A DNA stretch of 64,000 nt, taken from Macrostomum lignano (Eukaryota). The notes under the pieces were generated by a model. The model did no database searches. It was not told the origin of the DNA and worked only from the letters and a program-made list of their open reading frames with translations. A program made the translations under genes and the position numbers. Location of the stretch: NCBI GenBank assembly GCA_002269645.1, contig NIVC01000040.1:744001-808000 (forward strand), given 5' to 3'. This document shows, piece after piece, positions 1-64,000 of the stretch; position 1 is the stretch's first letter; the number at the start of each line of letters is the position of its first letter.

Positions 1-198
1 TTCATCAGGGATTGGACCATGGTTATGAGTCCGACTGTGTGTGGCAGTCTCACCACTCAGCATAACCTTGGCGTAGCAGTCTTCATTACGACATGTAAAA
101 TAGTGCTTCTCGTTCAGTGTTCTTTTGCACCTGTATGCATGCTGGTCTATTAGGAGAAGCCTTGAGCCCGTACGGCCTTCAACAAATTCAAATGGCAT
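1..198 (-). CDS. 5' part of an ORF with a FLYWCH/WRKY-GCM1-type zinc finger, probably a MULE/Mutator transposase N-terminus; runs off the window
   Basis: ATG at 198 and an open frame to position 1: MPFEFVEGRTGSRLLLIDQHAYRCKRTLNEKHYFTCRNEDCYAKVMLSGETATHSRTHNHGPIPDE (C-x4-C...HNH). A tcttttcag acceptor lies just upstream. Confidence 0.55.
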   Translation of the reverse strand, partial: MPFEFVEGRTGSRLLLIDQHAYRCKRTLNEKHYFTCRNEDCYAKVMLSGETATHSRTHNHGPIPDE

Positions 199-471
199 TT
201 GTGGTATGGTTTATTTGATGAAGATAGCGTACTGAAAAGAGGAAAATGTTGAAAGGTAGTATCCATTTGATTGCATTGTTCATAAAAATACAACTAAGTG
301 TATGTACAACCATTTTAAATATACCTAAAAATTGATCCTATTACGCCTCTATTACTATTTGTAGATAGAAATCTAAACTATATTATTCTGGTAGAGTAGC
401 TCGCTTAATAAATAGGAATAAAATGAATGAGAGAACAAACATTAACTTGTTTTTATTTACTTTAATTCAAT

Positions 472-511
472 TGCCAATGCATTTCGACCCTTGTAGGTCA
501 TCGTCAGGGCA
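472..511 (-). ncRNA. Minimal type I hammerhead ribozyme (left arm of the Penelope-like element)
   Basis: Minus strand reads tgcc-CTGACGA-t-gacc(tacaag)ggtc-GAAA-tgca-TT-ggca: conserved core, helix I tgcc/ggca, helix II gacc/ggtc, palindromic tetranucleotide helix III. Confidence 0.8.
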
Positions 512-1013
512 GTAATGAAATTGAAAATTCTAATAAACAGTTCAATAAATATACCTGTGATAAGTTGAATACACAATATAAATTATTGTACGTAGTTTTC
601 AATCGACACAAGTTAACACACGGTGCAGTAGCGTACACTCCAAGCTGAAACACGCTGAGTTGGCGGCTGGCACCCCCCATAACTAGCTGGCAGTTGAGGC
701 TCGGGTTCTGATCTTTGATGTACATAGCCTCTAAGATATTCAAAGTGTGCTCATGGCGACAAGAATCGATAATCTTAAATAAATCAATCGGTTTGCTGTT
801 ACAGCATGAGTTGCATGTGAGAGGTGCTCCTGTACAGCAGATCTTTCTTTTGGTCCAGTGCTCCTTGACCCTGGTGTACAAGTGTCGCTTAGTTTTTCCG
901 ATGTACGAAATACTCTGGTCGCCAGAGCAATGAAATTTATAAACGACACCTGCATTGAGAGGCCGAAGGACACGGGACTTCAAGTTGCAAACATACTGGG
1001 ACACCTTCTCTGT

Positions 1014-1699
1014 AACAACAACAACAAAATACGCTGTCATGATGGTAAAAGTCAGCGTCACAGGGCGCGCTTCATGGCTTGGGCGCGAACAAAGGCCGCG
1101 CCACCGGCAGTGTCCGGGGCGCCGGCGTCAGCCAGCAGACAGTCGACATAACGCCGAGTTCGCGCTTGACCTCGCCGGTAGGGTGCCTGCAGCGTGAGCA
1201 GCAGCACCTCCTGCACCGGCTGTGGGCAGTACGACTCGGCGCGGATGAGATGGCCTGCGAGCTGGAGTCGCCGACAGCGCAGTAGATCACTTGGACGTGG
1301 CAGGCCAGCGCGGCGATAGAGTGCCGCGTTGGTGACTCGCTCGACGCCGATGTTGAAGGCGGCGCGCAGCAGACCAGCGTGCGCCGCATCGACTTGCTGT
1401 TCGAGTGAGTCCGTCAGCGTCCAGGTCTCGGCGTTGTACAGCAGGACGGTCTCGATTACCGCCTGGAACAGCGCCGCCCTCTGGCGGTCCGGTAGGGCCT
1501 CGGACTGCAGGACTGCCCTCACAGAACGAAAGGCAGCCCAGGCAAGCCCGCGGCGGCGTCGCAGGTCCTCGCGAGCGTCTGGAACCAGACCGCCGAGGTA
1601 GACGAACTGCTGACATCGCGGGAGTTCGGTCGCCTGCCCATCAGCGCCTCGGCAAAATATTGCAGCCTCGATGTCGTCCGGCACGCAGAGCACAACGGT
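1014..1699 (-). mobile_element. 5'-truncated RTE-like non-LTR retrotransposon inserted in the Penelope-like element
   Basis: ORF 1058-1693 resembles RTE RT C-termini (FVYLG, LLYNAETWTLT, LQLAGHLIR). It has a (TTG)n tail and a 9-bp TSD cttctctgt at 1005-1013 and 1700-1708. The uninterrupted site is visible in the inverted arm near 2070-2090. Confidence 0.85.
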
Positions 1700-2396
1700 C
1701 TTCTCTGTGCGGAACGTGATCCTTTGAGCTGAACGTTGAGGCTTTTTTTGAACAGTTTTTCAACTTTCTTCTTAAACTCAATAGAGCATAGGCCAAAAAA
1801 CGGCAACACAATGGCAGGGCTGTTAGTTTCTCTAGCATTATCCTCTTGAGTGCTCTGTTGATTAGTCAGCTTGTTATTTAAAAACTGGTTCGCAATGCGA
1901 GACACATAGTTCCTGGGGTAACCATTCCCAACGAGATGGCCAGTAAGCTGTTCCACCTCATCATGAAACAGTTTCCAGGAGCTACAGATCAGAAAAGCTC
2001 TATGCAGAAAGCGAAGTTGAAAAACTGTTCAAAAAAAGCCTCAACGTTCAGCTTAGGATCACGTTCCGCACAGAGAAGGTGTCCCAGTATGTCTGCAACT
2101 TGAAGTCCCGTGTCCCTCGGCCTCTCAATGCAGGTGTCGTTTATAAGATCAGAACCCGAGCCTCAACTGCATCTTAGAGGCTATGTATATCAAAGATCAG
2201 AACCCGAGCCTCAACTGCCAGCTAGCTATGGGGGGTGCCAGCCGCCAACTCAGCGTGTTTCAGCTTGGAGTGGACGCTACTGCACCGTGTGTTAACTTGT
2301 TTCGATTGAAAACTGCGTACAATAATTTATATTGTGTATTCAACTTATCACAGGTATATTTATTGAACTGTTTATTAGAATTTTCAATTTCATTAC

Positions 2397-2436
2397 TGCC
2401 CTGACGATGACCTACAAGGGTCGAAATGCATTGGCA
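2397..2436 (+). ncRNA. Minimal type I hammerhead ribozyme (right, inverted arm)
   Basis: tgcc-CTGACGA-t-gacc-tacaag-ggtc-GAAA-tgca-TT-ggca; exact reverse complement of 472-511. Confidence 0.8.
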
Positions 2437-2843
2437 ATTGAATTAAAATTAATTCTCTCATTCATTTTAAACTATATTATATGGGGAACTCTGCTAAAAA
2501 ATTGTTGCATTGCTAAGTTGGCAAGACAATCTCAGTTTTGTCTTTTTTTGACATCACTACGACAATTTTTGGTACTAAATGTACAAGTGAAGCTCCTCCA
2601 TTGAAGAAGAATAGGGATAGAACTCCCATTGCCAGAATTCCATTCCCTGAAATTCATCAGCTGAAGAATCCCATGACCAGAATCCATCTTTCAAATCCTC
2701 TCCAAATCCAATATGAATTGGAGGGTCAAATATGGGTCATAAAACTTTCACATGCATGAATGATTTCGAACGATAGAAAGGAGGGGGTTTGGTGCTCGGG
2801 AGAGTGGGGTCGGTGATGGGAATCATTCCAATAATGGGATGAG

Positions 2844-3093
2844 TGTGATGACTTGATATTGTGAGTTTGTATTTGCGGTTTTGGGGTTGGCCTGCGCTGG
2901 GGGGTTGGGGCCATGGTTGGGGCACACTTACATTTGCCTATGTCTTTATTGATTGAAATGTACGCGTGTACTTTGTGCGTGACTAATATCAATATATGAG
3001 TATATTATCTCAACGACTGCGTTATATCGACTAATTTTGGCTTTTGAGCCCTCGTGAGTTTGTTTCGCCCGCCAAATAGTTGACTCAGTTAAA
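2844..3093 (+). repeat. 5' LTR
   Basis: Starts TGTGATGACTTG; direct repeat of 6245-6455. Confidence 0.8.
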
Positions 3094-3106
3094 GTGGCGA
3101 AGAGGA

Positions 3107-5900
3107 ATGAGTCTTATTGGCTCAATAGCGCCCTTTCAAGAGGGCACTGAGACCTGGCAGCAGTACCAGGAGCGCTTAGAGCAGTTTTTTGCTCCAAATG
3201 AAATCAGCAATGAAAAGAGACGAGCCGTGCTGCTGAGCATCTGTGGCAGGGACACCTACCAGCTGATATCAAACCTGCTGTCACCGGCTCTGTCGAAGGA
3301 CACGACCTACGACGCCATCTGTGCTAAGCTGAAGGAGCATTTTGATCCAACCCCACCAGAGATTGTACGGCGATTCAGGTTTTACAGCAGAAGCCGTCAG
3401 GCAGGCGAGTCGGTGGCAGAGTTCCTGGCTGAGCTGCGCAAGCTAGCTCGGGACTGCAATTTCGGCGTTGGCCTCAGCAGCATGCTCAGGGACCGGCTGG
3501 TCCTGGGGATTAGTGATGATTCCATTCAGCGGAGGCTCTTCAAGAGAAGGAGCTCTCGGTGGACACGGCGCTGTCGCTGGCGCAGGCCCACGAGTCGGCC
3601 GCTCAAGGCAACCTGCTGGTGGCTAAAGGCGCCGGCTTTGTCACGGTGCACGCTCTTCACCATTCTGCCCGGCGAGAGGCGACCAGTGGGTCGCCAGCGA
3701 AGCGTTGCTATCGATGCCTGTCCCAGCGCCACCTGGCTGCCAAGTGCCCGTTCATCAATAGTAGGTGCTACGCATGCTCGAAAACCGGACATATCGCTGC
3801 TGTGTGCAAGGCAGCGCCGCCTGCTCAACGGGACGAAAGATCGGCTGGGCCTTCGGCGACTGCACCAGAGCGGCCTCCGGTGCGGCCTGAGCAAGTGCAG
3901 TTTATGCAGCAGAGCATCAGCTACCTCGGGCACCGAATCGACGCCGAAGGGCTGCACCTTTCTCAAGGACAAGGTGCGGGCGATCCAGGACGCGCCACCG
4001 CCCCGCGAGCAGACGCAGCTGCGCAGCTTCCTCGGGATGGTAAATTATTACGGCAAGTTCATGCCCAATCTGTAAACTGAACTGGTGCCACTGAACCAGC
4101 TGCTGAACAAAGGCGCCTCCTGGCGATGGGACGCTGTGCAGGACGAAGCGTTTCGCAGGTGCAAGTCGCTACTCAGCCGGGCACCGGTTCCCGCGCATTT
4201 CGACCGTCAGAAGCCGCTGGTGCTCAAGTGCGACGCCTCGCCTTACGGCATCGGCGCCATCATCAGCCACCGGACGGAGTCGCCAAACTGATCACCTTCG
4301 CCTCTCGCACGCTACGTGAAGCAGAGACCCGATACTCACAGCTCGAAAAGGAGGCGCTCGTGATCATCTACGGATTTAAGAAACTCCACATGTACCTGTA
4401 CGGCCGTGACTTCACGCTGGTGAGCGACCACAAGCCGCTGCTCGGGCTGCTGCACCAGTTCAAGCCGATACCAGCACTGGCTTCTGGCAGAATCCAGCGG
4501 TGGGCGCTGCTCCTGGCCGGCTACCAGTACTCCAGCGTCCACCGAGCGGGCAAGTCGCTGCTCCGAGCCGATGCGCTGAGTCGGCTGCCGCTGCCGGAGA
4601 AGCCGAAGGAAGCGCCAACTCCAGCTGAAGTCGTCCTACTCATGGACTTCCTGGACGAGGGACCGGTGACGGCTCGGCACATCCGGGCATGGACTTCTTC
4701 TTCTTCTTCCATTCGGGCGCGCTCGGGCTAGGGCCCATGGCACCGGGCGGCAGACGGCGCCCGCCTTCCCGAGGAAGTTCAACACCGCGACGCAGTTCTC
4801 GAAAACTGCCGCGGGCTCCGGGCTTGGTCCCCAGAGGCGGCAGCGGTGTGGAGTCAGGGCGGGGCAGGAGATCAGCAGATGGGCCGCCGTCTCCTCTCCA
4901 TCGCCACAGAACCGGCAGGTGGGGGCCGCGTCAACGCCGATGGCGGCCTGGAAGCCCCGCAGGGCCGGGGGCTCGGACAGACCCGGACTAGTCCCAAGTT
5001 TTGCGCTTCACCGAGACCGGCTGCTGGCCGGAGCGGCCGCCGCCTGCAGCCGTACTGCACGCGAGCCGACCAGCTGAGCACCCAAGACGGCTGTCTGCTC
5101 TGGGGCTACTGAGTCGCAGTTCCTGAGGCGGGTCGGGAGGCGCTGCTGCACTGCCTGCACCAGGGACACCAGGGCGACACGAGAATGAAGGCGCTGGCTC
5201 AAAGCGTTTTCTGGTGGCCCAAGCTGGACGAGGCGATCGAGCGGCTGGTCGCCGCGTGCACCGAGTGCCAGGCGATGCAGAAGTCGCCAGGTCCGTTTCC
5301 ACTGCAGCCGTGGGCGTGGCCGGACAAGCCCTGGTCGCGCCTGCACATTGACTACGCCGGGCCTGTCCAGGGCCGGATGTTGCTCGTTGTCGTTGACGCT
5401 CACTCCAAGTGGATGGACGTGCATGTGATGCCTTCGACGTCGTCGACTGCGACTATCGAGAAGCTGCGGTCGAGCTTCGCAATTCACGGTTTGCCGGACG
5501 CGATCGTCTCCGACAACGGTCCGAAGCTGGTCAGCGCGGAGATGGAGACATTCCTGAGCAAGAACGGCATCCGGCACGTGCGCATGGCTCCGTACCACCC
5601 GGCGTCCAACGGCCAAGCAGAGCGAGCAGTTCAGACTCTGAAGCGTGCGCTGGCCAAGCAGCGAAGCGGCTCTCTGGAGGAGCGAGTCTCCCGGTTCATC
5701 CTGACGTACCGAGTCACGCCGCATGCGACTACCGGGAGGGCTCCCTGCGAGTTGCTGATGGGCGGAGGCTGAAATCGTTGCTCGACCGAGTCTGCCCTGA
5801 CCTGCCCGCCCGGGTGGCCATACAGCAGGCACTGCAGGAGCAGCACGACCCCACGCACACGACCGTCGCATTAATGTCGGCGACTCGGTGCTGGCGCGAG
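3107..5900 (+). pseudogene. Frameshifted gag-pol remnant lacking the protease and most of the RT
   Basis: Domains are split over ORFs 3080-4075, 3559-4080, 4085-4291, 4126-4731 and 5185-5772, with stops and frameshifts. Confidence 0.85.
4696..4973 (-). mobile_element. 3' fragment of an I-group-type non-LTR element inserted antisense in gypsy pol
   Basis: Minus strand encodes APTCRFCGDGEETAAHLLISCPAL (C-terminal CCHC) followed by a (GAA)n tail. The gypsy pol reading (..HIRAWT | RTDP..SQVLRF) resumes on the other side. Confidence 0.75.
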
Positions 5901-6244
5901 ATTTCGCGAGTGACGGACGCTGGAGGTCAGTTAGCTTCCGACCCAGCCCGCGGTACCAGCGGCAGCGGTGCCGCAGTGCGATGCGCTGCCGAAGGACGCA
6001 CCCGAAGTTTTTGCTGACGGCGCTGCTGCTGAGGCTGCGGCGGAGCCTGACGCCATGCCGCAGCTTCGCTGTTCGATGAGGAAGTGCGCTGCACCTGAGC
6101 GACTGACTTACAGCTGAAGTAAGTGTTGTTGATGAACTCGATTTTAGTACCATTGCTGTTTTGTGTTGCTCGCTTCAATATTTTTATTATTATTCGTAGC
6201 ATAAATTTTTGTTAATCTTATTTTCATACTTAAGTGCGAAGGGA

Positions 6245-6455
6245 TGAGATGACTTGATACTGTGAGTTTGTATTGGAGGTTTTGGGGTTGGCCTGCGCTG
6301 GGGGGTTGGGGCACGCTCATATTTGCATATGTCTTTATCGATTGAAATGTACGCGTGTACTTGTGCGGGACTAATATCAATATATATATAGACTAATTTT
6401 GGCTTTTGAGCCCTCGTGAGTTTGTTTCGCCCGCCAAATAGTTGACTCAGTTAAA
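6245..6455 (+). repeat. 3' LTR (shorter, with indels)
   Basis: Direct repeat of the 5' LTR, preceded by a purine-rich gaaggga tract. Confidence 0.8.
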
Positions 6456-8015
6456 ATGAGTCATCACGGGAGCGCAGAAATCACAGGAAATGAATTGGGA
6501 GGGTGCACAAAAATTAGTGGGGGCCCAGGACGTGCCTGCATCAATGCTTGTGGAGATAAGAATCAAAAACGGGCCTCTCGCTCACGCATAGATGATTTTA
6601 TAGCAATTAGAAAGGGAGGTTGGGGCGTACTTGAAAAAGGAGTGAGGTGGGTGTGAACCCCTAGTAGTGTTGTAGTAGTGTCGACTCTGTGGTAGTAGTA
6701 GTAGTGACGGTCCTTTGGCTCCTGTCTTTTAGTCAGCGCCACATACTACCGCACATGTACGCACCCTATAATCCTAGGCTGGTAATTGATACTACTAGTC
6801 CAAGTCCATTGATACTTTCGGCTATAATTTTATTACATTAATACGTGCATGTACAGTGTAAATACGAGCGTACATGTGTACATGTACACTACTAGTGCAG
6901 GTACGAAAGGTACATGATATGTACATGCAGTAGATTAGAATGCATGTACATACCGGGATTTTAGAATTTGTAGAATGACTGCTGGTTGGACGACGTATCC
7001 ATTATATGCTACCGATCGAGTAACGACGCGATCTGAATCTTAGGTACATCGCGTTTAAATTTCTGCGCTGTATTGATCCTGATGCTCTGACGTATGCAGT
7101 AGACATGTACATGTATTTGATTATTTATGAAAATTGTTTGCAGCATGCAGCCATATAAATGAATTGAATTCTTCACTATTGATCTAATATTCAAAGGTAA
7201 GTCCTCATTGGATGCGAGCTGAATCGTTAAAGATTGGATAAAATTCTTTTCCTACATGTAAAATCAATAGAATGGCAGACAATGTGTTTTTCTTTAAGCT
7301 TTTTTCGCCCTGCAATCAGCAAATGTGTTTTTGGTTCGTCTACTACTGACAAGTAGAAAGTATTGAGTGTTACGATCGTAGAGTGCAAATTAAGCATGCT
7401 TAGCAAAAAAGGAATTGTACATGTACATGTAGCAGCTAAAAAGACACATTTACTGTCTACGAATAACGTCAAGAACCAGCACATACAAAACGCAAAGAGA
7501 GAAGGCCCTCTGTCACTTCAGATAGATCGGATGATATCGAGATCATGATGACGCCATATCCATCCAACCGCCAACCGAGCCGCGTACGTCGCGCTTGGCT
7601 TTATTAAAAATGAGCCTGAACTCTCCGCTGCCACAGGCAAAGATCTGGGGTCATGGATCATAGCCGACCTCAGGGCAAATGAAGAAATTGATTATTCTGT
7701 AAAATTAGTCAAATTTTAAATGGCAGGCAACAGAATTTAAGTTTAAAATTGACTGGTTATAAAAATAATCTAAAAATTTTTAAAAGCAAAAATAAGCATT
7801 TTAATTTTTAAACGCATAATTAGGTTTTTGATGTTCGGGATTTTTGTTTAACTATTTTGTTTGCCTTAGCAACTATTACTAGCATTTAGGGTACGAATTC
7901 AACTCTGAGTTTGCACCATTCTATTTGACAAGATATGTCGAATGCATTTTATACAGGGACTGAATTTCTGAAAGAGTTTCGATACGGCCTGCTTCGGTAA
8001 AATTGTCAGACCGTT

Positions 8016-11000
8016 ATGATGGCGTGCCTTAGTAGAGATGTCCTTAAATGGCTTCAGAGTCTTGATCTATCGTCTCAAATAAAAAACCCAAAGTGGTAAG
8101 GACCGTCTCATTCTTATTTGCTGTCTTGTTGATGAAATACCGTAGTAGTAGTAGTGTAGTAGAGATGATTTCTTCGTGAGATGATTCGATAACACAAGGG
8201 CTTCATTGCATTGATTTAAGCCTAATCCACCCAATATTCACTTTTGTACTGAAGTTTCATATACAAATTCTCGTTTAATATTTTAGGGATTTCGCCAATG
8301 GATATTTGGTCGCTGAGATTCTCTTTTGGTATTTTCCAAGAGAAATATTCATGCATTCATACATCAATGGCAACTCACTAGAATCCAAAGTGAAGAACTG
8401 GACTCTACTAAAGGAGTTTTTTAAAAGGCATCAGTTCTGCCTTCCTGAGAAGCTAATTGAGGGAACATTGCATTGCAAGGAGGATGCGGCCATTTTGCTA
8501 ATAAATCTTCTCTTTGAGATTTTGACGCGCAAAAGGTAATACAAATCTTTACTACTTATTTATTTCAGTATCAACTGAAAAATATTTCCTCATTTCGTAA
8601 GAATAGCAAATTTTTAAGTAGCAATTCTATCCCAATAGTCGATCATCATCATTTGAGAGAAACATTTTTTATAATATAAGCTAAATTACACAAGAATAAA
8701 TATAAAGCAAAGAAAAATAAACTATATACAGTCTTAAGTCTTGTATTAGTTAGCTCTATAAACCTAGAAAACATAAGATTTTTTGCCTAAGGACAATGGT
8801 CTTTTGATTAAAAACTATTCTGAAAAAAATAATGCATTATATAGTAACTACAATCTTTATAATTTAAATATGAATATCATAATATAAATATGGATTTAAT
8901 CTTCATAAATTAACTAAATGTATTTTTTTAATTTTCCATTTCAAAAAAACTTGGCTTAAATTAAAAAATCTGTAAGTATTTAAATCACTGACTAAGTGAC
9001 TATACATGTATATCAGTATAATTTGGTAGCGCAATTTGATGTACGAGTGTATAATTATTTTTAACCACTTCATTTTTATGCATGTGTTTTATCTGATCCC
9101 TCTCATCCTGTTCTTAAGTTTCTGTATGCTTGTCAGTTCTATGTCTGACAAGTACTTGAAGTTAAGTTTATTATCCAACTATGTAAAATTCTGTTTGAAG
9201 GCATTCCAAGATATGATAATTTTGGTTGGTGCTTATTATGAGTGTGTCTTAATAGAAAGTATGAAACAGAATGTGGATTCATCTATAGGATACAGCTTTA
9301 ATTATGGATATTTGATATTTGATAACTGGCTATAGGAGTGAATTATCTATAAAATTTTATTCAAATGACTAAAAGTATAACTTATGCACAGCTGCTCTAT
9401 GCAAATGCATGCATACATGTTGTGAATGCTCACAGTCACATTATTATACTTTTAATATCTAATATAGATAATTAAAATATGTCTTGCACTTTCGTTAAGA
9501 TAGATGGCAGTATAATTATTGGCTGCATGGCGTTCCGGGAGAGATTAGAGTGTCAATATAGACTATAGTACTGACACTATGGGGTGTCAGCAGAGACTAT
9601 GAGGTGTCAGTAGATACTATGGGGTGTCAGTAGATACTATGGGGTGTCAGTAGATACTATGAGATGTCAGCAGAGACTATGAGGTGTCAGTAAAGACTAT
9701 AGGAGGGTGTCAGCAGAGACTTTAAGGTGTCAATAGAGACTATAGGAGGGTGTCAGCAGAGACTATGAGGTGTCAGTAGAGACTATAGGAGGGTGTCAGC
9801 AGAGACTATGAGGTGTCAGTAGAGCCTATGGGTGGTGTCAGTAGAGTCTAATAAGGAGTTAGTAGAGACTGAGGTGTCAGTAGATACTATGGGGTGTCAG
9901 TAAATACTATGGGGTGTCAGTAGATACTCCGGGGTGTCAGCAGAGACTATGAAGTGTCAGTAAAGACTATAGGAGGGTGTCAGCAGAGACTTTGAGGTGT
10001 CAGTAGAGACTATAGGAGAGTGTCAGCAGAGACTATGAGGTGCCAGCAGAGACTTTGAGGTGTCAGTAGAGACTATAGGAGGGTGTCAGCAGAGACTATG
10101 AGGTGTCAGCAGAGACTTGAGGTGTCAGCAGAGACTTAAGGTGTCAGTAGAGACTATGGGTGGTGTCAGTAGAGCCTAATGAGGAGTTAGTAGAGACTGA
10201 GGTGTCAGTAGATACTATGGGGTGTCAGTAAATATTATGGGGTGTCAGTAGATACTCCGGGTGTCAGTAGATACTATAGTACTTTAACAGACCGCCCTCA
10301 ACCCCACTGCCCGCAGCCCCACGGTGTACTGCAGCGGCAACCTGGATGACTCAGACTATCAGCGGTCGCTGGCGCTGCACGCTCGGTCCACCGCGGCCAA
10401 AGCTTTGAAGAATAATTTGAGCGCATCTGAACTGGCAGCTCAACCCGACTTGAACGCGAATAGGCTCAAGGTTGGGAATGGGGCTGACTGACATTTATGA
10501 TTTTCCATCTGACAGAAACATCTACCCTATCTGACAGAAACATCTACCCATCTGACAGAATCCTCTACCCTATCTGACAGAATCCTCTGGCTCTACCCCA
10601 TCTGACAGAATCCTCTACCCCATCTGACAGAATCCTCTACCCCATCTGACAGAATCCTATACCCCATCTGACAGAATCCTCTATCCCATCTGACAGAATC
10701 CTCTACCCTATCTGACAGAATCCTCTACCCCATCTGACAGAATCCTCTACCCTATCTGACAGAATCTTCTACCCCATCTGACAGAATCCTCTACCCCATC
10801 TGACAGAATCCTCTACCCCATCTGACAGAATCCTCTACCCCATCTGACAGAATCCTCTACCCCATCTGACAGAATCCCCTACTCCACTCCGCAGGCGGAG
10901 CTTCTGCTTGATCGCCACGCCGAGACTCGAACCCAGGAGCGTCGCGACCAGCCAACAAGATTTCTTCGCCAAATGTCCCCGGGCGAGCGCTGCCTCCGTC

Positions 11001-11853
11001 GCCATCCGGGACCGGCGGTCAATTCGAAACCAGCGATGCCATCGGACTCGGTAGGAATCGAGAACGGTCGCTCAACTTCGGACAGGAGACGGGCTAGTCC
11101 GCCTCGCGACGAGAACTTAAGTGGTTAGGAACTGAACTGATTGTTGACTTGATTTACCTCACAAATTAGTTTCTGATTACCTCACTAATGTGAAGTCTAG
11201 CTCCAAATGACTAAAAATAAGGGTAATTCACGTGTGTGTGTGAGCCTCGCAGGCCAGCTCGATATTGGTTCGTAGCTTCTTACAGAGGCGCCAGGCCTCG
11301 GTTATTTATGTATCTGCTTCCCAGCTTGGGGGAAGACAACCGGCAGGCCTATGCTTGTTGGGGAGTGTGGGGTGCAGACAGACAGACTTGTGCATAGGAC
11401 TTGTGCGTGCATTGGCCGTACAGTGATGACTGTAACGGCTAGACAAAGACCGGTGCCTGGTGGGACTGAGGAGTGCGAGTACGAGCTAACCGATAGACAG
11501 ATACTACAACTAATTAGTTTCTGATTACCTCACTAATTAGGGTCTGATTACCTCACTAATTAGGGTCTGATTACCTCACTAATTAGTGTCTGATTTCCTC
11601 ACTAATTAGTGTCTGATTGCCTCACTAATTAGTGTCTGATTGCCTCACTAATTAGTGTCTGATTGCCTCACTAATTAGTGTCTGATTGCCTCACTAATTA
11701 GTGTCTAATTGCCTCACTAAATAAATTTCAGCGAGTCAGCCGAAACAGTCACGTGACCAAGTTGCCGAGCCCAAAACTGTGCAACGAACTGACGAACCTG
11801 TTCTGGAGATTTCCGTTCGACAAAAATCAAAGTACACGAACTACTTTGATTAA
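8016..11853 (+). CDS. SPATA4: Spermatogenesis-associated protein 4-like (CH-like domain), 5 exons, ~277 aa
   Basis: join(8016-8095, 8287-8535, 10317-10470, 10895-11123, 11732-11853) = 834 nt, all GT-AG and phase-consistent. Motifs LSRDVLKWLQSLDLS, DFANGYLVAEI, GTLHCK, RSTAAKALKNNL and VLEISVRQ match the family as recalled. Confidence 0.85.
9560..10275. repeat. ~20-24 bp minisatellite (gtgtcagtagagactatgag) in SPATA4 intron 2
   Basis: Tandem units visible directly. Confidence 0.9.
10505..10880. repeat. ~22 bp minisatellite (ccatctgacagaatcctctacc) in SPATA4 intron 3
   Basis: Tandem units that run into the exon 4 acceptor. Confidence 0.9.
11189..11508. mobile_element. Solo LTR (320 bp)
   Basis: TGTGAAGT...ACTACA termini; 5-bp TSD actaa at 11184-11188 and 11509-11513; interrupts a 23-bp tandem array. 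Confidence 0.75.
11514..11720. repeat. 23-bp minisatellite (cactaattagtgtctgattgcct) in SPATA4 intron 4
   Basis: Tandem units; a further unit lies left of the solo LTR at ~11160-11188. Confidence 0.9.
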
Positions 11854-12284
11854 AAATGATTAACTTTAAAAATAACAGCAGATTTTTAACTCAAATTTTG
11901 TAAGAAAGTCAAAATATTCGCAATATTTTCTGTAATTTTTTGTAGTCTGGTTTTTTTAAATTCAGTCAGTCAGTTGAAACGCGTTTTAAACTTTTTACTC
12001 CCAACTAACTCTCAACTACTGTGAGTAGCCCGTATTGACTGCATGCGTCGATTTTTGCCTTTTTAACTACCTACTGTAGATAAACGATTTTTTAAAATGT
12101 TTTAATGCGAATGTTTACGCTTAATAAAGCCAGTTTCTTGAAACCAGGCTATAATTATACAAGCAAATTCTAAAACATAACCGATCCTACTGTCAGTAGT
12201 CAATTTGCATATTGACATAACTTTCTCTTTAGATCATAGGATCGGATCGTCAGCATGCGTCTTTTGACAGTAAACACTATAGTA

Positions 12285-13110
12285 TGTGTTTATGGGTGAG
12301 GAATGTCATCTATCAATTGTGTTTATTGGTGGGGAGTGTAATCTATCAATTGTGTTTATTGGTGGGGAGTGTAATCTATCAATTGTGTTTATCGTCGAGG
12401 AATGTCATCTATCAATTGTGTTTATCGGTGAGGAATGTCAACTTTTCAATTGTGTTTATGGATGGGGAATTCGATCTATCAATTGTGTTTATCGGTGAGG
12501 AATGTCATCTAACAATTAGGTTTATGGGTGAGGAATGCAATTCATCAATTGTGTCTATCAGTGAGAATTCAATTCATCATTTGTGTCTATCAGTAAGGAA
12601 TGCAATTCATCAATTGTGTGTCTATCAGTGAGAATGCAATTCATAAATTGTGTGTCTATCAGTGAGAATGCAATTCATCAATTGTGTCTATCAGTGAGAA
12701 TTCAATTCATCAATTGTGTCTATCAGTGAGAATGCAATTCATCAATTGTGTCTATCAGTGAGAATTCAATTCATCAATTGTGTCTATCAGTGAGAATGCA
12801 ATTCATCAATTGTGTCTATCAGTGAGAATGCAATTCATCAATTGTGTGTCTATCAGTGAGAATTCAATTCATAAATTGTGTGTCTATCAGTGAGAATGCA
12901 ATTCATTAATTGTCTATCAGTGAGAATGCAATTCATTAATTGTCTATCAGTGAGAATGCAATTCATCAATTGTGTCTATCAGTGAGAATTCAATTCATCA
13001 ATTGTGTGTCTAAATCAGTGAGAATTCAATTCATCAATTGTGTGTCTATCAGTGAGAATGCAATTCATCAATTGTGTCTATCATTGAGTTCATCAATTGT
13101 GCTTATCGGT
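12285..13110. repeat. ~32-34 bp minisatellite with a sequence gradient
   Basis: Units change from gaatgtcatctatcaattgtgtttatcggtgag to gaatgcaattcatcaattgtgtctatcagtga along the array. Confidence 0.9.
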
Positions 13111-13311
13111 ATTGGAACGAGATTTTTCGAATTGTCTGCTTGATTTTAAAACTAATAGACCAGTTCTAGCCACTTAAATAAACCATGAAAACTCAGGACT
13201 CGCGGCAATGCAGTGCATGCCGAAATTAATGAATTTTATAAATGGAACTTAAATTTGATAAAACATCGCGTTTAAGCCGATCGTTTGTCGCTCCAAATAG
13301 CTGTAAGGCTG

Positions 13312-14709
13312 CTACTGGCCTTTCATGCCGCCGCCACCGCAGCTGTTCGGACTGAACTGCAGAACTCGGATGGACTCAACCAGCTCGCTATTGTCCATCT
13401 TCATCAAGTAGGCCACCGCCCCATAGTTCTTATTGTTAAAGTAACCTGGCGCCGAGAACACCGTGATGCACTGCATATTGTGCTGCACAGAGAGCCCCAT
13501 CTTCATCACCTGGTGGGCGCGGATCACCGCTTTCAATGAATTCCTACGAACAAACTGATCGGTGGCGTCTGAATTGAACTTGTAGCCGATGCCGCGGCTG
13601 CTCGCTGAGAACACTGGCTTACCTCGGCTAGTCTTCTTCTGCTGCTGGCCTTGAGCTGACTTCTGCTTCGGTTGGTCCTTGGTTGGTTTTTCAACCATCT
13701 CCGGCGTGTCCTCCATCGGGTCGCTCCAGAGCAGGTCGGTCTCCAAGTCGCGATGCGACAGCGACGAGAACGGCCGACGGATCGCGTTGACAACCCGTTT
13801 GAGATTCTCCACGCCAGGCTGCTGGCGTAATAAAACCTCCGAGATGCCGCCGTGGCAGCAGAAGAACTGCGAATCAATCAGCGCCGCGACGGGCAGGTAG
13901 TCGAACACCCGGTTGAAGATTGTGTACACGTTCAAATGGTTGAACCGATTCAAGCACTCGTTCTTGAAGCCGTAGCGCTTATTCACTTTGGCTACCTCGT
14001 GGTTGCCGCGGAGAATGTACACCCTGTCAGGATAGCGGATCTTCATCAGCAGCAGCGTGACAATGACCTCCAGGCTGCACTGGCCTCGGTCAACGTAGTC
14101 GCCAAGGAACAGCACGCTATCAGTTGGCGGGTAGCCGAGGGCGTCCAGAATGCGCAGCAGATCCCGGAACTGGCCGTGCAAATCGCCCACAATGAAAGTT
14201 GGCCTGCCAATCTCCAATAAAGCCGGCTCCCGGCGGAAATGGTCTCTAGACAGCTTGGCAACTGTGTAGCATAACTGTTCGGTGACAAATGAAGCCTTCA
14301 GGTTGCCTTGTTGGTCGAATTCGCTGTGCAAAATCTGGTGCTCAACGTCGGTGAGGTCAATATCGATCATTGACATGGGCTGGCTACAGTCGTCAAATAG
14401 AGACACCCGGTCGATCTCTTCCTGAGACGGCATGCTCAAGATGCTGTTGCGGTAGCTGACTCGCTCTGTCGGTGTCTTCCCGTCGGCTTCAAATACGCGG
14501 GGATCGAGTGCGTTGCCGATGTTGCCCGCCTTGCCCATTTTTGTCTGCTGGGCTTGCGGCATTGCTATTGGTCTATTAGTGCAGTTTTCGATATAGCCCA
14601 AACTATGAAGGCGGCTTTTCTGTGGAGTGTGTACTTTAGCCAGAAACCGGGACATAGACAGTGTAGCATCAACTGACTGACCATACCGGTGTATATATAG
14701 TTCTCGCAT
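13312..14709 (-). CDS. Intronless PP1-like (PPP family) Ser/Thr protein phosphatase, 465 aa
   Basis: GDLHGQ, GDYVDRG, RGNHE, CHGG, LLWSDP, RAHQV and FSAPGY are all present in one uninterrupted ORF. Confidence 0.93.
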   Translation of the reverse strand: MRELYIHRYGQSVDATLSMSRFLAKVHTPQKSRLHSLGYIENCTNRPIAMPQAQQTKMGKAGNIGNALDPRVFEADGKTPTERVSYRNSILSMPSQEEIDRVSLFDDCSQPMSMIDIDLTDVEHQILHSEFDQQGNLKASFVTEQLCYTVAKLSRDHFRREPALLEIGRPTFIVGDLHGQFRDLLRILDALGYPPTDSVLFLGDYVDRGQCSLEVIVTLLLMKIRYPDRVYILRGNHEVAKVNKRYGFKNECLNRFNHLNVYTIFNRVFDYLPVAALIDSQFFCCHGGISEVLLRQQPGVENLKRVVNAIRRPFSSLSHRDLETDLLWSDPMEDTPEMVEKPTKDQPKQKSAQGQQQKKTSRGKPVFSASSRGIGYKFNSDATDQFVRRNSLKAVIRAHQVMKMGLSVQHNMQCITVFSAPGYFNNKNYGAVAYLMKMDNSELVESIRVLQFSPNSCGGGGMKGQ

Positions 14710-14789
14710 CTGGCATCATATATAGTTTTGGAGCATTTGTGTTATTCAAAAAATCTTCAAATCTTTAATTCAATTGAAGATTCAAAATC

Positions 14790-15110
14790 TTCAAGCCAGT
14801 GTCTCGCAAACTTCAGTAAAACATCCTGGAAATTTCAGGTCTATCAGAAAAACATCCTGGAAATTTCAGGTCTATCAGAAAAACATCCTGGAAATTTCAG
14901 GTCTATCAGTAAAACATCCTGGAAATTTCGGGTATATCAGTAAAACATCCTGGAAATTTCAGGTCTATCAGAAAAACATCCTGGAAATTTCAGGTATATC
15001 AGTAAAACATCCTGAAATTTCGGATTCTTCAGTAAAACATCCTGGAAATTTCAGGTCTATCAGTAAAACATCCTAGAAATTTCGGATTCTTCAGTAAAAC
15101 ACCCGAAAAC
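14790..15110. repeat. ~31-32 bp minisatellite (aaaacatcctggaaatttcaggtctatcag) just upstream of the phosphatase
   Basis: Tandem units. Confidence 0.9.
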
Positions 15111-15549
15111 TTCGGATCTTGGGAATTACAAAGTATAAAATGTTAAAATTATGGATTCTTAAGATGTACAACACAGGGGGCTACATATGTACGAGGTACA
15201 GTATACATGTACATGTACGTACCATCCTCTTTTTTTCTTGCAACTTAATACAAATACTTTGAAGTGGCGAGCTCCTGACTGCACTAAACATCGATTTACA
15301 TACGTATACTGCAATAGCAAACTTGCAAGAACAGTAATATCAGTAATCATAAGATGAATGATAAAAAAGTATCAAAATTGTTGTGGGGTTCAAGACTGGC
15401 ATTTGGATGACGTCGGATATTTTACCCAGATGTTATTTAGCACAAGCAGCACAGACCTGGGAAAGCAACTCAATACTCGTACGAGCTGTTAATTATTTTA
15501 CCTTTGATGTTTAATTGTCGTTTGACATTGTTGGATGCAAATACTCAAG

Positions 15550-16215
15550 TTGGATAGATGCGGATACTAAAGGTAGTTAGATGCCGACACTCAAGGTAGT
15601 TAGATACCGATACTGAAGATGGTTAGATGCCGATACTCAAGGTAGTTAGATGCCGACACTCAAGGTAGTTAGATACCGATACTGAAGATGGTTAGATGCC
15701 GATATTCAAGGTAGTTAGATGCCGACACTCAAGGTAGTTAGATACCGATACTGACGATGGTTAGATGCCGACACTCAAGGTAGTTAGATACCGATACTGA
15801 AGATGGTTAGATGCCGACACTCAAGGTAGTTAGATGCCGACACTCAAGGTAGTTAGATACCGATACTGACGATGGTTAGATGCCGACACTCAAGGTAGTT
15901 AGATACCGATACTGAAGGTAGTTAGATGCCGACACTCAAGGTAGTTAGATGCCGACACTCAAGGTAGTTAGATACCGATACTCAAGGTAGTTAGATACCG
16001 ATACTGAAGGTAGTTAGATGCCGACACTCAAGGTAGTTAGATACCGATACTCAAGGTAGTTAGATGCCGATACTCAATGTAGTTAGATGCCGATACTCAA
16101 GATAATTAGAATACCATACTCAAGGTAGTTAGATGCAGATACTCAAGGTAGTTAGATGCAGATACTCAATGTAGTTAGATGCCGATACTCAAGGTAATTA
16201 GAATACCATACTCAA
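15550..16215. repeat. 23-bp minisatellite (caaggtagttagatgccgacact) with recurring variants
   Basis: Tandem units; three variants alternate. Confidence 0.9.
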
Positions 16216-17038
16216 TGTAGTCAACTGTTCAAAATTCGAAGCCGAGTATGGACTATTTTAGACATGACTTTATGGAAAAATAAAATAAGTTAAAGGCACA
16301 ATTGCAATAAAGTAAATAATTACGTTTTTCACTAGGCACAAAACACAAATAAAACACAAACTAAAACTTTAGGGTCAGTGAGTGTTACTGAAGCGATTTA
16401 TTTGATAATAGTTACTTGATTTAGGCTCTGCTTAGCTATCAGTATGAAAATCCCCACCCATCCCGTAAAAACGCTACCAAAGCAGTAAAAAACTCGCCTA
16501 AAAATGTGAATAAACTTAGCAGAGAAAAACAGAAAAAATTGCAGGAGCAATTAAAGAAGCAGACATAGAAGCAAGCGATAGAGTAACTAATGCGCACAAA
16601 AAAATTACCTCGTAGATATTCAATCATTGCTTTACTACTGCTTATGTTGGGGTGCACAATAATGTAAAATCTTGACTAGGCTAAAAATCGGTACATAGAA
16701 TAAATAACACAATAAATAATTGAAATATAGAACGACATAAAATTAAGCGGAGACTAAACAATATTACCTAATACCTGGCTAAGGTGCTCTACTGTCAATA
16801 TTTTACGAGCAAAATACGCAGTTACTAGAATAACTAGATTTGCCACTCGAAATAAACTCTTATATCTACTGTTTCAGTAGCAAAATTAGCCTTTTTCATC
16901 TTTATAATTTAAATGAAAAATACTTTTTTGATTTTGGCGGTTTGCAAGCAGACACTTTAAATAGCATATTTATCCTGTTTTAACGACTCCAGACAGTCCC
17001 TGACTCAAAACTGTTTGAAAAAATGATGCTAACATTTT

Positions 17039-17134
17039 TACACAATTCTTGTCCAGTGGTCAAAAGGCAGAATCAAAAGGCATTAAGCTACCGCCCCTGA
17101 TTCTGCCTTTTGACCACTGGACAAGAATTGTGTA
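17039..17134. repeat. Perfect 37-bp inverted repeat with a 22-nt loop
   Basis: 17039-17075 tacacaattcttgtccagtggtcaaaaggcagaatca is the exact reverse complement of 17098-17134. Confidence 0.95.
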
Positions 17135-17307
17135 CATTTGGTTTAGCTTTCAATCTCAATCTATAATTCTCTCTCCTACCTACTATACCTATGTATGTTG
17201 TTAAAGCCAAGTTGTAATCAATTGTTTTCAATCTTACCCTCCTTACCTGTGTACGTTGCAAAAACCAATATTTAATCAATCGCTTTCAATCTCAATTTCT
17301 CAAATCG

Positions 17308-17365
17308 TTCTAATAAAATCCTGACGATGCACCATGGCGTGCGAAACGCGTTGAAGTTGTTAGAA
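17308..17365 (+). ncRNA. Type I hammerhead ribozyme, second family
   Basis: CTGACGA (17321-27), helix II gcac/gtgc, GAAA, palindromic cgcg, TT. Helix I is ttctaataa-aa-tc / ga-ag-ttgttagaa: 11 pairs (one G-U) around a 2x2 internal loop. Confidence 0.8.
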
Positions 17366-17403
17366 ATTGCAATCATATTCAAATGTTGATATTAAGCTTT
17401 CTA

Positions 17404-17700
17404 TTTCGTCCGTTTGATTTTGCCCTCTCTCCTTACTGCTCTCTCATTGGCTGAGCTAGATTGGACCTACCCCCCCTGGCTGACTTTCGTCCGTTTGACT
17501 TTGCCCTCTCTCCTTACTGCTCTCTCATTGGCTGAGCTAGATTGGACCTACCCCCTGGCTGACTTTCGTCCGTCTGACTTTGCCCTCTCTCCTTACTGCT
17601 CTCTCATTGGCTGAGCTAGATTGGACCTACCCCCTGGCTGACTTTCGTCCGTCTGACTTTGCCCTCTCTCCTTACTGCTCTCTCATTGGCTGAGCCAGAT
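17404..17700. repeat. ~79-bp tandem repeat, ~3.7 copies
   Basis: tttcgtcc recurs at 17404, 17485, 17564 and 17643. Confidence 0.9.
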
Positions 17701-18449
17701 TGGGCCTGCCCTTCCCTTCCCCGAGGAAGGAAAAGAGGTTTTAGCTGCCACATTAAATTTATGACACTGCGCAGACAAACTACTGAAATAAGAGTAGACG
17801 CTCTACTATTTCAGGCTTAGTTGCGAGTGAAATATCTAGTTATTTTAGTGTCTGTGACAAAAATACAAAAAAGGTTAGCTTATCACGTAACTTCACTCGC
17901 GCTAACAGAGACAAGGGTGTATTAAGCTGAAGGTTAATATAACTTCCAAATAATGAGTCACTCAAAAAACGACACAACAAACAGCGTGAACGCATGATCT
18001 TCTTTATAACAATTTGTGAAAGCAATTTAGCGAAAAAAACTTAAAATTAAAAACTATTTTTGTTTAAACGAGTCATTGACTGAGGAGATTCGCGGTTATT
18101 CGTATAAAATATAAATAAGACGCTAAAATATAACATTCTTCATAAAAATACATGTCCCATACGATGTTCAGAGCCAATGCCAATCTATTCTAACAACAAA
18201 CAGAAAACAGCATAGCAAAATTACGAAACAAACTAGCCACACTGAAATGAACAAGATATATAGAAAATACTAAAATAGAAAAATTAACAGTGGATAGTAA
18301 AAAATTAGGGCTTGAATATCAATGAGCTAAAACAATTTGCAGACTAACTAGTCAAATTTAAATTGTCCATAAAAAACAATCAAAACTTTAGGTCGAATAA
18401 TTTTATTGTCTCAGTTTGTGGAACAACAGTACTGCGACAATATATTGAT

Positions 18450-21400
18450 TTATTGATTGCCGCCTTCCTTGGCCTCCGCGTCAGGCTCCTTCTCGTCTGA
18501 AAGTGGCATTTTGTTAGGGGAGCATTTTGATTGTGCGATTGACAAATCAGGTTAAGGATTAGTGAGACCCCTCACTGAAGGATTAGTGAGACACCTCACT
18601 GAAGGATTAGTGAGACACCTCATTGAAGGATTAGTGAGACACCTCACTGAAAGATTAGTGAGACACCTCACTGAAGGATTAGTGAGACCCTCACCGAAAG
18701 ATTAGTGAGACACCTCACTGAAGGATTAGTGAGACACCTCACTGAAAGATTAGTGAGACACCTCACTGAAGGATTAGTGAGACACCTCACTGAAGGATTA
18801 GTGAGACACCTCACTGAAAGATTAGTGAGACACCTCACTGAAGGATTAGTGAGACCCTCACCGAAAGATTAGTGAGACACCTCACTGAAGGATTAGTGAG
18901 ACACCTCACTGAAGGATTAGTGAGACACCTCACTGAAAGATTAGTGAGACACCTCACTGAAGGATTAGTGAGACACCTCACTGAAAGATTAGTGAGACAC
19001 CTCACTGAAGGATTAGTGAGACACCTATCTGAATTGAGAATACACTACACTGACTGACTTAGTTCTAAAATCCCATTGAATGACAGTAAAAATCGCATAA
19101 AAATCCCAAAAAATTAAAAACTCAGCTCACCGTCTCCAGCTGGCTGCATATCCGAGGTCCACAGGGTGAGATTATCCCGCAGCAGTTGCATAATTAGGGT
19201 GCTGTCCTTGTACGACTCCTCGGACAGCGTGTCCAGCTCGGCGATGGCCTCATCAAAAGCGGTCTTGGCCAGTTTGCAGGCCCGATCAGCTGAGTTGAGA
19301 ATCTCATAGTAGAACACGGAGAAGTTGAGAGCGAGGCCCAGCCTGATGGGGTGAGTTGGCTTCAACTGGGTGTTGGCAATGTCCGTGGCGGCCTTGTAGG
19401 CAGTCAGGCTGTTCTCGGCCGCCTCCTTGCGCTCGGCTCCAGTGGCGAATTCGGCCAGGTAGCGCAGGTAATCGCCCTTCATCTTGTAGTAGAACACTCG
19501 CGACTCGGCCACCGTGGCGCTAGGAATCAGGTGACTGTCCAGAACGTCAAGAATATCGTCGCAAATCTTTTTGAGCTCCTGTTCAACCTGGGTACGGAAC
19601 GTGCGAACAACATCGAGCTTTTCGCTGCCGGACTTGCTCTCCTCCTTCTGCTCGATGCTGCTCACAATGCGCCAGGAGGCTCGCCTGGCTCCGATAACAT
19701 TTTTATAAGCCACAGAGAGCAGGTTGCGCTCTTCGACTGTCAGTTCAACGTCCATGACAGCCACAGCCTTCATTGCGTCCACCATTTCTGCGTGTCATAG
19801 TGGGTTCAGCTTATTTTCAGTAAAATATTTAAAAAATCAATAGAGATCGATTTTGGTATAACCTGATCACTGATTTTCTAATTCAAATTCAAAATTTAAA
19901 GATGCATATCCTATACTAAGTCATATTCATTGCTACCATATATGCACAACCTGAATTTTACCTAACCTAGTGCAAAATTGTTTTCTGTTGTTATTTATAT
20001 CAACATTCACCAAGGTTGTATATCAGTTATTCAGAGTTTAGAAGAGTTGTGTCTCTTATTAGCTACTTTCTCTTGAATAATCTATTCTCTTCTCCCTTTG
20101 TTGTTGTTCTTTCCTGCCTGACTCTTATCTCTGTTGCTCTCTTAATCTTCTTTCTTCCTGTACTTCTCTTTTCTTCTATCTCTCTTCTCATCACAATTTT
20201 TGACCATTTCCTTTTTTCACTTTTCTGGTTTGCAGCCATGCACTAGATGTTCAATTTGGCTTTTGAAGTAAAAACATTTGCCAACCACTAACCTAATGCA
20301 TACATTGACACACATTTATATGAAGGCAAGTTTTTTCTTTGGTGCTAAGATGCAAGAAGGTAACTAAGGATAAGGATGCTATTTGCATCTCTTTTGCATA
20401 AAAAACCTAGATGCTAAGTCATTTTAAAGCTTTGGTAAGTACAATATCTAATGCATATAAATATAATTATTTAAATACAGATTAAGCCTACAACCTATTT
20501 TAAAATATGAAGAATATTTTAGGTGATTAAAACTAAAAATAAATACATGTATTTAAAACTATTTATAGGAGCTATTAGTTTAGTATATAAAAAATGAAGT
20601 TTATATATTTTAATATTCAATTTCAATATATATATCTAGTCAATATCTGTACACAGATATATACCAAATAAATTATCTTACACAAAGCTTTATATATATC
20701 AATTTAAAAACATTATTAGACTAGTAATTTTGATATTGAATTTCAATTATCCGAAGTTAAAAACTTGAAGTATTAATTATATGTTTAAATTTTTATATAT
20801 TTTTTACCTTAAATGTTTATATAATTGTTACCTTAAAAACATAGAAAGCAGTACAACTACAATATATAGATAACAATTGTGACTATACCTATTGGAATAA
20901 GTATAGAAAACCTATGGATACGCAACACAGGGTCCAAAATTATGTATGATATAGATATAATATAGAATATATTAACTTTTGCACTAAATATAGGTATAGT
21001 AATAGTATTAACGAGATGATAAGGCACTTAGCTTTAATAAAGGTCATGGTTACTCCTATTATTTACTCAAAATCACACTGCTATAACACCAAAATTTTAT
21101 GCCATGACTTAATTTTTATTTTTAAGAATTCAAAACTTTTACTAAACTTTAAAACAGCTGTTTTTTTTGCTAAAAACTGATATTCTTTTGTTTTAATTTA
21201 TGATTTTCTTGTGATTGTGTTAATATTTTTATTTTAGTTTCTGATTATTTTTAAAGAGCTTTCAATGTTGGTTGATTTTTAACTACACAATTACATTAAC
21301 CTTGAACTTGGAATTTTTAATACACTGACTGTGTGCACTTCATGTTGAACCTGAAAATTCTATACACCAAGTGTACGCCCAGATTGTCAGCAAGAGCAAA

Positions 21401-24400
21401 AATATGCCAGAAAATTCCGGCATTCAGCATTAAGGCACCTTTTGGACCATAGTTCGGAACACCCTGAATATACGCCGGACTAAATTTTTTAGTACGCCAG
21501 TGTACGCCAAATTTTGAGTGCATGCCCACTCTCAAATCTTTGCTGGTGTTGCAACAATAAATGACCTTTTTTACGTTGCAACAATAAATCACTTTTTTTA
21601 AATTGCGTGAAGTAACCTTTTTGAACTACTAATTTGGTTAGTACTTTTGCTTTTTTGCTGATATTATTTATTGCAGAAATTTAATACATGCAAAGATTTG
21701 TTTAAATTTTGTATTACGAGCTCTGAATACCCAGAAAGCTTGAAACTTGCACTTAAAAATAAACTTGTTTCATCTTTTTCACTTTTCACGAACTCTTCTG
21801 TGTGATTCTATTAATTGCATGCACACTAATTTTTTATGCTCTTTGATTTGATTCTGCAACTGCAAGAACCCATACTCAGGAAGGTGGCACAAGCCACGCT
21901 AAAATTTTGGCATGCAAAGTTGGCGTGCAAATAGGGGTCTCAAGCCACGCCTAAATTTTCAGCGTACAAGTTTTTTACTTGGCGTGTAACCTTGGCGTGC
22001 AATTACAAACTGACAGTATATCAACAAGTCAGATATAGATGTATACACTATATATATACAATATATAAAGTTAAACATGAACAATTGAATTTGAATATTG
22101 ATTAAACCAATTAATTGAGGCTACAGCCTAGCCTACAGCCAGGCCTACACTCTATAGCCTACATTAAAATTAAAATATCCAATAACTTTTAAACGCTCTT
22201 ATTTTGTGACTCTTGTAGACTTTTAGTTTATTTGTTTCTTGAAATGGGAAGAAAAAGTTTTTGATACTCACTATGTTCTTTGTAGCGAATTTCCTTTTTT
22301 TATATAAACTTTTGTTTAACGTAAGTAGAAAATTTATTTAAAAATAGTATCTAATACGGTTAATATTCAAATCACACGTACATGAGGCGTACATGATTTT
22401 TGGTATTCAAGATTTTTGGCATGCAACAGAAACGTCATGTTAAGGGTTTTAAAAAATTGGTGTACATTGGCATGCACCAAGGATTTTTCCATAAATTTAT
22501 TCCCGCCTGCACTTGCCACCTTCCTGACTATGGGCAAGAACATGTACATAACTTTTCGAATATGCATTTTTATACGTTAGATAGGCAGTGCTTACCCCCA
22601 CGGTACCGTAGGAACAATTTCTGTCTTATTCCAATGGTACCATGCGAATAATTTTCTGCTTATCTGCATGGCACACTGACAAGATAGCTGCCCTATCTTC
22701 TACATATGCCGTGCGAATAATTTTCTGCTTATCTGCATGGCACACTGACGAGATAGCTGCCCATTTTCTATATATGCCATGCGAATAATTTTCTGTTTGT
22801 CCGCAATATATGAATCATGCGAATTCACATGAGTAGTAAAATTCTATGGAAGCGGCAATGGACTATATTAATCACGGCGAGATCAGATTAGACTTTGCTA
22901 AAAATTTAAATAATAAACAATTCTTAGAGTTAATTTAATTTAAATCTTTTCTTACTACACAAAAAAATTCTTTCTCATAGAAAAAATCTTTATTTCTTTA
23001 GAACAAATGTTCAAGCCAAGTTATGTTGTTATACTGCACTCAAATCATATGTTCTAAACTTCCCACAACACGGCATATGTAGAAGATAGGGCAGCTATCT
23101 CGTCAGTGTGCCATGCGAACAATTTTCTTGCAGAAAATTATTTGCACAGTACTGTTGGAATAAGACAGAAATTATTCCTACGGTATCGTGGGGATAAGCA
23201 CTGCCTGTTAGATAAGTTAAGTACGCCAGATTTTAAAATGTAAAAAATTTGTACGCCAAGTGTACGCCAAAAGTCGTGAGTGTACGCCGGATTAATCCGG
23301 CGTACCCTCTTCCGGACTATGGCTTCTAGACTATGGATTTTCATTCCAGCATATGCCTACCATGATCTAGACTATGGGATATAGATTATAGGTTTCATTT
23401 TCGGTAGCAATTATTTGCTTCATTTACTGCTTGTTGCATTGGTTATGTGCTTGTTAATTTTTAGTGGCACACAATTTACTTGAATACTTAATTGGTATAA
23501 ACTAGCCTACTGGCATGGCATAGGCCCCTACACTTCACTAGATAGGCCCCATAGTCAGGAAGGTGGCAGAGTGTGCACCGGAACAAATTTTGGCCTCTCC
23601 CAAAATTGTGCGCCGTGCGCCGAAACAAAAACCCTCGTGTGCGCCGTTGTGCGCCCGCCACTACCTGCCTTGCGACAATAAAAGACCTTTTTTTACAACA
23701 TAGCAACAATTTTTGTGCGCCAATATACGGGACGGTTACGGGCTATCTATATTATATTATGAGAAATTGAGATCCGTTAAACCGAAAATAGAAATTTAAA
23801 AAATTTTTAATTTAATTTCTAATTTTTAAAACAAAACAAACATAAAAAGTAAGCAAATGGCAAAAACAAAGGTAAAAAGGAAAAGGAAAATATTTTATTT
23901 TATTTTTTATTTTTTGGTAGAATGCAGTGTTACATTAGATATAACAGTGAATAGTGTACTGTAACAAGTAACGACTTACATCGTTACATGGGATCGCCAC
24001 AAGGGTAACGCTGCATGTGGCGCGGCGCCCGCCGCGCCGCGCCGCCATGCGCCGGTGTCCTCTGGTGTGCGCCGTTGTGCGCCGCTGTGCGCCAGTGCGC
24101 CGCTGTGCGCTGTTGTGGCGCGCCGCTGTGCGCCGTTGTGCGCCGTTGTGTGCCCAAAAAGGGCTTGTGTGCGCCGGAATTTTCCGACCAAACTGCCACC
24201 TTCCTGACTATGGGATAGGCCTAATACTTTACTTACTTACAGTGTGCATATACCACAATTGGCAATATGGCATGTGCCCTCTTTAGTGCATGCATATATC
24301 AAAAATCAGGTATATGAGTGCCATAAGATTAAAAATACAGAACAGAAGTAAAGGCAAAGCAGACTTTAATATACTCACCATCATAACGTTCTGCTTGTTC

Positions 24401-24448
24401 AGAAAGCTTAGCAAAATAAACTTTGTCTTCACGATCTTCCTGAGACAT
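18450..24448 (-). CDS. YWHAE: 14-3-3 protein epsilon, 3 exons, 257 aa
   Basis: join(complement 24379-24448, 19131-19787, 18450-18496) = 774 nt. [71 protein letters not shown]. Confidence 0.95.
18545..19030. repeat. 24-bp minisatellite (gattagtgagacacctcactgaag) in 14-3-3 intron 2
   Basis: ~20 tandem units, each containing the inverted pair agtgag/ctcact. Confidence 0.92.
21869..22534. mobile_element. Non-autonomous DNA transposon (MITE), 666 bp, 6-bp TSD
   Basis: TIRs cccatactcaggaaggtggca / tgccaccttcctgactatggg; TSD caagaa at 21863-21868 and 22535-22540. Confidence 0.85.
22584..23206. mobile_element. Foldback-type MITE with long (~140 bp) imperfect inverted arms
   Basis: ggcagtgcttaccccc... 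at 22584 mirrors ...gggataagcactgcc ending at 23205; gttagata is duplicated at 22576-22583 and 23207-23214. Confidence 0.7.
23548..24214. mobile_element. Second MITE with the same TIR, 667 bp, 6-bp TSD
   Basis: TIRs cccatagtcaggaaggtggcag / ctgccaccttcctgactatggg; TSD ataggc at 23542-23547 and 24215-24220. Confidence 0.88.
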
Positions 24449-27225
24449 TTTGTTATTGCTAATCTGGAAATACAAAAAATAATATAAAAACAAGTCTGAC
24501 AGCTAAAAATGCGAGATCTTTCACTACACAAGCAGTAATAAATCGCTTTGCAAGGACGATTAGTCGCTTGAAGTTGTTTTTCAATTTTAAATCAATGCAA
24601 TTGTAGTAATAATTAAAACTTAGTAAAACAAAGTTTAAAAAGTTTTTATACGATACCTACCCACAGACAACTCATTTTTAGTATATAGCATATATCAAAA
24701 TTTTGTCAAAAACAAATTAATAACGAGGTTTGTTACTTCTAGGAATCTGTCAACACTTCAAAATAAATTTATTGGCCTTGCGACTGACAGGAGGAATCTA
24801 ATTTTTGAGAAATTTCTGAATCTAAACATATAGTTTAAAAAATTAACTAAATGTTCTGCATACCATGGCTATGACTAAGGAAGCTAAACGATCGATACAC
24901 ACACTAAACGGTTATAAATACTTTCGCTGGCTTAGAGTGTAAAGTGGTACTTTCTCTGTTAAAGGTTTGCGACAGTAGTGGCTCGAAACGACCATTGAAG
25001 CATCGGAGATTTCAGTACCAGCCAGCAGATACTTAAAAATTCTAGCAAACTCAAACAAATTATTTTACGTCAGTACCTGATTTGAGTACAAAAAGCGCTA
25101 TTTTTTGTTTATTTATGGCGTAGACTTAAGTTGCTTTTAACATATAGTAGGTTATTCTAAAAATTACCAAACACTGCAAAATACATTGAAATACGTATTA
25201 TACGTACTAAAAGCTAATTAATTAATTTTTACCGCTCGCCTAATTATATTACATTAGACTGTTTTATTTCTGATATGTGCAATTATTAAATTATTACCGC
25301 AGTCTGAATAAGACAAAAATACATAAAGAGTGTTAAAGTGCTTAACAACAAATAAAGAACAGTTGTGTGATACGAATGTACAAACCAAAATCGTTCGTAG
25401 AACGTATTTTAAAAGGCCCTGAAAATAAAAGTTATAAAACAGTTGGATAACAGATGAGTTTATCGCTATTGGTTCTTTAGTTGATCTTTCATTGTCAGTT
25501 ATATAGATTTTCTGCGCTTTCGAACATTTTCTTACGAATAAAAAATGCAATATAAAATACAATTTTAAGTAACATTCAATTTTCAAACCTGTTGTTGATG
25601 CTTAATTTTATGCGATTGATTGAAAACTATTGACTTTAAAGTTAAACTTTAGCTTTAAAAGTTTTTAAAAGTTTGTGTGCATTATAAAAGACCTCACAGA
25701 TGTAGTAGTTATTTACCAAAGTAATATCCTATTTTTTGGCAACCAACAGAACAAAATGAATGTTACGCAATCCTTAGTGCTAAAAAAATCGTTTTTAAGA
25801 GAATAGAAATTATGGAAAAGAATTTTAAATAAAAGGTGGCTTGTACAAGTAAAAAGTATCAAAACATATCCACATGAACATGCTTTGTACTTGACACAGA
25901 ACAGTAATTTAGTAATGATGGAATTTTGCTCTACATGTAGTTACAATTTATTACTTAAGAAAGACATGAAAGTACAGAGGCAGCAAATATATGTACAGAA
26001 ACAGGAAAAAACTAACTGAATAGACGTATAGCAGAAAAAACAAAAATCCTAACTAAACAACTTCAGGCAGCAGGCTTAAAGCCATTGATATTATCGGAAA
26101 ATTATTATTTAACTAAGAAAATATTAGTTATTTCTTTATTTGATTTCAGTAGCGAAAAATGTTCTGTATATTTAAACTGCAGACTTTTGATACGCTAGTG
26201 ATGATACTACAGAATAAAGTAGTATTCTAGTATACTTAGTTTATATTAGCAAAACCGAAAAGAATTCGCACCTGATACTACTCTATGACGCAACGGATTA
26301 GTAAGTAGCTGGATAAATATCAACAGCACATAAAAATGCAGTAGCACGAAGTGTTGACAACAACTTGACATAGTCTATGTAAACAATTTTTTTTGAAAAA
26401 AAAACTGCTTGAAAGTAATGAAGCGTGCTTAAAATTGATTTTTACACGCCTAGAAAAAAACAAGACGCTACTTGAATAAAACACGGCGTTTATACGCAAG
26501 TACAGTATATCGGATTCGGAATTTCCCGGCACTGCTGCGCTTAAGTGAAGAGGTACAGGCACTTTTTCAGCAAAAAAGCAACATTTTCAATACGCTAAAG
26601 ACTGCCAATTGACTTGCATTGATTTTTTAGCGTTTTTTCGGACCTCTTTTCTCACAGAAGGTAGACCCAAGGACTACTTAAGTAGGACGGGGAAACTACG
26701 TAAGTTTCTTGGAAAGTTTTATGAAGCAGGTTTTACCGAAAAGACATTATGGACCTGTAGAATTTCATTTTCAGCACAAAAATTGTTATTTACTTTTAAT
26801 AGGAGGCAGACCTAATGTTTATTGTTTATATGACTTGCCTTTCTTGTAGCTCTATAGATATTCATAGAGCTTTTCGTTAATAAAATCAGGATTTCACAGT
26901 AGTTTCACATAGTTTCACAGAAACGTAGTTTCCTGCCCTTCTACTTGAGTAGCCTTTAATTAAACCTCTAAAATTTTTCTCTGTCAAAAGCTGCATCTGG
27001 TCACACTCTGTACGTTGCTCTTTCTCAGCCTCATTATTCAAGCTCAATGATTAAAACGCAATATGGGTAAAGGGCAGGAGTAACTATAACTGCATTTTAA
27101 TAAACAAATGCTAATCTAACTAGTAAAATGCTAATTTTAAAATTTACAAAACATTGAATTTTAAGTGAGAAAATGAGGTTTCACACAATTAATCCCACAC
27201 CAAGTAGTTTTAAACAAGGTCTAGG

Positions 27226-30200
27226 CTACAATTCCATGTCTTCAGCTGGTTCGGCGTCACTAAACTCCGACATCGAGCTCTCGTCGTCGTCGTTGGTGCT
27301 TACTTGAGCAGTACCGTCAGCGGCGGCAGCTCCGTGAGCACCATTTGTTGATGAAGCTCCGCCAGCAGCTGCTGCAGCTGACGATGCAGAGGCGCCGCTA
27401 TCGCCTCCAGCCCGACTGTCCTCACCTGGCAGGCGCTGCAGCGATCGCAGAGCGGCTTCTGTAGCGTACAGTTGAACATATTCGCGCACCTTGGCTCGAT
27501 AATCCTCTGGCCGATGCAGATAGAGCGAAGCGGCAGCTCCATTTAGCGGATCCATTGGGTTTGGATAAGCCAGGAGCTGGGGCAGAAACGACTCAAATAT
27601 GTTTGTCAGGTCTGCATTGGTTGTGTTTTTGAGCTTACATGTAGGCTGAGAATTGGCCTTGGGTACGTGTTGGTTTTATTGCGCTCATAACATACGTGAC
27701 TTTGCTCAGACACTGACACATTTAATTAAAGATCTGTGGTTAGTCACTATTTTGAGCAAGAGTAGGAATGCCAATACAAGAGTTCCACCTAGAGTCCTAG
27801 ACTACTAGATTCTTAAGTAAGATTCTAAGAGTGAAACTCCCAGAGTAAGATTCTTAAGAGTAAGACTCCCAGAGTAAGATGCTAAAAGTGAGACTTCCAG
27901 AGCAAGATTCTAAGAGTGAGACTCCCCGAGTAAGATACTAAAAGTGAAACTCCCCGAGTAAGATACTAAGAGGGAGACTCCCCTAGTAAGATTCTAAGAG
28001 TGAGACTCCCAGAGCAAGATACTAAGAGGGAGACTCCCCTAGTAAGATTCTAAGAGTGAGACTCCCAGACCCAGAGAAAGATACTAAGAGGGAGACTCCT
28101 CTAGTAAGATTTTAAGAGTGAGACTCCCAGAGCAAGATACGAAGAGTGAGACTCCCAGAGCAAGATACTAAGAGGGAGACTCCCCGAGTAAGATACTAAG
28201 AGTGAGACTTCCAGAGCAAGGTTCTAAGAGTGAGACTCCCCGAGTAAGATTCTAAGAGTGAGACTCCCAGAGTATAATATTCTAAGAGTGAGACTGCCAG
28301 AGTATAAGATTCTAAGAGTGAGACTCGCCAAGTAAGATACTAGGAGTGAGACTTCCAGAGCAAGATTCTAAGAGTAAGATTATAAGAACAAATTCTCCCA
28401 GGTATGAATCATATATAGACATGCAAAATGCGCCAAAATCAATGATACAGTGAACTGGTGAACAGGTTAAATTACTTGAACATCAATAATTCTATCTCTT
28501 GGTAGGGGGTTCGATTCTCGACCCACTCCCATTCTCTTGTGTCATTGAGCAAGATACTTAACTCTGTATTGCTTCAGTTCAACCCAGCTGTAAAGTGGGT
28601 GCCAGCATTAGCTGGGGTAATTGAGGGTGAGTGTGGTGACCCTCCAATCCTTGGACTGATCAGCCATATGCAGTTTTCAGATGCATTACAATAGCTGCAG
28701 CTGAGCTGTTGGTTCCACATCTGCCCATCAGGACAGGCTTAATCAATTGTTTTTAATTAATGCTTTAATTTGGATTGTGACAAAAAGATAAATAGATTAT
28801 GGTTTACCATACAGAGCAGACCAGGTTTGGTTAATAACATCTAGACAAACAGAACCAGATCTGGAATAAATAAAAAATACTTGAGATTTGAATTAGTTAA
28901 AAAAATATGATTTACAAAAACTTTCATAACACAATTATACTTACGCTTCATCAATGTTAGGATGAAATATTCTGTTCATAAAGCCTAAAAATAATGAATC
29001 AAAGATTGAGCATTGGATATCTAGTTGTTGACAATCAATAATAATTACAATAAATACTTACCAATTGATGGGGACTTGAATGGATATCGATCAGGTAAAT
29101 CTACTCGAACTTTCCAGACTCCGCCCTCATAAGGTGCTGCAAATTTTTTGCATTTGAAAGTGTTTTAAATAAATCTATTATTGAATAAAATACACTTGAA
29201 AAAGAAAACCACTTACAGTCAGCTGGTCCATGGAACTTGACCACAAACTCATTCAGGCCACCTAGTATTGTTACTTCATGCTTGCTTTCAACACTTTTGA
29301 ATGCAATTAAAGCAAATTGATATTTAAGGAAAATAAATGCAATGGCAAAAACAATGCTTCTACAAAGAAGATAAGTATATAAACAATTTAGTCAAAAAAT
29401 AAAAATATAAAAACTCAATCATAATCTTATCAGTCAATAATTAAGTATCAAAATGACAATTTTGAAATTATTGGAATATTTCAAAGAAATAAAAACAAGT
29501 CAGAAAATTTATATAATGGATTTCTAAACTCATTTAATGATTATCCCTATATGAATAAATTAGTCATTTCGGTGACAGTCCTTTTGGTGACAAGCAAAAG
29601 TCATTTTGGTAATAAGAAAAATACAATTTTAGTTATAGCCATAGCCATTCTGTTTTTAAACAGAAAATTACTTAGAAAATCTTAAGGTATATTGAGCTTA
29701 ATTTTTTTAGGCTTAAAGTATTTCTGTATTTAATTTTGTTTATTTACAATTATAGAGTTGCAGTCTTTTGAATTATGTTTTCTAATTTAAACATGCAAAA
29801 GCATCAATGAGTGAATATCTCCGCCTTTCTTGTGGTCTGCATTTCATGAGGATTCTCTATAGGTTTACGGTTTTTGTGTCTGAATACTTATGAAATCTTT
29901 GATTTTCATTGAAAATGAAGTGTGTGTATCACAATAGCAACTTGTCACTGAAACGACTATTTGTCACTGAAACGTCTGTCACCGAAACATCTTGTCACCG
30001 AAACGACTGGTACCTATATGAATGTATGGATTAGAAAAAAACCTTATGATATTCTAAAACAATGTTAAAGAGAATTGAAATCTAGGTCAAGGACCAAATG
30101 GAAAATTGTAGGCCTATAAAATAATACTTATTACTATATTTTAACTATTTTAGTTAAATTTATGATTTTGGTAACAAAGACTTTATGCCTGGTCCTATAA

Positions 30201-30439
30201 ATCTTCTGAATTGATATATGAAATTGATAGTAATAATTTAAATAATAAAGAATATAATTATTATTGTGGTTTCTTAGTTTCTAATGTGTATAATTTTTAA
30301 AAGAGTAATGTACCAGCAGATTGTATGAAGTCTGCAAAAAGAACAGTTATAATAAAGAAAATCGATACAACTTTTGCAAAGGATACAGTTTAATTACGTC
30401 AGTGTCCATTCGTCTCTTCCCGGGGCTAGGTGATGACAT
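27226..30439 (-). CDS. UBE2H: Ubiquitin-conjugating enzyme E2 H, 6 exons, 227 aa
   Basis: join(complement 30387-30439, 29217-29293, 29062-29136, 28945-28984, 28808-28860, 27226-27611) = 684 nt. [37 protein letters not shown] (catalytic Cys), ending [16 protein letters not shown]. Confidence 0.95.
27800..28385. repeat. ~28-bp minisatellite (taagagtgagactcccagagcaagattc) in UBE2H intron 5
   Basis: Tandem units. Confidence 0.9.
28445..28745 (+). mobile_element. Decayed tRNA-derived SINE
   Basis: B-box-like ggttcgattctc at ~28508, followed by tgtgtcattgagcaagatacttaac and aacccagctgtaaagtgggtgcc, which resemble central domains of CORE/V-type SINEs. No TSD found. Confidence 0.55.
29562..30014. 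mobile_element. Old MITE with repeated subterminal ggtgaca/tgtcacc motifs in UBE2H intron 1
   Basis: Left end agtcatttcggtgaca mirrors right end tgtcaccgaaacgactggtacc. Confidence 0.5.
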
Positions 30440-31184
30440 TTTTAAAATCTTGTCTCACTTACTCGACACAAACAGACAAACTTACTAATTACAAGATAAA
30501 GATTATTGTCAGAAACTATTTTGCGTACAACGCAAGCTAAAAAATCGCAGCAAGCACAGGCAGATTTGCTATTAGAATTCCCTCAGTTCATTTATAGTTT
30601 AAGACAAGAATACGAAATATGAAATTTACTCGCAGAGCTTCAGTGTGCTTCTCCGGTAATTGAAACTCGAAACTGAAAAGTTAAATTGCAATCAGCTGAT
30701 ATATACTTCAATTTTTATAGTAGTTTATAAAATAAGAAACGCATATTCTAAGTAACTTTTAAATTTAAAGTGCTGATAAGAGTTAAATACCTACGCAGTA
30801 ACGAGATTTACTAGAACCAGTGTTAAACTTTGTTCTGTTTTAAATCACCTATTTTCTATGAAAGATCTGTCTATTTTTTCTGTTTTCATAACCCTTATCC
30901 GCGTTCGAAGGTACGAGAAAACTGTGTATCAATTTGACAATCAGCACATGTCGGTTAGCCAGCAGAAAGCGTCACCATTAGCATTATTGATTCGAAAATT
31001 TGTTCGGGTTTAATACTTCGATATAGAAACATTTTTAGTTGACCAATTTCTCCATTTTATCGTCTTGGACTTTTCAGAGCATTATCGAATCACACAATTA
31101 TGCCAACCTGTTGATTACATTGAACACAGAATCAGAATTGAAAGCCTAACGATAGCAATCAGGCTCTCCAGAAACATTTGATTT

Positions 31185-34100
31185 ATGGATGAATTAGGTA
31201 TGTCATAATCATAATTTATATTGAATTGATGACAGTTTATATTATAATCAGTTGTATACTAGGCCTATGAGTAGGCCTATGAATTTATAGTCTTAATCAT
31301 AATCTAAAACTCTAATTCTATATCAATAATTCTGGATAAGTTCATGGTAGTTTTTACAATTAATCTATTAGTATTAGGCCTAAGTTGAATATTTGTAGAT
31401 TGTTCTGATATTCTATTTTCTGAAATTCAGAAAAAAGTTCTGAAATTCTTGATATTGCGTTTTTTTAATATGCAAAGTAAAACAACAGATATATTGTACT
31501 TTTCTGCTTGCAATGTCAAGTATAGTTTTGCGCCAATAAAATTTAATTTAAGAGTTTGTACGAATATAATATTGATAATTTAAATAACCCTTTGAGTGGA
31601 AAAGTGCAACTATTGAATTTTACTTCTTTGCTTCAACGCAATACGTTAACAACGACGTTATGAGTTAGTTACGAGACTATGAGTATCTGGTACTGGTGTC
31701 TGATTGTCCATAAAAGGAATACTAACTATGTCTATACTTCACGTATGAGTCGTATGACATTGACAAGTGTACGACAGACAGACATGTAACATGTTTACAT
31801 GTACAACAGTGTACGACATAGTGCCCCCCAAAAATTAGCGATGTATGACATGTACGACAGGCGATCCCTGTATACGACGGAGATTTCTGGCATATACCCG
31901 TCTTTCCGCACTATGGCTTATCTATAACAAAATACAACTATAATTGCAATATAATTAGTAATCTTAATCTACAATTAATAATCTTCTAAAAGTCAATTGC
32001 GACTCTGGAGCATCTTTTGTTCTTTCATACTTTGAAAATTAGCAACTATAGAGCATCTCTTGTGACATTTTAACAACTATAAATAATTTTATAGTAAAAA
32101 AAATACATACTATACATTAACAGAAAAATTGAATACTAACATAGCATTCATTTACATGCTCATATAATAAATGAATTGATGGCCTTAACTTTCTAAATAA
32201 TCACCAGAATGGGTTTTGGCCTTTATGTATATGAATTGCACAAAAACTTATTTCAGCTCAAGAGTATAGGCTCATTCCATATAAGATGGACATATTTGGA
32301 AAATAGAAAAAAGTCAATATTTTTGCTTGCCATTGCCTTATTAGCCTATTTTTTACCAAATGTTTTTTATGTACAATATATACAATCTAAGAATAAAGGA
32401 ATTGTAAAATGTTGGATTAGTATGTTATCAATTAGCAAAAAGTCATTTTTGTAAAAATTTTGACATTTTTTGAAGCAAAAGACATCATTAAGATTTTGTA
32501 CCTTTTAAAAACAAATAGAAAGCTTTTGAAGGTTGAAACAAACTATAGATAAAAGTATAGTACTTGCATCATCAGATAAAAGCATTGGTGACCAAATAAT
32601 CTATTATATTTTTAATATATTAGTACCTCAAAGTTACTGAATTGACAGAAAAAAATATGTTACGACCATAATGTTATGACTATAAGGCTGCCTTTTCTTT
32701 TGTATCTTTGTTGCCTTTTGAGTTTATATATTCTACAAAAAGAGTATGATTTCTAAAGATGTTCTTAGTCAAATTTTAAAAATATATTGCAAAATATCCA
32801 AAATGAAAAATGTTATTTAAGACTTTTACCTTTTAGTTTCTATATGTAAAAAATCCTGTTGTTACGAGCATAAGTGTCATTTAAGGTTTAATAGCATCTA
32901 TACTAATGATGATATCTATATGAAACTCTATAAATATATTCTAGACAAAACAATCTTTCATTTGAAATATTGGTTTAGTATAATCTATTATTAGATTTCA
33001 TTTTATAAGTAAAAATAGCCTGTCATGTTACGACCGTGCTTATATGGAATGAGCCTATAGGTCTACTTAGTCCATAAAGGTTTTTAAGCTTTTTATAATA
33101 TTGACTAGAACCATAGACATGACTATTACTAATTATTATTAAAGTTATGCCTAAGCCTAAGTCTTAGGTCTTAAGTCTAGGTTTAATTGAAAAAAAAACT
33201 TTATTAAATAAACAAATTGTTTAAATATTCTACTCCAACAGAAACCCTCATTGAGGAGTTGCAAGAATCTGTCAAGAAGGCAGTGAGCAGTCCACCAGCC
33301 AACTATGTTCGAGTTCATGAATTTGTAAGTAAAAAGTCACCAGTGTTATTAATCCATCATTTGTAGACTGCACCAACTAAAGTAAATTAATATTAATGCC
33401 TTATATGACAATCACCACTCCCACAACCAGTGCTGAGGCAATTCTGACGTTCTAATCGTCAAGCATTTACACTCTTGATGGTTGGCCCTCATGCCAATAA
33501 TGTTTTGTATACACAACAAGCCCTAAACAATGTGGCCAAATGTAATGGAATCTGACAATTTGCAGACTGCAGACTACGCTGAAGCTGCTCAACATTCCGG
33601 CTCTGTGTTTCGCGACAACATGAACGAAATCGAAAGAATGCTGGACCAGCTGGAGGAGTCTGGTTAGTAGTATAACATTAGTAGTACTGTATGCAAAACA
33701 TTCAATTTTTTTCTTTCATACTTTGAAAAGTAGCGAGTCTGGAGCATCTCTTGTGACTTTTCAATGACTCAAACGACTGCAATGCAACGCTGTGCATATT
33801 TTCAAAAATCCTTATCAGTTATCAGTGCTCATTCATTCTGCTAGCAATTAATTGGTTGACAGTTGTCAATCAATCGAATGCTCCTACGTTAGTTTTTTTG
33901 ACTCATTAAATAATTAAGATAATAGACTGAAAAATACTACATGTATTTTTTTAGACATGTTATTTGTGTTGTTAATCTTTCAGACTATCAGGCCAACGAT
34001 AAGAGCGCACCTCAGCGCAGGTGAGAATATGCTGACGGAAATTCTTTTTCTTTTGCAAAATCAAAATCTATTAGTTCGTGCTAATAAAGAGTATTATTCA

Positions 34101-37100
34101 TATTTACAATTTATCGACTAAGTTTTTTAATTAAAAAATTGACAGTAAGCCAAGCTATGCTTCATCAGATTCACTGATGCTTATAGTTTTACAATTTCCC
34201 TAAACTTCACAGTCATCTAAGCTTCACAAATCCTCAAAGCTTCACAAATCCTCTAAGCTTCACAACTCCCTAAGCTTTACATACAATCCCCTAAGCTTCA
34301 CAAATCCCTAAGCTTCACAATCCCCTAAGCTTCACAAATCCCCTAAGCTTCACAACTCCCTAAGCTTCACAAATCCCTAAGCTTCACAAATCCCCTAAGC
34401 TTAACAACTCCCAAAGCTTCACAATCCCCTAAGCTTCACAAATCCCCTAAGCTTCACAAATCCCTAAGCTTCACAAATCCCCTAAGCTTCACAAATCCCC
34501 TAAGCTTCACAAATCCCCTAAGCTTCACAAATCCCCTAAGCTTCACAAATCCCTAAGCTTCACAATCCCCTAAGCTTCACAATCCCCTAAGCTTCACAAC
34601 TCCCTAAGCTTCACAATCCCCTAAGCTTCACAATCCCCTAAGCTTCACAACTCCCAAAGCTTCACAATCCCCTAAGCTTCACAAATCCCCTAAGCTTAAC
34701 AACTCCCAAAGCTTCACAATCCCCTAAGCTTCACAAATCCCCTAAGCTTCACAAATCCCCTAAGCTTCACAAATCCCTAAGCTTCACAATCCCCTAAGCT
34801 TCACAAATCCCCTAAGCTTCACAAATCCCCTAAGCTTCACAATCCCCTAAGCTTCACAAATCCCCTAAACTTCTCAATCCCTTAAGCTTCAGGATCCTCT
34901 AAGCAGGTCTCGATAATATACTCGTATTTCTTTAGACTTTACAAGCCTGTTTCCTGGAACAGCTATTTCCTAGAAAAAAAATAATTTTAATGACTTCGTA
35001 TGTGGAAATCATTTTCAGTCCAGCCAGTCCTTCATTCACGCTGGAGAGTCTGATGAACGATCTGAAGGACTTTCAGGTTAGATGCGCCGTATTTTACTCT
35101 TATTTATATTATTTGTTTACTTGTAAATTAAATAACGGATTTTAAGAACATTTAATAATCATAACCTACAAACTGTGTATGAACAGGAATTGTCCTTTTA
35201 CCTGAAGACTTTGGAGCTGGAAGTCCGTCTGAAATCTCAGAATTGTCTTCTATCTTTATATTTGTTTAAAACAAGTTTTCATCTTTGTTAAGTTAAAAAG
35301 TTCTTTTCTTAATCTTTAGCATGCAAATGTGTACTACTGTTAGTAGCCCAAGCCTTACAATGCTTAGTAAGTAGAACAGGGGTTGGCAAGCTCCGGACCG
35401 CAAAGCCTCTCTATCTGGGCCTCGGGTCCTTTGATACTCTACAATAGCAATCCGTCCGCGCAAGGTTTGTGTCTCTTCTCTTTGATTTCTCCTTTTCTCT
35501 CCTCTCCTCTCCTCTCCTCCTTTTCTCTCCTCTCCTCTCCTCTCCTCTCCTCTCCTCTCCTCTCCTCTCCTCTCCTCTCCTCTCCTCTCCTCTCCTCGTC
35601 TCTCCTCTCCTCGTCTCTCCTCTCCTCGTCTCTCCTCTCCTCGTCTCTCCTCTCCTTTTCTCTCCTCTCCTCTCCTTTTCTCTCCTCTTCTCTCCTCTCC
35701 TCCTCTCCTCTCCTCTCCTCTCCTCGTCTCTCCTCTCCTCGTCTCTCCTCTCCTTTTCTCTCCTCTCCTCTCCTTTTCTCTCCTCTCCTCTCCTTTTCTC
35801 TCCTCTCCTCTCCTCTCCTCTCCTCTCCTCTCCTCCTCTCCTCTCCTCTCCTCCTCTCCTCTCTCCTCTCTTCTAATCTCCTCGCCTCTCATCTCCTCTC
35901 CTTTTATTTCCTCTCCTCTCTTCTCCTCTCCTCTCCTCTCTCCTCTCCTCTAATCTCCTCGCCTCTCATCTCCTCTCCTTTTATTTCCTCTCCTCTCCTC
36001 TCCTCTCCTCTCCTCCTCTCCTCTCTCCTCTCCTCTAATCTCCTCGCCTCTCATCTCCTCTCCTTTTATTTCCTCTCCTCTCCTCTCTTCTCCTCTCCTC
36101 TCGCCTCTCCTCTCCTCGCCTCTCCTCTCCCCTCCTCGCCTCTCATCTCGTCTGTCCTCTCCTCGCCTCTCCTCTCCCCTCCTCGCCTCTCATCTCGCCT
36201 CTCCTCTCCTCGCCTCTCCTCTCCCCTCCTCGCCTCTCATCTCGCCTGTCCTCTCCTCGCCTCTCCTCTCCCCTCCTCGCCTCTCATCTCGCCTCTCCTC
36301 TCCTCGCCTCTCCTCTCCTCTCCCCTCCTCGCCTCTCATCTCGCTTCTTCTCTCCTCGTCTCTCCTCTCCCCTCCTCGTCTCTCCTCTCCTTTTCTCTCC
36401 TCTCCTTTTCTCGATCTCCTCTCCTCTCCTCGCCTCTCCTTGCCTCTCACTTCTCTTTCTCCTCTCCTCCCCTCTCGTCTCCTCTCTTCTCCTTTATCCC
36501 CTCGCCTCTCCTTTCTCATATCTCTCCATCTGGCTCTTGTTGTAAAAAAGTGTGCCGACCCCTGAAGCAGAGAAGAGTGGTGACACATGTTCAATGTTCA
36601 GTTCGCATGAAATTTCTGTTGATAAACGTTCTCTTTCACACTTAAATGGTTTAGAAATCTTTCCTTGTGCACTACTTGTCAAGCATATATAGCGGGATAT
36701 GCAATTCTAATTATAAAATCAAAACTGTCACCGCAGTTGGAGCACGAGCTGGCTTTGAGTCGGCTGTCTGCTCATCAGAGAACCCTGGCATCCCAGTCTC
36801 AGCAGGGGGCGCCGGCTTCATCCCAGTCTCCTCGACCGCCGTCCACTAGACAGGCGATTTCGCCATCAGCCATGAATCACAGTCCGAGTGGCGGAGTTGG
36901 GCAGACATCTGGCACAGTGTGCGCTGCTTGTGGCGAACAGATTCACGGACAGGTTGGTGATAGTGCAGATTGACGATATTTTGCGGTCTAGTATGAGTGA
37001 GAAAATGTGTTTATTTATAGCCTATGAGTGTGTTTATGTGTTTATATAAGTTCACGGGTATGTTTGTGTTTATTTGGAGCCCGTAGGTGTTTAAATGTTT

Positions 37101-40100
37101 ATTGAAGTTTTTGAGTGTGTTTATGTGTTTATATTAGCCAATGGGTGTGTTTGTGTGTTTATTGAAGTATATAAGTGTGTTTATGTGTTTATATAAAAAC
37201 CCATGGGCGTGTTTATGTGTTTATATAAAAACCCATGGGCGTGTTTATGTGTTTATATAAGCCCACGGGTGTTTTATGTGTTTATTTGGAGCCCATGGAT
37301 GTGTTTCTTTTCTTATTTATAGCCTATGACTATGAGTGTGTTTATGTCGGCCCATGGGTGTCAGGGTGTGTTTATGTGTTTATTAGAGCCTATAAGTAAG
37401 TTTGTGTTTATTGGAGCCTATGAGTGTGTCATGAATCAATAAATATATGAATGCATAGGCAAATAAATCAGTGCGTTTATATATACGAGTCTATGAAATA
37501 TGATTGTTTTTATTATAACGTCTATAGATTTGAATTCATAGTGTGTTTAGTTGTTTACATTCGCAACCGGCTGCTCCCAGATGGTGCAAGCGCTCGGTCG
37601 GGCCTGGCACCTGCATCATTTCGTGTGCGCCGGCGGCTGCGGCTCCCAGCTCAGCCAGCAGACATTCTATGAAGTATCAAATTCTCCCTACTGTGAGCCC
37701 TGCTATCAGTTGGAATTCTCGCCGAAATGCGCCCAATGCGACGGCGCCATCTTGGACAGGTGTCTGACTGCCCTAGGCCGGCGCTGGCATCCCGAGCACT
37801 TCTTCTGCCAGATGTGCACCGCGCCGTTTAGCGAGACCTCCGGTTTTCACGAGAAAGACGGCCGGCCCTATTGCCTAGACTGCTACAGCGATCAGTTTGC
37901 GCCGAAATGCCGGGGCTGCACTGCTCCCATTACTGCTAATTATGTCACCGCCATGGCCAGCATGTGGCATCCTGAGTGCTTTGTGTGTCAGGTGAGTCAC
38001 TGTGTCTTTGTTACTGAGTCTTTGTCACTGAGTCTTTGTCACTGTGTCTCTGTCACTGTGTCTGTCACTGAGTCTTTGTCAATGTGTCTTTGTTACTGTG
38101 TCTTTGATACTGTGTCTGTCACTGTCTTGTCATTGTGTCTTTCACTGTGTCTTTGTCAATGTGTCTTTGTCAATGTGTCTTTGTTACTGTGTCTTTGATA
38201 CTGTGTCTGTCACTGTCTTGTCATTGTGTCTTTCATTGTGTCTTTCACTGTGTCTTTCACTGTGTCTTTGTTACTGTGTCTGTAACTGTCTTGTCATTGT
38301 GTCTTTCACTGTGTCTTTCACTGTGTCTTTGTTACTGTGTCTGTCACTGTCTTGTCATTGTGTCTTTCATTGTGTCTTTCACTGTGTCTTTCACTGTGTC
38401 TTTCACTGTGTCTTTGTTACTGTGTCTGTAACTGTCTTGTCATTGTGTCTTTCACTGTGTCTTAGTTACTGTGTCTTTTTACTGTGTCTTTTGTTATTGT
38501 CTTTGTCACTGTGTCTTTGTCACTGTGTCTTTGTCACTGTGTCTTTGTTACTGTGTCTTTTGTTATTGTCTTTGTCACTGTGTCTTTGTTACTGTCTTTG
38601 TTACTGCTTCTTTGTTGCTGTGTCTTTGTTACTACGTCTGTCACTGTCTTGTCATTGTGTCTTTCACTGTGTCTTAGTTACTGTCTTTGTTACTGTCTTC
38701 ATCACAGTGTCTTCGCTGCAGTGTCAGTCACGCTGTCCTGATGATAGTCACTAGGTGATTGGTGATGCAAGGAGCTAGATTATCAGTGGTGCAGGAAGCT
38801 AGATTATCAGTGGTGCAGGGAGCTAGATTATCAGTGGTGCAGGGAGCTAGATTATCAGTGGTGCAGGGAGCTAGATTATCAGTGAGTGGTGCAGGGAGCT
38901 AGATTATCAGTGGTGCAGGGAGCTAGATTATCAGTGGTGCAGGGAGCTAGATTATCAGTGGTGCAGGGAGCTAGATTATCAGTGGTGCAGGGAGCTAGAT
39001 TATCAGTGGTGCAGGGAGCTAGATTATCAGTAGTGCAGGGAGCTAGATTATCAGTGTTGCAGGGAGCTAGATAATCAGTGGTGCAGGGAGCTAGATTATC
39101 AGTGTTGCAGGGAGCTAGATTATCAGTAGTGCAGGGAGCTAGATTATCAGTGGTGCAGGGAGCTAGATTATCAGTGGTGCAGGGAGCTAGATTATCAGTG
39201 GTGCAGGGAGCTAGATTATCAGTGTTGCAGGGAGCTAGATTATCAGTGGTGCAGGGAGCTAGATTATCAGTGGTGCAGGGAGCTAGATTATCAGTGGTGC
39301 AGGGAGCTAGATTATCGGTGGTGCAGGGAGCTAGATGATTAGTGGTGCAGGGAGCTAGATGATTAGTGGTGCAGGGAGCGAGTGATACAAGCAGTAGAAT
39401 CTTAATTTATGATAAAACTAGCAAAAATGTTGCAGAAAAAAAGTGACTTTATATCGTGAACTTAAGTACAGACTCGGAAGCCTAATCCTCAAGTTCAGAC
39501 GGTCTCGTGCCAGAGATGCCTCAGTATACGAGGCTGGAGACTCGTCGCCACAGTGCACTGAGATAATGAGATTGCTAAGTCCCGGCCTAGCTTAGGAATT
39601 CCACACCGAGTCTCGTGAGCTGGAATAATTTACTTTTTTATGCGCGACCCCGGCGACCTCAGATATTCGAGTTTTGGCTGAAAAGTTATCTCAAGTCATA
39701 CCGCTTTGCTCATGGATGCTTTGTCGTTTGCTGACTTGGCTAAGTTAACACAGCCCCCTACCCACTCTACTGAGCCAGCATCCGCTCCCTCCCCACTCGA
39801 CCGAACCAGCATCCGCTCCCTCCCGACTCTACTGAGCCAGCATCCGCTCCCTACCCTTTCTGCCGATTTAGCATCCGCTCCCTCCCCACTCTACCAAGCC
39901 AGTATCCGCTCCCTACCCACTCTGCCGAACCAGCATCCGCTCCCTCCCCACTCTACCAAGCCAGTATCCGCTCCCTACCCACTCTGGCGTGCCAGCATCC
40001 GCTCCCTCCCACTTTATCAAACCAGCATCCGCTCCCTCCCCACTCTACCAAGCCAGTATCCGCTCCCTACCCTTTCTGCCGATTTAGCATCCGCTCCCTC

Positions 40101-42418
40101 CCCACTCTACCAAGCCAGTATCCGCTCCCTACCCACTCTGCCGAACCAGCATCCGCTCCCTCCCCACTCTACCAAGCCAGTATCCGCTCCCTACCCACTC
40201 TGGCGTGCCAGCATCCGCTCCCTCCCACTTTATCAAACCAGCATCCGCTCCCTCCCCACTCTATCAAACCCTCCCCACTCTACTGAGCCAGCATCCGCTC
40301 CCTCCCCACTCTACTGAGCCAGCATCCGCTCCCTCCCACTCTATCAAACCAGCATCCGCTCCCTCCCCACTCTGCCGAGCCAGCATCCGCTCCCTCCCCA
40401 CTCTGCCGAGCCAGCATCCGCTCCCTCCCCACTCTATCAAACCCTCCCCACTCTACTGAGCCAGCATCCGCTCCTTCCCCACTCTATCTAACCAGCATCC
40501 GCTCCTTCCCCACTCTAGCTAACCAGCATCCGCTCCCTCCCCACTCTACTGAGCCAGCATCCACTCCCTCCCCACTCTACTGAACTAGCATCCGCTCCCT
40601 ACCGACTCTGCCAAGTTAGCACCCGCTCCCTCCCCACTATCAAACCACCAGCATCTGCTCCATCCCTACTCTACCAAGCCAGTATCCGCTCCCTCCCCAC
40701 TCTACCGAACCAGCATCCGCTCCCTACCTTCAATACAGGACTGCGGTCGCGACCTTGGCGGCGGCAACTTTTACGACCTGTCTGGGCAGCCGTACTGCGA
40801 GCAGCATTACCATACCAGGCGGGGCACCCTGTGCGTGGCCTGCGAAAGAGCCATCACCAGCCGCTGCATCACCGCTATGGGGCGCAAATTTCATCCGGAA
40901 TGCTTCAAGTGCGCCTTCTGCAACAAGCAGCTGGGCCAGGGAACTTTTAAGGTAATTCTTTCTTAACAGTGAGTTTGTGTGTGTTTATGTACAAATGCAC
41001 GACATGGTGTACAAATGCGGTACAGAGTGTACAAATGCACTACAGTGTGTAAAAATACACTACAGGGTGTACAAATGCAGTACAGGTTGTACAAATGCAG
41101 TACAGGTTGTACAAATGCACTACTGAGTGTACAAATGCACTACAGGTGTAAAAATGCACTACAGGGTTTACAAATGCAGTACAGGTTGTACAAATGCAGT
41201 ACAGGTTGTACAAATGCACTACTGAGTGTACAAATGCACTACAGGTGTAAAAATGCACTACAGGGTTTACAAATGCAGTACAGGTTGTACAAATGCAGTA
41301 CAGGGTGTACAAATGCACTACAGAGTGTACAAATGCACTACAGTGTGTAAAAATACACTACAGGGTGTACAAATACACTACAGGGTGTACAAATACACTA
41401 CAGGGTGTAAAAATGCACTACAGGGTTTACAAATGCAGTACAGGTTGTACAAATGCAGTACAGGTTGTACAAATGCACTACTGAGTGTACAAATGCACTA
41501 CAGGTGTAAAAATGCACTACAGGGTTTACAAATGCAGTACAGGTTGTACAAATGCAGTACAGGGTGTACAAATGCACTACAGAGTGTACAAATGCAGTAC
41601 AGGGTTTACAAATGCACTACAGGTTGTACAAATGCACTACAGTGTGTAAAAATGCAGTACAGGGTGTACAAATTCAGTTCAGGGTGTACAAATGCAGTAC
41701 AGGGTGTACAAATTCAGTTCAGGGTGTACAAATGCAGTACAGGGTGTACAAATTCACTACAGGGTGTAAAAATACACTACAGGGTGTACAAATGCAGTTT
41801 AGGGTTTACAAATGCAATGCAGTTCAGGGTGTACAAATGCAGTGCAGGGTGTACAAATGCAGTTCAGAGTGTACAAATGCAGTTCAGGGTTTACAAATGC
41901 AGTTCAGGGTGTACAAATGCAGTACAGGGTGTACAAATTCACTACAGGGTGTACAAATGCAGTACAGGGTGTACAAATACACTACAGCGTGTACAAATTT
42001 GTACAGGGTCTACAAATACACTACAGGGTGTACGAATGCAGTTCAGGGTGTACAAATGCAGTACAGGGTGTACAAATACACTACAGGGTGTACAAATGCA
42101 GTACAGGGTCTACAAATACACTACAGAGTGTACGAATGCAGTTCAGGGTGTACAAATGCTGTGCAGCCTATTCCAAGCACCATTGTGAAGAACTGCCATT
42201 GTTTATTGCCAGCCAAGCAATTTCTCTCTTATGTTGTGCCGTAACTGCTGATCTGTGCGTTTTGTTGCATCTCACAATATGCTGTATTTTGTCGCTGCTT
42301 CTGACATTATTCTCCAAGGTAACTAACTGTGTACTACACCCACACTCCGCTATTGCAGGAAAAAGAGAGCAAGCCCTATTGCAGCGACTGCTACGGGAAA
42401 TTGTTTAGCAAAAAGTGA
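31185..42418 (+). CDS. PXN: Paxillin-family adaptor (LD motifs plus 4 LIM domains), 9 exons, 395 aa
   Basis: join(31185-31197, 33242-33324, 33566-33662, 33984-34020, 35019-35076, 36737-36952, 37581-37991, 40739-40951, 42359-42418) = 1188 nt, phase-consistent. LD-like [22 protein letters not shown] and [12 protein letters not shown]; four complete LIM domains. Confidence 0.9.
32269..33055. mobile_element. MITE with 17-bp perfect TIRs flanked by TATA, in paxillin intron 1
   Basis: ggctcattccatataag at 32269 and cttatatggaatgagcc ending at 33055; tata on both flanks. Confidence 0.75.
34210..34880. repeat. ~17-18 bp minisatellite (cccctaagcttcacaaat)
   Basis: Tandem units in paxillin intron 4. 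Confidence 0.92.
35490..36520. repeat. (CTCTC)n-type polypyrimidine tract, ~1 kb
   Basis: Almost pure C/T on the plus strand, in paxillin intron 5. Confidence 0.95.
37000..37440. repeat. Degenerate gtgtttat-rich tandem repeat
   Basis: Paxillin intron 6. Confidence 0.75.
37995..38730. repeat. ~12-bp repeat (cactgtgtcttt) starting inside the exon 7 donor
   Basis: gtgagtcactgtgtctttg continues directly into the array. Confidence 0.9.
38765..39380. repeat. 24-bp minisatellite (gggagctagattatcagtggtgca)
   Basis: Near-identical tandem units. Confidence 0.93.
39750..40730 (+). repeat. ~30-33 bp minisatellite (ccagcatccgctccctacccactct...)
   Basis: Tandem units ending at the exon 8 acceptor. Confidence 0.9.
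40985..42160. repeat. ~20-bp minisatellite (gtacaaatgcagtacagggt)
   Basis: Paxillin intron 8. Confidence 0.92.
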
Positions 42419-42589
42419 ACCAATATTCAATATTCAACATTCTATGCTTTGCTTTGGTAATAAATAATGACACTTTTCCATTAGTATATCATCTGTGTGT
42501 AGATTTGCCGGAAATTTAGCATATTCCTTATCGTCGCCTTTCTGTAAGTTTCCTTGCTTTTTAAACATTTATAGATTCTAAACTACTAG

Positions 42590-43290
42590 TGCGGTAGAGT
42601 GGGTAGGGAGCGGATGCTGGGCACTGTACAGAGTGGGTAGGGAGCGGATGCTGGGCACTGTACAGAGTGGGTAGGGAGCGGATGTTGCGCACAGCACAGA
42701 GTAGGTAGGGAGCGGATGCTGAGCACAGTACAGAGTGGGTAGGGGGCGGATGTTGGGCACAGCACAGAATGGGTAGGGAGCGGATGCTGAGCACTGTACA
42801 GAGTGGGTAGGGGGCGGATGTTGGGCACAACACAGAGTGGGTAGGGAGCGGATGCTGAGCACTGTACAGAGTGGGTAGGGGGCGGATGTTGGGCACTGTA
42901 CAGAGTGGGTAGGGAGCGGATGTTGGGCACAGCACAGAGTGGGTAGGGAGCGGATCCTGGCACAACACAGAGTGGGTAGGGAGCAGATGCTGGCACAGCA
43001 CAGAGTGGGTAGGGAGCGGATGCTGGCACAGCACAGAGTGGGTAGGGAGCGGATGCTGGCACAGCACAGAGTGGGTAGGGAGCGGATGCTGGCACAGCAC
43101 AGAGTGGGTAGGGAGCGGATGCTGGCACAGCACAGTGGGTAGGGAGCGGATGCTGGCACAACACAGAGTGGGTAGGGAGCGGATGCTGGCACAACACAGT
43201 GGGTAGGGAGCGGATGCTGGCACAGCACAGTGGGTAGGGAGCGGATGCTGGCACAGTACAGAGTGGGCAGGGAGCGGATGCTGGCACGGC
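42590..43290 (-). repeat. Inverted array of the 39.7-40.7 kb minisatellite family
   Basis: Unit agagtgggtagggagcggatgctgg is the reverse complement of ccagcatccgctccctacccactct. Confidence 0.9.
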
Positions 43291-43779
43291 ACAGATTTAG
43301 GAGGCAGCACTATTAATTTAACGACTCAGAAACATTTTGATTTCATCTATTCTGCCAATTGTTCTTGACACGCACTCAGTTTTTTAAGGTAGCGTAATGA
43401 CTTTCGACAGTAATTAAATCACCTGATACTTCATGGAGGTAATTTTTCGTTAAAGCAGCTTCTCATTGTGAAGAAGTATGTCAACTTGACTAAATTTCAA
43501 CTGACAGAGCCGGAAGCGAACGATAATCTGTCTTTTTCTGGCATTGAAATTTTAACTTTTGTGTCCTTTTATGGTCGCTAAATATGAAAATCAAGCATAT
43601 CAATAAATTTTGTATCGTCTTTGTATCAATCTGCAGATTCATTTTTACAGTTTGCTGTTTTTTTAACTGCGTCTGTTTTGGCATTGTTTCTACTGTTATT
43701 TATTTCAATGTTAACAGACAGGCTAATCAGTTCAATCAGTGCGTGAAATCCAGCATTTCATTCGGTACAGGCTTGGCAG

Positions 43780-43811
43780 AATGACAGACAGACTGACTGA
43801 CAGACTGACTT

Positions 43812-43850
<39 letters not shown>

Positions 43851-43876
43851 TGACAGACTGACTGACAGACTGACTT

Positions 43877-43924
<48 letters not shown>

Positions 43925-44029
43925 CACAGACAGACAGACAGACACACAGACAGATAGACAGACACACAGACAGACACACAGACAGACACACAGACAGACA
44001 GACAGACAGACAGACACACAGACAGACAC

Positions 44030-44060
<31 letters not shown>

Positions 44061-44100
44061 CACAGACAGACACACAGACAGACAGACAGACAGATCGAGA
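43780..44100. repeat. (GACA)n microsatellite
   Basis: Seen directly. Confidence 0.95.
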
Positions 44101-44649
44101 GAGAAACTGGCAGGCAGGCGTGCACTCCGGCATCAGTTTGGCTCTAATTCGAAGCAGAGAAAGAGCAGTCTGCACTCTGCAGTATGCAAATGGTGTCACA
44201 GCAAGTGCTCTCATCTCCCTATACCGTATGTTGTCAACTTATTATCGTGGCAAATGCGAAATTCTGTTAAACCCTCCAGATCGCAGACTTCTCTTTGCTT
44301 TACTTGGTGCCCTCTAGTCTTATCAGTTTGCGGACTTTCTCTCCATGGGGCTTGCCGAGGTTGCTAATTAATTATGGGCCAAGCTAATTATGGGAACAGG
44401 ACCCTGCAGTAGCGTCTTTTCGCTGCCAAGTCCCCTAGCGGTCTCCTACTGTCTCTCTCTCTAATCCCTACATTCTCCATCCACCCCGTGATCGGATCGG
44501 TGTTAATCCTCTAGAGACTTTAGAGAAAGAGAGAAGCATTGATGAAGCTGCTGGGATGCTGAGAACAGACTGGCAGCTGTGAGATGCTCATCTGTAGGCA
44601 CAGTTTCTAATTTAGATTGTGATCGACCTAGTTAATTTCTCAAGTTGCC

Positions 44650-45225
44650 TCTGAGATTTATGGGCTAGTATGTTGTCTATGAGCTAGTGCGTATGCTGTC
44701 TATGGGCTGGTGTCTATATGCTGTCTATTGACTGGTGTTTATGCTGTCTATGGGCTGGTGTTTAGCTCGTATATGCAGTCTATGGGCTGGTGTTTATATG
44801 CTATCTATGGGCTGGTGTTTATATGCTGTCTATGGGCTGGTGTTTAGCTCGTATATGCTGTCTATGGGCTGGTGCTTATGCTGTCTATGGGCTGGTGCTT
44901 ATGCTGTCTATGGGCTGGTGCTTATGCTGTCTATGGGCTGGTGCTTATGCTGTTTATGGGCTGGTGTTTAGCTCGTATATGCTGTCTATGGGCTGGTGTT
45001 TATGCTGTCTATGGGCTGGTGTTTATATGCTGTCTATGGGCTGGTGCTTATGCTGTCTATGGGCTGGTGTTTATATGCTGTCTATGGGCTGGTGCTTATG
45101 CTGTCTATGGGCTGGTGTTTATATGCTGTCTATGGGCTGGTGCTTATGCTGTCTATGGGCTGGTGCTTATATGCTGTCTATGGGCTGGTGTTTAAATGCT
45201 GTCTATGGGCTGGTGTTTATATGCT
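44650..45225. repeat. ~23-25 bp minisatellite (gctgtctatgggctggtgcttat)
   Basis: Tandem units. Confidence 0.92.
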
Positions 45226-45674
45226 GTCAAAGCCAAAACCACCGAGAGCTTTTCTTAAAAAGAATATTTTGACACTCAAAAAAATAGCAGAATTTTCTCT
45301 ACGCGTCTAAAGCACACCAATTGGGCGTTTTTAAGATGATGCAGGAAATCGAGAAAATTAATTTTCAACAATTTTTTTGATTAAAATTAATCAACCCCTT
45401 GATAACTAGAAGCTGCAGCTGAGCTCTCGGTGTCTGTCAGATTCATCTGCGAATTGCGCTGAACCAAGTGCTGGTGCTGACGCAAATGCGAAATCAGATT
45501 GCTTGTCCTGAGGGATAAAAAACTGCTAGCGGGCTGAAGCTCCGTGAGCGCTACTTAGTGGGAGAAAATCCCTTTTCGGGTAAGGAATAGCAGGCGTCTG
45601 AAATGCTGCGCAGGTGGCACAAAATGCGATTCTGCTGATGCAATTCCAGGGCTTGAGACGGGAGCTCTCATGCA

Positions 45675-45840
45675 CTGTCTGTCTGTCGGTCTGTCTGCCT
45701 GCCTGTCTGTCTGTCTTTCTGTCTGTCTGCCTGCCTGCCTGCCTGTCTGTCTGTCTTTCTGTCTGTCTGCCTGTCTGTCTGTCTGTCTGCCTGCCAGCCT
45801 GTCTGTCTGTCTGTGTGTCTGCCTGTTTTTGTGTCTGTCC

Positions 45841-45919
<79 letters not shown>

Positions 45920-45971
45920 GCCTGCCTGCCTGTCTGTCTGTCTGTGTGTCTGCCTGTTTTTGTGTCTGTCC

Positions 45972-46010
<39 letters not shown>
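45675..46010. repeat. (TCTG)n microsatellite
   Basis: Seen directly. Confidence 0.95.
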
Positions 46011-46015
<5 letters not shown>

Positions 46016-46493
46016 TTTAAGTTTTCCAAAACGCAGAATTCAATTTTTATCGGTTTGCACCGAACGAAGCATTGGATTTCATACACTGGTTAAACTGATG
46101 GATCAGGTGAAGATGCGGCAAGTCAGCATTGAATTGGATCGCGGATTTCGTGATGGCGAGTAGCTTCACTCGCTGCCTGTTTGCAATGTCTTGTAACAAA
46201 AACAATTAAAAGAGAAAAGTGCAAGCAGTTTGCTGGCGAGCCTACGAATATATCAATTTACAATCGCGAGAATACGGGAGCTGGTTAAATTGAGGAATTT
46301 CAATCGGAGCAGCAATAAGGATGTGGGTTGGCGGAGAACTCAGGAAATGGGAATAAACCAGAGAAGTCCCAGTTAACGGTCGCCGCAAGCAGCCTCCTTC
46401 CTCTTTGAGCCGCCGCCGCCGTAGGTGTCCAGTTTCTGTTTTTTTTCTTTGCTTTGCTCTTTCTCTCTTCATTTCTGTTTCTGTCTCCGGTTC

Positions 46494-46686
46494 TCACTGG
46501 AGCAGCAGACTGTCTTCTTGCTCTCCCGTGCCCACAGATTTCTCCTGTTGCAGAAGCAGCAGAATTTGCTGTTGCTGCTGCTGCTCCCGGCAACCGGAGA
46601 TGTTCGGGTCGGAGCGGTAGCAAAACACTGAGCCGCAGAGCAGAGCGGAAGAGTCTGACGCACTGCTGGGTGCTGCGGCACAATTT

Positions 46687-46730
<44 letters not shown>

Positions 46731-47318
46731 CTGCGCCGCCTGACTGGAGGCACAGTACTGCGAGCTCAGACGGCAGTTCTCAAGTCTGCTTCCTCCGTCA
46801 TTGGCGTCGACAAGAACGCAGGACTCTCGTTCGGATTCGTTCTCATTGTCGTCATCGGAGGCGGCTTCAATGATGCGGATTGGCACCGGGCACTGCATAG
46901 CCGTTTGCAGGGTTGCCGTGACTACTGGCTTGTGAACCGCCAGCGCTGGCGTTCTGACAGCAGGCTCCTGCCGCGGCGGCGGCGGCGGCTTAGGCGCTTC
47001 AGCTGAAACTGCCGACTGACCTGTCAACCACGTCGCCAGCCTTGACCATCGAATTCGCCTCAGCAGCTGACAGCATCCGGTCCCTCCAGTGACTAGCGGC
47101 AGCAGCATGCTGCAGATCATGAGGAACAGGACGCAGCTGAGCACTGTTACCAACACGTTGAGCACAGTGCTATTGTTGGCAGGAGATTTCGACGACTGGT
47201 TCGCCACCGACCTGCTGTTCGTGGCGTTTTTGTTCGAGTTTACATGCAGCTGTGGCTCGCCGTGTTGCAGCAGCTGGGCTTTGACCAGGCCGAACAGCAG
47301 GAACATAATAAAGTGCAT
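46494..47318 (-). CDS. Orphan type I single-pass membrane protein, ~274 aa
   Basis: First ATG at 47318: signal-like MHFIMFLLFGLVKA, short ectodomain with N-glycosylation sequons (NAT, NQS, NNS/NST), TM VLNVLVTVLSCVLFLMICSMLLPLV, juxtamembrane CC, PKPPPPPR and polyQ. Confidence 0.65.
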
Positions 47319-47875
47319 CCTTATTAATGGCCTGTTTGTGGCTTTTGAAAGTTCTGTGCTGATGCTATGGGGTATTTCTGCCCTAATCTGGCCACCCCCA
47401 GGCAAAGTGATTCTATTTATTTCTCTGCAGTCAGCTTCTACCCGGCTCTAGCGCAGCCAATCACGTTCCAGTGATTGCACTGGTTGTTCGATTGGATTTT
47501 GGGCATATCCAAGTGGGAGCGAGGAAGAGAGGGAGAGAGAGAGAAGGGGCTTCTTGAGCTCCGAGAGTGACAGGAAGGATTCTCATCAAGAGTTGAGGGT
47601 GCAAAGTTTCTGTTTCTCTGAGTCGAAAAATCTAGATTGAACGCAGCGGGCGGTAAGGAGTGTCGAGAATGCTTGTAGTGCGTGTAATAACAGAAATATT
47701 CAGGACTATAGCATTGCTACGTTAACACGATGCTGCATATGCTACTAAACTGCTAAAATTGTGCTCACTCATAAAGTGCCATCTTTATACGTTAGTTTAC
47801 CTGCGAGCTACATACTGGGACAAGGGGAGTGAGCTAGGGGAACCTATGGGACTTAAGGGAAGAGGGGAGAGAAAT

Positions 47876-47879
<4 letters not shown>

Positions 47880-47946
<67 letters not shown>

Positions 47947-48110
47947 ACAGGAAGAGAGTGGAAGAGAGGGGAAGAGAGACAGGAAGAGAGGGGAAGAGAG
48001 GGGAAGAGAGACAGGAAGAGAGGGGAAGAGAGACAGGAAGAGAGGGGAAGAGAGACAGGAAGAGAGGGGAAGAGAGACAGGAAGAGAGGGGAAGAGAGAC
48101 AGAAAGCGAT
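47880..48110. repeat. (GA)n plus purine-rich minisatellite
   Basis: Seen directly. Confidence 0.9.
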
Positions 48111-48734
48111 GCAGCAAACAGAAATTCTATATTTTTCTCTTACCTGTTTCCTATTTACCTATATTGCTTCCCTCAAGTCATATCCTTGCAACATGTCATT
48201 AGCGAATAAGTACAACCCCTGGTTAGCCGCGTCTAGCATATGCACTCATATCGCTCGTACTAGAGCAGATTGAGTGAATAATTAATAATGAACCATGCGG
48301 TATCACACGCTCGTTAAAAAAGCATGATTACTTTGGGTGGCTCAGTGAGATCAGCTCGGCTTGCACTTCATGCTTAGTAGCTTGTAGCATCTTACTTTAG
48401 CAACCGTTGCACCTAAATCGATCTGCTTGCTAATCGGAGGCTGCACTAGACTAGCTCCATCAGCGAAGTCCTCATCAGAGCCGAGTGGACCAGTTAAACA
48501 AAGCAAGACAGCTAGGGGTATTTTCGCTTAGCTTATAAAAGTGCAAGCGATGAAGCTCTTCCTGTTCGCTTGGCCTTACTTTCGTAGAACTATATTTTGG
48601 TATGTTTAAAAATTTTCAAGTCCCAAGTGCGGCTTTGGGTTTTTGCGACACATTCCCTCACGATTCCGTAAACAGCAATGGCACTGCGAGCATCGCATAC
48701 GCATAATACAGTAGTGCGAGATTCTATGATTTGA

Positions 48735-49410
48735 AAACTAAGACACTTGGAAACTAAGACACTTGGACACTAGGACACTTGGACACTAAGACACTTACTT
48801 GGACACTAAGACACTTGGACACTAGGACACTTGGACACTAAGACACTTGGACACTAGGACACTTGGACACTAAGACACTTGGACACTAGGACACTTGGAC
48901 ACTAAGACACTTGGACACTAGGACACTTGGACACTAAGACACTTGGAAACTAGGACACTTGGACACTAAGACACTTGGACACTAGGACACTTGGACACTA
49001 AGACACTTGGACACTAGGACACTTGGACACTAAGACACTTGGACACTAAGACACTAAGACACTTGGACACTAGGACACTTGGACACTAGGACACTTGGAC
49101 ACTAAGACACTTGGACACTAGGACACTTGGACACTAAGACACTTGGACACTAGGACACTTGGACACTAAGACACTTGGACACTAGGACACTTGGACACTA
49201 AGACACTTGGACACTAAGACACTTGGACACTAAGACACTTGGACACTAAGACACTTGGACACTAAGACACTTGGACACTAAGACACTTGGACACTAAGAC
49301 ACTTGGACACTAAGACACTTGGACACTTGGACACTAAGACACTTGGACACTAAGACACTTGGACACTAAGACACTTGGACACTAAGACACTTGGACACTA
49401 AGACACTTGG
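48735..49410. repeat. 16-bp minisatellite (acactaagacacttgg), with taag/tagg alternating in part
   Basis: Tandem units. Confidence 0.93.
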
Positions 49411-50044
49411 ATAAAACATTTAGAAGCGTCGACACAGAGACGCTGTGACCCTAAGCCAATAAATGCAATAGTACAAGTATGTGCAAAACCATTTAAAGCA
49501 GCCTTTGCTGCGCAAAAGAAGAGAAAAGTTAAAATGGAAGCAGAGCATTTTAAGCATCGGTTGGTGGGGTTCTTTTAATAGCATGAGGGGAAAGAGAAAG
49601 AAGCTGAAGACCCGAGAGCACACGCCGAGATTGAGGATGTGAAATCGAGCGTGAGAGAGCTGTCCCACTCGCTGACAGGACGGCACGGCTATACGAGAAT
49701 TCAGATAAGGAAGCTGGGATGAAGGGGGTTGATGAAGCGACGGGAAAGATTGTGTTCGCAAAGCTTGCAGCTCGGGCAGTGGGGTATCGGAGCTAGGTCA
49801 GAAGAAGCACTGACAAAACGGTGTTCGATCTATAGAATGCATTCAACTTGGCATTTAGCCAGGAAAACATCGAAGTACAAGGAAAATGTCATCGGCAGTG
49901 TAAATAAGGAAAACAGTTTTCTCGCCCGAGAATTTGTTTTGCTACTTAATTCTTGTCATATTTCTAGTCTAGCACAAGTTAAGCACAGTTGGTATCGGTT
50001 AGTATGCAGTCTTTCGATTGGCAAGAACCGGGAGAGCGAGCTGC

Positions 50045-50645
50045 GCCTCCCCCCATAGCGCCCCCCGAGGGCGCCCCCCTGATAGCGCCTCCTCCGATGG
50101 CGCCCCCCTGATAGCGCCCCCTCCGATGGCGCCCTCCCCCTGATAGCACCCTCCCCCTGAGAGCGCCCTCCCCCTGATAGCGCCCTCCCCCTGATAGCCC
50201 CCCCCCTGATAGCGCCCTCCCCCTGATAGCGCCCTCCCCCTGATAGCACCCTCCCCCTGATAGCGCCCTCCCCCTGATAACGCCCTCCCCCTGATAGCGC
50301 CCTCCCCCTGATAGCACCCTCCCCCTGATAGCGCCCTCCCCCTGATAACGCCCTCCCCCTGATAGCACCCTCCCCTGATAGCGCCCTCCCCCCTGATAGC
50401 GCCCTCCCCCCTGATAGCACCCTCCCCTGATAGCACCCTCCCCTGATAACGCCCTCCCCCCTGATAGCGCCCTCGCCCCTGATAACGCCCTCCCCCTGAT
50501 AGCACCCTCCCCTGATAGCACCCTGCCCCTGATAGCATCCTCCCCCATGATAGCACCCTCCCCCATGATAGCACCCTCCCCCTGATAGCGCCCTCCCCCC
50601 TGATAGCACCCGCCCCCTGATAGCGCCCCCTCAGATGGAGCCCCC
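50045..50645. repeat. ~17-18 bp C-rich minisatellite (gcgccctccccctgata)
   Basis: Tandem units; G-runs on the minus strand. Confidence 0.92.
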
Positions 50646-51065
50646 AACCCTATACTATATTTTTAAAATGAATTTGTAAACTCGGCACGACGATCCATCA
50701 TCATTTTGGGGATATTCTAAAGTTTGTGTGACGTATTCTGTATTAATCTGATAATTTTTAGATTAACAGCTGCAGCAATTTTTCCATGTAGAATGCACTT
50801 AAGCACTCAGCGGCCCTGCAGCTCTCTCTCTCTCTCTTCATTGATTCTATAGCAGGTAGGCCTCAGGCATGCGAGCCCATTCAAGCGTGAACAATGCCGA
50901 AGCTTGATGCTCAGACTGTAGTGGGCATGGAGCTCAAATATACGGCATCTGGATATCTGGGAGCAGCAATATTAGCTCTGCGAACAGAACCGAGAGTGTG
51001 CACTGCCTGACAATGGGAGAGGCTGGGGCGCTGTACATCCTGCGTGAGTGTGTGTCTATTAACTT

Positions 51066-51470
<405 letters not shown>

Positions 51471-52239
51471 TTAAAATTCCCGATGAAGTCACAGTCACTA
51501 AGTCAGTCCAGATATTGCATCTCGTACTCCATGGAGCACAGCGCGGGTAGGTAAGGATTCCGAGAGCCGCTAATGCGCTGCTGATAATAGATTGAGGATT
51601 TCAAAGGGAAAAGAGGGGGATGCAGTGCTTCCTTACCAACGGGTGCTCCGAGTAAATAGCTCTGATCTGTTGCTAGAATGCTACAGTTGCAATGTGAAAT
51701 GCGCTTGAAGAAGAGAAATCGTATCCTGTATTAGTAAAGAGCAGCCACCAACCCCTGCAAGATTATTAAGGTGTTTAGAAAGCAGAGCTCAACAATGGCA
51801 TTTTTGGCATGAAAAGGGCATCTAAAAAATATCACAGCCATTTATTTAATAATGCAGCGATTAACTAACTTCAGGTAGCTCGTGTTGCTGTGAAATCTTT
51901 TTTTTTACATGGTAAATTTGATTTTAAGAATCTAGAATGGCTTTCTTAGTCGTTGATAGGAATAGAGAAAATGAGGAGAGGAGAGGGGTAGAGAGAGGTA
52001 AATAGAGAAGAGCAAGAGGATGAGAGAAGAGCACCTCCTTTCCAAAAAAGCGCAGTTAAAGTGCATCCAAAATTAATTAGATCAAGTGTTTATAAAATTC
52101 CACAAGGATGAAAAGAGGCGTAAAAAAGTAACTGCAACAATAGTCGCACGCATTGAAATGCAAAAATACTAAGATAGAAAGAGCCTGCTAGTGTATGATG
52201 CCGTTCTTACTGAATATGCATACAATTAGTCGCTGGGAG

Positions 52240-52980
52240 AGAGGGACAGAGGGGGAGGGAAAGCGAGAGAGGAGGGGCAGAGATAGGAGAGACATAGAGA
52301 GGGAGGGAGGGAGAGTGAGAGAGAAAGAGAGAGAGAGAGGGAGGGGACTCCTAGATTCTCATATATTCTTCATCGACTCCTAAAAGGGTGCTTAAATAAA
52401 GTCGTCCATAGAGAGAGGGGGGGAAGAGGGAGGGAAATAGAGGGAGACAGGGAGATAGGAAAGAGAGGGAGATAGATAGAGAGGGAGAGAGACAGAGAGA
52501 CAGAGAGACAGAGAGGGGGAGAGATAGAGAGGGAGAGAGACAGAGAGACAGAGAGGGGGAGAGATAGAGAGGGAGGGAGGGGTGAAAGAGCGAGAGAGAA
52601 GGGATGGAGCATGGACTCCTAAATTCAACTAGATTCTCTTATTCTACGCTCGTATTCTACATGGACTCCTAAAAAGGTTGCTTAAATAAAGTCGTCCTTG
52701 GAAAGAGATAGGAAGAGAGGTAGAGAGATACAGAGGGAGAGAGGGAGAGAGATAGAGAGGGAGAGAGGGAGAGAGATAGAGAGGGAGAGAGGGAGAGAGA
52801 TAGAGAGGGAGAGAGGGAGAGAGATAGAGAGGGAGAGAGGGAGAGAGATAGAGAGGGAGAGAGGGAGAGAGGGAGAGAGGGAGAGAGGGAGAGAGGGAGA
52901 GAGGGAGAGAGGGAGAGAGGGAGAGAGATACAGAGGGAGGGAGGGAGAGAGGGGGAGTGAAGGGGAGGGGAAGTGGGAAG
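52240..52980. repeat. GA-rich simple repeats with a twice-repeated non-GA cassette
   Basis: gactcctaaaa.g.tgcttaaataaagtcgtcc at ~52374-52407 and ~52664-52698. Confidence 0.8.
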
Positions 52981-53708
52981 TAGACAGATCTCGTTCAAAG
53001 CGGTTGCCTCTTCAAAATGTCCCTCATGCAGGGCCCACCAGAAGCAGAAAAAATGCCCCTATCCTTTCAAGTAAACTGCCTCGCTTTCAGTGATGCCTCT
53101 AATCAAGACGCGGCTGCTGGATTCACATGAAGCTGCAAAAGAGCGGCTAGAAAGAAACAAAAGTATAAATTAATTGAGGCCGGGCAATGCTCAGCGAAGT
53201 GGAACGCGAGGACAGAAGCAAAAAAACATTGTTAAAAATCGCGCGTGCTCAGATGCAGCTCCGCGGGAGGCTGAGGTCGGCCCATAAATTTTGCAGATCC
53301 TATCGGTGTGTTTCTATGTGGGTCTTCTCTCCGAGTCTGTTTGTTAAACATTCGAAGATGGGAGATGAAAAATTAAGCAAAATTTTTCTTTCGCGTCTCA
53401 CATCGCGAATAAAAATGCTTTAATTTTCGATTTTTTTGTTGAAATTTAATTTGAAATCTGTTTACGCACAATGTATATGCACTTCTGGTTTGCTGTCCAC
53501 AATGTGTCCGGGGAAGGCTGGGTAAGTTCACTTGGTCCTTTTTAGTTATATTTTTATCCTTTGGAGAGATCATGGGGGTCAGATGTCCTCCGTCTGACAT
53601 TTGAGATTCACTGCTTTGCTAGCAATAGGGTATCATTCAGGAGAGGTCAAAGGGGTCATATGCCCTCTTATTGATATTGTAGGAGGTCATGTTCTCTAAA
53701 AAAATCCT

Positions 53709-54180
53709 AATCATGCATTTCAACACCTGAGCGCTTATTCTGAATCATGCATTTAAACAACTGCGCGCTTATTCTGAATCATGCATTTAAACACCTGAGC
53801 GCTTATTCTGAATCATGCATTTTAACACCTGAGCGCTTATTCTGAATCATGCATTTAAACAACTGCGCGCTTATTCTGAATCATGCATTTAAACACCTGA
53901 GCGCTTATTCTGAATCATGCATTTTAACACCTGAGCGCTTATTCTGAATCATGCATTTGAACACCTGAGCGCTTATTCTGAATCATGCATTTAAACACCT
54001 GAGCGCTTATTCTGAATCATGCATTTAAACACCTGAGCGCTTATTCTGAATCATGCATTTCAACACCTGAGCGCTTATTCTGAATCATGCATTTAAACAC
54101 CTGAGCGCTTATTCTGAATCATGCATTTAAACACCTGAGCGCTTATTCTGAATCATGCATTTAAACACCTGAGCGCTTAT
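53709..54180. repeat. 34-bp minisatellite (acacctgagcgcttattctgaatcatgcatttaa), ~13-14 copies
   Basis: Contiguous units with no spacers. Confidence 0.95.
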
Positions 54181-54604
54181 TGGCAGTCTGAGTGCACACG
54201 ACCTTGCGTTGCGTCTTATCTTTGCCTCTCCCACCCTAGACGAAGTTTCGTTGCTGAGACTATTTGAATATCGCCTAATAAAAATTATTAAGCATCACCC
54301 CGAAAAGTCTGCTCCAATGCTGCGCGTATTTGAGGAACCAATGGACAACACGGAGCAGTCACGATCGGCAAATATCCCCATGGCTATGGGATTTGACTGC
54401 TCTAAGAATAATATTAGTGTCAACCGCATAAGGAAAAGTCACACACTGCTTTTGATAATTTAGTTTCAAGTCACCAGATAATTTTTAGAAATTTCAAAGC
54501 TTCGGATCTGAAGTTTGTAAAATTTATCTTTAAAAAAACTTCATTGCCTCCACAAAGTACAGAATGATAAGGTGTGTACCTAAGATGTGTCCACTAATAA
54601 ACGG

Positions 54605-54890
54605 GTTGATTCAAGGTTGTGTCCACTGGTGATCAGGTTGATTCAAGGTTGTGTCCACTGGTGATCAGGTTGATTCAAGGTTGTGTCCACTGGTGATCAG
54701 GTTGATTCAAGGTTGTGTCCACTGGTGATCAGGTTGATTCAAGGTTGTGTCCACTGGTGATCAGGTTGATTCAAGGTTGTGTCCACTGGTGATCAGGTTG
54801 GTTCAAGGTTGTGTCCACTGGTGATCAGGTTGATTCAAGGTTGTGTCCACTGGTGATCAGGTTGATTCAAGCTCAAAGTTGTGTCCGCTG
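54605..54890. repeat. 32-bp minisatellite (aggttgtgtccactggtgatcaggttgattca)
   Basis: Contiguous units. Confidence 0.95.
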
Positions 54891-55100
54891 GTGAACGGGG
54901 TGTTGCGGAATTGTGTTCGTTGACGCAATGAAATGGTGCAAGTTCTAAATAGCCAAAAAGATTAATTTGCAAGAGCCATTTTATTTATACGATTTGCGCA
55001 GATTACAAAAACGATCAACGATCAACTTTGAACTGCACAAAAAATTCAGTCCTCACTAATCCCAGACAGATTACTCAGTTACTCCGTGCTCCATGCCAGC

Positions 55101-55379
55101 TCACTGCTCACCCGAGATGGACACTGCAGCAATACGTCCAAACAGTTCCTTGTCGGGCTTGAGCAGCAACAGTTTCTCTTCGTGCGAGAACAATCTGGTG
55201 TCGTTAACAACTTCGTTGAATGCCCGTCTGAGTTGGTTGATGCGTCTGCGCAGATTTGATACCAGCACAGCGTAGCAGAACCCGGCTACGAGACGGAACA
55301 GCAGAAGAAGAGCTATCAGCCAAGTGAGCGCCTTGGCCAGCACAGACACCAGAGTGACTAATTGCATAGGTAGCATCAT
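55101..55379 (-). CDS. Candidate small membrane protein (92 aa, or spliced at tcgg|gtgag near the 3' end)
   Basis: ATG start, a long hydrophobic N-terminal stretch, then basic RRRINQLRR; no recognisable family. Confidence 0.35.
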   Translation of the reverse strand: MMLPMQLVTLVSVLAKALTWLIALLLLFRLVAGFCYAVLVSNLRRRINQLRRAFNEVVNDTRLFSHEEKLLLLKPDKELFGRIAAVSISGEQ

Positions 55380-55471
55380 ATATCGCTTTTTATATAGGCT
55401 TGAGTTTTTCTCTCTGCTGTTCTATTGCAATTTCGGGGCTGCAGCTTGCAACGTTTTTGCCATAGACAACT

Positions 55472-55899
55472 CAGGGGGCCGTAGCCCAGCGGTAGCGCAG
55501 CTGCTCTGGTGTGCCAGCGACCCAGGCTCGATTCCAAGTGCAGTCACATTAATTTGGGGCTGAATTGGAATCTCGGCTTGGCTCTGCTGGTGCAATTAGC
55601 GGCCTTGAGAGCCAATCCCCCAAGGCGCAGTGAAGTGTACATGCCTAACGATAATATAAAGTTAGGGCCGCTGTACACTCCCTGTGCGCAGTGAAGTGTA
55701 CATGCCTAACGATAATATAAAGTTAGGGCCGCTGTACACTCCCTGTGTGAGTGTGTGCCTGCGTACGTATCCGCGCGCTTGTATGCCTGCTCAGGGGAGT
55801 CGGCGGAATGGGCAGTAATGCCTCTCGCCGGTTGTGTGCCTATGTCGCTTAAAGTGCGCCGGGGTGCACACAACCCCCCTGCCTCTAATAAAAAAAATA
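55472..55899 (+). mobile_element. Young tRNA-derived SINE, 428 bp
   Basis: A-box tagcccagcgg, B-box gctcgattcc, A-rich tail, 12-bp TSD ccatagacaact at 55460-55471 and 55900-55911. Confidence 0.88.
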
Positions 55900-56189
55900 C
55901 CATAGACAACTAAGGAATCTTCAGTATAGCCAATCGATGCGAACGGGAGCTTCACAGGGCAAAATTGCATATTGGCTTTATAATGCGCATTCTATGGTCA
56001 GAATAATGGTCTCGAGGCGAGCAAAGCTAGAGCTCGTTAACAAAACATTATTGATCTTAGAGAGAATTGTCCTGCGATTTACACCAATCAATGCAAATCT
56101 CCAAGGCACAGAGAGTGTACATGCCTGAATATTAGAAAGTTATTACCCTGTGTGAGCGTGTGTATGAGTGCCTTCCTGCGTACAGTATA

Positions 56190-57692
56190 AGACAGCACCC
56201 CCATCAGACAGCACCCCCATCAGACAGCCACCCCATCATACAGCCACCCCATCAGACAGCCACCCCATCAGACAGCCACCCCATCAGACAACCACCCCAT
56301 CAGACAACCACCCCATCAGACAACCACCCCATCAGACAGCCACCCCATCATACAGCCACCCCATCAGACAGCCACCCCATCAGACAGCCACCCCATCAGA
56401 CAGCCACCCCATCAGACAACCACCCCATCAGACAGCCACCCCATCAGACAGCCACCCCCCAGACAGCCACCCAATCAGACAACTACCCCCACCAGACAGC
56501 CACCCCCACCAGAGAGCCATCCCCACCAGCAGAGAGCCACCCATCAGACAGCCACCCCATCAGACAGCCACCCCATCAGACAGCCACCCCCACCAGACAG
56601 CCATCCCACCAGACAGCCACCCCATCAGACAGCCACCCCATCAGACAGCCACCCCATCAGACAGCCACCCCATCATACAGCCACCCCATCAGACAGCCAC
56701 CCCATCAGACAGCCAACCCATCATACAGCCACCCCATCAGACAACCACCCCATCAGACAACCACCCCATCAGACAGCCACCCCATCAGACAGCCACCCCA
56801 TCAGACAGCCACCCCATCAGACAGCCACCCCATCAGACAGCCACCCCATCAGACAACCACCCCCACCAGACAGCCACCCACCAGACAGCCACCCCCAGCC
56901 CACCCATCAGACAGCCACCCCATCAGACAGCCACCCCATCAGACAGCCACCCCATCAGACAGCCACCCCATCAGACAGCCACCCCATCAGACAGCCACCC
57001 CATCAGACAGCCACCCCATCAGACAGCCACCCCATCAGACAGCCATCCCCATCAGACAGCCACCCCATCAGACAGCCACCCCATCAGACAGCCACCCCAT
57101 CATACAGCCACCACATCAGACAGCCACCCCATCAGACAGCCACCCCATCATACAGCCACCCATCAGACAGCGACCCCATCAGACAGCCACCCCATCAGAC
57201 AGCCACCCCAGACAGCCACCCCATCAGACAACCACCCCACAGACAGCCACCCCATCAGACAACCACCCCATCAGACAGCCACCCCATCAGACAGCCACCC
57301 CATCAGACAGCCACCCCATCAGCAGCCACCAGACAGCCATCCCCATTAGACAGCCACCCCACAGACAGCCACCCCCACCAGACAATCATCCCCACCAGCA
57401 GACAGCCACTCCATCAGACAGCCACCCCATCAGACAGCCACCCCCATCAGCCAGCCACCACCATCAGACAGCCATCCCCATTAGACAGCCACCCCATCAG
57501 ACAGCCACCCCATCAGACAACCACCCCATCAGACAGCCACCCCATCAGACAGCCACCCCATCAGACAGCCACCCCCCAGACAGCCACCCCATCAGACAAC
57601 CACCCCCACCAGACAGCCACCCCCACCAGACAGTCATCCCCACCAGCAGACAGCCACTCCACCAGACAGCCACCCCATCAGACAGCCACCCC
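56190..57692. repeat. 16-bp minisatellite (atcagacagccacccc), ~1.5 kb
   Basis: Tandem units; explains the repetitive 606-aa and 393-aa ORFs. Confidence 0.95.
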
Positions 57693-60210
57693 TTTGACTT
57701 ACTTGATTTAGCTACAGGGCAGTCCGAAGACGCAGCGGGGAGGCGAGAGTCGCCCATTCCGCTAAACCCTGGTGACCCGCTTCGGCAATGGTGCGAGGCC
57801 AGTCAGGGCGGTCCGCCAGTACGTCCTGCAGCGTTCTCTTCGTTTAGGAAGAGAGAGGCTCGTCTAGTTGCCCGAAGGAACCGGACGAGCCGTGAGATGT
57901 TCTCAGGTCTACAAACGTCATCGATAGATGGGTTTGGACCGAGGTGGTTAAGCCGCTCCCTGGTGAAGAACGGGCATTGACAAACGAAATGCTGAGCATC
58001 TTCGTTGTCGTACTCGCAAAATGGGCACAGTTCATTCCGGATGTCGCCCCGAAGAAAGCAGTGCCTAGCGAAGCAACCATGCCCCGTGAGGGTCATAGCA
58101 AGAGCCCGGATGTCCTTCCTGCTTTGGTTCAGGAGGACAGTTCGGAGCTTTCGGGATGGACGAGGGACCGCCGCGCGCGATTGGCGGCAGGTGGTCAGGT
58201 TCATCCATCTGTCCCTGTGCAGGGCGGAGGCCCAGGCATCAATGCTGCGATTGATGATGGCCGCAGGGATTGGAGCCAAGGGCAGAGGTCCCTGAAGGGA
58301 GTCGCCGCTCCCTTGCTTTGCAAGCGAATCGGCCAGCTCGTTTCCAGGGAAACCCGCGTGGCCTGGGATCCATTTGTGACAGAGGGCTAGCAGAGCCGCC
58401 TGGCTGTCGGAGTGAAAAACGATAGTTTTACCGGAGGTGTTTTTGCTGCAAAGCTCTGCAGCGCAAGAGCAAATAGCAAGGACCTCGTTCTGGAAGACAG
58501 TAGAGAGTCTTCCAGTGTGCTGGGCATGCGTGGCGAGCACGCGGCCATTGATGAGAATGCAGACCCCAAAGCCGGAGAGACAGCCTTTTAGGGATCCGTC
58601 TGTGTAGCAGTGGACCTCTTGGGGATTCCAGTGGTCGTTAGCCTCCTCTCGAGGAGGAAGAATGACCTTGAATCGAAGACAGAGGTTGAGCGTGCGAGGT
58701 TCCCCGTCCGAAAGGACGTTGAGGCCGCCACTCTCCTGCAGATCTTTGAGACAGAGGTCGGAATGAGGCAAAAGCTTGCGCTTAGCCATTGCCCTCTGGG
58801 GCTTGAGAGTAATGCCGGTGTCGATGAGACGCTGGGCTGCTGGCTGCCTCACTGCGGACGAAAATGTCCAGTGGAGGCAGGTCGAGGAAGGCGTTGAGGC
58901 TGTCGAAGGGAGCAGAGGGCGGGGCGCCCATTATCATTCGACATGCACGCCCCTGCAGTCGTTTAAGAGCCTCAAAGCAGGTCTTAATCTGCAGGGCACT
59001 CGCCCAGATCAGTCCGGCATAGGAGATCGCCGGCCTGACCATAGCATGCAGTGTAGATCCACCAGAGGCGTTTGGGGGTAAGGCCCCAAGTAGTGCCAAC
59101 CGCCCTGCGCAGTTGCGCCAGGATCGCGAAGGCCTTTTTAGTCTTGGCATGAACATGCGGGGACCAGTTCAGCCTGTGATCAAGGGTGACCCCAAGACAC
59201 TTGACTTGCTTACGGAAGGGGATTTCCTGTCCGTAGAGCGTGAGATGGCGGGATTGCCACTTCGTCCTGCTGGTGAACATGACCACAGCGGTCTTAGTCC
59301 CGGAGAGCTTCAGACCGCATCGGTCCGCCCAACGTTCAGCAGTGTTGATGAAGTTCTGAAGGAGATCACGCAGGGTGTCCGGCGATGGCTCAGAGGCTAC
59401 CGCCGTGACATCGTCCGCATAACCGACCTTCAGAATAGGGTTAGGACAGGCGTCCCGTAGGAGCTCGTCGATAACCATGTTCCAGAGAATTGGAGAGAGG
59501 ACACCACCCTTCGGACAGCCTTTGCAGACAGGAACCGTCCTTTTATGACCTAGCAGGTGTGCCGTAGCAGATCTGTGGCTAATCATGTACATGATCCATC
59601 GCGTGAGATGAGAATGTGTCATTCTCGTTTGTAGAGCCCTTCGAAACGCATCGAAAAGGACGTTGTCAAAGGCTCCCACGATATCCAGGAAGACCGCTAG
59701 GGCATAGCCGTTGCCAAGCACAGCTTTCTCCAGCGTGTCCCGCCCGAAAAGCATGCTGGTTTTTGCTAAGCGGTATGTTCTTTAGTTCCACGGACTGCAG
59801 GCGCCAGAGCACCAGCAGTTCCATCAGTTTGACCATCGAGGAGGTCAAGCTGATTGGTCTAAACGATTCAACAGAATGGTAGTCCGGGCGGCCGGGCTTA
59901 GGAATGAAAATCACCCTCGCCTCAGTCCACGGCTTCGGGACATAACCAAACGTAATGCAGGCTTTAAGAAGCTTGCACAGGTGCGTAAGGAACCTCTTGC
60001 ATTGGACCGCCTCTCTGATTAGGGCTGGTACAATGCCGTCGGGTCCAGGCGCCTTGTAAGGCTTGAAGGAGTTTGCAGCTTTGATGATGCGCTCCTTCGT
60101 GATAAAGGAGGAGGCAAGAAACGACCCGCCTTCGGCATGATCCGAGGGGTCATTTGTGAGAGCCTCGTTGGGGAAGGAGGCTGAAAGCATAAGCTCTAGC
60201 GTCTCCCCAG
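57693..60210 (-). mobile_element. 5'-truncated non-LTR retrotransposon with RT, RNase H and CCHC (LOA/R1-group-like), frameshifted
   Basis: KAPGPDGI, FLDIVGAFDNV, GCPKGGVLSPILWN, YADD; RNase H YTDGS, SDSQAAL, WIPGHAGFPGNELADSLAK; CPFC..HFVCQC. Candidate 9-bp TSD agccacccc at 57684-57692 and 60211-60219. Confidence 0.88.
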
Positions 60211-60524
60211 AGCCACCCCACAAGATAGCACCCATTAAAACAAAAGCAAAGTTTTGATTCTAAGCACATATTATGACCAAAAGTGCATAGTTTCTTTACG
60301 AGTAATTGGTAATTAATATTTGTTTCAGTAAAACTCATTTCTAGAGATATATTTCCAAAACAAAATGCCTATCATTTAAGCGTTGAAGCAAAGAAAGTGA
60401 TGTAATAATAAGAGTAATAAGAGTAATGAAATCCCCTAAATAAATAAGTCTATTTCTGCAAGCGCACCTGCAGCAACTCTATAGGTATAAGTTAGTAAAT
60501 AACGGAATTAATAATTTACTATGG

Positions 60525-62257
60525 CTAATATACGTCGTTACAGAAGTCGGTTTTGCAGCGAATGCAACTGGAAAAAGTGCAGGTTGGACATTTCGGCTCG
60601 CAGTCGCCGCAGCCAGCGCTGACTGTCTGAAAAAGAATTAAAATTTCGAAATTTGTAGCATTCTATTGTACTACTTGTAGTAAAAATGCTAGAAACTTAT
60701 CTTTATACTGTATAATCATTTTTGTAGCTGATTTTATACATGTACCAAAGATAAGAGAAGTGAGACAGAGAGACAGAGAGATGCCCATTAGAGAGACACA
60801 GATACCCTTTAGAGAGACACAAAGATAATTCAATAGAGAGACGGAGATGCCCATTTGGGAGATAGAGGGATATGCATTAGAGAGACCATACCCATTAGGG
60901 AGACAGAGATACCCATTAGAAAGACAGAGATACCCATTAGAGAGACAGAGAGATACCCATTGGGGAGAGATACTCATTTGGGAGACAGAGAGATACCCAT
61001 TAGAGAGACAGAGATACCTATTAGAAAGACAGAGAGACCCATTAGAGAGACAGAGATACCTATTAGAAAGACAGAGAGACCCATTAGATAGACAGAGAAA
61101 TACCCATTAGAGAGGCGCTCTATCTAATGTTAGATTACCCAGCCTTCAATCGTCAGATCAGTACAAAACCCCTGCAGAAGAAGGAGTGCTGTTTTAGCAG
61201 AACAAATTTCCTGCTAGGGGAAATTGCTCACAGAGTAGTGCTCCTTCTTGGGATCGAAGAATTGTCCAGAATTCGAATTCGAGGTATGGGTGTAGGTCAC
61301 CTCTACTTTAACGTGGCATTCAAAAAATTTCCTGTGACATTCGCCGCGTATAGGCATGGCAGAGGTTGGCCAAATACCCTGCCGCTTGTAATAGACGCAT
61401 TTTATCGCCTTGGTCGGCTGCTCTGCGGGCGCGGGTTCGAGTTCCAGTTTCCTCTTCACTACACTCTACTCCTCCTAACTACACTCTGCTCATCCCAACT
61501 ACACTCTACTCCTCCCAACTACACTCTACTCCTCCCAACTACACTCTACTCCTCCCAACTACACTCTACTCCTCTCAACTACACTCTACTCCTCCCAACT
61601 ACACTCTACTCCTCCTAACTACATTCTACTCCTCCCAACTACACTCTACTCCTCTCAACTACACTCTACTCATCCTAACTACATTCTACTCCTCCCAACA
61701 CACTCTACTTCTCCCAACTACACTCTACTCCCAGCTACACTCTACTCCTCCTAACTACACCCTACTCTTCTCAACTACATTCTACTCCTCCCAACTGCAC
61801 CCTTACTTTCCTCTCAACTACACTCTACTCCTCCCAACTACACTCGACTCCTCCCAACTACACTCTACTCCTCCCAACTACACTCTACTCCTCCTAACTA
61901 CATTCTACTCCTCCCAACTACACTCTACTCCTCTCAACTACACTCTACTCATCCTAACTACATTCTACTCCTCCTAACTACATTCTACTCCTCTCAACTA
62001 CACTCTACTCCTCTTAACTACACTCTACTCCCCCCAGCTACACTCTACTCCTCTCAACTACACTCTACTCCCCCCAGCTACACTCTACTCCTCTTAACTA
62101 CACTCTACTCCTCCCAACTGCACCCTTACTTTCCTCTCAACTACACTCTACTACTCTCAACTATATTTTACTCAAAGCAACTTTAATAATATACACACTT
62201 ACGATTGAACAGTAAAAAAAATACAGTTATCAAAACCGTGAACGCTGGTCTGGGCAT
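60525..62257 (-). CDS. Small secreted cysteine-rich three-finger (LU/Ly6-like) protein
   Basis: join(complement 62203-62257, 61232-61422, optional 61139-61171, 60525-60626), phase-consistent GT-AG. MPRPAFTVLITVFFLLFNQQPTKA|IKCVYY..GECHRKFFECHVKVEV..HYS[GFCTDLTIEGW]TVSAGCGDCEPKCPTCTFSSCIRCKTDFCNDVY*. Confidence 0.72.
60770..61110. repeat. ~21-bp minisatellite (gagagacagagatacccatta)
   Basis: Intronic in the three-finger gene. Confidence 0.88.
61460..62165. repeat. ~20-bp minisatellite (acactctactcctcccaact)
   Basis: Intron 1 of the three-finger gene. Confidence 0.92.
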
Positions 62258-63776
62258 CTGTTGCCAATTAGCTTCTTTTATTAGGCAAAATTGTCTTCTT
62301 CCACCCAAGTCAAGATGAAAAGAGCCTTTTCGCTTTGTTGGTACAAGCTGTATATTAACAGCAAAAATGTTAATATTGAGATTTTTTAGACATTTAGACA
62401 ATTAGTGTTTTGCAATATTCTATGGTTAAAACCAAAGTGCTTTATTTTTATCACATCGTATCCTTGGTGCTGGCGCCCCTTGGTGCTGGCGCCCCTTGAT
62501 TAATATCTTTGATTAATATTGCATTGCACGACAGGAGTATAATATATATTCAGCCTAGTGACAGTAAGTAAGGGATAATTGCTACGTCGAATCCCCGATA
62601 ATTAGAAGTTTTTGTAACTATCATTTTTTACGAATCGGTGATTTTTTATGTACTTTTCACATGACCGAAGCCAAAAGTTAGTCAGTCAGACAGTCACTGG
62701 CACTGCTCAGCAACTTCCTGACAAGGGAGCTTGGAGCTTGGAGCATTGTGCAGAGCATGCCAGAGGAAACCCTAATTACATGGTCGAAAAGAACGCTCCC
62801 TGTCTTGCCCTAACCACGACTAATTCTAAAGTTAGCGAAACAAATATAGAAACGACTGTATACTGCATTAATCGAATTATAAACATTGCGCTTATATCTC
62901 GCAAAGAGAGTTTCCAAAATTTCTGGCGGCACAGCACAAGACAAGGCAATAATAGTCATGGCAAGCAGCAAAAGGAAAAAGGCACCCTTGGGCTGTGGCC
63001 TAGATGCCTCTTTGGATTGGACCGAGGGCCCGAATCGTGCGCGTGTGCCGTGCGTTTTCTGTCTGTGAGGAGAGGACGGGAGAGGAGGAAAGGAAAAAAA
63101 CTGGGCCGCCTGGCTGCCAGTCAACCCACGGCCCAAGCTTTACTTCAGGTTCAACTGTTCAGGGAGCAGAACACAATCCAGTCGGCAAAGCCTGTCCAAA
63201 AATATTGTGTTGTGCAAAAGTTAAAACTCTCCACCTCCTCTCCCTCTCCCCTCAGCATGGATTGGATTGAAACCGGCGCTACCCTGGCGCGTATGTACAT
63301 TCTAGCGGTGGGGAATCACGTGATCAAATTGTACACTAATCCATTGTACAGTGTCAGATAGAGTTTGGAAAAGGGAGAGAGGGAAAGAGAGAAAAGAGGG
63401 GGTGGCGGGGCGCAGTGCTAGCAGGCAACATACACATAACAGATTCTACTTGCCCTTAGTCCACTATCTCACACACGAACACTCCGCCTGCTGACTGAAT
63501 ATATTTTGGCACTGCATTTAAAACACAGAAACTCTTAAATTCATTGGGCTGGCAAAGAAGGCCGCCCCTCGGGCAAGATATAATAAATAAAGCGCTTTAC
63601 TTTTTCAAAGCACATCAAACGAAGTTCTGTGCATTTGTCTGCTTACTCTTGTGCTTAGACAAATTTTCGACTAGTAAGACTGAAGGAAACGAGAACAGCA
63701 CTGAAGATTGAAGTTTTAACAATTCTGTCGTTGACTTTAGACATATAGCTTTATTTTAATATTATTAATTATTACA

Positions 63777-64000
63777 ATGACGCTAGCAACAACTTGTCGT
63801 CGACTGCTGACTCCGGCGGCAACCGCCTTGCGTCGATACTATTCGCCAATTTCTGATTCGCCTCGCAATCGAGTGGCTATTCTGGGCGCCTGCGGCGGCC
63901 TCGGCCAGCCATTGTCACTAATAATGAAGCGCTCGGAATATATTGCCGAATTGGCGCTATACGACAAATTGGACACCGCCGGCTTGTGCGCCGATCTTAG
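63777..64000 (+). CDS. MDH2: Mitochondrial malate dehydrogenase-like, 5' partial
   Basis: MTLATTCRRLLTPAATALRRYYS (presequence-like), then RVAILGACGGLGQPLSLIMK..LALYD..AGLCADL; runs off the window. Confidence 0.85.
   Translation, partial: MTLATTCRRLLTPAATALRRYYSPISDSPRNRVAILGACGGLGQPLSLIMKRSEYIAELALYDKLDTAGLCADL

Follow-up and report, generated by a model that had tools for sequence, protein, structure and literature searches.

A 64,000-nucleotide stretch of Macrostomum lignano DNA (100% identical to contig NIVC01000040.1 of GCA_002269645.1; hereafter the window) carries on its minus strand a set of exons that was initially annotated, from the nucleotide sequence, as a cryptic gene for a secreted three-finger (LU, or Ly6/uPAR/toxin-like) protein with an optional 33-nt micro-exon and no GPI tail. 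The locus raises the questions of whether the gene is genuine, what form of protein it encodes and which fold that protein adopts, in a flatworm used to study regeneration, adhesion and reproduction. We find that it is probably one of three near-identical copies of the Mlig003445 family, in which three constitutive coding exons encode a 115-aa precursor, while the fold of the product can be named only tentatively.

Gene structure and predicted product

Three minus-strand exons with GT-AG splice sites (62257-62203, 61422-61232 and 60626-60525) join to encode the 115-aa precursor, in which a 24-aa signal peptide precedes a mature part that starts at IKC, holds 10 cysteines and ends in CKTDFCN-DVY-stop. 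The features of the gene are listed below, with a slash marking boundaries in residues or nucleotides.

62258..62371, minus strand: 5' UTR of at least 114 nt, running into the start codon (window stretch homologous to P0003)
62203..62257, minus strand: coding exon 1, Met1 to Asn18 plus 1 nt (55 nt; junction as in P0001 and P0003)
61423..62202, minus strand: intron 1 (780 nt), nearly all 20-nt minisatellite
61232..61422, minus strand: coding exon 2, end of the signal peptide (QQPTKA/IKC) and mature residues 1-58 with Cys 1-3 (191 nt)
60627..61231, minus strand: intron 2, phase 0 (605 nt), with a 21-nt minisatellite at 60767-61114
60525..60626, minus strand: last coding exon, TVSAGCGDCEPKCPTCTFSSCIRCKTDFCNDVY plus TAG, with 7 Cys in 33 aa

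Exon 1 reads MPRPAFTVLITVFFLLFN plus 1 nt, ends at the donor ATC/GTAAGT and encodes the n- and h-regions of the signal peptide, intron 1 being in phase 1. Exon 2 is bounded by the acceptor CCGCAG/ and the donor TCT/GTGAGC, and the last exon follows the acceptor TTTTTCAG and terminates in ...CIRCKTDFCNDVY-TAG. The minisatellite of intron 1 occupies 61458-62163 with ~35 copies of its 20-nt unit, and in the paralogous loci L002 and L003 described below the introns are 548 and 681 nt (intron 1) and 384 and 571 nt (intron 2) long, respectively. Upstream of the start codon, the RNA-derived P0003 (PAA73392.1, from locus L003) has 38 codons open ahead of Met1, with neither a stop nor an ATG.

As read from the sequence, the N-terminus has the anatomy of a signal peptide, with MPRP, a 13-residue hydrophobic core and NQQPTKA/I, and MPRP-AFTVLITVFFLLF-NQQPTKA would be cleaved after Ala24, because Thr stands at -3 and Ala at -1. 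The 91-aa mature peptide beginning at IKC retains all 10 Cys, a content within the criterion of at least 10 Cys per 120 aa (PMC8763315), and would be expected to fold in the ER with five disulfides. Because the chain stops three residues after its last Cys-Asn and lacks a hydrophobic tail, the protein would leave the cell in soluble form, where it may act as a small, disulfide-stabilised binding protein. The signal-peptide exon, the IKC start, the CKTDFCN box and the stop three codons further on, from which the initial annotation had reasoned, are all in place, and its cysteine counts are reproduced, at 10 in 115 aa when the 33-nt segment is skipped and 11 in 126 aa when it is included. These features support the prediction of a spliced gene whose small product has 10 Cys, would be secreted and lacks a GPI tail.

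Public models of the gene

The gene cannot be called cryptic, since it is already annotated in GenBank and UniProt, the window copy itself only as a 75-aa fragment. Public entries for the same protein are UniProt A0A1I8GI60, to which the spliced window product is 98% identical over the full length, and the GenBank RNA-seq-derived models BOX15_Mlig003445g1-3, the GenBank members of the same cluster being PAA83186, PAA92775 and PAA73392. The junctions between exons 1 and 2 and between exon 2 and the last exon are those of P0001 and P0003 (...LLFNQQPTKAIKC... and ...EHYSTVSAGC..., respectively), and DVY-stop ends every public model. These independent models agree with the signal peptide, junctions and C-terminus predicted here, and so argue for the secreted, GPI-less product that had been proposed. 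The GenBank models derive from genome-guided RNA-seq assembly and TransDecoder, and alternative isoforms were stripped from them before submission (PMC5730564).

The window and L002 copies are both deposited as a 75-aa ORF from Met41, without signal peptide or first Cys; the local GenBank model begins within exon 2, Met41 corresponding to window position 61357. The minisatellite that fills intron 1 probably explains why exon 1 was not joined in these two transcript models, but trans-splicing onto exon 2 might also account for the Met41 starts. The gene id and accessions were not found in the indexed literature, and the gene id is absent from the text supplements of M. lignano germline/neoblast, genome and positional RNA-seq studies and from those of the intestine, prostate-screen and aneuploidy studies, the latter absence being weak evidence. 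The main practical gain of the present analysis is better annotation, given the fragment models in the window and L002 and a misleading UniProt name (see below).

Homologue searches, paralogous copies and selection

A word-indexed search of 5.8 billion proteins returned one cluster, the gene itself, and phmmer against 1.84 billion representatives yielded no relatives; four other phmmer matches were rejected as translated tandem repeats that scored through multiple low-complexity stretches. No relative was found among PDB sequences, no Pfam family scored above its cutoff, and none of 151 pattern matches in JGI metagenome contigs was confirmed. The proposal of a lineage-specific secreted protein is consistent with the lack of a relative in every database searched, and our verdict is that the product is probably an ordinary lineage-specific secreted Cys-rich protein. 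Its importance is modest, as such orphans are common, and our results gave no sign of toxicity or of a pathogen link. A neuropeptide precursor was also considered, but the sequence has no G-K/R-K/R amidation or cleavage repeats.

The paralog search suggested at the outset was productive, identifying three paralogous loci (L001, L002 and L003) with near-identical gene copies. All three encode an identical mature peptide: its 273 nt (55 synonymous, 218 non-synonymous sites) contain 3 synonymous substitutions and no non-synonymous one, whereas the introns diverge by ~5-7%, a contrast that marks a constrained coding gene. All 102 nt of the last exon are identical in the three paralogs, exon 2 of the window copy has 4 nt differences from either of the other two (5 variable sites over the three copies), all of them synonymous, and exon 1 shows two amino-acid differences, L9V and F13L, both hydrophobic-to-hydrophobic. 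While the selection test draws on only three substitutions (p ~0.008 under a simple site-count null), the comparison shows what appears to be purifying selection on the mature peptide, and a gene that is more than a chance ORF. The window holds no tandem paralog, a six-frame scan for C..C-x4/5-CN boxes having matched only this gene.

A 33-nt candidate exon in intron 2

61139..61171, minus strand: 33-nt segment GFCTDLTIEGW, most likely a pseudo-exon (acceptor TTCTGCAG, donor TGG/GTAATC)

Inclusion of this segment as a real alternative micro-exon was proposed to switch the product between monomer and disulfide-linked forms, by way of an 11th, unpaired Cys. The segment is indeed the best-formed cassette of intron 2, with a CAG acceptor, an 87% pyrimidine tract, a GTAA donor, an open frame and a length that is a multiple of 3, and it alone among 21 open in-frame AG..GT candidates in the intron combines a pyrimidine-rich YAG acceptor with a GTRA donor. 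It is also intact in L001 and L003. However, no UniProt or GenBank model contains it and the protein search gave no second cluster, although absence from the models is weak evidence because isoforms were removed at GenBank submission, so that rare inclusion may still occur. In L002 2 of the 33 positions differ, creating an in-frame TGA, and at 2/33 the segment has diverged as much as the intron on either side of it (3-7 of 60). By contrast, whatever changes the true exons carry within the mature coding sequence are synonymous. The open frame itself is unremarkable, an 11-codon frame being open by chance with a probability of ~0.6 and intron 2 alone offering 21 open AG..GT candidates. We consider the micro-exon switch very unlikely, and the segment is most likely, on comparison of the three copies, a well-formed pseudo-exon and not a conserved coding exon.

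The region downstream of the stop codon

60436..60533, minus strand: hypothetical 3' intron of 98 nt holding the stop codon (read from the sequence only; in no public model)
60376..60435, minus strand: hypothetical hydrophobic tail exon GISLLLLLLLLHHFLCFNA plus stop, present in three of three loci
57040..60211, minus strand: non-LTR retrotransposon, 5'-truncated and frameshifted, with RT and RNase H, outside the gene (from ORFs and Pfam)

The LINE noted ~300 bp downstream of the gene is real. Its 5' junction lies at ~60211, 314 bp past the stop codon, and its frameshifted ORFs match Pfam RVT_1 (1.6e-21) and RNase_H (1.2e-08), while the 3' boundary is approximate and falls inside a minisatellite. 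The insertion is common to L003, L002 representing the empty site. Scanning the window for Rfam families and tRNAs gave no matches.

It had also been suggested that a gac/gtatat donor could lead towards a GPI exon in this region, and a concrete candidate for such a tail exon was found, though in no public model. A second isoform would splice out the 98-nt intron (60534/60533 to 60436/60435), which has the donor GAC/GTATAT, a TACTAAC element at 60497-60491 and the T-rich acceptor TTATTTATTTAG, and would append an exon beginning 89 nt past the stop to read ...CKTDFCND-GISLLLLLLLLHHFLCFNA, a product GPI- or tail-anchored like canonical Ly6 proteins. N-D-G would be acceptable small omega-site residues. 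The tail ORF is kept in all three loci, the sole change being a conservative L-to-I in L002; a 2-nt indel sits in the putative intron and not in the tail, and comparable hydrophobic tail ORFs are scarce in the window (~0.1 per kb of strand), so that ~0.03 would be expected within the first 300 nt. Against this, the DVY-stop of every public model makes the retained form the assembled major isoform, GTATAT makes a weak donor, pyrimidines account for only ~60-67% of the acceptor tract, and an AGTAAA poly(A)-like signal lies 5 nt beyond the stop. The candidate tail is moreover short, with a spacer that is nearly nil; hydrophobic peptides arise in every frame of a T-rich 3' UTR, and the conservation contrast between tail (1/60 differences) and flanks (19/250) is not significant (Fisher p=0.14). 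Part of the product could be membrane-anchored if the tail exon were used, but a GPI-like isoform of this kind is speculative and, on balance, improbable.

Fold of the mature protein

The three-finger fold has five β-strands and three loops, which extend from a core with three or more conserved disulfides (PMC3812095). Queried with the precursor, the inclusion isoform and the mature peptide, the Pfam families UPAR_LY6 (PF00021), Toxin_TOLIP (PF00087), QVR (PF17064), Activin_recp (PF01064) and CD59 (PF25152) gave no match at E<=10, whereas all nine LU controls matched UPAR_LY6 and eight of them also Toxin_TOLIP (E 5e-6 to 2e-18). hhalign against an alignment of nine LU sequences aligned only the last 8 residues, CKTDFCND, with 4.85% probability. 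Unfiltered hmmsearch placed the protein at the level of shuffled sequences: it obtained -4.3 bits with a vertebrate LU HMM and -3.7 bits with an HMM of Fasciola Ly6 proteins, values that 535-567 of 1000 full shuffles and 227-235 of 1000 Cys-fixed ones equalled or exceeded in each case. Vertebrate LU domains, as a positive control, reached 8-26 bits on the flatworm HMM. AF2 single-sequence models, built with no homologs for alignment, had mean pLDDTs of 43.0 (P0001, 98% identical to the window protein) and 42.1 (P0002) and were unusable. The initial assignment to the LU superfamily is therefore not borne out by profile methods, and what remains of it is the spacing of the cysteines.

That framework fits LU proteins only in part. 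A Cys at mature position 3 (Cys3), the six residues separating the second Cys from the third (C-x6-C), a gap equal to that of the matching core cysteines in 9/9 vertebrate LU controls, and the terminal C10-N, present as C-KTDF-C-N with Asp at -3, are exact matches, accompanied by an xGC ahead of the second half and by 10 Cys in 91 aa. The C1-x2-C2 motif that defines flatworm Ly6 proteins (PMC8763315) is missing, however, the second Cys lying at mature position 23, a gap of 19 compared with 2 in all 9 vertebrate and 14 Fasciola reference sequences; the motif is not required across the wider three-finger superfamily (PMC3812095). The penultimate Cys pair is C-IR-C, with a gap of 2, and neither CC nor C-x1-C. 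This gap is 0 in 8/9 vertebrate and 9/14 Fasciola references, uPAR D1, the ninth vertebrate reference, having no such pair, and it is 1 in the other 5/14 Fasciola sequences, so the CC doublet is also missing from some true Fasciola Ly6 proteins. Loop II, at 33 residues, is longer than in the LU controls (12-22), and the 'finger III' stretch, at 11 residues, is shorter (15-19 in the controls) and holds two extra Cys.

Ly6 genes have a phase-1 intron that splits the signal peptide and a second intron in loop II, an arrangement that the present gene seems to resemble. Domain annotation is, in addition, known to miss flatworm Ly6 proteins (PMC8763315). Weighing these points against the failed profile tests and the irregular loops, we regard a divergent three-finger-like topology as the single most likely named fold, yet as a tentative one; the mature protein would then be SLURP-like, with a short third finger and an extra CxxC disulfide. 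The missing LU profile signal is also consistent with a protein that is not three-fingered, whose last exon would be a CXXC-type Cys-rich module attached to an unrelated N-terminal β-hairpin, or with a wholly new disulfide-rich fold. The Cys spacing of the last exon is C-x2-C-x3-C-x2-C-x4-C-x2-C-x4-C, which places seven Cys within 24 residues in a C-x2-C-x3-C-x2-C...C-x2-C rhythm similar to Cx2Cx3Cx2Cx5-7Cx2C, the repeat of proprotein-convertase/furin-like Cys-rich domains, and the module has an exon of its own. Yet it occurs as a single copy and not as a repeat array, the Furin-like, GF_recep_IV and VSP Pfam families gave no match at E<=10, and a CXXC module leaves both Cys3 and C-x4-CN unexplained, so that this reading too is possible but doubtful.

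The database name, '4Fe-4S ferredoxin-type domain-containing protein' in UniRef, suggests an iron-sulfur domain, and a weak Pfam Fer4 match does extend across CGDCEPKCP. It covers 11 residues at 7.0-10.3 bits (E 0.68-7.2) against a cutoff of 21.1, the motif is CxxCxxxCP instead of CxxCxxCxxxCP, and the N-terminal signal peptide would send the protein into the oxidising secretory pathway; we reject the ferredoxin reading, which has next to no chance of being correct, and regard '4Fe-4S ferredoxin-type' in UniProt as an artefact that stems from Cys spacing. We also give very little credence to the most elaborate scenario, namely that the Mlig003445 genes are founders of a Macrostomum-restricted, highly divergent three-finger family, lacking C1xxC2, with C-x2-C in the position of CC and with an additional CxxC in a stub third finger, whose product toggles between soluble and lipid-anchored forms by retention or removal of the stop-bearing 98-nt intron that precedes a poly-Leu tail exon. 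Should a structure prove three-fingered, the sequence limits of the LU superfamily would be widened by an example that domain profiles miss, as with fluke Ly6 proteins (PMC8763315).

Comparison with known Cys-rich proteins

Furin-like and CXXC repeats share the Cys rhythm of the Mlig003445 last exon, but those known form tandem arrays within large receptors or proteases, whereas here a single 33-aa module without a Pfam match is present. Short-chain snake three-finger toxins, a class with eight Cys, are like the M. lignano protein in having no loop-I C-x2-C, a C-x6-C gap from the second to the third Cys, secretion without an anchor and a C-x4-CN end; they also have a CC doublet and a full third finger, in which the M. 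lignano protein differs. It has in addition no Toxin_TOLIP or Toxin_cobra-type Pfam match and no phylogenetic link to these toxins.

The CD59-like and Ly6 proteins of flatworms (Schistosoma SmCD59/SmLy6 and Fasciola gigantica FgLy6; PMC3812095, PMC8763315) belong to the same phylum and share ten Cys, C10-N and a signal peptide, and one Fasciola Ly6 subgroup likewise parts the penultimate Cys pair, as C-x1-C-x4/5-CN. All those listed have C1-x2-C2, however, and 20/20 FgLy6 are predicted to carry GPI anchors (PMC8763315), neither of which applies to the annotated M. lignano form, which scores at shuffled level on a Fasciola Ly6 HMM that detects vertebrate LU domains. Compared with SLURP1 and SLURP2, the M. 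lignano protein lacks the N-terminal C-x2-C, has C-x2-C where they have CC, a loop II of 33 residues (theirs 20-22) and 7 Cys in its last 24 residues, and shows profile similarity only in the final 8 residues. It nevertheless has in common with both a signal peptide, 10 Cys in a domain of ~75-90 aa, a Cys at mature position 3, C-x6-C, and a C-x4-C-N end that has an acidic residue at -3, is followed by 2-5 residues and, in the annotated M. lignano form, carries no GPI signal.

Gene structure and product

Window positions 59000-64000 are 100% identical to contig NIVC01000040.1 of Mlig_3_7 (GCA_002269645.1), taken as L001, the copy of the Mlig003445 gene in this window (an L001 coordinate p converts to 64000-(p-7358) in the window); the remainder of the window is eukaryotic DNA rich in repeats. 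The four segments and splice sites proposed by the initial annotation were reproduced exactly on the minus strand (slashes mark splice or cleavage boundaries):

62257-62203, minus, exon 1, donor ATC/GTAAGT
61422-61232, minus, exon 2, acceptor CCCGCAG/, donor TCT/GTGAGC
61171-61139, minus, 33-nt segment, acceptor TTCTGCAG/, donor TGG/GTAATC
60626-60525, minus, last exon, acceptor TTTTTCAG/, 3' end TGT AAC GAC GTA TAT TAG

The product has 115 aa and 10 Cys without the 33-nt segment, and 126 aa and 11 Cys with it. Its N-terminus, MPRPAFTVLITVFFLLFNQQPTKA/IKC, contains a basic n-region followed by a hydrophobic core of 13 residues, with Thr at -3 and Ala at -1. The gene is constitutive, with three coding exons that encode the 115-aa precursor; we propose that a signal peptide would be cut after Ala24 to leave a 91-aa soluble secreted protein, probably with five disulfides and a putative extracellular binding role.

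The gene had been considered cryptic, but it is already public as a hypothetical protein in UniProt/UniRef and GenBank. UniRef A0A1I8GI60, representing four identical M. lignano entries, matches the 115-aa product at 98% identity over its full length, and its 90% cluster also contains three GenBank entries:

PAA83186.1 and PAA92775.1 (BOX15_Mlig003445g2 and g3), 75 aa, beginning at internal Met41
PAA73392.1 (BOX15_Mlig003445g1), 153 aa, partial, with 38 codons of 5' UTR read through into Met1

The GenBank models derive from genome-guided RNA-seq assembly (StringTie/TACO/TBONE with TransDecoder; PMC5730564), and spliced transcripts joining exon 1 to exon 2 and exon 2 to the last exon therefore exist. 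Annotation of the window copy spans 61357-60525 only; since this local model begins at 61357, the proposed exon 1 correctly returns to it the signal peptide and first Cys. Both introns are mostly minisatellite (61458-62163, 20-nt unit x 35; 60767-61114, 21-nt unit x 16), with a copy number that varies between paralogs: L001, L002 and L003 have intron 1 lengths of 780, 548 and 681 nt and intron 2 lengths of 605, 384 and 571 nt, respectively. Minisatellite-filled introns may account for exon 1 being left unjoined by transcript assembly at two loci out of three, where the models are 75 aa long and start at an internal Met.

The automatic name of A0A1I8GI60, '4Fe-4S ferredoxin-type domain-containing protein', was traced to the run CGDCEPKCP. 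We rejected this reading: the Pfam Fer4 match reaches 7-10 bits where the cutoff is 21.1, the run is one Cys short of CxxCxxCxxxCP, and a secretory signal is present.

Paralogous loci and coding constraint

Two further loci lie on NIVC01000430.1 (L002) and NIVC01001014.1 (L003), and in all three the gene has two neighbours, one of Ldh/Mdh type and one encoding a small transmembrane protein:

L001 4283-7581, L002 1-7826, L003 5388-8137, strand opposite Mlig003445, Ldh_1_N/Ldh_1_C (lactate/malate dehydrogenase) gene, 347 aa, outside the window on the upstream side
55101-55385, minus, small predicted membrane-protein gene, 94-100 aa, conserved downstream of 3/3 Mlig003445 copies

Because the dehydrogenase gene flanks every copy, the loci are whole-segment duplicates, as a neopolyploid genome predicts; neopolyploidy is known in M. 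lignano (PMC10733133), and the three-locus pattern is consistent with it.

Intron and flank segments diverge by ~5-7% among the paralogs, and the last exon is identical at 102/102 nt. The 273 nt of mature coding region, with 55 synonymous and 218 non-synonymous sites, carry three substitutions; each is synonymous and at a third codon position, so that the mature peptide shows no amino-acid difference among the three loci. The only two amino-acid changes, L9V and F13L, fall in the signal-peptide core. All three substitutions would land on synonymous sites by chance with p ~0.008, a small sample, and the pattern is that expected of a constrained coding gene. Window 62462-62498, some 200 bp before the start codon, holds 2.3 copies of a 16-nt tandem repeat, CCTTGGTGCTGGCGCC; the matching site in L003 (9462-9874) is longer by ~400 bp, presumably because the repeat has expanded in the promoter region there.

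Candidate alternative exons

The 33-nt segment had been read as an optional micro-exon. The 605-nt intron 2 holds 21 AG..GT candidates (9-150 nt) that are in frame and open; this segment alone combines a YAG acceptor rich in pyrimidines with a GTRA donor, and is thus a well-formed pseudo-exon. It is missing from all public models, protein searches yielded no second cluster, the L002 version (GGGTTTTGTACTGATCTGACGATTTGAGGCTGG) carries an in-frame TGA, and the segment diverges at 2/33 positions, like adjacent intron (3-7/60) and unlike the exons. Although alternative isoforms were dropped from the models prior to GenBank submission (PMC5730564), leaving room for rare inclusion in L001 or L003, we consider a genuine micro-exon highly improbable.

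Every public model ends DVY-TAG. An isoform that removes the stop codon and adds a hydrophobic tail would use the GAC/GTATAT donor pointed out by the initial annotation and an acceptor 89 nt downstream of the stop:

60533-60436, minus, candidate stop-containing intron, 98 nt, donor GAC/GTATAT, TACTAAC, acceptor TTATTTATTTAG/
60435-60376, minus, candidate tail ORF, 19 codons, poly-Leu, reading GISLLLLLLLLHHFLCFNA-stop

Both elements (window 60376-60533) are kept in all three paralogs and appear in no annotation; the tail ORF differs by a single L-to-I in L002, where a 2-nt indel lies within the candidate intron. Equally strong hydrophobic tail ORFs occur at ~0.1 per kb of strand across the window, hence ~0.03 expected per 300 nt, which together with the TACTAAC, the position of the indel and the presence of the ORF in 3/3 loci favours such an isoform. 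Nevertheless, the donor is a weak one, pyrimidines make up only ~60-67% of the acceptor tract, an AGTAAA signal lies 5 nt past the stop, T-rich 3' UTR encodes hydrophobic residues in every frame, and conservation of the tail relative to its flanks is not significant (1/60 vs 19/250, p=0.14). We judge this isoform improbable, and prefer the soluble 91-aa product.

Downstream retrotransposon and other features

Compared with L002, the window contains ~3.17 kb extra, roughly 60211-57040, for which L002 is the empty site; the insertion, common to L001 and L003, is a LINE outside the Mlig003445 gene and no part of it. The insertion point borders a minisatellite with a 16-nt unit of the GGGGTGGCTGTCTGAT type, and a short GGGGTGGCT junction is shared.

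~57040-60211, minus, non-LTR retrotransposon (RT and RNase H), 5'-truncated, frameshifted
60235-59666, 59754-58984 and 58852-57803, minus, LINE ORFs, mutually out of frame, RVT_1 (1.6e-21) and RNase_H (1.2e-08)
19114-19785, minus, 14-3-3 protein ORF, Pfam 9e-100, apparently intronless
13312-14709, minus, calcineurin-like metallophosphoesterase ORF, 6.7e-33

A GC-rich minisatellite at 56160-57980 gives spurious plus-strand ORFs of 393-606 aa made of PSDSHPIRQPPHQTAT repeats; the only non-self matches of an exhaustive protein search were similar translated tandem repeats of other organisms.

Relationship to three-finger proteins

The initial annotation placed the product among Ly6/uPAR (LU) three-finger proteins; part of the Cys framework fits, but Pfam, hhalign and HMM-versus-shuffle tests were all negative, so that membership is not shown by sequence comparison. 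At E<=10, Pfam returned no three-finger family for the precursor, inclusion isoform or mature peptide. Among nine LU controls (CD59, LYNX1, SLURP1, SLURP2, LY6E, Ly6a, PSCA, LY6D and uPAR D1), UPAR_LY6 matched 9/9 non-toxin domains and Toxin_TOLIP 8/9. Against the control alignment, the hhalign match had 4.85% probability and was confined to CKTDFCND opposite Cq-DLCN, and the control HMM with HMMER filters off scored the mature peptide at -4.3 bits, a value equalled or exceeded by 535/1000 full and 235/1000 Cys-fixed shuffles. As domain annotation is known to miss flatworm Ly6 proteins (PMC8763315), a second HMM was built from 14 Fasciola gigantica Ly6 sequences in the supplement of that paper; it gave -3.7 bits (567/1000 shuffles at least as high), and 8-26 bits for the nine vertebrate domains as positive control.

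Protein searches found no homologs for an alignment, and AF2 without one gave pLDDT values of 43.0 and 42.1. The protein is lineage-specific at the sequence level and conserved across its three copies; flatworms commonly have small secreted orphan proteins rich in cysteine. A divergent three-finger topology is tentatively the most likely single named fold, with a CXXC-type or novel disulfide-rich fold about equally likely.

The Cys gaps of the mature peptide are [19, 6, 33, 2, 3, 2, 4, 2, 4], then N, compared with [2, 5-8, 4-5, 6, 12-22, 3-5, 15-19, 0, 4], then N, in the vertebrate controls. Like LU domains, the peptide has ten Cys, the first at position 3, an x6 gap, a terminal x4-CN and a short tail. 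Unlike them, it is without C1-x2-C2, its loop II has 33 residues rather than 12-22, and its 'finger III' has 11 residues with an extra CxxC in place of the 15-19 gap. It also carries C-x2-C where LU domains have CC; C-x1-C occurs at the last paired position in 5/14 Fasciola Ly6 proteins, so Cys adjacency there is not absolute.
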